Assembly: GCA_021650915.1 (NCBI GenBank)
Contig: CP091279.1
Coordinates: forward strand, 1,950,001 to 1,982,000
Origin: Candidatus Brocadia sp.
GTDB taxonomy: Bacteria > Planctomycetota > Brocadiia > Brocadiales > Brocadiaceae
Direction of reading: 5' to 3'
Length of the DNA stretch: 32,000 nt
Part shown: positions 1-32,000 of the stretch, piece after piece
Position numbering within the stretch: position 1 is the first letter of the stretch
Layout: every line of letters starts with the position of its first letter
Position numbers and translations under genes: made by a program
Notes under the pieces: model-generated
Databases searched by the model: none
What the model was told of the DNA's origin: nothing
The model's input: the letters and a program-made list of their open reading frames with translations, nothing else

Positions 1-108
1 TGACCGCTGAATTGACACCCACAGGCAATCCTCATTGAATTGTTAATTGTTTTCCGCTGAACATTATTCTTTGCATCCCGGGCGGGCAGTTTTTTGTCTG
101 ACATCGCG

Positions 109-1290
109 CTAAAACAAGGTATAGCGGCACTCTAAAATGCCGCTCCATAGCTGGGGTGTCTGGCCAAGATGTTTCTTGATAATCGTCATGCATTTTTCTT
201 CCGCTGCCTTTTTCGGGAGGTGGGAACGCATTTTTACATGCACCAGTTGTGGCTCTGTAATGGGCATCCCGATCTGACTTACCAGATAGCATTCTGCCCC
301 AGGAATGTCCTGATCCTTCGCTATCTCGGCAGATATCTGGCCCGCAGTCAGATTATATAATTTACCGGTATGGGTAATCGGATTTTTCCCTGCAGTCGCT
401 TCAAGGGTCATGGGGCGGTAAGGGGTAATCAAACCGTTGGCCCTGTTTCCCCTGCCAACCTGACCATCATCCCCACACTCGGCGCTGGTGCCGGTCACGG
501 TTAAATAAACAACGTCTTTCTCATAATTGTCCGCGGCATTGATAGCAAGGGTGACTTTCCTCCTTGTCAATTTTTTCACAAAGGCCTGGATATATTCAAG
601 GAGATTCGTTTTCGTGTTAAAGTACGCATCCTTTGATGAAATAAATTGTGAGATAAAAGCTATGGCAATCGTAAGTTTTATATGATCATTTACTCTGACG
701 CCCATAATTTTAATATCCTCGCCAATCATGGGGTAGTCCCGTTTTACTTCTGTCGAATTTAAAAATTGTTCGGTGTGATAGACGAGGGACTCTGTTTCCG
801 TCAGAGGTGAGAAACCAACGCCTATCGATGTATCATTTGCTAACGGAATCGAGCTGTCAAAGGTTGCCCGCAAATCGGCGCTGCCCGTTCTGATTTTTGT
901 TTCAACAACGACATTTTTTTCTGGTTTCAGGAATCTTAGTCGCTCATTTAACCACCGGTTCGTTGTTTCTCTGGCAATTTCCTCCAAGGGTACCTTTTCA
1001 TTCCCTACTCTTTCCACTGCCCGGCCAACAATAATCAACTGTATCGGAGTTATCACCTCACCCCCGCCAAAACATACCTCGGAACGGCCACCCACGAGAA
1101 GGCATTTATCGATATTGTGGTGGAGTACTTTGCCAAATTTTTTGAGATAATATTGAGAGAATGCAATGCTCAATTCTTCAGCGGCACGATCACATAAGGT
1201 ATCCGGATGCCCTGTACCTTTGCGTTCAACAATCTCAATCATCGATTGCTGTGCAGATACGCCACCTATTTTTTCGATAATAATTTCCAT
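109..1290 (-). CDS. S-adenosylmethionine synthetase, archaeal-type (MAT)
   Basis: 393-aa ORF. The N-terminal pattern IEIVERKGTGHPDTLCDRAAEE...HHNIDKCLLVGG...FGGGEVITPI...VGRA matches the archaeal-type AdoMet synthetase family rather than bacterial MetK. Confidence 0.85.
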   Translation of the reverse strand: MEIIIEKIGGVSAQQSMIEIVERKGTGHPDTLCDRAAEELSIAFSQYYLKKFGKVLHHNIDKCLLVGGRSEVCFGGGEVITPIQLIIVGRAVERVGNEKVPLEEIARETTNRWLNERLRFLKPEKNVVVETKIRTGSADLRATFDSSIPLANDTSIGVGFSPLTETESLVYHTEQFLNSTEVKRDYPMIGEDIKIMGVRVNDHIKLTIAIAFISQFISSKDAYFNTKTNLLEYIQAFVKKLTRRKVTLAINAADNYEKDVVYLTVTGTSAECGDDGQVGRGNRANGLITPYRPMTLEATAGKNPITHTGKLYNLTAGQISAEIAKDQDIPGAECYLVSQIGMPITEPQLVHVKMRSHLPKKAAEEKCMTIIKKHLGQTPQLWSGILECRYTLF

Positions 1291-1686
1291 GCTTTCTTGT
1301 CTGTTGGTATGCTTTGCATGAACGACCCCGCTACAATGCAGATGATTGCAAAAAAGGCATTGGTGCCATAGAGTGAAGAACCAAGACCACGGATAATCCC
1401 GATCCCGTCAATAAGGCCAAGATCCAAGGGGAATCTCGGCCTTATTGGGAACGGCCACAGCTCTTATCATTTACCCAATGGCCATCGATGAGAAGGAGGA
1501 TTCTTGAATTGCAATCATCAGAAAGGCGGAGAGAATATACATGCATTCCTTAAGCATGGTGCCGGTAAATGGTTGCGTTCACAAACTTTTTTATCTTGCC
1601 ATCGCGAGTAACAGTAAGCCAATTGCACGTCTTCATAAAGCAAGAAAACTCCCTTCGCAAAGACACGAGACACGCGAAACGCATTT

Positions 1687-2151
1687 TCACGGTTGCACAG
1701 GTTCACGCTCAGGGTATCTGACGCATAAAACGGGACATGAGGCTGTCCTGACGACCTTTTCTGCTGTACTCCCCAAAAGTGCATGAGAAATCCCCGTCCG
1801 GCCATGAGTAGCAATGGTAATTAAATCAATATCATATTTCTTGGCAGCCTTTATGATCTCCTGAAAGGGTGTTCCTCGTACAATAATGTTTTCGATCTTG
1901 ATCTTTTCAAGGAATCTTCTGGGTATCAGACGGTGGATATTCTTTTTTGCCTCCCGTTCCATATCAGCATAGAATTTTGATACCGGAAAGGTTGCTCCGC
2001 CAGACCCAATAGGAATATTTAGCTTGGGAATTACATTGAGAATATAGAGTTTTGCCCCACGCTCTGTGGCAAAATCCAGGGCATATTTTAAAGCATATTT
2101 TGAACAAACAGAAAAGTCGGTGGGAAATAGAATTTTTTCGATTTTCATCAT
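1687..2151 (-). CDS. universal stress protein (single Usp domain)
   Basis: 154 aa. It has the KILFPTDFS N-terminus and the C-terminal ATHGRTGISHALLGSTAEKVVRTASCPVL nucleotide-binding motif typical of the UspA family. Confidence 0.85.
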   Translation of the reverse strand: MMKIEKILFPTDFSVCSKYALKYALDFATERGAKLYILNVIPKLNIPIGSGGATFPVSKFYADMEREAKKNIHRLIPRRFLEKIKIENIIVRGTPFQEIIKAAKKYDIDLITIATHGRTGISHALLGSTAEKVVRTASCPVLCVRYPEREPVQP

Positions 2152-2187
2152 AATTGGGACTCCTCAGTAAATTTTGACTGTATGGTG

Positions 2188-2700
2188 TTACCGCCGCCAT
2201 TCTACACGCATAAACTTTGCATTTTCATGTTTTTTATATTCCACTTCGCCACTGTAGGCCTTGAACAAAATCGACCCGATACGCTGCGCCAGCTTCGCGG
2301 AGGTGGTGTGCACCTCGACCTCGCCTCCCTTATCCTGAAGCTTCATGATCCTTTTTAAAGGGTTATACTTCTTCGAACGATCATCCTCATTATGAATAAG
2401 ATTCAGGATCTCCTCTTTGTGCTGTTTCAGAAAATCCCCTTTGAGTTTCACAATGCCGTTCGGAACATTTTCCTTCGTCTTCTTGCACGCGGGACAGGTT
2501 ACCCAGTTTACATTTTTTAAACCTTTCTTTTCTTTATACATTTTAGCATCGAGGAACCACTTTTTATTGTGATACACCGAAGTGCAATCTTTACAAATAG
2601 CAATCCCCACCAACCCCTTGCCTTTTGGCGGTAAATACGGATCATTTTCCGAATATACTTTATTTCTGGTATGTTTTCCGACCTCTCGTGGCACTTTCAT
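2188..2700 (-). CDS. conserved basic zinc-ribbon protein of unknown function (NMD3-like CxxC...CxxC)
   Basis: 170-aa ORF with two Cys pairs (C36/C39 in CKDC, C69/C72 in CPAC). It is tightly packed between flanking same-strand genes. No specific family is securely recognised. Confidence 0.55.
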   Translation of the reverse strand: MKVPREVGKHTRNKVYSENDPYLPPKGKGLVGIAICKDCTSVYHNKKWFLDAKMYKEKKGLKNVNWVTCPACKKTKENVPNGIVKLKGDFLKQHKEEILNLIHNEDDRSKKYNPLKRIMKLQDKGGEVEVHTTSAKLAQRIGSILFKAYSGEVEYKKHENAKFMRVEWRR

Positions 2701-2858
2701 GCTATTCCTTTCTCCTCTCGCTCAAATTGATTAAACTTTTCCCAGGCATTGGACAACGTATTCCAAGTTTTATAACCTGTCGGGCACCTTCACCATTTTC
2801 GACTGCATGTTACTTCAGATTGTTTTTTGATTTTTTTGATTGACAAGTCCTGTCCTCT

Positions 2859-4445
2859 TTACTGGTATATATGATACCCGATATCGGAGAATATGTTATC
2901 CTTACTCTCAATGTCAGAGAGCCATGCAGCGTCAACCCTATCCGACCGAATATCGTCGTAAAGTTTCGTAAAACGCAAGAGGTGTTCTTTCGTTCTCTTT
3001 ACGGCGTATTTTACCATGGCGCCAGTCTTCATAATAAATGCCCAATCGCTGCTTTGCGCCAGCAAGAGTTCCCGTGCGGCCTGGTTGAGCGCCCGGTTCT
3101 GCAAAGAATTTTCGTCCCGGCGCGGGTAGGTATTCGCCAATTCAACCATCCGCTCTGCCGCTTTATGCAGATGACGATAAATCCAATCGTTGTTTTCGTT
3201 CAACCAGTATTCATGATAACCCTTGTACCCCCAGCTCGAACAAGACGGCGTGGACACCTGATTGACCGGATATTTTTCAAGGTATTCCAGCGGGGTACTC
3301 AGCGAGATTGCCTTGTGGTCAGAGGCAATCTTCCGAAAGAGAACATTGATCCATTGAGGTCCTTCAAACCACCAATGTCCAAAAAGTTCAGCGTCGTACG
3401 GAGCGACAACTATGGGTTTCCGATCCATTACCGATGACAGGCGCTCAATCTGCCGCTCCCGGTTGAACAGAAAATTTTCCGCATGTTCAACGGCCTTACC
3501 CAATGCCCTTTCCGGACAATAAGGCTCCTTGTGGTCCGTTTTACCGGTAATCCGGTAGTATTTAATGCCGATATTACTCCGCTTGCCATCCCCATGGAGA
3601 TACGGACGTATATAATCATAATCGAGATCAAAACCCACGTCCCGATAAAACTCTCGATACACAAAATCCCCAGGATATCCTTCCTTCGCGCTCCACACCT
3701 GCTTGGAAGACTCCTGGTCTCTGCCAAAAGCAGCTATTCCTGAAGGGGTCATAATCGGAGCGTAAACACCATATTTCGGTCTTGGCGAGGCAAAGAGAAT
3801 TCCGTGGGTTTCCGTAATAAAAAAACGTATTCCTGCTTCACTAAGAATACGATCGCCTTCTGGTTCATAGGCACACTCCGACAGCCACATTCCACGGGGT
3901 CGCCGGCCAAAATGTTTCTCATAATGATTTATCGCAACGTGGACCTGGGCGCGCATGGCATTCACATTGTGATTCATGAGCGGAAAATAGCTATGGGTAG
4001 CCCCGCAGGTAATCACCTCCATCTTTCCTGCATCCTGAAATTTTTTAAAGGCAGTAATGAGGTTTCGCCGGTATTTTTCCGCAAAGATATACCGTGCATT
4101 GGTAAAATACCCGTGATACATTTGCGCAAGCCGTTGAAATGCTGCTTGATGCCTCGTTCTCTCAATCTCCTTTTCTGTAAGTTCAATCCGTTTTTCAAGG
4201 TAACGGATATACCGGGATTGTAAAAGGGCGTCCGTCAGCATCGAAATCAGCGGCGGTGATAGAGACATCGTTACGCGAAAATCGACACCGTCTTCGATCA
4301 GTTTATCAAAGACATTAATAAGCGGAATGTATGTTTCCGTAATAGCTTCAAAGAGCCAGTCTTCTTCAAGAAATTCGGCATATTCCGGATGGCGGACAAA
4401 TGGCAGGTGCGCGTGCAAAATGAACAACAAGTAACCCTTTTCCAT
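2859..4445 (-). CDS. GH57-family 1,4-alpha-glucan branching enzyme
   Basis: 528 aa. It has the N-terminal LFILHAHLPFVRHPE motif, a WLSECAYEPE catalytic-region motif, and a long helical C-terminal domain typical of GH57 branching enzymes. Confidence 0.85.
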   Translation of the reverse strand: MEKGYLLFILHAHLPFVRHPEYAEFLEEDWLFEAITETYIPLINVFDKLIEDGVDFRVTMSLSPPLISMLTDALLQSRYIRYLEKRIELTEKEIERTRHQAAFQRLAQMYHGYFTNARYIFAEKYRRNLITAFKKFQDAGKMEVITCGATHSYFPLMNHNVNAMRAQVHVAINHYEKHFGRRPRGMWLSECAYEPEGDRILSEAGIRFFITETHGILFASPRPKYGVYAPIMTPSGIAAFGRDQESSKQVWSAKEGYPGDFVYREFYRDVGFDLDYDYIRPYLHGDGKRSNIGIKYYRITGKTDHKEPYCPERALGKAVEHAENFLFNRERQIERLSSVMDRKPIVVAPYDAELFGHWWFEGPQWINVLFRKIASDHKAISLSTPLEYLEKYPVNQVSTPSCSSWGYKGYHEYWLNENNDWIYRHLHKAAERMVELANTYPRRDENSLQNRALNQAARELLLAQSSDWAFIMKTGAMVKYAVKRTKEHLLRFTKLYDDIRSDRVDAAWLSDIESKDNIFSDIGYHIYQ

Positions 4446-4448
4446 ACC

Positions 4449-5273
4449 TTATTCTTTTGAAATTGCTGAAACGCGCGGAGCTTCAGGCGAAGAAACGCCC
4501 TCTTTCAGTATTTCCTGCCAACCCTTATGCACCCTTTTTCTTACAGATGCACTGCTGCCGAATTCATCCGGGGCGCTTATTTCCGCATACAGCGCCTCAA
4601 TGCTCATCCACGTTTCGTCAACGACCTCTGATACGCCGGAAGGGGGTGTTTTCACCGGATTCGACCGTGCAATGAGACGAAACGTTCCGTTCGGGGTAAT
4701 GAACCCGATGTCTGCATAAAACGACCTGTTGGGTTTCCCTGTATGAATGTACCAGCTTCGCGTCCCGTCGGTTACTTCAATATCAAAGTACGTATGGGCA
4801 TTGTTTCCGTTAAAGAGTACATCGGTGACATCATAAACCCGCAATACAATCTTTGCGCTATGCGCCATGCTGCCAAGCGTATTGAGAATATTGTCCAAAA
4901 TTTCCTTTCTGAGTTCCCAGTAAGCAAACAGACACTCTGTGTCCCGTACCATCAACACAACGCGATTATCTCCGTAATCCTCAGGAAGTTCAGAAATGCT
5001 TGGGGTACGCACCACCTCTTTCACTTCTCCCGGAGGTTGAGGATTATCCGTCCTGGCAAGCGACCCCTTTGGAGATACCGGCCAGGTATCTTCACCGGTA
5101 TCGCCCCATACTTGCTCTTCGCCCCGTTCAGGTGAGGAAATATCCGTCACGCCAAAAAATCTGTCCCAGATGAGGCAAAAAAAGCCCTTTGTCTTTTTCC
5201 AGAGCATCTCGCAAAATACCTTGATGACCTCAAGGGTTAGGAGGAATATTTCTTTCAGAATTTCTTTGTCCAT
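4449..5273 (-). CDS. DUF4912-like protein (usual partner of GH57 branching enzyme)
   Basis: 274 aa. The RVVLMVRDTECLFAYWEL motif is characteristic of DUF4912. The stop lies 3 nt upstream of the GH57 start, so the two are probably an operon. Confidence 0.65.
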   Translation of the reverse strand: MDKEILKEIFLLTLEVIKVFCEMLWKKTKGFFCLIWDRFFGVTDISSPERGEEQVWGDTGEDTWPVSPKGSLARTDNPQPPGEVKEVVRTPSISELPEDYGDNRVVLMVRDTECLFAYWELRKEILDNILNTLGSMAHSAKIVLRVYDVTDVLFNGNNAHTYFDIEVTDGTRSWYIHTGKPNRSFYADIGFITPNGTFRLIARSNPVKTPPSGVSEVVDETWMSIEALYAEISAPDEFGSSASVRKRVHKGWQEILKEGVSSPEAPRVSAISKE

Positions 5274-5442
5274 ACTTTCAACTCTGACATGATGAAAGAA
5301 TGTCTCGTTTTAAACAATTGAAAAACAAAGGTTTAACAAAAAATATTAAAACCAGATTATACCTTAATTAAACGTCCATGGTCAATAAAATTCATATAAG
5401 ATGGATACGGGAGGACACCTTGCAGGATTTGAAACTAATCTC

Positions 5443-5471
5443 TTGACAAACCCCAGTCATTCGGTAATAAT
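5443..5471 (+). promoter_or_regulatory. candidate sigma70-type promoter for the tandem-Usp gene
   Basis: TTGACA (5443-5448), a 17-nt spacer, then AATAAT (5466-5471), about 95 nt upstream of the ATG at 5565. This is motif evidence only. Confidence 0.4.
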
Positions 5472-5564
5472 CGCAGCGTTATGCTATTGTTGATGTTTTA
5501 AGCAAATAAGGCTCTTATTTTTCATGCCCTTTCCAAAAAACAGACAACCGGAGGCCTTGCAATT

Positions 5565-6413
5565 ATGATTAAGCGAATACTTGTCCCTACTGATGGTTCA
5601 GATAATAGTCTTGCCGCCGCCGATTACGCGGTGGCCATTGCAGGGCTTTTTAAGGCCAGCATCAGGGGGTTGTTCGTTAAAGATGTCAAGGTATTAACCG
5701 GCCCTCTGATTCATGACATAGGGACAAGCATCGGTGGAATGGTACCCTATGGCACCTTTAACCAAACAATCAGAGAGATGCTGGAATCACAAGCAGATGC
5801 GGCGTTGGCTCTGGTAGAAGGGAAATGCGCTCAGGCAGGAGTGTCATTTGCCCAGGAGATACGCGAAGGAGTGGTAAGCCATGAAATCGTTAAATCTGCG
5901 GATGATTGCGACCTGATCTCTATGGGAAAGATGGGTATTCATGCCGAATGGCGCGATGTCTTTTTAGGTACGAATGTTGAATTTGTGGTACGGCAGACCC
6001 ATAAGCCGGTACTTATCAGCCCATCAGAATACAAACCGTTTACCAGGATGCTGATTGCCTACGATGGAAGCGCCTTTGCGGATAAGGCCCTGAGGAGCGG
6101 AGCTGAAATAGCGGTGGCTATGAAGTTGCCGATAACGGTGGTCTGTGTGGCAGACAAAAAAGACGCAGCCCTGGAACCGTTATCAAAGGCAAAGACCTTT
6201 CTTGAAGGATACCAGCTTACCGTTAATACTGTTGCAAAAGAAGGCGCCGATCATGCAAAAGGCATTCTGGAACTCTGTAACGATGAAGACGAAAAATTTG
6301 ATATCCTGGTCATGGGTGCCTACGGCCATTCAAGAATTCAGGAAATGATCCTTGGGAGTACCACGGTAAGAGTTATGAGATCCACGCACTGTCCCATCCT
6401 GCTTTATCGCTAA
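5565..6413 (+). CDS. tandem universal stress protein (two Usp domains)
   Basis: 282 aa with two Usp halves. They start RILVPTDGS and RMLIAYDGS, and the protein ends with the GAYGHSRIQEMILGSTTVRVMRSTHCPILL motif. Confidence 0.85.
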   Translation: MIKRILVPTDGSDNSLAAADYAVAIAGLFKASIRGLFVKDVKVLTGPLIHDIGTSIGGMVPYGTFNQTIREMLESQADAALALVEGKCAQAGVSFAQEIREGVVSHEIVKSADDCDLISMGKMGIHAEWRDVFLGTNVEFVVRQTHKPVLISPSEYKPFTRMLIAYDGSAFADKALRSGAEIAVAMKLPITVVCVADKKDAALEPLSKAKTFLEGYQLTVNTVAKEGADHAKGILELCNDEDEKFDILVMGAYGHSRIQEMILGSTTVRVMRSTHCPILLYR

Positions 6414-6624
6414 TGTTCGCTGATCATGAGCAACGATACATCAAAAAGTTAGACCACTATCCGCATGTGCCAAAAAATTTTCCATCGGGAGATATGCCAT
6501 CGAACATATTCATAGCATAGATTATTATCACCGGGAAGACGAGCATGGCCATAAACACGAATACCGGGCGCACGAGCGAAAGAGGCTGGTCCTTGCAAGC
6601 ATCATAACGGGAAGCGTCTTTGTT

Positions 6625-7485
6625 GTGGAGATTCTTGGGGGAATTATTACCAATAGTCTTGCCCTGATCAGCGATGCAGGTCACATGCTCACCCACCTGT
6701 TTGCATTACTCGTGAGCCTGTTTGCCCTCTATTTTGCAGCAAAACCCCCCACAGGGAAAAAAACCTATGGCTTCTATCGGTTGGAGATACTAGCGGCCTT
6801 ATTTAACGGCATAACCCTCTTCATGATTACCCTATGGATATTTTATGAAGCCTACCACCGTTTTATGCACCCGGAAACCATCTCGAGCGGCAAGATGTTT
6901 ATTGTGGCCTTAGTAGGCTTGGCTGCCAATGTAGCTTGCGCTTACATCCTCAAAGGAAAAGGCCATGGGCACGAACACAGCCTGAATGTCAAAGCCGCAT
7001 TTCTGCACATGTTGGGAGATACCCTTTCGTCAGTGGGTGTTATCATTGGCGCTATTCTTATCTATTATACGAACTGGTTTGTTGTTGATCCCATCATCAG
7101 CGTCATGCTCTGCATACTTATCCTGGTGTGGTCTTATAAATTAGTAATGGAATCTGTTGACGTTTTGTTGGAAGCAACGCCAAAGGAGATTGATATCTGC
7201 AAAGTTATTGCCAGTCTCAAACAGATTTCCGGCGTTGATAATGCCCATGATATTCACATCTGGACAATAACCTCTGGTATGTATTCCATGAGTGGCCACA
7301 TCGATACAAAGGACATGATGATCAGTGAGACGACCAAGCTTTCTAAAGAGATTAACCGTGTCCTGGGTGAAAAATTTAAGATTGGCCATACCGTAATTCA
7401 GTTCGGATGTGAATGCAAAGTCAATAATACACACGACGAACACCACCATCCGGGAACGGACCCGCACGAGCATCATGCACATTAG
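6625..7485 (+). CDS. cation diffusion facilitator (CzcD/ZitB-like Zn/Co/Cd exporter)
   Basis: Contains the SLALISDAGHMLTH and HMLGDTLSSVG metal-site motifs, the HDIHIWTITSG cytoplasmic domain, and a His-rich tail HDEHHHPGTDPHEHHAH. The family-like sequence (His-rich N-terminus plus the first TM) continues upstream in frame to ~6430 with no ATG, GTG or TTG, so the true start is uncertain. Confidence 0.8.
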   Translation: MEILGGIITNSLALISDAGHMLTHLFALLVSLFALYFAAKPPTGKKTYGFYRLEILAALFNGITLFMITLWIFYEAYHRFMHPETISSGKMFIVALVGLAANVACAYILKGKGHGHEHSLNVKAAFLHMLGDTLSSVGVIIGAILIYYTNWFVVDPIISVMLCILILVWSYKLVMESVDVLLEATPKEIDICKVIASLKQISGVDNAHDIHIWTITSGMYSMSGHIDTKDMMISETTKLSKEINRVLGEKFKIGHTVIQFGCECKVNNTHDEHHHPGTDPHEHHAH

Positions 7486-7871
7486 TGTCCGACAAAAACA
7501 ACTTCTATCATCGCCTTTTGTCCCGCAGCAGAAAAGACCATCTGTGTAGTGCCCGGAGAAACCCCACTTACGGTAAATGTGGCCTTGCCAGCCGGATTTG
7601 TGAGAGATTCAGGGGTAATCGTCGCAACCGTCGGGACAGTACTCACCGCCGTGACTTCTATACCAAAGAGTGGTCCCCCCTCTTTATCCAATACCTGAAT
7701 AAATACGTTATCCTCAGAACCAGAGTGGACGCTCAGTCTGTGGGGGCTCACCACGATACGCACCCCTTCCTCATACGGAAGATAGGAACGCGTTTGCGCA
7801 CACGAGCACAGGAAAATGATGCTCATCCAGATGAAAGAAAGACACAGACCCTTGTATTTCAAAAATTTCAT
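7482..7871 (-). CDS. lipoprotein with bacterial Ig-like domain
   Basis: 129 aa. It has a signal peptide with the lipobox-like IFLCSC, followed by a beta-rich Big-like segment (ATFTVSGVSPGTTQMVFSAAGQ). Confidence 0.6.
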   Translation of the reverse strand: MKFLKYKGLCLSFIWMSIIFLCSCAQTRSYLPYEEGVRIVVSPHRLSVHSGSEDNVFIQVLDKEGGPLFGIEVTAVSTVPTVATITPESLTNPAGKATFTVSGVSPGTTQMVFSAAGQKAMIEVVFVGH

Positions 7872-7924
7872 GAAGCTACTCCTCCCTTCAATAACGCCTG
7901 AACTTCCTCGTTTACGTTACGCAG

Positions 7925-8707
7925 TTAAAAACCCAGGTGGTCGATATTCCAATGGTACAAATCTTCTATCCGATCAATATCCGCTAATATCTTAAGGGTG
8001 CCGCAGGATAAATTCTTCTCCTGTAGCCTTTCTATTGTTTGGGCAAACACACGGCTGGTGCTCCAGTCTATGCCGGTAAACAACTCTGGAGTGTATCTGG
8101 CCATACCGATCAGGTAATAACCGCCATCTCTGCATGGTCCGATAACAACGTCCTTTTTTTGTAATACTTCAAAGGCGCGTTCAAGGAGTTCCGCATCTAT
8201 CTCCGGACAGTCTGTTCCTATGATTATGGCACGTGGGGATGAATACCCCTTGCCCTCATTTTCACAAGAATGATTTTTAGTGAGTCTTTTTGCCCAGTCT
8301 CGTCCTCTCTTCCCGAAAAGACTGAGAGGCGGAGCGGTATTGTGGTTGCGGCGATGTTTCTCCGGAATTTTTTTGCCATGCCTGCCTTGCAATGTTTGTT
8401 CAAAGGCATGGGACATTCTTGCACCCAGATCATCCCCTTCCTGAGAGATAAATTGTGTGTGGACTTCCGGAATGACGCTAAAGAAAGGTGTAAGCCAGGC
8501 CTTGATTTCATTTGCCTTATCTGCGGGGGTAAAAAAGATCCGCACCTCATAGGTCATTTGATTTTTCGGAAGGATATTCCTGATAACCCGTTCTGCAAGT
8601 GATTGGTAAATGAGGCATGCCCGCTCAGCGCCGATGTTCTTTGCCAAACGGGTTTTCACGTGCCCGGGACTTGGATATTTGAGGAAGACAATGAGTACCT
8701 TATCCAT
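7925..8707 (-). CDS. DUF2064/TIGR04282-like glycosyltransferase-fold protein
   Basis: 260 aa. The VLIVFLKYPSPGHVKTRLA N-terminus, IIIGTDCPE, GPCRDGGYYLIG and IDWSTSRVF motifs fit the family. It carries an extra ~50-aa basic segment in the middle. Confidence 0.7.
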   Translation of the reverse strand: MDKVLIVFLKYPSPGHVKTRLAKNIGAERACLIYQSLAERVIRNILPKNQMTYEVRIFFTPADKANEIKAWLTPFFSVIPEVHTQFISQEGDDLGARMSHAFEQTLQGRHGKKIPEKHRRNHNTAPPLSLFGKRGRDWAKRLTKNHSCENEGKGYSSPRAIIIGTDCPEIDAELLERAFEVLQKKDVVIGPCRDGGYYLIGMARYTPELFTGIDWSTSRVFAQTIERLQEKNLSCGTLKILADIDRIEDLYHWNIDHLGF

Positions 8708-8850
8708 TGTTACTGCACAGCATATGAGGGACGCTGAATATCAGGAAAATTAAGCAGCTTTCTCCTTGAGGCCGGAAGTCAGAATGAAGCAGACAGTGCG
8801 GCAAAACTCCTTTTTTCCCGGATTCTGACCCCTCAATTCTCAGATGTAAT

Positions 8851-10068
8851 CTATTTTTTAAGCACAATTCTTGCAAATCTTCGCTTTCCAACCTTGAGTA
8901 CCATGCCAGGTTGTATCTCAATATTCAGCGTGGGGTCGTTTATGGGATCGTTGTTGAGACTTACCCCACCCTGCTGAACCAACCGCCGAGCCTCACTATT
9001 GGTAGTGGCAAAGCTGCACAAGACAATAAGTTTGGCGATCCATATCTTACCATCAGCCAACTCGCTGCCAGATATTTCAACATCAGGTATTGTGTCCGGA
9101 AGCGCATGTTCTTTAAAGACACGGTCAAACTCCGCTGCGGCAGCTTCCGCATCCTTCCTATCATGGTAGCGCTGAACTATTGCCTTTGCCATGGCTGCTT
9201 TTGCCGCGCGTGGGTGGGTATGGACATCGAGAAGTTTGTTAATTTCATCGGTATTCAGGTCTGTTGCAAGTTCGAAATACTTACGCATCAGGTTGTCCGG
9301 TATAGACATGGCTTTGCCAAACATCTCGCCGGGAGGTTCAGTCACACCGATATAATTCCCGAGACTTTTGCTCATCTTTTTATTTCCGTCAATCCCTTCA
9401 AGGAGTGGAGTGGTTAAAGCAATCTGTGGTTCCACGCCTGCGTCCCTTTGCAGGTCTCTTCCAACCAGCAGGCTGAATAACTGATCCGTGCCGCCCAATT
9501 CTACGTCACTTTTCACCATGATAGAATCGTAACCCTGCATAAGGGGATAGATGAATTCATGGACACTGATGGGAATGCCGGCATTATAGCGCTTGGTAAA
9601 ATCATCCCGTTCCATCATTCTGGCTACGGTCATCTTCGCCGTAAGTTGAATGACATCATGGAAGGTCATTTTTTTAAACCACTCGCTGTTATAAATCACC
9701 TCCGTTTTCTTTAGATCAAGAATCTGCCCCGCCTGCAAAAGATACGTCCTGGCATTTTCCAATACCTTTTCATACGTAATCATGGGGCGCGTCTTGTTGA
9801 CCCCTGAAGGGTCGCCAACGGTCGCCGTATAATCCCCGATAATGAGTATGGCGGTATGGCCAAGTGATTGGAATGCCCGCAATTTATGGATAGGGATTGC
9901 ATTTCCGATATGGATGTCGGGCGCGGTTGGATCGAGTCCTAATTTTACGCGAAGCGGTCTCCTCTCTTCGTGTGACCGCTTGAGTTTTTTTGCCAATTCT
10001 TCCTTGGTAACAATATCTACTGTTCCACGCAGCAGGATCTCTAATTGCTCATCCACATCTTTAAACAT
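8851..10068 (-). CDS. tyrS: tyrosyl-tRNA synthetase
   Basis: Has the HIGH-type motif (DIHIGN), KMSKS, and a C-terminal S4-like domain. The ATG at 10068 is preceded by AGGAGG. The ORF is open up to 10131, so alternative starts at 10086 or 10131 are possible. Confidence 0.9.
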   Translation of the reverse strand: MFKDVDEQLEILLRGTVDIVTKEELAKKLKRSHEERRPLRVKLGLDPTAPDIHIGNAIPIHKLRAFQSLGHTAILIIGDYTATVGDPSGVNKTRPMITYEKVLENARTYLLQAGQILDLKKTEVIYNSEWFKKMTFHDVIQLTAKMTVARMMERDDFTKRYNAGIPISVHEFIYPLMQGYDSIMVKSDVELGGTDQLFSLLVGRDLQRDAGVEPQIALTTPLLEGIDGNKKMSKSLGNYIGVTEPPGEMFGKAMSIPDNLMRKYFELATDLNTDEINKLLDVHTHPRAAKAAMAKAIVQRYHDRKDAEAAAAEFDRVFKEHALPDTIPDVEISGSELADGKIWIAKLIVLCSFATTNSEARRLVQQGGVSLNNDPINDPTLNIEIQPGMVLKVGKRRFARIVLKK

Positions 10069-10152
10069 AGCGCCTCCTGAATTCATAATATCATACCGCA
10101 GCACAGCCGCAACCAATTCCACCTTAGACAAGGGGACAGTTGGTGTTTTTAG

Positions 10153-10929
10153 CTAAAATACCGGAATCTTCCCTTTCAAAAAATACTTAAAATAGAGTAA
10201 AAACACCAGGGTCAATGAATTGTGTAAGATATGCACAATGGTGGATGCAACAAGGGTTTGGGTCCTTTCATACAAATACCCAAGGAGCATTCCCAGGATA
10301 AATATTTGCAAAAAGGCGAAGATGTCCATGTGTACTGCCGCAAAGAGGAATGCGGTAATTGCAACGGCGTATCGCCCGCCGAACGAATTTTTCAATGCGG
10401 GCTGAAGAAAACCGCGAAACATAATCTCCTCCATGACGGGGGCAATAACAATCCCAAAAAAAATCAGGCTTCCCAGGACAAAGAGCGATTTTTCTTCCAG
10501 CACCCACTGGACGACATCCTGCATTTCCGGTATCTGCCCGTAATAACTGGATATCAGGTTGATGACAAAGCCTGCAAGTATGATAAGGGGGAGGGTGACG
10601 GCATAGCGTTTGACGCCTTGTTTGATATTTTCCGATAAATTTACTCCAGACAAACCCAGGGCGGTAACTGACTGTCGATATTCAATACAGACAACGTAAA
10701 ACACATAAGAGCAGATCAACGCGTTGATACAAAGGGAAAGGAAAAGGATCAGATTTCGTTGTCCAATGCTGTTTAGGGCGTGAAAACCAAAGAGGGTATT
10801 CATAAGCCGCACCATAACCGGCATGCCAAAAAACATAAGGACCACATAGACGAGAAAAACCTTTGCCGCATCCTTCAAATTCCAGCGACAATCCAATACC
10901 ATTCTGGGCCTCATCCGGATGCTATTCAT
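10153..10929 (-). CDS. CPBP-family intramembrane glutamic endopeptidase (CAAX protease-like)
   Basis: 258 aa and polytopic. It contains the EEIMFRGFLQ, FAAVH and HILHN motifs. Confidence 0.8.
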   Translation of the reverse strand: MNSIRMRPRMVLDCRWNLKDAAKVFLVYVVLMFFGMPVMVRLMNTLFGFHALNSIGQRNLILFLSLCINALICSYVFYVVCIEYRQSVTALGLSGVNLSENIKQGVKRYAVTLPLIILAGFVINLISSYYGQIPEMQDVVQWVLEEKSLFVLGSLIFFGIVIAPVMEEIMFRGFLQPALKNSFGGRYAVAITAFLFAAVHMDIFAFLQIFILGMLLGYLYERTQTLVASTIVHILHNSLTLVFLLYFKYFLKGKIPVF

Positions 10930-11332
10930 TTTTCATGATTTGTACAAAAACCTCTCTGCGTCTCGGTCCATCAAATTCACAGAAATAGATGCCCTGCCAC
11001 GTTCCCAGCGCTAATTTCCCAGACGAGACAGGCACGGATACGGAAGAGCCCACCAGGGTTGATTTGATGTGGGCGGCAGCATTTCCCTCTCCATGGGTAT
11101 AGCTGCCATTCCAGGGTATCAGACGGCTGAGATCATGCAAAATATCTTCCCGAACTGAAGGATCGGCGTTTTCATTGATCGTGATAGCTGCGGTAGTATG
11201 AGGCACATAGAGATAACATATCCCCTCTTTCATTGTTTGCTTTACGAGGAGTTTCTCTACTTCCCGTGTGATATCGATAAGCTCCGCACGCGCGTGTGTT
11301 GTTACCTGAATCTTTTCCATTGCACCATTCAA
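10922..11332 (-). CDS. yjbQ: YjbQ/UPF0047 family protein (secondary thiamine-phosphate synthase)
   Basis: 136 aa. The VPHTTAAITINENADP...GNAAAHIKS...GTWQGIYFCEFDGPR pattern is typical of YjbQ. Confidence 0.85.
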   Translation of the reverse strand: MNGAMEKIQVTTHARAELIDITREVEKLLVKQTMKEGICYLYVPHTTAAITINENADPSVREDILHDLSRLIPWNGSYTHGEGNAAAHIKSTLVGSSVSVPVSSGKLALGTWQGIYFCEFDGPRRREVFVQIMKNE

Positions 11333-11591
11333 TCCTTATCGTATAAAGACACTCATGCTCAAGCGGGCAGATGCCTCGCCCCGTCTTTTTCTGAAAATCA
11401 AAACGTTATAAGCGTCTATTTTACCAGTAATAATAAGGTATTCAAGGAAATTTGCTGCAAATGGTCTCCCTTCGTTGGTGCGGTCAGATACGACCTAACG
11501 ACGACATAAATGCATCTCACTCAGTCTGGAACAATAGGCATGAATGGGTTGAGTCGTTTGAAAATCCCCCGGGAGAGTTGTTTTTGTCCTC

Positions 11592-12314
11592 TTAGTAGAC
11601 AATCTTCTTCTCCGATTCATTTTCCAGGCAAGCGAGATAATGGATCGCGATCTCATTCGTCGGAACAATTTCCAGAACCCTCTTGTACCAGGCGATAGCC
11701 GTTTTCTTTTCGTTAATCTGACGGTAGGCATGACCAAGATTCAACCGAATCCGAACCCTGGCAAGGTCATTTGATTTCGCCAGGAGATCCGCTTTTCGAT
11801 AGTTTTCGATTACGAATCCGTAGAGATCAGTCCGGTAATGTTTCGCCAGAGGCCATATCGTATCAGCCGATTCTTTATAAAACCGTTCGGATTTCAGGTT
11901 CCACTGTTTTCCCCAATTCAGAAGTTCAACCGCCTGATCGGCCTTCCCCTCACCATCGGGCATTCGGGTTGGATTTATTGTCCAGGACACCCATTTCGAC
12001 CACAATAGCCATGCCATGGTCGTATAGGTATCGATATCTTTGCGATCAATATTAAGAATTTGATACCCAATGCGAATAGCCTTGTTATAGCTTCCCTCTG
12101 GGTTGTCAAACTGCTGGTTGTCGATGTAAAATCCCATACATTCCCGCAACAGATCGGCGTCATGCTGACGATCTAAATTCCGGAGCGCCTGTTCACCCAG
12201 CGTATAGATGGTGTGGTCTGACTTGGAAAGTCCGTTGCCTCTTTCGGCAGCAAAAGAACTGGTGGGCAAAAAGATGATGCAGAAAACCGCAACAAGGGGG
12301 AATAGTAACTTCAT
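11592..12314 (-). CDS. secreted TPR-like repeat protein
   Basis: The ATG at 12314 is preceded by GGAAAGGAG. It has the signal peptide MKLLFPLVAVFCIIFLPTSSFAA and C-terminal TPR-like helices. The six-frame ORF extends to 12371, but that start would lie inside a terminator hairpin. Confidence 0.6.
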   Translation of the reverse strand: MKLLFPLVAVFCIIFLPTSSFAAERGNGLSKSDHTIYTLGEQALRNLDRQHDADLLRECMGFYIDNQQFDNPEGSYNKAIRIGYQILNIDRKDIDTYTTMAWLLWSKWVSWTINPTRMPDGEGKADQAVELLNWGKQWNLKSERFYKESADTIWPLAKHYRTDLYGFVIENYRKADLLAKSNDLARVRIRLNLGHAYRQINEKKTAIAWYKRVLEIVPTNEIAIHYLACLENESEKKIVY

Positions 12315-12331
12315 CGATAAAGCTCCTTTCC

Positions 12332-12386
12332 AAAAAAAAGCCTTACTGCTAAAGAAGTAAGAAACACCCATCTTCGGCAGTAAGGC
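12332..12386 (-). terminator. rho-independent terminator-like hairpin
   Basis: The 10-bp arms GCCTTACTGC (12340-12349) and GCAGTAAGGC (12377-12386) are extended by inner GAAG/CTTC pairing. On the minus strand they are followed by a T8 run (A8 at 12332-12339 on the plus strand). The site lies downstream of hpnH. Confidence 0.5.
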
Positions 12387-12686
12387 TGTCTTTTCTTGCC
12401 CTTGCGTCCCTGTAGGACTAAGACCCTTTACTTTGCGCCCCCTGATCGCTCAGGGTTTGCCTTTATCGGTGAATGAAATATTACGAAAATGCCATTAATT
12501 TCCCCTTATGTCAAGAAAAAAAAGAATTTTTTATCGAATTGGCAGATGAATATCAATTTTTGAACGATCAGAAGTTTTTTCAAATTTGTGTCAGGTGTGT
12601 CCCGGCAAGAGATTTTGCAACGTTGTGGGGGGCAACCGGAAGCATCTTCCCGGGTCACAATGAAGTTGCTAAAGTGATTTTTATCG

Positions 12687-13691
12687 CTAGCTGAAACTCC
12701 ACTTTGTCATCTCAATGATGTCTGATATTCGTTTCCCGCCTTCCAATACCACCGTAGGCTCAAAACCACAATGCATCATACAATTTTCACAACGCGGGTC
12801 CTTGCCTTCCTGATATTTCTCCCAATCCGTGTTTTCCATGCATTCATCAAAGGTTTTATAATGAGTATCAGTGATAAGGTAGCAGGGGCTCTTCCACCCC
12901 AAATAGTTTCTGGTTGGATTTCCCCAGGGTGTGCATTTGAGCGACCGTTCCCCTTTCAGAAACTTTAAATACAAGGGAGAGTTGAGTATTTTATATTTTT
13001 TAGAAATCCCGTAAATAAATCCAAATCGTTCCTGTATCTCATTCCGGCAAAGAAATACCTCATTTTCATTGTGCTCAAAACTGAACCCCGGAGAGACTAA
13101 CATGCCATCCACGCCTAATCCTTCGAGAAAGGAGAACAACTCGTCTATTTCCTTTTCACTGGTATTTTTATATATCGTGGTATTTGTACAGACTTTAAAT
13201 CCTGCCCGCTTTGCCGCCTGAATGGCATGGATAGCGCGTTCAAAGACCCCTTTCCCGGCAATGGCGTTATGGGTGCTGGCAAGCCCGTCAATATGTACGT
13301 TGATATTGAAGTACTTGCTGGGTTTTAGTTTTTTTATTGCGTCTGGAAGCAAGATTCCATTCGTGCACAAATAGACATGCCGTTTTTTATTTACAATAGC
13401 GTTGATGATTTTATCAATCTCCGGGTGTATCAGGGGTTCACCGCCGGTAACGGTGACAACCGGGGCGGGACACTCGTCCACTGCCTGAATACACTCCTCT
13501 GTGCGTAACATTTCCCGCATCGTTTCTTTATATTCATGGATCCGGCCACAGCCTTCACAGGCGAGATTGCATTGGTGGGTAACCTCCAGCATTAATACCA
13601 AAGGGAACCTTGCCCTGGATAAAATCTTGTTCTTCAGCAAATATTTCGTCAACGAGGAACTTAATGATAATGATACCCTCATAATAGGCAT
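12687..13691 (-). CDS. hpnH: adenosyl-hopene transferase HpnH (radical SAM)
   Basis: 334 aa. It has the CNLACEGCG radical-SAM cluster motif preceded by RFPLVLMLE, and a C-terminal Cys-rich DUF3463-like domain (WGNPTRNYLGWKSPCYL...RCENCMMHCGFEP). Confidence 0.8.
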   Translation of the reverse strand: MPIMRVSLSLSSSLTKYLLKNKILSRARFPLVLMLEVTHQCNLACEGCGRIHEYKETMREMLRTEECIQAVDECPAPVVTVTGGEPLIHPEIDKIINAIVNKKRHVYLCTNGILLPDAIKKLKPSKYFNINVHIDGLASTHNAIAGKGVFERAIHAIQAAKRAGFKVCTNTTIYKNTSEKEIDELFSFLEGLGVDGMLVSPGFSFEHNENEVFLCRNEIQERFGFIYGISKKYKILNSPLYLKFLKGERSLKCTPWGNPTRNYLGWKSPCYLITDTHYKTFDECMENTDWEKYQEGKDPRCENCMMHCGFEPTVVLEGGKRISDIIEMTKWSFS

Positions 13692-13925
13692 CGCTCCGTT
13701 TTCGTGAATTAAGGGAAAAAAACCAAAATACCGGCAAAATAACTCATGCGTATCAAATGCTATATCAATACAATGACGCTGTCAAGGATTATTTAACGTG
13801 CGCTTCCCAAAAAATTTTCCTTACAACCGTGATCGATGCCATCAGGTACTTTTTCATAAATTTGTATTGATAATTTTTCCCAAATGTGATTCCATTTACT
13901 CGTTATTTGTCGAAAAGGAAGATTT

Positions 13926-14699
13926 ATGATAGCGGTATTTTTTGCTTTAAGTCAGGAAGTGGCGTCCCTGAAACCACACGTAAACATCTTAAAAAAGATC
14001 CGGCACGCCCACGCCGTATTTTATCAGGCAGAATTTTGCGGTTTTCCGCTCACCATCGTTCAGTCCGGGGTAGGAAGAAAGGTCTCAGACCTTATTCATC
14101 AATTATCAAAGCATTTCAGGATACAGTTTATGATTTCTTCTGGTTTTGCCGGTAGCGTAAACCCGCGGGTTGGTGTTGGTGATCTGGTTATCGGGAAACA
14201 CGTCCTCTCTCCCCTGTCAGAAGTCTCGGAAGGAGAGATCCGCATCGGCGCTACCTTGCCCTGCGATGCACCAGCCGTAGAACTCGCTGTTAAATTAGGC
14301 AGTGCCGCTTCCCTCCAATTGCATTGCGGAGACATCTTATCCGTTGACAAAATAATCCGGCAGTCCTCCCTCAAACGGCATATTGGAAACCAGACGTCCG
14401 CAATTGCCGTAGACATGGAGTCTTTTGCAATAGTGGAACGGGCCAATGCCATGGGAATTCCTTTTATCGTGGTGCGTGCAATTTCAGACGGCGTGGATGA
14501 GGATATGGAAATCTGCGAAAACATGGTAACCAAAGGGGGAGGGGTGGACATTTCCGCCACGGCGCGGTATCTGCTCAATAAACCTCACCGCATCCCCTAC
14601 CTGAACCGTCTTCGCAAGCAAACCAGGCAGGCGACAAATACCCTATCCGCATTCTTCCCAAATTTTATTACACAAATCTATAATTCTTTGCTAGCATAA
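13926..14699 (+). CDS. hpnG: PNP/UDP-1 family nucleoside phosphorylase, HpnG-like (hopanoid-associated)
   Basis: 257 aa. It has the SSGFAGS and AVDMESFAIVERA motifs of the phosphorylase family and is divergently adjacent to hpnH. An MTA-nucleosidase role cannot be excluded. Confidence 0.6.
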   Translation: MIAVFFALSQEVASLKPHVNILKKIRHAHAVFYQAEFCGFPLTIVQSGVGRKVSDLIHQLSKHFRIQFMISSGFAGSVNPRVGVGDLVIGKHVLSPLSEVSEGEIRIGATLPCDAPAVELAVKLGSAASLQLHCGDILSVDKIIRQSSLKRHIGNQTSAIAVDMESFAIVERANAMGIPFIVVRAISDGVDEDMEICENMVTKGGGVDISATARYLLNKPHRIPYLNRLRKQTRQATNTLSAFFPNFITQIYNSLLA

Positions 14700-14718
14700 T
14701 AGCTTTGAGAGGTAATCC

Positions 14719-15222
14719 ATGACAGGCAAAAACATTGGGATTGTGATGGGTAGCGATTCTGACCTTGCTACGATGAAGGAGGCCATAAACGTACTCAGGG
14801 AATTTGGGGTGGGCTTTGACGTGAACGTTATATCCGCCCACCGGTCGCCGGAGAGGGCGCATTCTTACGCAACGGATGCGGAAAAGAAATACGACGTGAT
14901 TATTGCCGGCGCGGGAGGGGCTGCGCATCTGGCCGGCGTTATTGCAAGCCTTACCCCTATTCCCGTTATTGGAGTACCCATGCTGACGCCGGGGTTGGGC
15001 GGATTGGACTCACTCCTCTCCATGGTGCAAATGCCGTCAGGTGTTCCGGTGCCAACCATGGGAACCGGGAAGTCAGGGGCCGTCAACGCCGCGCTCTTAG
15101 CAATACAAATCTTAAGCGTATCAGATCCGATGCTAAGACAAAAACTTGCCGTCTATAAAAAAAAGATGGCAGATGAGGTTGCAAAAAAAGATACCGCAGT
15201 GAGGACAGAATTTGGATTATAG
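14719..15222 (+). CDS. purE: 5-(carboxyamino)imidazole ribonucleotide mutase
   Basis: 167 aa with the IVMGSDSD, SAHRSPE and AGAGGAAHLAGV motifs. Confidence 0.9.
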   Translation: MTGKNIGIVMGSDSDLATMKEAINVLREFGVGFDVNVISAHRSPERAHSYATDAEKKYDVIIAGAGGAAHLAGVIASLTPIPVIGVPMLTPGLGGLDSLLSMVQMPSGVPVPTMGTGKSGAVNAALLAIQILSVSDPMLRQKLAVYKKKMADEVAKKDTAVRTEFGL

Positions 15223-15462
15223 TATTACGGTATAAAAACTTCTTTTTTTGTAAGTTTTTTACAAACCACTTTCAGGAGGTGCCGTTTTTTATGAGTGAAA
15301 GATTGCTTCGCGGAGTTTACACTGAGCACATCGAATGTGCTCACAATGACACGTGCAGTGTGCCATCAAAATGCAGGTCGCTGTCATTGCGAGGGGCCTT
15401 TTCCGAAGCAATCTCCCCACTTTCATAAAGAAAATTTGGTTGCGGCTGTGCTGCGCCAGGAT
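15218..15462 (+). repeat. copy A of a ~245-bp structured intergenic repeat (MITE/REP-like)
   Basis: About 90% identical, with small indels, to 17753-18000 in the same orientation. It contains nested inverted repeats: AGATTGCTTCG...CGAAGCAATCT, GAGCACAT-CGA-ATGTGCTC and CAATGACA...TGTCATTG. Confidence 0.85.
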
Positions 15463-15557
15463 AACCAGCGTTTTTGTGATGGAAACGACCGTCTTTTGTA
15501 CAGACAAAAAACCAATAATGATAAAAGCAGGATACATAATTACTCAAGGGAGACGAA

Positions 15558-16616
15558 ATGCCATTACCAACCATAGAGTGGGAAGGTGATATAAACGGTC
15601 GCATCCGGCTGATCGACCAGACACTCTTGCCCACCGAATTAAAGTTTGTTTATTGTGAGGATATAAAAAGCATCTGGCACGCCATCAAGACGCTCATGGT
15701 GAGGGGTGCGCCGGCAATTGGCATTGCAGGCGCCATGGGTGTTGTCCTGGGCGTTAAAGACATTCAGGCGAAGGACACGGATGCATTCCTGAAAGAGCTC
15801 AAGCAGGTGACAACCTATTTGGGTGCGTCCCGTCCCACGGCGGTCAACCTCTTCTGGGGACTTGACCGTATGGAGCGCATTGCACGGGAAAATAAGGATA
15901 CATCGGTCCCGGAAATAAAAGAGGCTCTCCTGCAGGAGGCGCTCAGGATACAGAATGAGGACAAGATTATTTGCAGACAGATCGGGGAAAATGGCGCCGG
16001 TCTTATTAAAGACGGCAGCGGCGTTTTAACCCATTGCAATGCGGGGGGATTAGCCACGGCTGATTACGGAACTGCGCTGGCCGTCCTTTTTAAGGCAAAG
16101 GAACAGGGCAAACACATCAAGGTTTACGCAGATGAAACGCGCCCCTTGCTGCAAGGCGCCAGGCTAACGGCATGGGAGCTGGTTCACGCAGGGATTGACA
16201 TTACCCTCATTTGCGACAACATGGCAGGACACGTCATGAAGCTGGGAAGGGTACAGTGCGTTGTTGTGGGCGCTGACCGGATTGCCGCCAACGGTGACAC
16301 CGCAAATAAAATCGGCACGTACAGCGTCTCCATTTTGGCAAAGGAGCACAAAATTCCCTTTTACGTTGCGGCGCCGGTTTCAACCTTTGATTTAAGCATA
16401 ACGTCCGGCAATGAGATTCCCATTGAAGAACGCTCGCCCGAAGAGATAACCAATGGCTTTGGCAAGAGGACGGCGCCTGAAGGAGTAAAGGTCTTTAATC
16501 CTGCCTTTGATGTCACCCCGGCGTCCCATATTGCCGCTATTATCACTGAAAAGGGAGTCATTCATAGCCCGTCTCGGGAAAATATACAGCGACTCCTGGG
16601 GACATCCATGAGATAG
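15558..16616 (+). CDS. mtnA: S-methyl-5-thioribose-1-phosphate isomerase
   Basis: 352 aa. The LIDQTLLP...MVRGAPAIGIAGA motif and the eIF-2B alpha/beta/delta-like body are typical of MtnA. Confidence 0.85.
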   Translation: MPLPTIEWEGDINGRIRLIDQTLLPTELKFVYCEDIKSIWHAIKTLMVRGAPAIGIAGAMGVVLGVKDIQAKDTDAFLKELKQVTTYLGASRPTAVNLFWGLDRMERIARENKDTSVPEIKEALLQEALRIQNEDKIICRQIGENGAGLIKDGSGVLTHCNAGGLATADYGTALAVLFKAKEQGKHIKVYADETRPLLQGARLTAWELVHAGIDITLICDNMAGHVMKLGRVQCVVVGADRIAANGDTANKIGTYSVSILAKEHKIPFYVAAPVSTFDLSITSGNEIPIEERSPEEITNGFGKRTAPEGVKVFNPAFDVTPASHIAAIITEKGVIHSPSRENIQRLLGTSMR

Positions 16617-16694
16617 ATGTAAGACAAATAATAAACTTTTGTGTCATCAGGAATTTTTTTATTGATATCTTTGTTTTTCTACACAGGCAATCAC

Positions 16695-17099
16695 ATGAAA
16701 ATGAAAGAAGGTTGTTGGTCTGGCAAGAAGACAGTCGGTGTGCATATCCATCGTTATCTGCGATCTCTCTTCCTGGGCAGTATCCCGCTGCTGTTTCTTT
16801 TTAGTTGCGGGAGCGACCGCGTCAACGTTGAATTTCAAAGCTCACGGGAAGTTTATGACGATGCAAAAACGGACCCTGATAAACTGAACAGAGAGCTTGA
16901 ATATGATTTGAAAGAAGTGGAGAGACAGCGCTTACAGAAACAACGTGCGGAGGAAGCCGCGGCAAAGGCAAAGGCTGAAGCACAACGCAAGGCGGAGGCG
17001 CAGAGGGGCGATCAGAAACCGGAAACGGAAGCGGAAACTGAAATGGAAATGGAAACAGGCGAAGCGGCAGAGGCAGAATCGTCTCCGTTACAACCATAA
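16695..17099 (+). CDS. lipoprotein with Ala/Glu/Lys-rich low-complexity C-terminus
   Basis: Has the lipobox LLFLFSCGS followed by the charged repeat region QRAEEAAAKAKAEAQRKAEAQR...ETEAETEMEMET. The start is uncertain, with a GTG at 16641 also possible. Confidence 0.5.
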   Translation: MKMKEGCWSGKKTVGVHIHRYLRSLFLGSIPLLFLFSCGSDRVNVEFQSSREVYDDAKTDPDKLNRELEYDLKEVERQRLQKQRAEEAAAKAKAEAQRKAEAQRGDQKPETEAETEMEMETGEAAEAESSPLQP

Positions 17100-17125
17100 C
17101 TCGGGTATTTTTCAAGGAGAGAACC

Positions 17126-17710
17126 ATGTTCGGTAGAAAATTGGTAACGTTGTTCCTTTTGATCATCGCAACTTTTCTGGTGTTATACAGCTATGGATTT
17201 TATAAAAAGCGCCAGACCGTATCCCAGCTTGATGGAAAGATTAAAATGGGAAAATATACCGACGCCCTGGCCTCTGTCCAGAAACTGCAGGAATCTCCGG
17301 TCATTCGCATGATATCGAAATTAGAAAAGGAAGACCCGGTGATCGCCTATAATAAAGGGGTAATATATGTCCTCATGGAAAACAAAAAAAAGGCGAGCGC
17401 CGAGTTCCGAAGAGCGATGGAGACAGATGATCCTGTATTAAAGGCACGGGCTATTTACAATACCGCCAATATCATCGCAACCGATATGGATTTTTCCACT
17501 GCCGCCATGCAATATACCGAGGTATTGAAGATTGATCCCGATGATTTTCAGGCAAAAAAAAATTTAGAACGGATGAGGGTGGGTGAACAGCAGTTTAACA
17601 CGATGTTCAGCCCGGAGCAACAGGAACGGGAAGACAGAATTGAGGCATTAAAACTCCTCCCCTGGGGCACAAAATACAAATATAGCGGAGAACAAAAGAT
17701 CCGGTGGTAA
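17126..17710 (+). CDS. membrane-anchored TPR protein (BatC-like)
   Basis: 194 aa with an N-terminal TM segment (LVTLFLLIIATFLVLYSYGF) followed by TPR-like helices. It lies upstream of a vWA gene, as in Bat clusters. Confidence 0.6.
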   Translation: MFGRKLVTLFLLIIATFLVLYSYGFYKKRQTVSQLDGKIKMGKYTDALASVQKLQESPVIRMISKLEKEDPVIAYNKGVIYVLMENKKKASAEFRRAMETDDPVLKARAIYNTANIIATDMDFSTAAMQYTEVLKIDPDDFQAKKNLERMRVGEQQFNTMFSPEQQEREDRIEALKLLPWGTKYKYSGEQKIRW

Positions 17711-17752
17711 TTGTCTGAGAAGTGCAGAATACCTCAGCCAAAATAAAACACC

Positions 17753-18000
17753 TATAGTAATACTGTATAAAAACTTCTTTTTTTTGTAAGTTTTTTTACA
17801 AACCCCTTTCAGGAGGTACCGTTTTTTATGAGTGAAAGATTGCTTCGCGGAGTTTACACTGAGCACATCGAATGTGCTCGCAATGACAACGTGCAGTGTG
17901 CCATCAAAGTGCATGGTCGCTGTCATTGCGAGGGCATTTTCCGAAGCAATCTCCCCGCTTTCATAAAGGAAATTTGGTTGTGGCTGTGCCGCGCCAGGAA
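17753..18000 (+). repeat. copy B of the ~245-bp structured intergenic repeat
   Basis: See copy A. In this copy the P3 stem is a perfect 12-bp pairing (CTCGCAATGACA/TGTCATTGCGAG). Confidence 0.85.
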
Positions 18001-18090
18001 TAATGAGCAGGCAGGGACCCGTTACCAGAAAGGGAGCGCAGTGCTCTTTGACTTCTTATTCCTGACCACCGGTTTCACAAAATCTTTACC

Positions 18091-19101
18091 ATGTTATTTT
18101 TCAACTACGAAGCATACAGAATCCTTGTTTATGCCCTCTCAGGCCTGATTTTTCTCCTCTATCTCTGCCTTTACCGGAGAAAATTCCTGTGGTTAAGGGC
18201 CTTTGGCCAGCGCAGTCTTATTTCCCGTTTCAGCAGAATTCCCCCGACATACAGAAACCTCTTCAAGGGAGCCTGTATGAGCGCCGCATGTTGTGCCCTG
18301 GGGCTGGTTGTCTTGCAACCGAAGTGGCAGACCACCAGGGATCACTATGAAAAAGAAGGACTGGAGATCGTCTTCGTGCTCGATGTCTCCATCAGCATGC
18401 TCGCCGAAGATGTAAACCCCAACCGGTTGCAACGGGCAAAGATGGAGATATCCCATCTCGTGCGCCGGCTGGAAGGAGACCGTGTTGGCCTGGTCGTGTT
18501 TGCCGCCCGCGCGTTTTCCCTTCTCCCATACCCTACCAATGATTACGAGCGGGTCTTTCTCCGTGTCCTGAATATGATCAATGAAAATTACGTAAGGTTT
18601 GTGCCTTATGGGACGAACATCGGCAACGCCTTTATCCTGGCAATGGATAGCTTTAGCAAGGAAAACGCACGGAAGGTCATGATCCTGCTCACCGATGGCG
18701 AGGAACAAATCATTACCCGCAGCCAGGTGGCTGAGGCCGTGAAACTGTTGCTGGAGAGGAGAGATATCGTTATCTATGTCGTCGGCATTGGAGACCCCCG
18801 GAAGGCATCGCCCATACCCAAAAAAGACGCTGAAGCGAACGCGACAGAATACGAGGTTAACGAAGACGGGGAAACGATTTATACTAAACCCAATCCGGCA
18901 TTTTTGCGAGAGATTACAGAGATGGTTGGCGGAACCTATCAGCATGATGCCACGGGCAACGAGCTCAGACATATCTTCGAGCAGGTGCTCGAAAAAAACA
19001 AAAATATCGTTGGTATCAAAAAGAAAACGGTCATCAAGGATGTTTATCAGTATTTTGCGGGCGCCGCACTGGCGCTGCTTGCACTCTATTTTATTCTGTA
19101 A
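18091..19101 (+). CDS. vWA domain protein (BatA-like)
   Basis: 336 aa with N- and C-terminal TM segments. It has the MIDAS-type motif VFVLDVSISM and RVGLVVFAARAF typical of von Willebrand A domains. Confidence 0.8.
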   Translation: MLFFNYEAYRILVYALSGLIFLLYLCLYRRKFLWLRAFGQRSLISRFSRIPPTYRNLFKGACMSAACCALGLVVLQPKWQTTRDHYEKEGLEIVFVLDVSISMLAEDVNPNRLQRAKMEISHLVRRLEGDRVGLVVFAARAFSLLPYPTNDYERVFLRVLNMINENYVRFVPYGTNIGNAFILAMDSFSKENARKVMILLTDGEEQIITRSQVAEAVKLLLERRDIVIYVVGIGDPRKASPIPKKDAEANATEYEVNEDGETIYTKPNPAFLREITEMVGGTYQHDATGNELRHIFEQVLEKNKNIVGIKKKTVIKDVYQYFAGAALALLALYFIL

Positions 19102-19108
19102 ACAGTGC

Positions 19109-19137
19109 TTGCAAATCTTAGCGATATTGAGTATAAA
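19109..19137 (+). promoter_or_regulatory. candidate sigma70-type promoter for the CHAT protease gene
   Basis: TTGCAA (19109-19114), a 17-nt spacer, then TATAAA (19132-19137), about 80 nt upstream of the ATG at 19218. This is motif evidence only. Confidence 0.35.
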
Positions 19138-19217
19138 AAGGCATTTCTTCTCTGTACATATCGATTATATCGAACAAAAAAACCCGTATGCTCTATTACT
19201 ACCTCTGGATTTGAAAA

Positions 19218-21539
19218 ATGAATGATACCTTACTAAGACACCTGGGTTTAGACATTGAAAAAATTGCCGAAGAGATGCAGTTGCTTTCCGCTGATATTGA
19301 AGGAAACAAAGAGGCTTTGGTTAAGACGCTTGTCAGATATGACGAGGCAAAAAGGATCGCCAAAAATGCCGCGCTCTGGCAGTTTGGTTTGAGGCCGAAC
19401 CAAATACTATTCAGTGTGATAGACCAAACACGTCAGAATCAAACCATGAAAGAGCAGGCGGTGCGGGCGGTCGCGACACAGTATCTCGAGACATTTAAAC
19501 AGTCAAGAGAAGACGGCAGGGATAAATGCCTTACCCACAATGACCAGAGAGAACTCCTGGAATCAGCGCTGAAGATTCTCGTTAACTTTGAGAAAGAGAT
19601 GGACGGGAAAATTGAACCAGCAACATGCGCGCTCATTGCGAGAACATATCTGCTCAGAAGCGCTATTATGCTGCCTAAAGGTTTTACGGTGCCGGAAAAG
19701 AAAAAGGAGGCATTGCGAAAGGGTAGCGAATATATACGCACGATTGACGATTTAACGGAAGAAGCATTGCGCGTTCGCGGCAGTCTTCTTCTGGAACAGA
19801 GGCATATTGATATTCTGGAAAAAAATCGTGAATCCAACGGCGATAATCAAACTCTTATAAAAGAGCTGCGCGAAGCCCTTGAAAACGGCTGCGACAAATT
19901 TAATAACACAATTGAAGACGTGAGGATTGCCCTCTGTTACATCGAATTAACGGATGACAAGACAGATCTCTTGCAAAAGATAATAGACTCTCAACTCGAT
20001 TTCCCGGGGATCGAACTCTACCGGCTCAAGGCCTACTTTTTGAAAGGTGATTATGCCGCTATCAGTGATGAGGCTTTAAAAGAAGAGCTTAGCGGTATCC
20101 GTTTTAACCATCCGGTCTGGAATGAGGCAATGATCTTTATAAAACAGCTTAAGGATGCACAGGCAGATTGCTGGAGAAAATTAGCGTTAGCTGCTTATCA
20201 GGTATGCAGAACGCGAGAAAGTGAGACGTCCTCACTTCACCTTCGCTGGTACTGGTCTGGATACCGGCTGCTGTATGATCTTGCTTTTATTGCAGAAGAC
20301 GACCTCCACAGAAAGGCGGAAATTGCCGATTCGCTAAAAAGCCGGGTTTCCCTTCATGCAAAGGCGCTGGATGAAATTATTAAAAACGACAAGGAGAGAG
20401 AAGAATACTATAATGCCCATGCAGTTGCTTATGCTGGTGGGTACGTGAAAGGGGCGGGAAGAATTCATACGGGAAGGAAAGAAAAGGACTGCGACACAAA
20501 CAATGTCTTCAAAGCACTTCCAAAGGATGTTGCAATTGTTGCCTTTTATCTGAATTACTGTGAAAAGAACAAGGACTCACGGGGAAGGGGCTACGCCCTG
20601 ATTGCGGAAAACGGCACATGGAATATAAAGGAATTTCCCTTTGACAGCCTTTACAAGGCATATTTGACGTGGCAGACAAATTATGCACGGCACAAGGAGT
20701 CTGCGTCACCGTCTCTGGTCGAATTGTGTGAAGAGATAGGCAGGGCAATGCCCTTTCTTTTTGAAATAACGAAGAAAAGAATTGTCTTTGTGCCACATGA
20801 TTTTTTGCATCGATTGCCGCTGCATGGGGCAATAAAAAGAGAATGGCCGAAAGTCTTATTGGAGGAATACTCTTGCTTGTACTTGCCGGCCTGGTCATTG
20901 TTACACGCCGATACAACAAAATCCTCACAGACGGCCAGGAAAAGGATGCTCATAGAATGTTTTCATGAATATGATTATCATGAATTACAGACAAAGATAA
21001 ATGCACAGATAAAAGAGAGTAAGGGTGTTGTATGGGAAAAGCGAGAGAAGGCAAAGCCAAAAGACCTTTTGCAGATTCCTGAAGCGCCTGAAATCCTCAT
21101 GATATTATCGCATGGAAGGGCCGATATGACAAACCCCTATTATGCAAGGCTTAAGCTGGAAGGTGGAGATGTATCTGCTTTGGAAATCATGAAAGCCAAA
21201 ACCGGAACCATGAGTATCAAGGGCAGCAACGTAATCATGGGTTGCTGTGAAACTGATCTGTTGCCAGTATTATCAACACCCATTGATGAACATGTGTCGC
21301 CAGCGACAGCATTATACACCAGGGGGGCAAATTTTGTAGTTGGAACCATGTGGGAAATAAACCCCATAGATATAGAAAGGCATTTCATTGAACTATTAAC
21401 GAAAAATGATAATAGTATGTTGGAAGGTGTTGGAAATTGGCAAAGAGAAGGGTTGTCAGATGATAAATGGAAGAAGCACAAAGAATCGAGATTTTTCTAT
21501 GCTATTATTGGATTCAGAGTATTAGGTATCTTTACATGA
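19218..21539 (+). CDS. csx29: TPR-CHAT caspase-like protease (Csx29-like, type III-E accessory)
   Basis: 773 aa with a helical TPR-like N-terminal ~520 aa. The C-terminal CHAT domain has the motifs VFVPHDFLHRLPLHGA, LYLPAWSLL, ILMILSHGRAD (His codon 21111-21113) and NVIMGCCETD (Cys codons 21243-21248). It sits next to a Cas7-11-like gene. Confidence 0.85.
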   Translation: MNDTLLRHLGLDIEKIAEEMQLLSADIEGNKEALVKTLVRYDEAKRIAKNAALWQFGLRPNQILFSVIDQTRQNQTMKEQAVRAVATQYLETFKQSREDGRDKCLTHNDQRELLESALKILVNFEKEMDGKIEPATCALIARTYLLRSAIMLPKGFTVPEKKKEALRKGSEYIRTIDDLTEEALRVRGSLLLEQRHIDILEKNRESNGDNQTLIKELREALENGCDKFNNTIEDVRIALCYIELTDDKTDLLQKIIDSQLDFPGIELYRLKAYFLKGDYAAISDEALKEELSGIRFNHPVWNEAMIFIKQLKDAQADCWRKLALAAYQVCRTRESETSSLHLRWYWSGYRLLYDLAFIAEDDLHRKAEIADSLKSRVSLHAKALDEIIKNDKEREEYYNAHAVAYAGGYVKGAGRIHTGRKEKDCDTNNVFKALPKDVAIVAFYLNYCEKNKDSRGRGYALIAENGTWNIKEFPFDSLYKAYLTWQTNYARHKESASPSLVELCEEIGRAMPFLFEITKKRIVFVPHDFLHRLPLHGAIKREWPKVLLEEYSCLYLPAWSLLHADTTKSSQTARKRMLIECFHEYDYHELQTKINAQIKESKGVVWEKREKAKPKDLLQIPEAPEILMILSHGRADMTNPYYARLKLEGGDVSALEIMKAKTGTMSIKGSNVIMGCCETDLLPVLSTPIDEHVSPATALYTRGANFVVGTMWEINPIDIERHFIELLTKNDNSMLEGVGNWQREGLSDDKWKKHKESRFFYAIIGFRVLGIFT

Positions 21540-21619
21540 TTGCATGACTATAGCAGGGTCTAATAGTTATTATTGAATTAGGCCTTCGGCGGCTTTATAA
21601 GGTTAAACCCACCTCTGAA

Positions 21620-21650
21620 TCCCCTCCCAGGAGGGGACTTCTTTCGTCCC
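21620..21650 (+). terminator. GC-rich hairpin downstream of csx29 (possible terminator or REP-like element)
   Basis: TCCCCTCC (21620-21627) pairs with GGAGGGGA (21630-21637) and is followed by the pyrimidine-rich CTTCTTTCGTCCCTTCTT. The loop is very short and the U-tract imperfect. Confidence 0.3.
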
Positions 21651-21786
21651 TTCTTGAGAGGGGGTTGGGGGTGTGTAAGGCAGGAGCAGAAAGATTGAAA
21701 TTCCTTAATCATGAATTAATCAGTACCATTTGATTTCTGGCAAAAGAAACTATTGATACCGTTGATTGATGTCAAAAGGAAGATGA

Positions 21787-22362
21787 ATGGACACAAACTA
21801 TTTTGATATGGTGGGACGCATTTATTCTGAAAATCATGAAAAGCTTATTAACTATGCACGCAAACATTATCCAATATTGAAACAAGAAGAAATAGAAGAC
21901 GTTGTCCACGATGTCTCTATCGAGATAATAAAAATGATACAGGCGTTATCTAAAACGGGAAATAGTATTGATAAAAAACTCGTCATAGGTTCTTTTTATA
22001 AACGGGTAAGATGCAGGTGTATCGATAGAGGTAGAAAAAAACAGGAAGAGTCAAAAGAAGAAGGTGTGCTTGATAATAAAATGTTTAAAAAGACTAACTC
22101 AGGGATTCCTTCGGAGCAGAAATGGTTCCATCCGGAAGATGCGCCAGATAATATCAATAAAGAAAAGTTAAATATAGCAATGAGTAAAATGGAGCAAGAG
22201 TGCTTAAAAACAATAAAATTATTTTATCTGAGCGAAGCTTCTTTATCTCATCGGGAAATAGCGAATGAATTACAAATTTCGGAAGAAAACTCAAGGAAGA
22301 GGTTGTCACGATGTATGAAGACGCTTAAGAAGTATTTTGATAAAGAAATAAATAAAATTTAA
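21787..22362 (+). CDS. rpoE: ECF/RpoE-like sigma-70 family factor (type III-E associated)
   Basis: 191 aa. It has a region-2-like segment (EEIEDVVHDVSIEIIKM) and a region-4 HTH (LSHREIANELQISEENSRKRLSRCMKTLKKYF), joined by an unusually long charged linker. Confidence 0.75.
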   Translation: MDTNYFDMVGRIYSENHEKLINYARKHYPILKQEEIEDVVHDVSIEIIKMIQALSKTGNSIDKKLVIGSFYKRVRCRCIDRGRKKQEESKEEGVLDNKMFKKTNSGIPSEQKWFHPEDAPDNINKEKLNIAMSKMEQECLKTIKLFYLSEASLSHREIANELQISEENSRKRLSRCMKTLKKYFDKEINKI

Positions 22363-22374
22363 AGAAGATATCAT

Positions 22375-23244
22375 ATGTGTGAAAGATCGGAACAGTATCA
22401 GGAGATGATGTTTGCATATATCGAAGGCATGCTGGAACCAGAAGAGAAGAAAATCTTTGAGCTTCATTTACAAGGTTGCAACAGTTGCAGGGAAGAACTT
22501 CAAAAGACTAAAAAACTAGTTGACATGCTTAAGGAAATACGTTTTAGACCCAATATGGTAACGGAAGATTGCAAAAATTATGACGTCGTGGGATACGCTT
22601 TTGACGAGCTGACACCAGAGGAAAGAGAAACCACCGCAATGCACATCGCAAAATGTGATCATTGTCTATTTGAGGTAATCGATCTGAAAGCCATAAAGAA
22701 AAATGATGTCGATGTTGATAATTCACAGGCGCAAACACCTGATGCGATAAAAGCAAATCTGTATGGCAATTGGATTAACCATAATATTATTGAATTCATA
22801 AGCGACAGCGTAGACTTGAAATTACCTCTTGCGGCAGGGCCTGCCGGGTTCAAAAAAACCCGGAAGGTTGGCAACAGATACATGATCAGCATTTCTCCAA
22901 AGAATGGAGAGATATCCTTGATGAAAGAAGATGCCTGTCATAGCGTCTTAAAACCAGTAAGAGACATCATTAATGGCCACTATTTTTATTATAAAATTTT
23001 TGGATTAGTAAAAGATTTAAAACAATGTGAATTGCTTTCGGGCAAAGAAAGATTCTTGCCAATTACAATAAAATTACCAACAAGAGACCTTTCTGCTTTG
23101 TACATATTTATTTCACAAAGAGAGGATGTTATACAACAAATTACCTTAGATTGGATGCTAAACGTCGCAAAAGGTACCCTTCAGCAACCGATAAATGAAG
23201 TTATTTATATCTATGCAAAAATTTGTTGGGAAGTGATGAAATAA
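22375..23244 (+). CDS. soluble anti-sigma-like protein with two tandem zf-HC2 (H-x3-C-x2-C) motifs, in the Csx30 position
   Basis: 289 aa. Motif 1 is AYIEGMLEPEEKKIFELHLQGCNSCREEL (H codon 22465, C 22477, C 22486). Motif 2 is FDELTPEERETTAMHIAKCDHCLFEV (H 22642, C 22654, C 22663). No TM segment is present. The start is 12 nt after the rpoE stop, and the stop is 2 nt before the cas7-11 ATG. Confidence 0.65.
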   Translation: MCERSEQYQEMMFAYIEGMLEPEEKKIFELHLQGCNSCREELQKTKKLVDMLKEIRFRPNMVTEDCKNYDVVGYAFDELTPEERETTAMHIAKCDHCLFEVIDLKAIKKNDVDVDNSQAQTPDAIKANLYGNWINHNIIEFISDSVDLKLPLAAGPAGFKKTRKVGNRYMISISPKNGEISLMKEDACHSVLKPVRDIINGHYFYYKIFGLVKDLKQCELLSGKERFLPITIKLPTRDLSALYIFISQREDVIQQITLDWMLNVAKGTLQQPINEVIYIYAKICWEVMK

Positions 23245-23246
23245 TA

Positions 23247-26200
23247 ATGTCTAAAACAGATGATAAAATAGATATCAAACTCACGTTTCTCGAACCATAC
23301 CGCATGGTAAATTGGTTAGAAAATGGTTTGAGAATGACCGATCCAAGATACCTGCGAGGTCTCTCTTTTGCCCGGTGGCATCGGAATAAAAATGGCAAGG
23401 CGGGAAGGCCGTATATTACGGGTACGCTTTTGCGGTCGGCAGTCATTCGGGCGGCTGAGGAGTTGTTGTCACTCAATTTGGGTAAGTGGGGTAAACAACT
23501 GTGTTGCCCGGGGCAGTTTGAAACAGAAAGGGAAATGAGGAAAAACAAGACTTTTCTCAGGCGAAGGCCCACCCCTGCCTGGTCTGCCGAAACAAAAAAA
23601 GAAATCTGCACTACCCATGGGAGCGCATGCGCATTCTGTCTCCTCCTGGGAAGAAGATTGCATGGAGGAAAAGAGGATGTCAATGAGGATGCCCCTGGAA
23701 GCTGTCGTAAACCCGTGGGTTTCGGCAATCTCAGCCTTCCATTTCAGCCCACAAAACGACAAATACAGGATGTCTGCAAAGAGCGCGTTTTAAACAGGGT
23801 TGACTTTCGTACCGGCAAAGCGCAGGACTATTTCAGGGTTTTTGAGATTGATCACGAAGATTGGGGTGTTTACACCGGCGAGATAACCATAACAGAGCCA
23901 CGCGTACAAGAGATGCTTGAAGCGTCTCTTAAATTTGTTGATACCTTATGTGGCGCCCTGTGCAGGATTGAGATTGTCGGGAGCGCCGATGAAACGAAAA
24001 GAACTACATCATCAAAAGAAGGGTGTCCTGCCTCCACTACCACCAGAGATTGCTCGTCTTCAGAAAACGATGATACCAGTCCGGAGGATCCTGTACGTGA
24101 GGATTTGAAAAAAATAGCTCATGTCATAGCGAATGCCTTTCAAAATAGCGGTAACAGGGAAAAGGTACACGCCCTTGCTGACGCAATAAGGGCCATGCGG
24201 TTAGAAGAGAGCTCTATTATCAATACCTTGCCTAAAGGGAAGTCAGAAAAAACAACAGAGCAGATTGAGGTAAATAAGCATTACTTGTGGGACGAAATAC
24301 CGGTTAATGACACGTCAGTAAGGCATATATTAATAGAACAATGGAGGCGGTGGCAGTCAAAGAAGGATGATCCCGAATGGTGGAAATTTTGTGATTTTTT
24401 GGGAGAGTGCCTTTACAAGGAATACAAGAAGTTAACGTCAGGCATTCAATCAAGGGCGCGGGTAATGGGTGAGACGGAATATTACGGCGCGCTGGGTATG
24501 CCCGACAAGGTAATCCCGCTTCTTAAAAGCGACAAAACGAAGGAATGGATTCTTGTCGGAAGCCTGAAGGCAGAGACCCCGTTCTTTTTTGGGTTAGAGA
24601 CGGAGCAAACAGAAGAGGTTGAACATACCAGCCTGCGGTTGGTAATGGACAAAAAGGGCCGGTTTCGCATTCCCCGCTCCGTTCTGAGAGGGGCATTGCG
24701 GCGTGATATGCGTATTGCATTTGACAGCGGTTGCGACGTCAAACTTGGCAGTCCTCTCCCCTGTGATTGTTCGGTGTGTCAGGTTATGAGAAGTATTACA
24801 ATAAAGGACTCCCGGAGCGAAGCGGGCAAGCTGCCCCAGATTCGGCACCGGATCAGGCTCAACCCCTTTAGCGGTACGGTTGATGAAGGAGCCCTCTTCG
24901 ATATTGAAGTAGCGCCTGAAGGAGTTATATTCCCCTTTGTGATGCGCTACCGGGGAGAGGAATTTCCGCCCGCTCTGTTGAGTGTTATCAGATACTGGCA
25001 GGATGGTAAGGCGTGGCTGGGGGGCGAAGGCGCTACCGGGAAGGGGCGTTTTGCCCTCGCCAAAGACCTCAAAATGTATGAGTGGAAGCTCGAAGATAAA
25101 TCTTTGCATGCATATATTGATACGTATGGCCACAGAGGAAATGAACATGCAATAGGAACCGGGCAGGGCATCGATGGTTTCCGGTCGGGTTCCCTGTCTG
25201 ATTTATTGTCTGACATATCAAAAGAAAGTTTCCGCGATCCCCTTGCATCTTACCACAACTATCTTGACAAGCGATGGATTAAGGTTGGTTATCAAATAAC
25301 CATAGGTGCGCCGTTGCTTTCTGCGGATCCCATCGGCGCCTTGCTTGACCCAAACAACGTGGACGCCATCGTATTTGAAAAGATGAAGCTGGATGGCGAT
25401 CAGGTGAAATATCTTCCGGCGATAAAGGGAGAAACGATTCGGGGTATTGTCAGGACTGCCCTGGGGAAAAGAAATAACCTTCTAGCGAAGAATGATCATG
25501 ATGACTGCACTTGCTCCCTGTGCGCCATCTTTGGAAATGAAAACGAAACAGGCAAAATCCGCTTTGAGGATCTGGAGGTATATGATAAAGACATTGCGAA
25601 AAAAATCGATCACGTCGCGATTGACCGGTTTACCGGCGGCGCAAGGGATCAGATGAAATTTGACACCCTGCCGCTTATCGGCAGCCCTGAACGTCCCCTC
25701 AGACTGAAAGGCCTCTTTTGGATGCGAAGGGATGTGTCGCCGGATGAGAAGGCCAGGATTTTGCTGGCATTTCTGGAAATTCGGGAAGGTCTCTATCCCA
25801 TTGGCGGAAAAACAGGGTCGGGGTATGGTTGGGTATCAGACCTGGAATTTGATGGCGATGCACCGGAAGCGTTCAAAGAGATGAACTCGAAAAGGGGCAA
25901 ACAAGCATCTTTCAAAGAAAAGATTTCCTTCCGGTATCCCTCCGGAGCGCCGAAGCATATCCAAAATCTCAAAGCGACGTCTTTCTATTATCCGCACTAC
26001 TTTCTTGAGCCAGGGAGCAAGGTGATAAGAGAACAAAAGATGATTGGGCATGAGCAGTATTATGAGTCGTATCCATCCGGCGCTTCTGGGGAAAAGCTTT
26101 TGTCTGGCAGGATAATCTGTAGCATGACCACCCATACCCCTCTTATTGTACCCGATACCGGAGTAATAAAAGATCCTGAAAATAAACACGCAACGTATGA

Positions 26201-28148
26201 TTTTTTTCAGATGAACAATGCGATAATGATCCCTGGTTCAGAGATACGCGGCATGATAAGCGCCGTGTATGAAGCAATGACAAATTCCTGTTTTCGCATC
26301 TTCCACGAGAAGCAATATCTGACGAGAAGAATCTCTCCCGAAGATAAAGAATTGAGAGAATTCATCCCGGGGATAGTCAGGATAATAAACGGAGACGTGT
26401 ATATTGAAAAGGCAGAAAGGGAGTACCGCCTGCCTCTCTATGATGATGTGCATATCATTACGAATTATGAAGAGCTGGAATATGAAAAATATATTAAGAA
26501 AAACCCTGGCCGGGAGCAAAAGATAAAGAATGCCCATCGCTTCAATAAAAACATAGCGCGTATTGCAGAATCCAACAGAAACTATTTATGCTCTCTGGAT
26601 CGCGCCGTTCGGCGTGAAATCTTATCGGGCAGGAAAAAAGTGAATTTCCGGTTGGTGAAGGTAAACGATAATAAAAATCCGGATAAAGAAGCTGTTGAGT
26701 TATGCAAGACCGGGCCATTAGAGGGCCTTGTGAAATTCAGCGGTTTGAACGCAGTAAACATATCAAACCTGCGTCCCGGAACAGCAGAGGAGGGATTTGA
26801 TGCCAAATGGGATATGTGGTCGTTAAATATTATTCTGAATCGTATGGATGTGCGAAACAGCCAAAAGAAGGAATATCCAAGGCCAGCGTTACATTTTAAT
26901 CACGATGGCAAGGAGTACACTATTCCTAAACGATGTGAAAGGGTCTTTGTGAGGGCAGAAGCAGGGAAAAGGGCTGAGACGGAGGGTTCTTATAAAGTGC
27001 CCCGTAAGGTGCAGGAACAGTACCAAAATATCCTGCGTGATTACGAGTCTAACATTGGCCATATCGATAATACGTTCAGAACGTTGATTGAAAACTGTGG
27101 CCTGAACAATGGGAGCCTGGTATATTTTAAACCTGATAACAGTCGTAAGGAAGTAGTGGCAATAACCCCGGTAAAAATATCCCGGAAAACCGACCGCCTG
27201 CCCCAGGGAGACAGATTTCCACACACCTCTTCAGACCTCCGGCCATGCGTAAGGGATTGCCTGGATACCGAGGGCGATATTCGCATGCTTGAGAATTCAC
27301 CTTTCAAAAGACTCTTCCATATACATCCCGAAGGTCTGTGTCCTGCATGTCAATTGTTTGGCACAACGAACTACCGGGGCAGGGTTCGCTTCGGTTTTGC
27401 CAGTTTGAGTGATGGCCCAAAATGGTTCAGGAAAGACGAGGGTAACGAAACGTGTCATATAACCCTGCCCTTGCTGGAAAGACCGCGACCCACCTGGTCA
27501 ATGCCGGATGATACCAGCACGATTCCGGGGAGAAAGTTTTATGTGCATCATATGGGCTATGAAACCGTGAAGAAAAATCAGCGGACTCTTGTAAAAACGG
27601 AGAATAACCGCACCGTAAAGGCATTAGACAAAGAGAATGAATTTACCTTTGAAGTTTTTTTCGAAAATCTGAGAGAGTGGGAATTGGGGCTTCTCTTACA
27701 TTGTCTGGAACTTGAACCGGAGATGGGACATAAGCTTGGTATGGGTAAACCGCTCGGATTTGGAAGTGTGAAGATACGGATAGACAAATTACAGAAGTGT
27801 GTCGTAAACGTAAAAGACGGTTGCGTTTTGTGGGAACCGGAAGAAGATAAGATTCAGCATTATATTGCCAAAGGCCTGGGAAAATTAACAACGTGGTTTG
27901 GGAAAGAGTGGGATCGTCTCGAACATATCCAGGGGCTGCGCTCACTGCAGAGACTTCTCCCCCTGAACGAAAATCTCACCGTAAAATATCCTGCTCTCAA
28001 TAACGAAAGCGATGGCGCTGAATCAGGCTACACCTATGAAGAACTTTCCAAAACAAGAGAATCAGAAGGGAAAGCGAAGAAAATTCAGGGGAGAATACGC
28101 GACCTCAAAACCCCCTGGAAAGAGATAGCTCAAAAGGTGAAGCATTGA
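23247..28148 (+). CDS. cas7-11: Cas7-11 / gRAMP-like single-protein type III-E effector (four fused Cas7/RAMP modules plus a Cas11-like region)
   Basis: 1633 aa from the ATG at 23247; the ORF is open from a TTG at 23223. There are four RAMP glycine/arginine motifs: ITGTLLRS (from nt 23415), RIPRSVLRG (24666), IKGETIRG (25422) and IPGSEIRG (26229). Each is paired with a Cys cluster: CC...C..C (23502-23637), C...CxC..C (24732-24777), CxC..C...FG (25506-) and C...C...C..CQLFG (-27348). A terminal G-rich loop GMGKPLGFGSVKI starts at nt 27738. The gene lies directly upstream of a CRISPR array whose repeat ends in the III-E-type ATGTCACGGTAC. Confidence 0.9.
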   Translation: MSKTDDKIDIKLTFLEPYRMVNWLENGLRMTDPRYLRGLSFARWHRNKNGKAGRPYITGTLLRSAVIRAAEELLSLNLGKWGKQLCCPGQFETEREMRKNKTFLRRRPTPAWSAETKKEICTTHGSACAFCLLLGRRLHGGKEDVNEDAPGSCRKPVGFGNLSLPFQPTKRQIQDVCKERVLNRVDFRTGKAQDYFRVFEIDHEDWGVYTGEITITEPRVQEMLEASLKFVDTLCGALCRIEIVGSADETKRTTSSKEGCPASTTTRDCSSSENDDTSPEDPVREDLKKIAHVIANAFQNSGNREKVHALADAIRAMRLEESSIINTLPKGKSEKTTEQIEVNKHYLWDEIPVNDTSVRHILIEQWRRWQSKKDDPEWWKFCDFLGECLYKEYKKLTSGIQSRARVMGETEYYGALGMPDKVIPLLKSDKTKEWILVGSLKAETPFFFGLETEQTEEVEHTSLRLVMDKKGRFRIPRSVLRGALRRDMRIAFDSGCDVKLGSPLPCDCSVCQVMRSITIKDSRSEAGKLPQIRHRIRLNPFSGTVDEGALFDIEVAPEGVIFPFVMRYRGEEFPPALLSVIRYWQDGKAWLGGEGATGKGRFALAKDLKMYEWKLEDKSLHAYIDTYGHRGNEHAIGTGQGIDGFRSGSLSDLLSDISKESFRDPLASYHNYLDKRWIKVGYQITIGAPLLSADPIGALLDPNNVDAIVFEKMKLDGDQVKYLPAIKGETIRGIVRTALGKRNNLLAKNDHDDCTCSLCAIFGNENETGKIRFEDLEVYDKDIAKKIDHVAIDRFTGGARDQMKFDTLPLIGSPERPLRLKGLFWMRRDVSPDEKARILLAFLEIREGLYPIGGKTGSGYGWVSDLEFDGDAPEAFKEMNSKRGKQASFKEKISFRYPSGAPKHIQNLKATSFYYPHYFLEPGSKVIREQKMIGHEQYYESYPSGASGEKLLSGRIICSMTTHTPLIVPDTGVIKDPENKHATYDFFQMNNAIMIPGSEIRGMISAVYEAMTNSCFRIFHEKQYLTRRISPEDKELREFIPGIVRIINGDVYIEKAEREYRLPLYDDVHIITNYEELEYEKYIKKNPGREQKIKNAHRFNKNIARIAESNRNYLCSLDRAVRREILSGRKKVNFRLVKVNDNKNPDKEAVELCKTGPLEGLVKFSGLNAVNISNLRPGTAEEGFDAKWDMWSLNIILNRMDVRNSQKKEYPRPALHFNHDGKEYTIPKRCERVFVRAEAGKRAETEGSYKVPRKVQEQYQNILRDYESNIGHIDNTFRTLIENCGLNNGSLVYFKPDNSRKEVVAITPVKISRKTDRLPQGDRFPHTSSDLRPCVRDCLDTEGDIRMLENSPFKRLFHIHPEGLCPACQLFGTTNYRGRVRFGFASLSDGPKWFRKDEGNETCHITLPLLERPRPTWSMPDDTSTIPGRKFYVHHMGYETVKKNQRTLVKTENNRTVKALDKENEFTFEVFFENLREWELGLLLHCLELEPEMGHKLGMGKPLGFGSVKIRIDKLQKCVVNVKDGCVLWEPEEDKIQHYIAKGLGKLTTWFGKEWDRLEHIQGLRSLQRLLPLNENLTVKYPALNNESDGAESGYTYEELSKTRESEGKAKKIQGRIRDLKTPWKEIAQKVKH

Positions 28149-28405
28149 TAGATGATGGCTTTTACAGGGCAGGGAAGATCCCATGAGGGTATTTTCAAAA
28201 GGGAAAAGAAACGACAAAATTATCTGTAACCAGGTATTGGCAAAGTGGTTATCTATAATTTCGTCAAAAACCATCGTTTTCCCCTTTGGTATCAATAACT
28301 TACATCGGTTTTTCCGATTTCAGACCATGAATCGCCTATGGGAAATGAAGGGTGTATGGAAATGCACATTTAACTCATTTGATTCAGATAGGTTATACGG
28401 GAGCG
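28149..28405 (+). promoter_or_regulatory. CRISPR leader
   Basis: A 257-bp AT-rich non-coding stretch between the cas7-11 stop and the first repeat. It contains a perfect TATAAT at 28254-28259 with only a weak -35. Degenerate repeats lie at the opposite end of the array, which supports leader polarity. Confidence 0.5.
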
Positions 28406-29701
28406 GTTGGCAAGGACGTCCTACCTTTATATGTCACGGTACTTTTTTATTAGACTAGCTGATAGATACCTGTTCGGATGTTGGCAAGGACGTCCTACCT
28501 TTATATGTCACGGTACCCATATTCTCTCGGCCGTGTCGTAGCCTACGACAAAGGTTGGCAAGGACGTCCTACCTTTATATGTCACGGTACCTTACTTGTG
28601 CCCTCTTCCTTCAACAACTCATCAGCCAGTTGGCAAGGACGTCCTACCTTTATATGTCACGGTACCTATTATTAAACTAGGCGCGTGGAGCCCGCTAATC
28701 GTTGGCAAGGACGTCCTACCTTTATATGTCACGGTACATTTTACGTCGATCCACGGCACATTGTCGTCCACTGTTGGCAAGGACGTCCTACCTTTATATG
28801 TCACGGTACGAATACAACTACCATCGGTCGGACTCCGACCTTTCGTTGGCAAGGACGTCCTACCTTTATATGTCACGGTACATCTGCTATCCTAATTGCT
28901 AAAAGGATCGGGCAATCCCCGGGTTGGCAAGGACGTCCTACCTTTATATGTCACGGTACTTTTTCCCTTCCAATTCATCTTTCCTCCTCCTCCCCGCGTT
29001 GGCAAGGACGTCCTACCTTTATATGTCACGGTACATCCAAATGATGTTCCATGTTCCACCTCCCCACAGACAGTTGGCAAGGACGTCCTACCTTTATATG
29101 TCACGGTACACACAGACCGCCTACAACGTGTCCGGCGATCTTTGTGGTTGGCAAGGACGTCCTACCTTTATATGTCACGGTACAGATCCCTCCGCCTCTT
29201 TTCACACAGACCGCCTACAGTTGGCAAGGACGTCCTACCTTTATATGTCACGGTACGCTACCACAACGCGCCCTTCGCTTATAGGTTTTTTGGTTGGCAA
29301 GGACGTCCTACCTTTATATGTCACGGTACCCATCCTCTCTGGCAGCGTCCGATAACCCCACCATATGTTGGCAAGGACGTCCTACCTTTATATGTCACGG
29401 TACAGCGCATCCCTCAAGTTGCCATCCCTGTCCCACATCTGTTGGCAAGGACGTCCTACCTTTATATGTCACGGTACTTGATGCCCGATGCCACAATGGC
29501 GTGGGCTCCGGCATCTGTTGGCAAGGACGTCCTACCTTTATATGTCACGGTACTCGCCCTTTCGCAGTACTGAAAATTGATTCCGTCAAAAGTTGGCAAG
29601 GACGTCCTACCTTTATATGTCACGGTACTTAAGGTGAAGCATTCTCCTTTCTCTCTAACTCTTCAATGGTTGGCAAGGACGTCCTACCTTTATATGTCAC
29701 G
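28406..29701 (+). CRISPR. CRISPR array, main part: 17 intact 37-bp repeats plus the first 33 nt of repeat 18
   Basis: The repeat is GTTGGCAAGGACGTCCTACCTTTATATGTCACGGTAC. Copies start at 28406, 28480, 28554, 28629, 28701, 28773, 28845, 28923, 28998, 29073, 29147, 29220, 29293, 29367, 29441, 29517, 29592 and 29669. There are 17 unique spacers of 35-41 bp. Confidence 0.97.
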
Positions 29702-31742
29702 CAGGGTAACGTCAAAGTCATGCTAGGCAAAAAAGGGGGAGTGTCAGGGCAAGGGAAAGAAGGGGTTTGAAGAGGGAAAAACGAGCAAAGACACGAAAAG
29801 ATGACAAAAAAAGGCATAAAAGACAAGGGAATCCCCATGTGCCTCGAAGGGCATGGGAAATAAGGGGGGAAGGGGAAGAAAGAGACGTTATAAGCGAAGG
29901 AGTTTCAGGGCAAGGTGAGGTTGGTAGGTTAAATTTCTAAGAGTTTGTGCGATAGCGGTTCTTCCCAGTGAGCGAAAGATGCTGATGATGCAATTTTTGA
30001 GGGAGGCCATAACCCTGGGTGCATGGTTTGTTCGAATCGGGGAGCGGTCTTCATCAAAGGTGACATCACGAACGTAATGGAGGCTGTTTTCAATACTCCA
30101 ATGTCCCCGGTTCAAGCGGAGTATGCGGGCAGGGTCTGCCTTTTGTTGCGTAAGGCTGGTAATGCCATAGACCGTTTCTTCGGTTGTTTTTTGGGATTTG
30201 AGGTAGGTAAATTTTCTGTGGATACAAAAGACCTGTCCAACCAAGGGGAATGCAAGGTAATGGTTTAAATCGGCGCTGGTCCAGACCTGGCGGATTTCAA
30301 TGCGTCCGTGATGTTTGTCGATGGTTTTGTGCTGAGGGGGGAAAAGAGACCAGGCGGAGGTCTTCGATATGTTGTCTGAGAGTGGGTTGGTTGTCTTTTA
30401 CGGTAAAGAGGTAATCGGCTTTCTTGTCTTCAACGAGATACCGCGCCGTCTCTTTTTGGGTATGCAGGGCATCGAGAGTGACCACCTTGTCCTTGATGTC
30501 TAAGGGGTCAAGGAGGGTTTTCAGCGTTGGGATTTCGTTGGTTTTCTGGTCAACGGGACATTGGGCGATAACGACGCCTTTTTGCTGGAGAAAGGCAGAG
30601 AGGAGATGGATTTTCTGCCCGTTTTCCTGGTATGCGCCCTTGAGGGTCTTCCCGTCAATGGCAATGGCGGTATCTTCTCCGGCAAGGGACTGAAGCCAGC
30701 CGTAGAGGGCCGTATCTACCGCTTCGGCATCAACGTCTTGCAGGAACCTGCGGATGGTAGGTTCGCTGGGAGGTTCATAGATGCCGGTCTTTGGGTTCAG
30801 ACGACAGCCGAGACGTTTGAGCATATTTTGACTGCATGATTTTGCCCACTCAGCGATAGCGGCAAAGCTTGTGGCAGAACACAGCAGGGCGCAAAGAGAA
30901 AGGGTCATGACGGAGAGCTTTCTGTGTCGTTTGCCGCGTGATAGACGGGGATCAGGAATCTGGGATAATCGTTCTTTCAGTGATTCAGCATCTTTCAGAG
31001 AAAGGCGCATCGGTTTTACCTCCTTTGGGGTGTTTCGGGTTTCGAGATACGGTTCAGAGAGTTTTCTTTTCCCATCGGGAAGAACAGGACGAACAAAGAC
31101 CATCTTGGGTTGGTTGTGGGAATAATACCGGTGAGCGCATTTTGCAAACCCGCGGGTATATCCCAGAAACTCCCAGCCCTGGGCCTTGTAACAGGTGCCC
31201 TTGAAAGAGCGCGGATCGACAAAGGTCTCTGCAAGATAGATCGGATGGTTATAGATGGTTTGCCAGTCCCGGGATAATCGTTTGAGATTCCGGGCGAGGA
31301 CATAAGAGGCAAGGTTGGGTATACGGACATGAGGGAAGATCAGGAAACGACTGTTATTGGCAACAAAAGACAACCGCCGGTACTGAAGAAAGCAAGGCCA
31401 TCCTATCCAGCGGTCTCGTACCTTGCATTTGAGCGCCGCTGCTGACCATCCGATCAAGGCAAGCCATTGTCCCTGGTGTATCGCCAGATACCGGATGCTT
31501 TCCCCGATCAGAGAGTGAAGCCCAGGATAATGGTATTGGCGCATGAGTTCGTCCCATCGGGTTCGTTCTTCCCGACGGATGGGTCTTACTTCAATGCCGT
31601 GAAGACCGCCCGATGGTACTACGCTTTTTCGTGTCTCTTCATGGTTCATGAATCTATTATACAAGAACCATTTTGAAAAAGTCAGTTTATTCCTTTTCTT
31701 TTTTACGTGTCAGTACTTGCGCTTATACTTGACGTAGCCCTG
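29702..31742 (-). mobile_element. ISAs1-family-like insertion sequence inserted in CRISPR repeat 18
   Basis: 2041 bp. The imperfect terminal inverted repeats CAGGGTAACGTCAA (29702-29715) and TTGACGTAGCCCTG (31729-31742) match at 12 of 14 positions. A 10-bp direct duplication ATATGTCACG lies at 29692-29701 and 31743-31752. Removing the IS and one duplication copy restores an intact 37-bp repeat. Confidence 0.85.
29888..31664 (-). pseudogene. ISAs1-type DDE transposase with an N-terminal DUF4338-like domain, frameshifted
   Basis: The 455-aa ORF (31664-30297) carries the ISAs1 hallmark LSQIPDPRLSRGKRHRKLSVMTLSLCALLCSATSFAAIAEW. The second frame (open from ~30350, ending at 29888) continues with HKTIDKHHGRIEIR...GHWSIENSLHYVRDVTFDEDRS. 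The frames switch near the G6/A4 homopolymers at 30336-30345. Confidence 0.8.
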
Positions 31743-31832
31743 ATATGTCACGGTACTAATCGTTTTCGTTTGCGATTACATTTTTGCCACTTTTTGTTGA
31801 TAAGGATGTCCTGCCTTTCTTGCATTCCCCGT
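31743..31832 (+). CRISPR. distal end of the same CRISPR array: 3' part of repeat 18, spacer 18, degenerate terminal repeat
   Basis: ATATGTCACGGTAC (31743-31756) is followed by a 39-bp spacer (31757-31795). The diverged repeat GTTGATAAGGATGTCCTGCCTTTCTTGCATTCCCCGT (31796-31832) matches 19 of the first 23 positions, and its 3' third is degenerate. Confidence 0.8.
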
Positions 31833-32000
31833 TTACCTCCAGTATTGTTGAAAGCCTGCCTGAGTGCAATTCTGACTCGAAGTAAGGGTTTTTATTAATT
31901 GTCAGAAACTCACCCACCTTTTTTACAAAGAGAACCCCGTCTTTTTCCAATCGTTACCGTTCATTCCATAAACAGATTTCCACATCTTCTTTTCGTCGAT

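Follow-up and report, generated by a model that had tools for sequence, protein, structure and literature searches.

A 32,000-nucleotide stretch of a Candidatus Brocadia sp. genome (hereafter the window) contains a type III-E ("Craspase") CRISPR locus, a kind of system that is already known. What is new at this locus is a 289-aa protein in which a zinc-finger anti-sigma module is joined to a Csx30-like docking and cleavage domain, and which replaces Csx30 and Csx31. Taken together, the data favor, with a probability of roughly 70%, an explanation in which this chimeric "mini-Csx30" would be cut by RNA-triggered Csx29, freeing a sigma factor.

Gene content and class of the locus

Four genes read in the same direction on the + strand (19218-28148), encoding Csx29, an ECF sigma factor, a 289-aa double zf-HC2 protein and gRAMP/Cas7-11. 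The features of the locus, with the evidence for each in brackets, are:

19218..21539, +: csx29, TPR-CHAT caspase-like protease, 773 aa, catalytic dyad H632/C677 (NF041237, Pfam CHAT, PDB 7x8a_D)
21540..21786, +: csx29-sigma gap, 247 bp, with a terminator-like hairpin at 21620-21637 (consensus scan)
21787..22362, +: ECF-type sigma factor, 191 aa (TIGR02937 sigma70-ECF)
22375..23244, +: "ZAS-Csx30CTD" protein, 289 aa, predicted anti-sigma factor and predicted Csx29 substrate (zf-HC2, AF2 model, family contexts)
22390..22704, +: tandem ZAS modules (alignment A2, AF2 model helices)
22807..23223, +: beta-rich C-terminal domain (CTD), residues 145-283 (hhalign, Foldseek)
22822..22854, +: predicted scissile loop, residues 150-160 (LPLAA/GPAGFK, the slash marking the predicted cut), at the tip of a beta hairpin with strands 145-149 and 162-166 (hhalign alignment, pLDDT)
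23247..28148, +: gRAMP/Cas7-11, type III-E single-protein effector, 1633 aa, RNase aspartates D552 and D706 (NF041225, PADLOC, PDB)
28149..28405, +: leader, from gRAMP to the first repeat (position; degenerate repeat at the far end of the array)
28406..29701, +: CRISPR array, part 1, in which 17 repeats of 37 nt, all identical, alternate with 17 spacers 35-41 nt long, followed by the opening 33 nt of repeat 18 (sequence read)
29702..31742, -: insertion sequence within repeat 18, 2,041 bp (sequence read, Pfam)
31743..31832, +: CRISPR array, last part, comprising the remainder of repeat 18, a 39-nt spacer (31757-31795) and a degenerate terminal repeat (31796-31832) (sequence read)

All four open reading frames are full length and lie where the initial annotation had placed them, and profile searches uphold each of its labels. 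Csx29 matches NF041237 with 729 bits (cut-off 300), Pfam CHAT with 29.2 bits, and the TPR-CHAT protein of Ca. Scalindua brodae (Sb; PDB 7x8a_D) with 372 bits (E 6e-110). Similarly, gRAMP scores 2214 bits against NF041225 (cut-off 700) and 2297 bits against the PADLOC gRAMP model over residues 15-1633, and in the PDB matches Sb-gRAMP with 1170 bits and Desulfonema ishimotonii (Di) Cas7-11 with 992 bits. Catalytic residues are conserved in both proteins, H632/C677 of Csx29 aligning with Sb H585/C627 and D552/D706 of gRAMP with Sb D547/D698, residues whose roles have been described (PMC9729208). The gRAMP length is counted from the ATG; an upstream TTG start would give 1641 aa.

The sigma factor is recognized by TIGR02937 sigma70-ECF (59 bits, cut-off 42.9), with sub-threshold matches to Pfam Sigma70_r2 and r4. 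It scores 24.2 bits against CAS_III-E_sigma (NF041236), below the cut-off of 100, and BLAST against the sigma genes of other III-E loci reveals no similarity outside region 4; at the sequence level it is not a member of the curated CASP-sigma family. The gap that precedes it might contain a promoter for the sigma-ZAS-gRAMP unit, and a consensus scan of this gap yields site counts not above shuffled expectation.

Based on curated family models, homologs of solved structure and conserved catalytic residues, the initial assignment to type III-E (Cas7-11/gRAMP with Csx29) is judged correct. Also as first described, neither Cas10 nor Cas6 is encoded at the locus. Within the window there are no further cas genes, including Csx31, the Csx30 N-terminal domain (NTD), RT-Cas1 or any adaptation gene, and the other open reading frames are housekeeping genes; the Csx30, Csx31 and CASP-sigma models give no match above cut-off in the window, and tblastn likewise gives none. 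Type III-E systems have been characterized since 2021-22; the 20 loci of this type in Table S7 of Strecker et al. (2022) include one from Ca. Brocadia. The host of the present locus is an anammox bacterium.

With the systems of Ca. Scalindua brodae, D. ishimotonii and Ca. Jettenia caeni (Jc), the locus shares a single-polypeptide Cas7x4-Cas11 effector, a TPR-CHAT protease with a His/Cys dyad, the lack of Cas10, and an array downstream of the effector with the repeat 3' end ATGTCACGGTAC. Sequence identity of the window gRAMP reaches only 44-45% with the Scalindua (Sb-type) homologs found and 37% with the D. ishimotonii protein. In contrast to these systems, its accessory module has neither Csx31 nor the Csx30 NTD, and includes a sigma factor outside the curated family.

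The 289-aa protein and its relatives

The gene for the 289-aa protein is separated by 12 nt from the stop codon of the sigma gene and by 2 nt from the gRAMP ATG. Pfam zf-HC2 (PF13490) matches the protein in two stretches at 52.8 bits (cut-off 22.2), and the HxxxCxxC motif occurs twice: ZAS1 (residues 6-54) carries H31-x3-C35-x2-C38, and ZAS2 (residues 64-110) carries the complete C-x23-H-x3-C-x2-C pattern (C66, H90, C94, C97), all four residues being invariant columns in the family alignment A2 of 13 sequences. The closest solved sequence matches of this part, both weak, are the anti-sigma factors RsiW and RslA, and the protein has no transmembrane segment. These tandem modules (~110 residues) stand where Csx30 has its helical domain and, by analogy with the behavior of their family, are assumed to bind the sigma factor.

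The initial annotation had described a short ZAS protein in place of Csx30 and Csx31. This replacement is supported by the model and tblastn negatives, and the curated Csx30 model finds no match in the 289-aa protein; the protein still belongs with the Csx30 family in one part, as its CTD is of Csx30 type. Specifically, a profile of the family CTD aligns with Csx30 CTD group B over 139 columns (hhalign probability 95.7%, E 9.6e-9; 95.9% with the window sequence left out of the profile), while a reversed-sequence control is negative (E 0.34). Predicted structures, a comparison of which had been suggested at the outset, agree for this protein: DiCsx30 within the Cas7-11-Csx29-Csx30 complex (8eey_E) is the sole PDB match by Foldseek at E<=1e-3, both for the AF2 model of the full protein (pLDDT 80.6, E 2.6e-4) and for a CTD-only model (pLDDT 91.3, E 1.1e-4, TM 0.59 on the target). 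The similarity is distant, with 12-19% identity, TM values of 0.42-0.59 and an rmsd of about 6 A, and the runner-up fold matches (E about 1e-3) are to generic beta sandwiches. Profiles and models together thus identify the CTD as a remote homolog of the Csx30 CTD of the D. ishimotonii type. Given this hhalign and Foldseek homology, the protein is not an unrelated anti-sigma factor.

In Csx30, the natural Craspase substrate encoded with Csx31 and CASP-sigma/RpoE, a conserved NTD binds the sigma factor and Csx29 cuts the CTD, which is variable. The window protein has the homologous C-terminal beta domain, which in Csx30 is both bound and cut by Csx29, and it occupies the matching locus position with a sigma gene adjacent. 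Csx30 differs in its length of about 560 aa and in its two-subdomain helical NTD, which binds Csx31 as well as the sigma factor and is replaced in the window protein by the tandem ZAS modules. Since only this sigma-binding part has been swapped and the Csx30-type CTD kept, the output logic, a protease cutting an anti-sigma factor, is probably unchanged apart from the Csx31 arm. DiCsx30 is cleaved between M427 and K428, on a CTD beta hairpin, and Jc-Csx30 at AIAA/SSEK. The hhalign alignment puts the Met of the YGTM/KK-type motif of group-B Csx30 between A154 and G155 of the window protein, where residues 154-157 have pLDDT <50. Alignment and model therefore suggest a cut near A154-G155, a site that is only positional because the aligned P1 is Ala/Gly and not Met or Leu.

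Members of this family are found in 11 other III-E loci (L001, L006, L007, L077, L079, L081, L083 and L088-L091), and none was found outside a III-E context. On contigs of sufficient length, csx29 precedes the family gene and gRAMP follows it, usually with a sigma or sigma-like gene next to it. A scan of eight ZAS-type loci, counting the window, gave no Csx31 gene, while control loci do encode Csx31. The member at L006, from a Brocadiaceae genome, is a natural chimera of 324 aa in which the same tandem ZAS N-terminus is followed by a different Csx30 CTD type, which matches the NCBIfam Csx30 model at its positions 376-559 with 96.7 bits.

The CRISPR array and its insertion sequence

The repeat GTTGGCAAGGACGTCCTACCTTTATATGTCACGGTAC occurs in 17 copies at 28406-29629, against 0 expected in shuffles. 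Its 3' end, ATGTCACGGTAC, is common to the gRAMP-adjacent arrays of five other loci (L002, L005, L006, L008 and L014) and in each case lies on the same strand as gRAMP. Repeat 18 starts at 29669 and is interrupted after ...ATATGTCACG by the insertion sequence (IS), whose inverted ends are imperfect (CAGGGTAACGTCAAAG / CAGGGCTACGTCAAG) and whose insertion duplicated 10 bp of the target (ATATGTCACG). Its transposase is divided between two frames (30297-31664 and 29888-30244), with Pfam matches to DDE_Tnp_1_assoc, DDE_Tnp_1 and a DruA-like N-terminal region. With 17 intact repeats, one split by the IS and one degenerate and terminal, the count of 19 and the end at 31832 given initially are right; about 2 kb of the span then assigned to the array is the IS, which had gone unmentioned. 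With the IS at the old end of the array, away from the leader, 17 spacer units are still transcribable. No spacer matches a known phage. Two neighboring spacers have overlapping protospacers, which suggests real acquisition. The gene after the array is convergent, on the minus strand.

Proposed response and its alternatives

In the favored explanation, complementary foreign RNA would pair with the crRNA and turn on the Csx29 protease, whose substrate here is most likely the 289-aa protein. The CTD would dock on Csx29 and offer its hairpin loop for cutting, while the ZAS modules would bind the ECF sigma factor whose gene immediately precedes theirs. Cutting would part the ZAS-sigma complex from the CTD and, probably through further degradation of the exposed fragment, free the sigma factor to reprogram transcription. 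The sequences themselves show the gene identities, the conserved catalytic residues, the CTD homology to Csx30, the ZAS motifs and the recurring gene order; assembly of the complex, the cut and its position, binding of the sigma factor and a regulon are all inferred. As Csx31 and the Csx31-binding NTD are both absent, the locus lacks that arm of the canonical response, and the lack of an adaptation gene in the window together with the IS in the array means that activity in vivo is not assured.

It is unlikely that the sigma factor and the ZAS protein are instead an ordinary stress- or redox-responsive pair controlling only expression of the CRISPR locus, with the ZAS protein uncut by Csx29 and the protease having another genomic substrate or merely modulating the gRAMP nuclease. 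The N-terminal half is indeed a textbook ZAS module with a full motif in its second unit, the curated Csx30 model fails to match, and TPR-CHAT is reported to regulate Cas7-11 nuclease activity. However, the C-terminal 140 residues are absent from generic anti-sigma factors and homologous to the Csx30 CTD, every family member found lies between csx29 and gRAMP, and in the L006 chimera the same ZAS N-terminus is fused to a bona fide Csx30 CTD.

Two further possibilities are considerably less probable. Four full-length genes with intact catalytic residues, 17 identical repeats, an IS confined to the leader-distal end, and the overlapping protospacers all speak against a decaying remnant that has lost the Csx30 NTD, Csx31, its adaptation genes and its immunity, even though RT-Cas1 is among the functions missing from the window, repeat 18 is split, the following gene is convergent and known-phage matches are lacking. 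Moreover, independent and divergent loci, with proteins 30-47% identical, have the same compact gene order, a recurrence that points to selection rather than decay. Marginally less probable still is that Csx29 cuts the 289-aa protein but the freed beta domain, rather than the sigma factor, is the effector, for example at the membrane. Csx30 CTDs form seven divergent groups, and published speculation likens them to secretion-system or pilus ring proteins with possible membrane action; the Csx30 C-terminal fragment was nevertheless barely toxic in published E. coli assays, and the conserved pairing of ZAS with an adjacent sigma gene argues for sigma control as the selected function.

Release of the sigma factor by proteolysis, as favored here, would have precedents. 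The HxxxCxxC motif, helical anti-sigma-domain-like fold and adjacent ECF sigma gene are shared with ZAS factors paired with ECF sigma factors (RsrA-SigR, RsiW-SigW, ChrR-SigE) and with protease-controlled anti-sigma factors (RseA/DegS), and proteolytic release is the expected logic. In contrast to both, the window protein has two ZAS units, lacks a transmembrane segment and ends in a domain of Csx30 type, and in place of an envelope or redox sensor the presumed protease is a CRISPR effector complex guided by RNA. [quoted passage not shown]

Gene content and assignment of the locus

The initial annotation described four consecutive open reading frames on the forward strand, and their coordinates were confirmed:

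19218-21539, forward strand: csx29, 773 aa
21787-22362, forward strand: ECF sigma factor gene, 191 aa
22375-23244, forward strand: ZAS protein gene, 289 aa
23247-28148, forward strand: gRAMP gene, 1633 aa

The sigma factor, ZAS and gRAMP genes are closely spaced, with gaps of 12 and 2 nt, and 247 nt lie between csx29 and the sigma factor gene. The 1633-aa product, proposed to be a RAMP effector contained in a single polypeptide, reaches 2214 bits with NF041225 (cut-off 700), the curated model of a family in which Cas7 domains and a Cas11 domain are fused in one polypeptide, and 2297 bits with the PADLOC gRAMP model, which covers it end to end (residues 15-1633). It matches every solved Cas7-11/gRAMP structure, including those of Candidatus Scalindua brodae (E = 0) and Desulfonema ishimotonii (E = 5e-297), and is 100% identical to a partial Candidatus Brocadia fulgida protein. 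D547 and D698 of S. brodae gRAMP, the catalytic aspartates of two RNA-cleaving Cas7 domains (PMC9729208), align with D552 (LFDIEV) and D706 (NVDAIV). Similarly, the proposed TPR-CHAT protease is recognized as Csx29 by NF041237 (729 bits; cut-off 300) and by comparison with solved TPR-CHAT/Csx29 chains from S. brodae (7x8a_D, E = 6e-110) and D. ishimotonii (E = 1e-91), and the catalytic His/Cys dyad of S. brodae TPR-CHAT, H585/C627 (PMC9729208), corresponds in alignment to H632/C677. With 59 bits, the 191-aa protein exceeds the cut-off (42.9) of TIGR02937, the general ECF model, in keeping with its description as an ECF-like sigma factor; its identification as a CASP-sigma orthologue was rejected, the score on NF041236 being 24.2 bits (cut-off 100) and BLAST similarity being confined to region 4.

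As had also been proposed, genes encoding Cas10, separate Cas5 or Cas7, Cas6 or a small subunit are absent among the open reading frames of the 32-kb window, and tblastn with queries from other loci detected no similarity to Csx30, Csx31, CASP-sigma or RT-Cas1 within it. The remaining reading frames are housekeeping or insertion sequence (IS) genes, the former including those for AdoMet synthetase, Usp, GH57, TyrRS, radical SAM, PurE, MtnA and VWA proteins. Two minus-strand genes of this bacterial genome encode an archaeal-type S-adenosylmethionine synthetase (109-1290; PF01941, 503 bits) and a small NMD3-family-like protein (2188-2700). Promoter and terminator scans returned counts at chance level, and so no regulatory claim is based on them.

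Downstream of gRAMP, the 37-nt repeat GTTGGCAAGGACGTCCTACCTTTATATGTCACGGTAC occurs in 17 copies at 28406-29629 (0 expected in shuffled sequence). Repeat 18 starts at 29669 and is broken after ...ATATGTCACG by an element of 2,041 bp (29702-31742) whose inverted ends are imperfect and whose insertion duplicated 10 bp of target, ATATGTCACG; beyond it, the array closes with the remainder of repeat 18, one more spacer and, at 31796-31832, a terminal repeat that is degenerate. The count of 19 repeats and both end coordinates given in the initial annotation are correct; roughly 2 kb of the array as annotated is insertion sequence. The DDE transposase of this element is split across two frames (30297-31664 and 29888-30244), and its N-terminus matches the Pfam family 'Druantia DruA' (82.6 bits) ahead of DDE_Tnp_1_assoc and DDE_Tnp_1.

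The 3' end of the repeat, ATGTCACGGTAC, is common to the gRAMP-adjacent arrays of five unrelated loci and is always found on the gRAMP strand, which fixes the direction of array transcription and agrees with a conserved crRNA 5' tag. Comparison of the spacers with 50,697 phage records produced zero matches. Two neighboring spacers (29110-29146 and 29184-29219) share 17 nt, CACACAGACCGCCTACA, as the 3' end of one and the 5' start of the other, indicating overlapping protospacers in the same target and suggesting that spacers were acquired from one invader more than once. A minus-strand reading frame, of which the C-terminal end (31833-32000; ...WKKTGFSL, then stop) lies in the window, faces the array's end in convergent orientation. 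In two other type III-E loci, L001 (Candidatus Kuenenia) and L006 (Brocadiaceae), the array is followed by RT-Cas1, whereas in the window no adaptation gene directly follows on the forward strand; every contig carrying the exact window gRAMP ends at the array.

Together, the curated-model scores, solved homologues, conserved catalytic residues and shared repeat end make assignment of the locus to type III-E (Cas7-11 with Csx29), as originally proposed, secure and its identity virtually certain.

The 289-aa protein and its relatives

The initial annotation had further pointed to unusual accessory genes, among them one for a double zf-HC2 protein, and both observations hold. PF13490 matches the 289-aa protein in two stretches (52.8 bits; cut-off 22.2), with zinc motifs at H31/C35/C38 and C66/H90/C94/C97 (HxxxCxxC), and neither the Csx30 model NF041234 (cut-off 125 bits; no match at E<=0.1) nor the curated Csx31 model recognizes it. 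As controls for NF041234, Csx30 of another type III-E locus, L014, scored 308.7 bits and a chimeric protein of L006 scored 96.7 bits, through its C-terminal domain (CTD) only. An AlphaFold2 model (pLDDT 80.6), helical over residues 6-110, divides the protein as follows:

residues 6-54 and 64-110: ZAS units, three helices each
residues 112-121: disordered linker
residues 123-139: helix
residues 145-283: beta-rich domain

The protein is identical to one encoded on a 4.05-Mb contig of Candidatus Brocadia sp., the genus from whose genome the window derives. A word-index homology search matched the protein only to itself, and its family was defined by a HMMER scan of 1.84 billion representatives, which yielded 12 clusters at E<1e-10. 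These comprise full-length short relatives of 276-299 aa and long forms, 440-550 aa, whose N-terminus is extended by a helical region of ~210 residues. Interpretation of the long forms as Csx30 with an inserted ZAS was rejected, the extra domain having no similarity to the Csx30 N-terminal domain (NTD). Invariant in a 13-member alignment are C66, H90, C94 and C97, the full C-x23-H-x3-C-x2-C ZAS site of the second module, as well as F204 and Y206 of the CTD; the family lacks any conserved stretch of 7-10 residues.

Analysis of the beta-rich domain revealed a remote homology to the C-terminal domain of Csx30. Foldseek comparison of the full model with 350,542 PDB chains gave a sole match at E<=1e-3, namely 8eey_E (E 2.6e-4, probability 1.00), which is Csx30, bound as a fragment in the Cas7-11-Csx29-Csx30 complex of D. 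ishimotonii. When residues 120-289 were modeled on their own (pLDDT 91.3, pTM 0.88), this chain was again the single match (E 1.1e-4, target-normalised TM 0.59). The homology is independently supported by the hhalign comparison of the family CTD with four canonical Csx30 CTDs of the D. ishimotonii type (95.7% probability, E 9.6e-9, 139 columns; 95.9% probability with the window sequence left out), for which a reversed-sequence control gave E 0.34. Neither of two other Csx30 CTD groups matched (E 0.1 for group A alone and 0.79 for group C), and the claim of homology is therefore confined to the D. ishimotonii-type group (group B), a restriction that fits the seven divergent groups into which Csx30 CTDs have been divided; the NTD is highly conserved (Kato et al.). 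When the ZAS protein and the family profile were searched against PDB sequences, Csx30 was not reached; it emerged from fold and profile-profile comparison only.

The link between the ZAS protein and Csx30 is clinched by a natural intermediate. Between its sigma factor gene and gRAMP, L006 encodes a 324-aa protein that shares the tandem ZAS N-terminus of the window protein (residues 9-149, 33% identity) and whose C-terminus matches NF041234 over positions 376-559, with 96.7 bits. In the window, tblastn detected no similarity to the Csx30 NTD, and the N-terminus of the 289-aa protein consists of two zf-HC2 modules. Taken together, the protein is best described as a relative of Csx30 in which the helical sigma- and Csx31-binding NTD has been swapped for a tandem ZAS anti-sigma module.

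Members of the family were found in type III-E context at eleven other loci, some obtained by exact-protein look-up, with flanking genes confirmed by Pfam or by tblastn with window proteins; no member was found outside a csx29/gRAMP context, and one further contig is too short for its context to be judged. Loci of the short form (L077, L079/L080, L081/L082, L088 and L006) have the order csx29, sigma factor, ZAS, gRAMP. Those of the long form (L001, L083, L089, L090 and L091) have the order csx29, a sigma-like gene of 270-410 aa, a ~250-aa gene, long ZAS, gRAMP; on the short contig of a further long-form locus, L007, the upstream region shows the ~250-aa gene only. Genes for long family members include:

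L001, 7879-9423: long ZAS protein
L083, 10001-11524: long ZAS protein
L007, 1117-2601: long ZAS protein

The CTD of the L007 and L006 proteins is of a Csx30 type (YWGG...NYKxxIIGI) that differs from that of the window protein. A Csx31 HMM built from seven loci matched neither the window nor seven other ZAS-type loci, and scored 494-565 bits on the positive controls L012 and L014. In a neighbor-joining gRAMP tree the ZAS-type loci cluster, with one canonical locus nested within, and the sigma factor genes adjoining ZAS are extremely divergent, both among themselves and from canonical CASP-sigma. The gRAMP gene of L001 (9986-15160) is split into two reading frames of 434 and 1274 aa, which could reflect a frameshift or an assembly error.

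Proposed circuit and competing explanations

In S. brodae, D. ishimotonii and Candidatus Jettenia caeni, the gRAMP-crRNA complex binds Csx29, and complementary RNA switches the protease on. Csx29 then cleaves Csx30 at the loop or hairpin where the CTD starts (L↓D, M↓K and A↓S, respectively), recognition being structural rather than motif-based; both the sigma factor and Csx31 are bound by the Csx30 NTD. Given the homology of the parts, the same circuit would be expected in the window, with gRAMP and Csx29 forming a complex and the 289-aa protein serving as substrate. The predicted cut lies between A154 and G155 (LPLAA↓GPAGFKK): these residues flank the position to which profile comparison assigns the Met of the D. 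ishimotonii-type YGTM↓KK motif. They sit at the tip of what is predicted to be a beta hairpin, in a loop modeled with lower confidence than any other part of the domain; the cut site of J. caeni, AIAA↓SSEK, has a comparable character. Cleavage would separate most of the CTD from residues 1-154 (the ZAS modules and helix), presumably bound to the sigma factor, a pairing suggested by conserved synteny and by the 12 nt that separate the two genes. The sigma factor would become free to act on its putative regulon once the exposed fragment had been degraded further, as is known for RseA and proposed for Csx30. We place the probability of this mechanistic explanation, taken whole, at roughly 70%.

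Were the sigma factor and ZAS protein an independent, ordinary stress-responsive regulator of the locus, the latter would not be a Csx29 substrate; the Csx30-type CTD that it carries and the exclusive type III-E context of its family argue against such an arrangement, which we regard as unlikely. A decaying locus might be suspected from the lack of adaptation genes in the window, the insertion sequence within the array and the gene converging from the minus strand, but every reading frame and catalytic residue is intact, 17 repeats are identical, the insertion lies at the leader-distal end of the array, and the compact architecture is kept among proteins only 30-47% identical, making decay highly improbable. 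Least probable in our estimation is that the released CTD, rather than the sigma factor, acts as the effector.

If the 289-aa protein is indeed cleaved by Csx29, ZAS-type loci may represent systems in which RNA-guided proteolysis acts directly on an anti-sigma module of the classical zinc-binding kind, the growth-arrest arm of Csx30 NTD and Csx31 being absent. The C-x23-H-x3-C-x2-C motif makes RsrA-type anti-sigma factors thiol- and redox-sensitive, and because the invariant ZAS site is such a motif, the switch could, by analogy, integrate invader RNA with oxidative or zinc stress. The joint reading of these loci as a separate, minimal branch of type III-E immunity with purely transcriptional output and dual RNA and redox/zinc input is tentative, and we consider it rather doubtful.

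Significance and accessory variation

The type III-E Craspase is a well-studied system and a biotechnology tool. The system type is already known, and its presence in an anammox genome is not surprising; the 20 type III-E loci listed by Strecker et al. (2022) include 'Candidatus Brocadia sp. isolate AM9, CP091279.1' and the Kuenenia contig L001, and according to these authors 19 of the 20 have two or more of the genes csx30, csx31 and sigma. In the searchable full-text literature Csx29 is not linked with zf-HC2, nor are Craspase, gRAMP or Cas7-11 linked with Brocadia, and within that on type III-E and Csx30 the term 'anti-sigma' is used only as an analogy for Csx30. As far as this literature goes, with subscription-only papers and figure images outside it, the exchange of NTD for ZAS and the accompanying loss of Csx31 are undescribed.

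The window locus would represent a natural domain swap, in which a ZAS module replaces the sigma-binding half of the substrate, the Csx29-docking half is retained, and Csx31 is lost together with the old NTD. If true, this would provide independent evolutionary support for a core role of Csx30 as a protease-gated anti-sigma factor. It would also indicate that the Craspase output module is modular, a ZAS N-terminus being paired with at least two CTD types and further accessory sets in other type III-E loci adding to this modularity. In addition, with 289 aa in all and ~140 aa in its docking domain, the protein would be a naturally small substrate, and with its protease it would form a new orthogonal pair for use in multiplexed RNA sensing, as already done with the S. 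brodae and J. caeni pairs.

More broadly, the variety of type III-E accessory modules seems to go beyond the three canonical genes. In four other loci (L002, 3664-7462; L003, 50-3733; L013, 3356-7628; L017, 3776-7453), the region upstream of csx29 encodes neither Csx30, Csx31 nor a ZAS protein; the accessory genes are conserved and without family match (clusters 12 and 14-16), accompanied in L002 by an ECF sigma factor gene. Two further loci, L012 (63-5942 and 13535-14215) and L014 (305-7703), have tandem duplicate sigma-csx31-csx30 sets, in L012 along with ZAS-family fragments at both contig ends, so that a single locus may harbor canonical as well as ZAS-type substrates. Some gRAMP/Cas7-11 homologues, among them P0040, P0043, P0046 and many others, have extra domains. 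Many carry a cold-shock domain (PF00313), and three homologues of 1900-1940 aa contain an ABC/SMC-type ATPase domain (PF13304, PF02463).

Follow-up and report, generated by a model that had tools for sequence, protein, structure and literature searches.

A predicted Csx29 protease encoded beside an ECF sigma factor and a tandem zinc-finger anti-sigma-like protein in a type III-E CRISPR locus of Candidatus Brocadia fulgida

Layout of the type III-E locus

The stretch of DNA that we analysed (the window, 32,000 nucleotides of a Candidatus Brocadia genome, with coordinates counted from its first letter) contains a compact type III-E locus whose features all lie on the forward strand. Their order is csx29, a gene encoding an ECF-type sigma factor, a gene encoding a 289-aa protein with tandem zf-HC2 (ZAS) domains, the gRAMP/Cas7-11 effector gene and a CRISPR array of 18 repeats. 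The initial annotation had placed a TPR-CHAT protease gene first in the locus, and csx29 is indeed the 5′-most gene, with gRAMP/Cas7-11 and the array in the same locus.

The csx29 gene (19218..21539) starts with ATG and encodes 773 amino acids. Its product scores 729 bits (E 7e-219) against the NCBIfam model of Csx29, NF041237, for which the cut-off is 300 bits. A match to a CHAT HMM had been named beforehand as a test, and Pfam CHAT (PF12770) matches residues 520-715 with 29.2 bits, above its gathering score of 24. The closest homologues in the PDB by phmmer are the TPR-CHAT protein of Candidatus Scalindua brodae (Sb; E 6e-110) and Csx29 of Desulfonema ishimotonii (Di; E 1e-91). We exclude a chance match to Csx29 because of these scores against Pfam CHAT, NF041237 and the PDB chains, all of which agree with the original assignment as a TPR-CHAT protease.

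The predicted structure points the same way. An AlphaFold2 model (pLDDT 88.2, pTM 0.88) divides into a helical N-terminal/TPR part (residues 1 to ~417) and a CHAT region (residues ~435-773). The N-terminal 417 residues are all-helical in the model, as in solved Csx29, which bears out the proposal that the helical N-terminus is the TPR part. The CHAT signature does lie in the C-terminal part as first described, but that region extends somewhat beyond the ~250 aa given for it, with the first beta-strands near residue 438. In Foldseek searches the model matches the Craspase structures 8d9g, 7y83 and 8eey (TMt 0.87-0.89, rmsd 3.3-3.5 Å, E 1e-38), and the next fold after these chains is separase (E 4e-9). 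By Foldseek the model lies nearer to active-state structures (rmsd 3.3-3.5 versus 5.2-5.8 Å), at most an indirect hint that the geometry of the dyad suits catalysis. Sequence and model thus identify the product as a true Csx29 belonging to a type III-E "Craspase" system. The host is the anammox bacterium Candidatus Brocadia fulgida, for which GenBank holds identical sequences (KKO18796.1 / UJS22396.1). The protein is unremarkable within a known family; it is already deposited as 'CHAT domain protein', and NCBI's Csx29 model recognises it.

A putative terminator-like hairpin (21620..21637), found by a consensus scan only, lies in the 248-nt gap 3′ of csx29. The sigma factor gene that follows (21787..22362) ends 12 nt upstream of the ZAS gene (22375..23244) and encodes 191 aa. 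Its product matches the sigma70-ECF model TIGR02937 with 59 bits (cut-off 42.9), and falls below the Pfam gathering thresholds for Sigma70_r2 (16.2 vs 24 bits) and Sigma70_r4 (22.7 vs 24.1 bits). Against NF041236, the model of the type III-E sigma factor, it reaches 24 bits, with a cut-off of 100. By these profile scores, it differs from the canonical type III-E sigma factor.

The effector gene (23247..28148) lies 1.7 kb downstream of csx29 and matches NF041225 with 2214 bits (cut-off 700) as well as Pfam RAMPs; its reading frame opens at a TTG at 23223, and the ATG at 23247 is the probable start. The CRISPR array (28406..29705) has 18 repeats, each 37 nt long (GTTGGCAAGGACGTCCTACCTTTATATGTCACGGTAC), separated by 17 spacers of 35-41 nt. 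All repeats but the last are identical (17/18), and the last is degenerate at its 3′ end. The segment between the gRAMP stop codon and the first repeat (28149..28405) is the presumptive leader, with the degenerate repeat at the opposite end of the array. The 3′ end of the repeat, ATGTCACGGTAC, is common to the Brocadia array, the Jettenia locus and the published Sb repeat; a search for comparison arrays in the available parts of three loci (L001, L009 and L035) reached just the first repeat of Jettenia. The spacers have no match among 50,697 phage genomes. A DDE transposase gene adjoins the array, and the window contains no cas1, cas2 or reverse transcriptase gene.

The active site of Csx29

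The segment ILMILSHGRAD begins at residue 626 of Csx29, so that its histidine is H632 (CAT, 21111..21113), and NVIMGCCETD begins at residue 671, which gives C676 (TGC, 21243..21245) and C677 (TGT, 21246..21248). The ORF translation agrees with the residues and nucleotides (21243-21248 for the pair) that were initially assigned. The distance from histidine to cysteine is 44 or 45 residues, compared with 42 in Sb TPR-CHAT (H585/C627) and 43 in Di Csx29 (H615/C658), so the spacing is comparable to that of characterised proteins, as first described. H632 aligns with Di H615 and with Sb H585, the histidine of ilcHGea, and C677 aligns with Sb C627 and Di C658. Mutating either of these validated dyads, H615/C658 in Di or H585/C627 in Sb, abolishes Csx30 cleavage. 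Judged by alignment, the H632/C677 dyad is therefore intact and in register with the dyads of both proteins, and the claim of an intact dyad holds. Of the two outcomes named beforehand as refuting it, a missing CHAT HMM match and a dyad that fails to superpose, neither was obtained.

The doubled cysteine had been taken to leave the choice of nucleophile open, and two thiols side by side could suggest that C676 acts as the nucleophile, or that either cysteine does so interchangeably. Moreover, a sister protein (P0045) has the same doublet. However, the catalytic cysteines validated in Sb and Di share the column of C677, not that of C676. Among family representatives, the C677 column is Cys in 141/141, whereas the C676 column holds Ala in 128/141. 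Cys occurs there in just 2/141, the second case being P0045. The H632 column is His in 140/142. The E678-T-D680 motif, whose counterpart positions the catalytic cysteine in Di, is also in register with C677. A catalytic role for C676 is thus extremely unlikely. Because its column is the invariant catalytic one, C677 is the expected nucleophile, and we are highly confident in the identification of this protein as a Csx29 with an H632-C677 dyad. In alignment with the family motif G-A-C-E, C676 replaces the alanine that usually precedes the nucleophile, and is predicted to be non-catalytic. Although one more intact Csx29 by itself adds little, the assignment of C677 removes an ambiguity in mutagenesis.

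The residues surrounding the dyad are also retained. The Di residues that position the active site (Y478, E659, D661, E672, S675 and R744) correspond to Y489, E678, D680, E691, S694 and R767. The Di allosteric residues R394 and D395, at the tip of AR2, are not conserved in Brocadia Csx29 and are variable throughout the family. C676 might in principle make up for the missing cysteine before the catalytic histidine (S631 in Brocadia), but 18 other proteins with S631 lack C676. Both proteins with the doublet carry S631, but since they are sisters and represent a single event, the pairing of C676 with S631 cannot be interpreted.

A ZAS protein in the position of csx30

In canonical type III-E loci, Csx30 is an anti-sigma-like protein, and its cleavage frees the sigma factor RpoE/CASP-sigma. 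None of the ORFs of the Brocadia locus matches the NCBIfam models of Csx30 (NF041234) or Csx31 (NF041235), and tblastn searches of the 32-kb window with the Jettenia Csx30, Csx31 and III-E sigma proteins found nothing (best E 0.21). The same models match the Jettenia locus with 647 bits for Csx30, 453 bits for Csx31 and 155 bits for the III-E sigma factor, and they also match other loci, including those of Desulfobacteraceae. The canonical accessory module (RpoE/CASP-sigma, Csx31 and Csx30) is thus absent from the Brocadia locus as judged by sequence searches, where the absence of Csx30 holds for a 32-kb window of a 4-Mb genome. The initial annotation, which judged the protease probably functional, had not remarked on this absence. 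In the literature that we searched, we found no Brocadia or Kuenenia III-E locus and no zf-HC2 protein in type III-E loci, so the locus is a variant without a description in that literature.

Directly 5′ of gRAMP, in the position held by csx30 elsewhere, is the gene for the 289-aa protein. Its product matches Pfam zf-HC2 (PF13490) with 52.8 bits (vs 22.2), and contains two predicted zinc sites of the form C...H-x3-C-x2-C, namely C2/H31/C35/C38 and C66/H90/C94/C97. A low-confidence linker (residues ~104-202) and a C-terminal domain (residues ~165-289) follow. The protein also matches anti-sigma NCBIfam models and PDB entries (RsiW and DdvA), as well as RsrA models. No transmembrane segment is predicted, which suggests a soluble protein. 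With a zinc motif and its upstream cysteine, a zf-HC2 match and an adjoining ECF sigma gene, its sequence has the properties of a ZAS protein.

Homologues of this protein were found only beside gRAMP in III-E loci. The genes of all six relatives that we detected (L001, L026, L034, L035/36 and L037) lie directly upstream of gRAMP, and no Csx30 or Csx31 match is present in their loci. The protein has a short form of 279-289 aa, in Brocadia fulgida and the sister locus L037, and a longer form, in Kuenenia hertensis, L026, L034 and L035. The loci of this type do not constitute one Csx29 clade, since a neighbour-joining tree pairs only B. fulgida with L037, and L035 with L026. A gene of 220-253 aa in the long-form loci was considered as a short Csx31 and dismissed (hhalign E 0.1).

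A relationship between the ZAS protein and Csx30 is difficult to discern. BLASTP of the 289-aa protein against Csx30 of Candidatus Jettenia caeni (Jc) was negative, and a PDB profile search with the ZAS protein did not find Csx30. With hhalign, the ZAS protein and Csx30 have a weak, co-linear match from C-terminus to C-terminus (E 0.002-0.004, probability 8-13%; controls E 0.1-0.28). The AlphaFold2 model of the ZAS protein (pLDDT 44.5) is unusable, and Foldseek with it gave no significant match; in that search the retained Di-Csx30-C fragment, 8eey_E, ranks 46th (E 0.14).

Possible substrates and relation to known systems

As in the homologous systems of Scalindua and Desulfonema, the helical N-terminal/TPR part of Csx29 would dock on gRAMP/Cas7-11 loaded with crRNA. 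Once a non-self target RNA is bound, the CHAT pocket would be rearranged such that H632 and C677 reach attacking distance, and the activated protease would cut a partner protein once, at a specific site. Both the complex of Csx29, gRAMP and crRNA and its activation by target RNA are thus extrapolated from the characterised Sb and Di homologues. The gene neighbourhood suggests that this partner could be the ZAS protein, which we regard as a somewhat favoured candidate. In such a mechanism, the zinc-finger domains of the ZAS protein would hold the sigma factor, and Csx29 would cut the ZAS protein, probably in a linker of small residues at about residues 145-160 (LKLPLAAGPAGF), so that a C-terminal piece of ~15 kDa remains. 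The freed sigma factor could then drive a transcriptional response.

The protease might be active on a different protein, either Csx30 or another substrate encoded elsewhere in the genome, with the sigma/ZAS pair merely regulating expression of the locus. Pairs of this kind that control CRISPR loci are known, as with DdvS/DdvA, which regulate a CBASS-CRISPR island in Myxococcus (PMC11506125). Furthermore, our view is limited to 32 kb, and the homology between the C-terminal domain of the ZAS protein and Csx30-C is not significant. However, Csx29/Csx30 pairs co-evolve and are co-encoded in every characterised system (PMC11106740), and the consistent placement of the relatives (all six next to gRAMP on its 5′ side, in III-E loci with no Csx30/Csx31 match) is what a functional replacement would be expected to show. 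We consider a substrate encoded elsewhere unlikely. It is considerably less likely still that the system is degenerating, having lost Csx30 and Csx31 and kept Csx29 only as a non-proteolytic modulator of the gRAMP RNase. The window lacks csx30, csx31, cas1, cas2 and a reverse transcriptase gene, a DDE transposase lies beside the array, and TPR-CHAT is reported to modulate Cas7-11 nuclease activity (PMC9935389, PMC11089037), all of which would fit this reading. Yet the dyad is intact, as are six supporting active-site residues, every ORF is full length, and 17 of 18 repeats are identical. At least five other divergent loci with an intact Csx29 share the Csx30-less architecture, a recurrence that speaks for selection and against decay.

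Cleavage of the ZAS protein by Csx29 is thus the reading that we favour, and because the relatives of the ZAS protein are all encoded directly 5′ of gRAMP in loci that lack Csx30 and Csx31, the protein could be a functional replacement of Csx30. Our broader proposal is tentative, and we hold it with less than even conviction: some type III-E systems, those with the short or the longer form, may have swapped the Csx30/Csx31 module for a true zinc-binding (ZAS) anti-sigma factor that is cleaved by the RNA-guided protease. The short form of 279-289 aa would then serve as a minimal natural substrate of Craspase, and the coupled S631/C676 change beside the dyad would belong to the adaptation of the pocket to it. 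Such an ECF sigma/ZAS switch may also sense redox state. If the proposal is true, RNA-guided proteolysis would be joined directly to a classical ECF sigma/ZAS switch; the proteolytic branch of type III-E systems could then be rewired to a conventional switch of this kind, which would support the release of a sigma factor as the conserved output. A Craspase with a short, unrelated natural substrate of 289 aa would also constitute a new orthogonal pair. Craspases and their substrates show mutual specificity, and such pairs are under development as orthogonal RNA sensors (PMC11106740).

Among proteins of solved structure, the best match to Brocadia Csx29 is Sb TPR-CHAT (7x8a, 7y83 and 8d9g), with 34-35% identity and the same CHAT motifs HG, C-E-T-D and DEH. 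Its host is likewise an anammox planctomycete, and the Sb and Brocadia CRISPR repeats end alike at the 3′ side. However, Brocadia Csx29 has ~70 extra N-terminal residues and a 3-residue insertion between histidine and cysteine, with SHG instead of CHG at the histidine and GCCE instead of GACE at the nucleophile. Sb cleaves Csx30 between L and D, whereas the Brocadia locus lacks Csx30. Di Csx29 (7y9x, 8eex and 8eey) aligns over its full length, N-terminus included (Brocadia residues 20-771 to Di residues 12-748), with ~27-33% identity, and differs in the AR2 tip described above. Its substrate is Csx30 in complex with CASP-sigma, cut between M and K, and Csx31 and adaptation genes are also part of the Di locus. 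The identity to Jc TPR-CHAT, 41-44%, is among the highest found, and one family representative (P0040) reaches 46%. The Jettenia and Brocadia loci are alike in gene order, with csx29 first and gRAMP last, but Jettenia has the canonical III-E sigma factor, Csx31 and a Csx30 that is cut between A and S, where Brocadia has a different ECF sigma factor and the ZAS protein.

Outside type III-E systems, regulated proteolysis of anti-sigma factors is exemplified by RseA with DegS-RseP and by RsiW, and ZAS proteins form a family that includes RsrA. Like ZAS anti-sigma factors, the 289-aa protein has the H-x3-C-x2-C motif and is encoded next to an ECF sigma gene. In DdvA, a TPR-CHAT anti-sigma factor, a CHAT protease is coupled to a ZAS domain, whereas in Brocadia the two would be separate cytoplasmic proteins. 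Unlike classical anti-sigma systems, the Brocadia system has a duplicated ZAS domain and no predicted transmembrane helix, and its activation would be RNA-guided.

A compact type III-E locus headed by csx29

The initial annotation correctly placed csx29 (19218-21539, + strand) first in its locus: the gene stands at the 5′ end of a compact type III-E locus, in an order that is common to loci of Jettenia, Kuenenia and Desulfobacteraceae. It is followed, after a gap of 248 nt, by genes on the same strand encoding an ECF sigma factor (21787-22362; 191 amino acids; TIGR02937, 59 bits), a protein with zinc-binding anti-sigma (ZAS) domains (22375-23244; 289 amino acids; zf-HC2, PF13490, 52.8 bits) and the Cas7-11 effector, gRAMP (probable ATG at 23247, extending to 28148; about 1633 amino acids; NF041225, 2214 bits). 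The gap contains a terminator-like hairpin (21620-21637, +; a consensus match only), which is G+C-rich, lies 80 nt past the csx29 stop codon and is followed by a T-rich tail. Therefore, csx29 may be transcribed separately from the sigma-ZAS-gRAMP genes. The sigma and ZAS ORFs share a reading frame with 12 nt between them, and only 2 nt separate the end of the ZAS stop codon from the probable gRAMP ATG; this tight packing suggests co-translation.

Between gRAMP and the CRISPR array (28406-29705, +), which has 18 repeats of 37 nt, lies an inferred leader of 257 nt (28149-28405, +). The 3′ end of the final repeat is degenerate. The repeat 3′ end, ATGTCACGGTAC, is identical in the Brocadia array and the Jettenia repeat, and the published Candidatus Scalindua brodae repeat ends likewise (bioRxiv 10.1101/2022.08.22.504715). 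A blastn search of the 17 spacers against 50,697 phage genome records gave no match. A 91-amino-acid ORF within the leader (28183-28458, +) extends into repeat 1, matches no family and is probably not a gene.

The genes upstream of csx29 are housekeeping genes, encoding VWA and TPR proteins, MtnA, PurE, a nucleosidase and others, and downstream of the array is a DDE transposase gene (30297-31664, −, directly past the array), whose 455-amino-acid product has a DruA-like region (PF14236) at its N-terminus in addition to DDE_Tnp_1_assoc and DDE_Tnp_1 domains. Since no cas1, cas2 or RT gene occurs within the 32-kb window, this is a type III-E locus without an adjacent adaptation module. Just upstream of csx29 in the Jettenia locus (L009, 8169-9749, −) and the Kuenenia locus (L001, 6234-8149, −) is a divergent pair consisting of a radical-SAM gene and a small gene (179-185 amino acids, with a weak GreA-like match in Jettenia); the Brocadia window has no such pair.

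Csx29 and its catalytic dyad

Rechecking the ORF and motif positions reproduced the earlier coordinates and residue numbers exactly. The ORF encodes 773 amino acids from an ATG start; ILMILSHGRAD begins at residue 626, placing H632 at 21111-21113 (CAT), and NVIMGCCETD begins at residue 671, placing C676 and C677 at 21243-21248 (TGC TGT). The protein matches the type III-E TPR-CHAT model NF041237 over amino acids 111-771 (729 bits; cut-off 300), and the proposed CHAT domain was recovered by Pfam (PF12770, amino acids 520-715, 29.2 bits; gathering score 24). Its best matches among PDB sequences are the S. brodae TPR-CHAT protein (7x8a_D, E 6e-110), Desulfonema ishimotonii Csx29 (7y9x_B, E 1e-91) and a third TPR-CHAT protein (7zoq_A, E 2e-72). 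Public entries with the identical sequence already exist under the name ‘CHAT domain protein’ from Candidatus Brocadia fulgida (KKO18796.1 / UJS22396.1), and the housekeeping proteins flanking csx29 are Brocadia proteins too.

An AlphaFold2 model built from 93 family sequences (mean pLDDT 88.2, pTM 0.88) is all-helical over residues 1-417, which bears out the predicted helical N-terminus, and then continues as an alpha/beta region. Foldseek aligned this model to solved Craspase (gRAMP-Csx29) chains (E 1e-38, target-normalised TM-score 0.87-0.89), with separase as the next fold. The model is closer to the active, target-RNA-bound Craspase structures 8d9g, 7y83 and 8eey (rmsd 3.3-3.5 Å) than to apo or self-RNA states (5.1-5.8 Å).

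The His/Cys dyad described initially is in register with validated dyads. HMMER places ‘ilsHGra’ opposite ‘ilcHGea’ of the S. brodae protein and ‘vimgCCetd’ opposite ‘vilgACetd’, whose Cys is residue 627; a MAFFT alignment with family representatives, taken from the 356 matches (E <= 0.001) of a complete HMMER search through 1.84 billion proteins, places H632 and C677 in the columns of D. ishimotonii H615 and C658. Csx30, the substrate cut by Csx29 in canonical systems, is no longer cleaved by the C627A or C627S mutant of S. brodae (PMC9729208) or the H615A/C658A mutant of D. ishimotonii (PMC10028731). The dyad spacing is 45 residues, compared with 42 in S. brodae and 43 in D. ishimotonii, and the difference from S. 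brodae is a 3-residue insertion in the loop between His and Cys. The residues that hold the D. ishimotonii catalytic loop (Y478, E659, D661, E672, S675 and R744; PMC10028731) have conserved counterparts in Y489, E678, D680, E691, S694 and R767.

Both residues of the doubled Cys are present as initially described, but the choice of nucleophile, which had been left open, falls by homology on C677, because it aligns with the validated Cys residues and its column is invariant (Cys in 141 of 141 covering sequences). His occupies column 632 in 140 of 142 sequences. Position 676 is normally Ala (128/141; Cys in 2/141), and C676 is a substitution within the family G-A-C-E motif. Among representatives, Cys at 676 occurs only here and in P0045, the Csx29 encoded in locus L037, and both proteins also have Ser before the catalytic His (LSHG), compared with the family CHG (Cys in 116/142). 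The S631/C676 pair (21108-21110 and 21243-21245; C631 and A676 in the family) is confined to these two proteins, which are sisters in a neighbour-joining tree, so it is a single evolutionary event and supports no further interpretation. In one Csx29-like representative, P0056, the catalytic His is replaced by Ile, and this protein may be inactive. The product is an intact Csx29 protease with an H632/C677 dyad, in support of the initial annotation of a probably functional enzyme.

A sigma/ZAS pair in place of csx31 and csx30

The canonical type III-E order is csx29, sigma, csx31, csx30, gRAMP. The Jettenia caeni accessory proteins match their NCBIfam models (III-E sigma 155, Csx31 453 and Csx30 647 bits), and genome and metagenome scans found these three genes in 11 further loci. 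Among the ORFs of the 32-kb window (of a 4-Mb genome), the Csx30 and Csx31 models have no match, tblastn with the Jettenia proteins found nothing in the window (best E 0.21), and the sigma factor scores 24 bits on the III-E sigma model, which requires 100. Within the window, Csx30 and Csx31 are replaced by the sigma/ZAS pair.

The 289-amino-acid protein has two complete tandem ZAS-type zinc sites (C2/H31/C35/C38 and C66/H90/C94/C97), with a visible internal duplication, matches the anti-sigma factors RsiW, RsrA and DdvA, and has no transmembrane segment. Its AlphaFold2 model (pLDDT 44.5) is too poor for use. A single-sequence search of 5.8 billion proteins matched only the protein itself; locus comparisons and a profile search revealed six relatives, namely those of Kuenenia hertensis (L001, 514 amino acids), L026 (P0184), L034 (P0185), L035/L036 (P0186) and L037 (279 amino acids; 30% identity over 258 amino acids, E 1e-29). 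All six are encoded directly upstream of gRAMP in type III-E loci, in which no Csx30 or Csx31 match was found. The long forms have an extra N-terminal domain of about 210 amino acids and are preceded by genes for a divergent ECF-like sigma factor (275-410 amino acids) and an uncharacterised 213-253-amino-acid protein; the short form, in Brocadia and L037, is preceded by a sigma-like gene only. In the Csx29 neighbour-joining tree, the ZAS-type loci do not group as a single clade. The only loci with a short (279-289-amino-acid) ZAS protein are the two with an S631/C676 Csx29. Just upstream of its csx29, L037 encodes a 397-amino-acid protein (123-1316, +) in which a Cys-rich unit, C..C...HRDW..PP..(C)KEC, is repeated about seven times, and in L035 a small ORF and a PIN/VapC-like gene, a putative toxin-antitoxin system, follow gRAMP (14725-15359, +).

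The Brocadia locus is a type III-E variant that lacks Csx30 and Csx31 and has a tandem-ZAS, anti-sigma-like protein in the substrate's place. In the literature searched, which covered subscription papers without their supplementary locus diagrams, neither the Brocadia nor the Kuenenia locus is mentioned, and no zf-HC2 protein is reported from a type III-E locus.

A proposed partner for Csx29

By analogy with characterised homologues (PMC10028731, PMC9729208, PMC11106740), Csx29 would dock on crRNA-gRAMP, and non-self target RNA would shift the His-Cys distance in the pocket from about 7-8 Å to about 3-5 Å. The activated protease would make a single cut in a partner protein, recognised mainly via the partner's C-terminal domain, and this cut would free a sigma factor. 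Judging from gene neighbourhood only, we lean slightly towards the ZAS protein as this partner. The ZAS family shares a small-residue linker (LKLPLAAGPAGF in Brocadia, about amino acids 145-160), downstream of which the C-terminal domain, about 125 amino acids long, is conserved. With hhalign, the C-termini of the ZAS family and Csx30 align co-linearly at E 0.002-0.004 (controls, 0.1-0.28) but with a probability of 8-13%, which falls short of establishing homology, and a PDB profile search did not retrieve Csx30.

As a protease, the Brocadia Csx29 simply adds another typical member to a well-studied family, and the added value of the finding is the locus context, a testable variant. Whereas Jettenia caeni has the III-E sigma factor, Csx31 and Csx30, Brocadia has another ECF sigma factor and the ZAS protein. 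The fragment left by a cut in the ZAS linker would be about 15 kDa, close in size to the 16-18 kDa Csx30-C fragments (PMC11106740).

Follow-up and report, generated by a model that had tools for sequence, protein, structure and literature searches.

A tandem ZAS protein with a Csx30-type C-terminal domain is the presumed protease-controlled anti-sigma factor of a type III-E CRISPR locus in Candidatus Brocadia

In the described type III-E (Craspase) loci of D. ishimotonii, Ca. Scalindua brodae and Ca. Jettenia caeni, the slot beside csx29 and gRAMP is held by a module of Csx30, CASP-sigma (RpoE) and Csx31. The published account gives Csx30 a highly conserved N-terminal domain (Kato preprint) and makes the partners Csx31 and CASP-sigma a requirement. 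For binding to Csx29 and for being cut by it, the C-terminal domain of Csx30 is sufficient, and the cut lifts the inhibition of sigma (PMC10028731). A type III-E locus in Candidatus Brocadia has other proteins in the same slot, which raises the question of what its protease acts on and whether a sigma factor would still be the output. The window (the whole stretch of DNA that was analysed, 32,000 nt) contains csx29, a sigma factor gene, a gene for a protein with zinc-binding anti-sigma (ZAS) type motifs, gRAMP/Cas7-11 and then a CRISPR array, as follows.

19218..21539, + strand, csx29, encoding a TPR-CHAT protease of 773 aa (NF041237, 729 bits against a cutoff of 300; Pfam CHAT domain found)
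21620..21637, + strand, terminator-like GC hairpin of uncertain function (a consensus-scan match only; csx29 and the sigma gene are 247 bp apart here)
21787..22362, + strand, ECF-type sigma factor of 191 aa (TIGR02937 match; outside the canonical CASP-sigma family)
22375..23244, + strand, ZAS protein ("mini-Csx30") of 289 aa, with tandem ZAS anti-sigma domains and a Csx30-type C-terminal domain
23247..28148, + strand, gRAMP/Cas7-11 effector gene (NF041225, 2214 bits; junction to the ZAS gene read directly)
28406..29702, + strand, CRISPR array of 18 repeats of 37 nt (GTTGGCAAGGACGTCCTACCTTTATATGTCACGGTAC), the repeats ending in ATGTCACGGTAC
29888-31664, ISAs1 transposase fragments beside the array

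The locus has the components of type III-E (Craspase): gRAMP/Cas7-11, a CRISPR array and a TPR-CHAT Csx29 whose His-Cys catalytic dyad is intact, H632 and C677 being invariant in an alignment of 11 Csx29 sequences. Csx29 is presumed to be the protease that acts on the ZAS protein. The ZAS gene is tightly packed between its neighbours, starting 12 nt past the stop codon of the sigma gene on the same strand and followed by the gRAMP ATG 2 nt past its own stop. The NCBI start corresponds to M11 (279 aa); M1 at 22375 gives 289 aa and is plausible, since homologues have a similar N-terminal extension. No cas1 or other adaptation genes are found in the 32,000-nt window. HMM searches for Csx31 were negative for the window and for all ZAS-type loci, in contrast to the canonical module, of which Csx31 is a part.

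The sigma factor belongs to the generic ECF type, with 59 bits for TIGR02937 (cutoff 42.9). The preliminary description had placed an ECF-like sigma factor directly before the ZAS gene, and this is borne out by the above-cutoff score and by the two open reading frames, which lie exactly at the positions listed. Canonical III-E sigma factors fall within the NF041236 family (cutoff 100 bits), where the Jettenia sigma scores 154.6; the window sigma, at 24.2 bits, falls outside it, and the sigma factors of the ZAS-type loci are not recognised by this model either. Pfam Sigma70_r2 and Sigma70_r4 match the window sigma, both below their gathering thresholds. Residues 12-183 align to TIGR02937 model positions 6-164, which leaves ~13 extra residues in the linker; the sigma2-sigma4 linker, earlier called unusually long, is thus only modestly so. 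A word-indexed homologue search with the sigma factor returned self matches only, and no ECF-type promoter common to the loci emerged when the regions preceding the sigma genes of seven loci were compared.

In the AF2 model of the 289-aa protein (pLDDT 83.5), a pair of ZAS units with three helices each is followed by a long helix and then by a beta domain at the C-terminus. The N-terminal half is made up as follows.

22390..22536, + strand, ZAS unit 1 (aa 6-54; H31/C35/C38), AF2 helices 6-16, 22-34 and 36-54
22564..22710, + strand, ZAS unit 2 (aa 64-112; C66/H90/C94/C97), AF2 helices 64-75, 81-93 and 95-112
22738..22797, + strand, long connecting helix (aa 122-141) of the AF2 model

Pfam zf-HC2 (PF13490) matches the protein in two separate stretches (52.8 bits against a cutoff of 22.2, E 4e-14), in agreement with the regular-expression motifs H31-x3-C35-x2-C38 and H90-x3-C94-x2-C97. 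These two motifs had been reported from the outset, together with the acidic helices EGMLEPEEKK and DELTPEERE and the lack of a transmembrane segment. All three observations stand: both acidic helices are present, the maximum Kyte-Doolittle mean over 19 residues is 1.01, and the model is of a soluble helical-plus-beta protein. As expected of a ZAS helical bundle, helices 22-34/36-54 and 81-93/95-112 flank the respective motifs, with pLDDT ~90. Unit 1 is accessory, as it is missing from 4 of the 16 family members in the alignment (P0009, P0014, P0024 and P0028). In unit 2, C66, H90, C94 and C97 are invariant columns across the 16 members, and the ZAS motif is therefore under selection and not a chance match. 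C66 sits 24 residues before H90 and is a plausible fourth zinc ligand of unit 2, which, judging from the alignment, is probably the core sigma- and zinc-binding unit. The helix of aa 122-141 is possibly the fourth helix of the anti-sigma domain in the model. The claim that a tandem ZAS arrangement is itself unusual did not hold, as such arrangements are common in databases: in the representative search, 59 of 75 non-family matches carry 2-4 HxxxCxxC motifs, with a repeat spacing of ~55-80 residues.

PDB sequence searches with the protein, a long-form homologue and the family profile gave weak ZAS anti-sigma matches only, and Csx30 was not found by any of them. The weak direct sequence matches of the ZAS protein are to RsiW, RslA (3HUG), DdvA and ChrR. 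With the class I ZAS anti-sigmas (RsrA, ChrR, RslA, RsiW) the protein shares HxxxCxxC where helices II and III meet, an acidic helix before it and a neighbouring ECF sigma gene, a pairing that is kept in the related loci. However, that class has a transmembrane, cupin or periplasmic sensor domain and is triggered by redox stress or site-1/site-2 proteolysis, whereas the window protein is soluble, has two ZAS units and a Csx30-type end, and would presumably be triggered by an RNA-guided CHAT protease.

The two genes could alternatively be an ordinary stress-sensing ZAS anti-sigma/ECF pair (redox, thiol or zinc, as with RsrA and ChrR) that regulates transcription of the III-E locus, the ZAS protein being no substrate of Csx29. 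Consistent with this, the zf-HC2 domains are canonical, and ECF sigma/anti-sigma pairs do control defence islands, such as DdvA/DdvS for a CBASS/III-B island (PMC11506125). The sigma gene is also preceded by the 247-bp gap with its terminator-like hairpin, versus a gap of just 30-70 bp in most related loci, and this counts against the protein being a Csx29-controlled mini-Csx30. The C-terminal half of the protein is made up as follows.

22807..23223, + strand, C-terminal beta domain (aa 145-283) with the Csx30 C-terminal fold (Foldseek and profile matches)
22822..22857, + strand, exposed loop PLAAGPAGFKKT (aa 150-161), candidate Csx29 cleavage site (predicted, AF2)

A comparison with Csx30, suggested in the preliminary description, places this domain in the Csx30 C-terminal fold. 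With the AF2 model as query, the best Foldseek match in the PDB is 8EEY_E, the Csx29-bound C-terminal domain of D. ishimotonii Csx30 (probability 1.00, TM(target) 0.59). It is the sole match with E <= 1e-3 among 350,542 chains, although its E of 4e-4 is only ~7-fold better than those of generic Ig-like beta-sandwich matches. An HMM of the family C-terminal domain matches Di-type Csx30 at residues 444-543 (E 4e-5), and hhalign of the C-terminal domain against that of Di-type Csx30 gives E 1.9e-4. The sequence-level ties of the ZAS protein to Csx30 are weak. Whole-length hhalign of the family against canonical Csx30 is not significant (E 0.043), 8EEY_E is not recovered by sequence with the family profile, and the NCBIfam Csx30 model NF041234 (cutoff 125 bits) has no match to the 289-aa protein at E<=1 and none to ten ZAS-family members at E<=0.01. 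The model itself works, as it matches a 308-aa protein of locus L018. An ordinary stress-sensing pair leaves the conserved Csx30-fold domain unexplained.

From the model, aa 145-283 are presumed to be the Csx29-docking domain. The domain is net basic (21 K/R vs 14 D/E), in keeping with the positively charged C-terminal surface of Di-Csx30 (PMC10028731). Within the loop at 150-161, residues 154-158 have an AF2 pLDDT <50 and lie between strands 145-149 and 162-166, and an Ala/Gly-rich segment is conserved there across the family alignment. In Di-Csx30, the C-terminal domain opens with a flexible loop (423-437) that contains the cut site, between M427 and K428 (PMC10028731); by analogy of position, loop 150-161 may be the Csx29 cleavage site. 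It had been left open whether the protein is a divergent short Csx30 or a different solution to the same logic, and both appear to hold. Towards the C-terminus the protein has a divergent Csx30 domain, at the level of fold a beta domain of the CHAT2-docking type, and the gene lies in the Csx30 slot beside csx29 and gRAMP. The N-terminal part is classical ZAS, with two zf-HC2 units replacing the canonical helical, CASP-sigma-binding N-terminal domain. The protein is half the size of canonical Csx30 (289 aa vs ~560-580 aa), but has the same C-terminal fold with a flexible loop at the start of that domain; in both systems an ECF-type sigma gene adjoins, and the logic, cleavage relieving sigma inhibition, is presumed to be the same.

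The distribution of the family bears further on these alternatives. A word-indexed search with the ZAS protein gave self matches only, and relatives were recovered by an exhaustive representative search with HMMER (~19 related clusters). All relatives with a contig reaching past the gene are in type III-E loci, directly upstream of gRAMP. The commonest order is Csx29 - sigma - ZAS protein - gRAMP (L008/L009, L010/L011, L012/L013, L016 and L001), and L003 has Csx29 - sigma - 251 aa - long ZAS form - gRAMP. A separate related-locus search with a Csx29 alignment gave 8 loci, those of D. ishimotonii and S. brodae not being among them. No conserved stretch of 7-10 residues is found in the ZAS-family alignments. 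The gene order is shared by at least six divergent III-E loci and, together with the fold evidence, this backs the original proposal that the candidate protease-controlled output consists of the sigma factor together with a soluble anti-sigma-like ZAS protein.

In P0010 and its L016 relative, the same tandem ZAS is followed in one protein by a Csx30 C-terminal domain of the Jettenia type, which shares 35% identity (E 2e-20) with residues 440-578 of Jc-Csx30, a protein whose cleavage has been shown by experiment (PMC11106740). The two module types are also mutually exclusive: HMMs for Csx31 and for the N-terminal domain of canonical Csx30 match canonical loci only, and ZAS HMMs match ZAS-type loci only. 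The canonical N-terminal HMM matches 9/9 canonical Csx30 proteins (E 1e-92 to 1e-140) and nothing in the window or the ZAS-type loci. That the gene lies strictly between csx29 and gRAMP in all loci, that there are chimeras with a bona fide Jc-Csx30 C-terminal domain and that Csx30 and Csx31 are reciprocally absent are all left unexplained by a stress-sensing pair that is no substrate of Csx29, which thus appears unlikely.

The C-terminal domain also exists without ZAS, in a 270-aa protein of L022, as might be expected if the main output were the C-terminal domain set free by cleavage, or a toxic effect of the cleaved protein in abortive infection, with sigma sequestration secondary or absent. 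Kato et al. found Csx30 and its N-terminal fragment toxic, and the Csx30 C-terminal domain to resemble secretion or pilus components. However, Strecker et al. saw sigma inhibition and no toxicity of Csx30 fragments, an ECF sigma gene always adjoins in ZAS-type loci, and ZAS unit 2 is invariant; a primarily toxic output is accordingly judged improbable.

Long forms of the ZAS protein carry an extra N-terminal domain of ~215 aa, and profiles give no support to this being the canonical Csx30 N-terminal domain. These long forms would fit a reading in which the locus is degenerating and the 289-aa protein is what is left of a longer Csx30-like gene after decay and truncation at the N-terminus, as would the ISAs1 fragments next to the array and the lack of adaptation genes in the window. 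This reading was rejected as very improbable, since the open reading frame is unbroken and closely linked to the genes on either side, Csx29, gRAMP and the array are likewise intact, and short forms of 276-299 aa, only 29-38% identical, persist in five or more independent loci that share this gene order.

The likely explanation, favoured with reasonable confidence, is therefore that the 289-aa protein is both the anti-sigma factor and the protease substrate of a compact III-E (Craspase) sub-lineage, releasing the ECF sigma on cleavage by Csx29. The ECF sigma encoded immediately upstream would be bound and silenced by the two ZAS domains, of which unit 2 is the conserved core, and the Csx30-type C-terminal beta domain would dock on the CHAT domain of Csx29. 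Binding of a non-self target RNA by gRAMP-crRNA would activate Csx29, which would then cut the ZAS protein, most likely in the disordered Ala/Gly-rich loop 150-161, where the C-terminal domain begins. The N-terminal fragment, still bound to sigma, would be destabilised or degraded, and the free sigma would drive a defence regulon.

Similar combinations are seen in two other systems. In CalpL-CalpT-CalpS, a SAVED-Lon protease of type III CRISPR cuts a soluble anti-sigma, releasing an ECF-like sigma (10.1101/2024.05.08.593097), which is the same CRISPR-controlled protease/anti-sigma/sigma logic as is presumed for the window system. However, the Lon protease is activated by the second messenger cA4 and the anti-sigma has another fold, whereas direct RNA-guided allostery would operate here. 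In DdvA-DdvS of Myxococcus xanthus, ZAS, a TPR-CHAT protease-like domain and an ECF sigma occur in one defence-regulating circuit, with ZAS and TPR-CHAT fused in the single transmembrane protein DdvA, which regulates CBASS and type III-B (PMC11506125). In the window, by contrast, ZAS and CHAT are on separate cytoplasmic proteins, and the CHAT protease belongs to an RNA-guided effector.

More tentatively, the Csx30 C-terminal domain could be a portable "Craspase-recognition cassette" that evolution has joined to various N-terminal modules, so that III-E proteases were rewired to different outputs; this is a possibility on which less reliance can be placed. The N-terminal modules seen here are the canonical Csx30 type, the tandem ZAS of the window, the non-ZAS type of L022 and the L018 308-aa protein, which adjoins an RNase II/R homologue. 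If the domain is such a cassette, the Brocadia protein would be a switch for sigma release pared down to a minimum and working without Csx31, and the zinc-thiolate ZAS sites could give the same sigma a second, protease-independent input (redox or zinc).

The ZAS gene is currently annotated just as "zf-HC2 domain-containing protein", and because of this ZAS-type loci are scored as being without Csx30. With just three proteins (Csx29, the sigma factor and the 289-aa substrate), the compact arrangement is a smaller system in which sigma release could be studied, and the shorter natural substrate could serve Craspase-based RNA sensors. The combination of tandem ZAS with a Csx30-like docking domain would apparently be a compact and undescribed way for an RNA-guided protease to free a sigma factor. 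Here, a natural III-E lineage has had the Csx30 N-terminal domain, Csx31 and the canonical sigma all swapped for a ZAS anti-sigma/ECF pair, with only the C-terminal domain kept, which supports the anti-sigma logic as the conserved function and the C-terminal domain as the protease-targeting module.

The ZAS protein (289 aa, two zf-HC2 or ZAS units followed by a C-terminal beta domain) is encoded directly after an ECF sigma factor, and in the window ORFs this gene pair is flanked by csx29 and the gene for the gRAMP effector.

Features of the type III-E locus (window coordinates)
19218-21539: csx29, 773-aa TPR-CHAT protease (NF041237, 729 bits)
21787-22362: ECF sigma factor, 191 aa, same orientation as the ZAS gene (TIGR02937)
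22375-23244: ZAS protein, 289 aa, same orientation as the sigma gene (Pfam zf-HC2)
ATG at 23247: gRAMP/Cas7-11, ~1,630 aa (NF041225, 2214 bits)
28406-29702: CRISPR array, 18 repeats of 37 nt, repeat end ATGTCACGGTAC

The sigma stop and the ZAS start are 12 nt apart, and the ZAS stop and the gRAMP ATG 2 nt. The remainder of the window carries housekeeping genes, a TPR/VWA cluster and ISAs1 transposase fragments, and no match to the Csx30, Csx31 or Cas1 models is found in the larger window ORFs scanned. The sole public annotation found for the ZAS gene is 'zf-HC2 domain-containing protein [Candidatus Brocadia sp.]'. The gap of 247 bp that separates csx29 from the sigma gene (21540-21786) contains a GC-rich hairpin resembling a terminator (21620-21637); the gap is just 30-70 bp in most related loci, and no ECF-type promoter motif common to these loci is found in this region. 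A gene cluster just 5' of csx29, on the same strand (16641-19101), encodes products of 152 aa, 194 aa (TPR protein), 106 aa and 336 aa (VWA domain), and the comparison locus L003 likewise has a VWA_2 gene upstream of csx29. The region 29888-31760, directly after the CRISPR array, carries ISAs1-family transposase fragments (118 aa + 455 aa, minus strand). An orphan degenerate repeat (…CCCTGATATGTCACGGTAC) is found past them at ~31720-31756, which suggests that IS insertion split or shortened the array.

The two ZAS motifs in the preliminary description (H31-x3-C35-x2-C38 and H90-x3-C94-x2-C97) are present. Pfam zf-HC2 matches the protein in two stretches (E 4e-14; 52.8 bits, cutoff 22.2), and C66, 24 residues ahead of H90, is a plausible candidate for a fourth ligand. 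The absence of a transmembrane segment holds (maximum hydropathy 1.01), as does the assignment of the upstream gene product to the ECF sigma factors (59 bits with TIGR02937, cutoff 42.9); with NF041236, the curated model for III-E sigma factors, this protein reaches only 24 bits (cutoff 100). Two side claims fare less well. The 'unusually long' sigma linker is marginal, as it exceeds the ECF model by ~13 residues (positions 6-164 of the model align with residues 12-183), and the tandem ZAS arrangement is not unusual, 59 of the 75 non-family matches in the representative search having 2-4 HxxxCxxC motifs at ~55-80 residue spacing. The ZAS start codon is ambiguous (22375 or 22405): the NCBI start is M11 (279 aa), a start at M1 adds C2 and fits the N-terminal length of homologues, and convincing Shine-Dalgarno spacing is absent at both. 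Multi-ZAS proteins unrelated to the window family are present among matches P0013-P0093, many of them with two to four tandem zf-HC2 motifs; among those inspected, a hydrophobic segment of transmembrane type occurs in some, and others are soluble proteins whose beta-rich C-termini share a GPExPDAxGRFGPWP motif. These architectures appear largely uncharacterised.

A word-indexed homologue search with the ZAS protein returned the self match alone, and HMMER, run exhaustively over 1.84 billion representatives, gave 94 matches, including 12 at E<=1e-10. The relatives form two groups: short forms (276-299 aa; P0002-P0004, P0006, P0007) with 29-38% full-length identity, and long forms of 440-550 aa, which carry an additional ~215-aa helical N-terminal domain that is conserved and has the motifs SDxYLLLEIF and EWWY. 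In the 16-sequence family alignment C66, H90, C94, C97, F204 and Y206 are invariant and ZAS unit 1 is absent from four members; thus unit 2 is, on the alignment, the conserved core of the family. The family is small and restricted to III-E loci, and its context is uniform among the fetched loci.

Gene order in fetched loci with a ZAS protein
L008/L009 (P0003): Csx29 - sigma - ZAS protein - gRAMP
L010/L011 (P0004): Csx29 - sigma - ZAS protein - gRAMP
L012/L013 and L016 (P0010 type): Csx29 - sigma - ZAS protein - gRAMP
L001 (P0002): Csx29 - sigma - ZAS protein - gRAMP, short contig
L003 (P0005, long form): Csx29 - sigma - 251 aa - P0005 - gRAMP

The 251-aa gene of L003 (L003:9230-9985), between sigma and the long ZAS gene (L003:10001-11524), has no Pfam or NCBIfam match. 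In a Ca. Brocadia sp. MAG (DTUAMX2), the upstream neighbours of csx29 (L015:9884-12184) are those seen in L008, and sigma, ZAS and gRAMP genes are absent downstream of it; this may represent a decayed or rearranged III-E locus.

Canonical loci (Ca. Jettenia caeni L005, L007 and L017-L020) contain CASP-sigma (NF041236, 154.6 bits), Csx31 (NF041235, 452.8 bits) and a Csx30 of ~575 aa, that of L018 matching PDB 8EEY chain E (D. ishimotonii 'Csx30', E 1.8e-72). The HxxxCxxC motif is found in none of the canonical Csx30 proteins from the fetched loci. Matches to Csx31 and canonical Csx30 N-terminal-domain HMMs, both built here, are limited to canonical loci, whereas those to the ZAS HMM are limited to ZAS-type loci, whose sigma factors match the generic ECF model alone. 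Thus, the two module sets are mutually exclusive within this sample. A rough NJ tree of Csx29, without bootstrapping, places the ZAS-type loci in one group beside the Jettenia locus. In L018, a canonical deltaproteobacterial locus, two genes separate csx30 from csx29 (L018:3859-6915). One encodes a 706-aa member of the RNase II/R family (RNB domain, E 4e-71), and the other a protein of 308 aa with weak C-terminal similarity to the Csx30 C-terminal domain (E 4e-5 with NF041234, E 0.003 with the family C-terminal-domain HMM); this 308-aa protein could be a second, RNase-linked Craspase substrate.

The ZAS protein was modelled with AlphaFold2 from the family alignment (mean pLDDT 83.5), with low confidence confined to residues 113-119 and 154-158.

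Predicted elements of the ZAS protein (AlphaFold2 model)
Residues 6-16, 22-34, 36-54: ZAS unit 1 helices
Residues 64-75, 81-93, 95-112: ZAS unit 2 helices
Residues 122-141: long helix
Residues 145-283: beta-rich C-terminal domain

The comparison with Csx30 proposed in the preliminary description points to a Csx30-like C-terminal domain: among 350,542 PDB chains, the single Foldseek match at E<=1e-3 is 8EEY_E, the Csx29-bound visible part of Di-Csx30 (E 4e-4, probability 1.00, target-normalised TM 0.59), the runners-up being generic Ig-like sandwiches (E ~3e-3). Sequence profiles agree weakly with this. The family C-terminal-domain HMM matches residues 444-543 of the L018 Di-type Csx30 (E 4e-5, among 927 ORFs), and hhalign aligns linker plus C-terminal domain with the Di-type Csx30 group over 88 columns (E 1.9e-4); whole-length hhalign against canonical Csx30 (E 0.043) does not connect the families, and the NCBIfam Csx30 model and PDB sequence search give no link between them. 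Independent support comes from domain shuffling. P0010-type proteins (324 aa; L012:3870-4844, L016:9668-10642) have a tandem ZAS N-terminus as in the window protein and a C-terminal domain that aligns with Jc-Csx30 residues 440-578 at 35% identity (E 2e-20), a clear indication that the ZAS and canonical Csx30 lineages swapped domains; Jc-Csx30 itself is cut experimentally between A434 and S435 (PMC11106740). In L022 (L022:6484-16245; Csx29 - 420-aa protein - 270-aa protein - gRAMP - RT-Cas1), the 420-aa protein has a weak RpoD-like match (E 0.001), and the 270-aa protein, directly 5' of gRAMP, carries the family C-terminal domain (HMM E 2.9e-25) on a different N-terminus without a ZAS motif; the domain therefore pairs with other N-terminal modules too.

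The 289-aa protein is thus probably a mini-Csx30. An ordinary stress-sensing ZAS/ECF pair merely regulating the locus, in the style of DdvA/DdvS (PMC11506125), is unlikely, as it leaves unexplained the Csx30-fold C-terminal domain, the strict slot in the locus and the joining, by domain shuffling, of ZAS units to a genuine Csx30 C-terminal domain. A reading in which the main output is toxicity of the released C-terminal domain or of the N-terminal fragment is somewhat less likely again. Locus decay is very improbable, because short forms are kept at low identity in several loci.

For the mini-Csx30 reading, a three-step mechanism can be proposed from published D. ishimotonii findings and analogous features in the window. 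In D. ishimotonii, the Csx30 C-terminal domain by itself gives Csx29 CHAT2 binding and cleavage, Csx30 and Csx29 contact each other electrostatically through a basic C-terminal surface, and full-length Csx30 blocks CASP-sigma until cleavage relieves the block (PMC10028731). As in Di-Csx30, the window ZAS protein has a flexible loop and a basic C-terminal domain: the Ala/Gly-rich loop PLAAGPAGFKKT (residues 150-161), predicted to be disordered, joins the first two strands of the C-terminal domain in the model, and this domain is net basic (21 K/R against 14 D/E) and the ZAS part acidic. The Csx29 dyad H632/C677 is intact. We propose that the putatively zinc-binding ZAS domains would sequester the adjacent sigma factor, with the C-terminal domain anchoring the complex on Csx29; that Csx29, activated by target RNA, would cut in or near the loop; and that the N-terminal fragment would then lose stability or affinity, releasing the sigma factor. 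The sigma factor and ZAS protein as a protease-controlled output, the central claim of the preliminary description, are supported in silico.

No paper combining 'type III-E' with zf-HC2 is found in the searchable literature, and titles and abstracts of the Csx30 literature from 2023 onward, which cover subscription-only papers in part, give no pointer to a ZAS-type variant. In the preprint of Kato et al., Csx30 N-terminal domains are highly conserved and divergence is limited to the C-terminal domains, which form seven groups. The logic of a protease-cleaved anti-sigma factor is already known from Csx30, CalpT and RseA/RsiW, and the ZAS protein is therefore not a new category.
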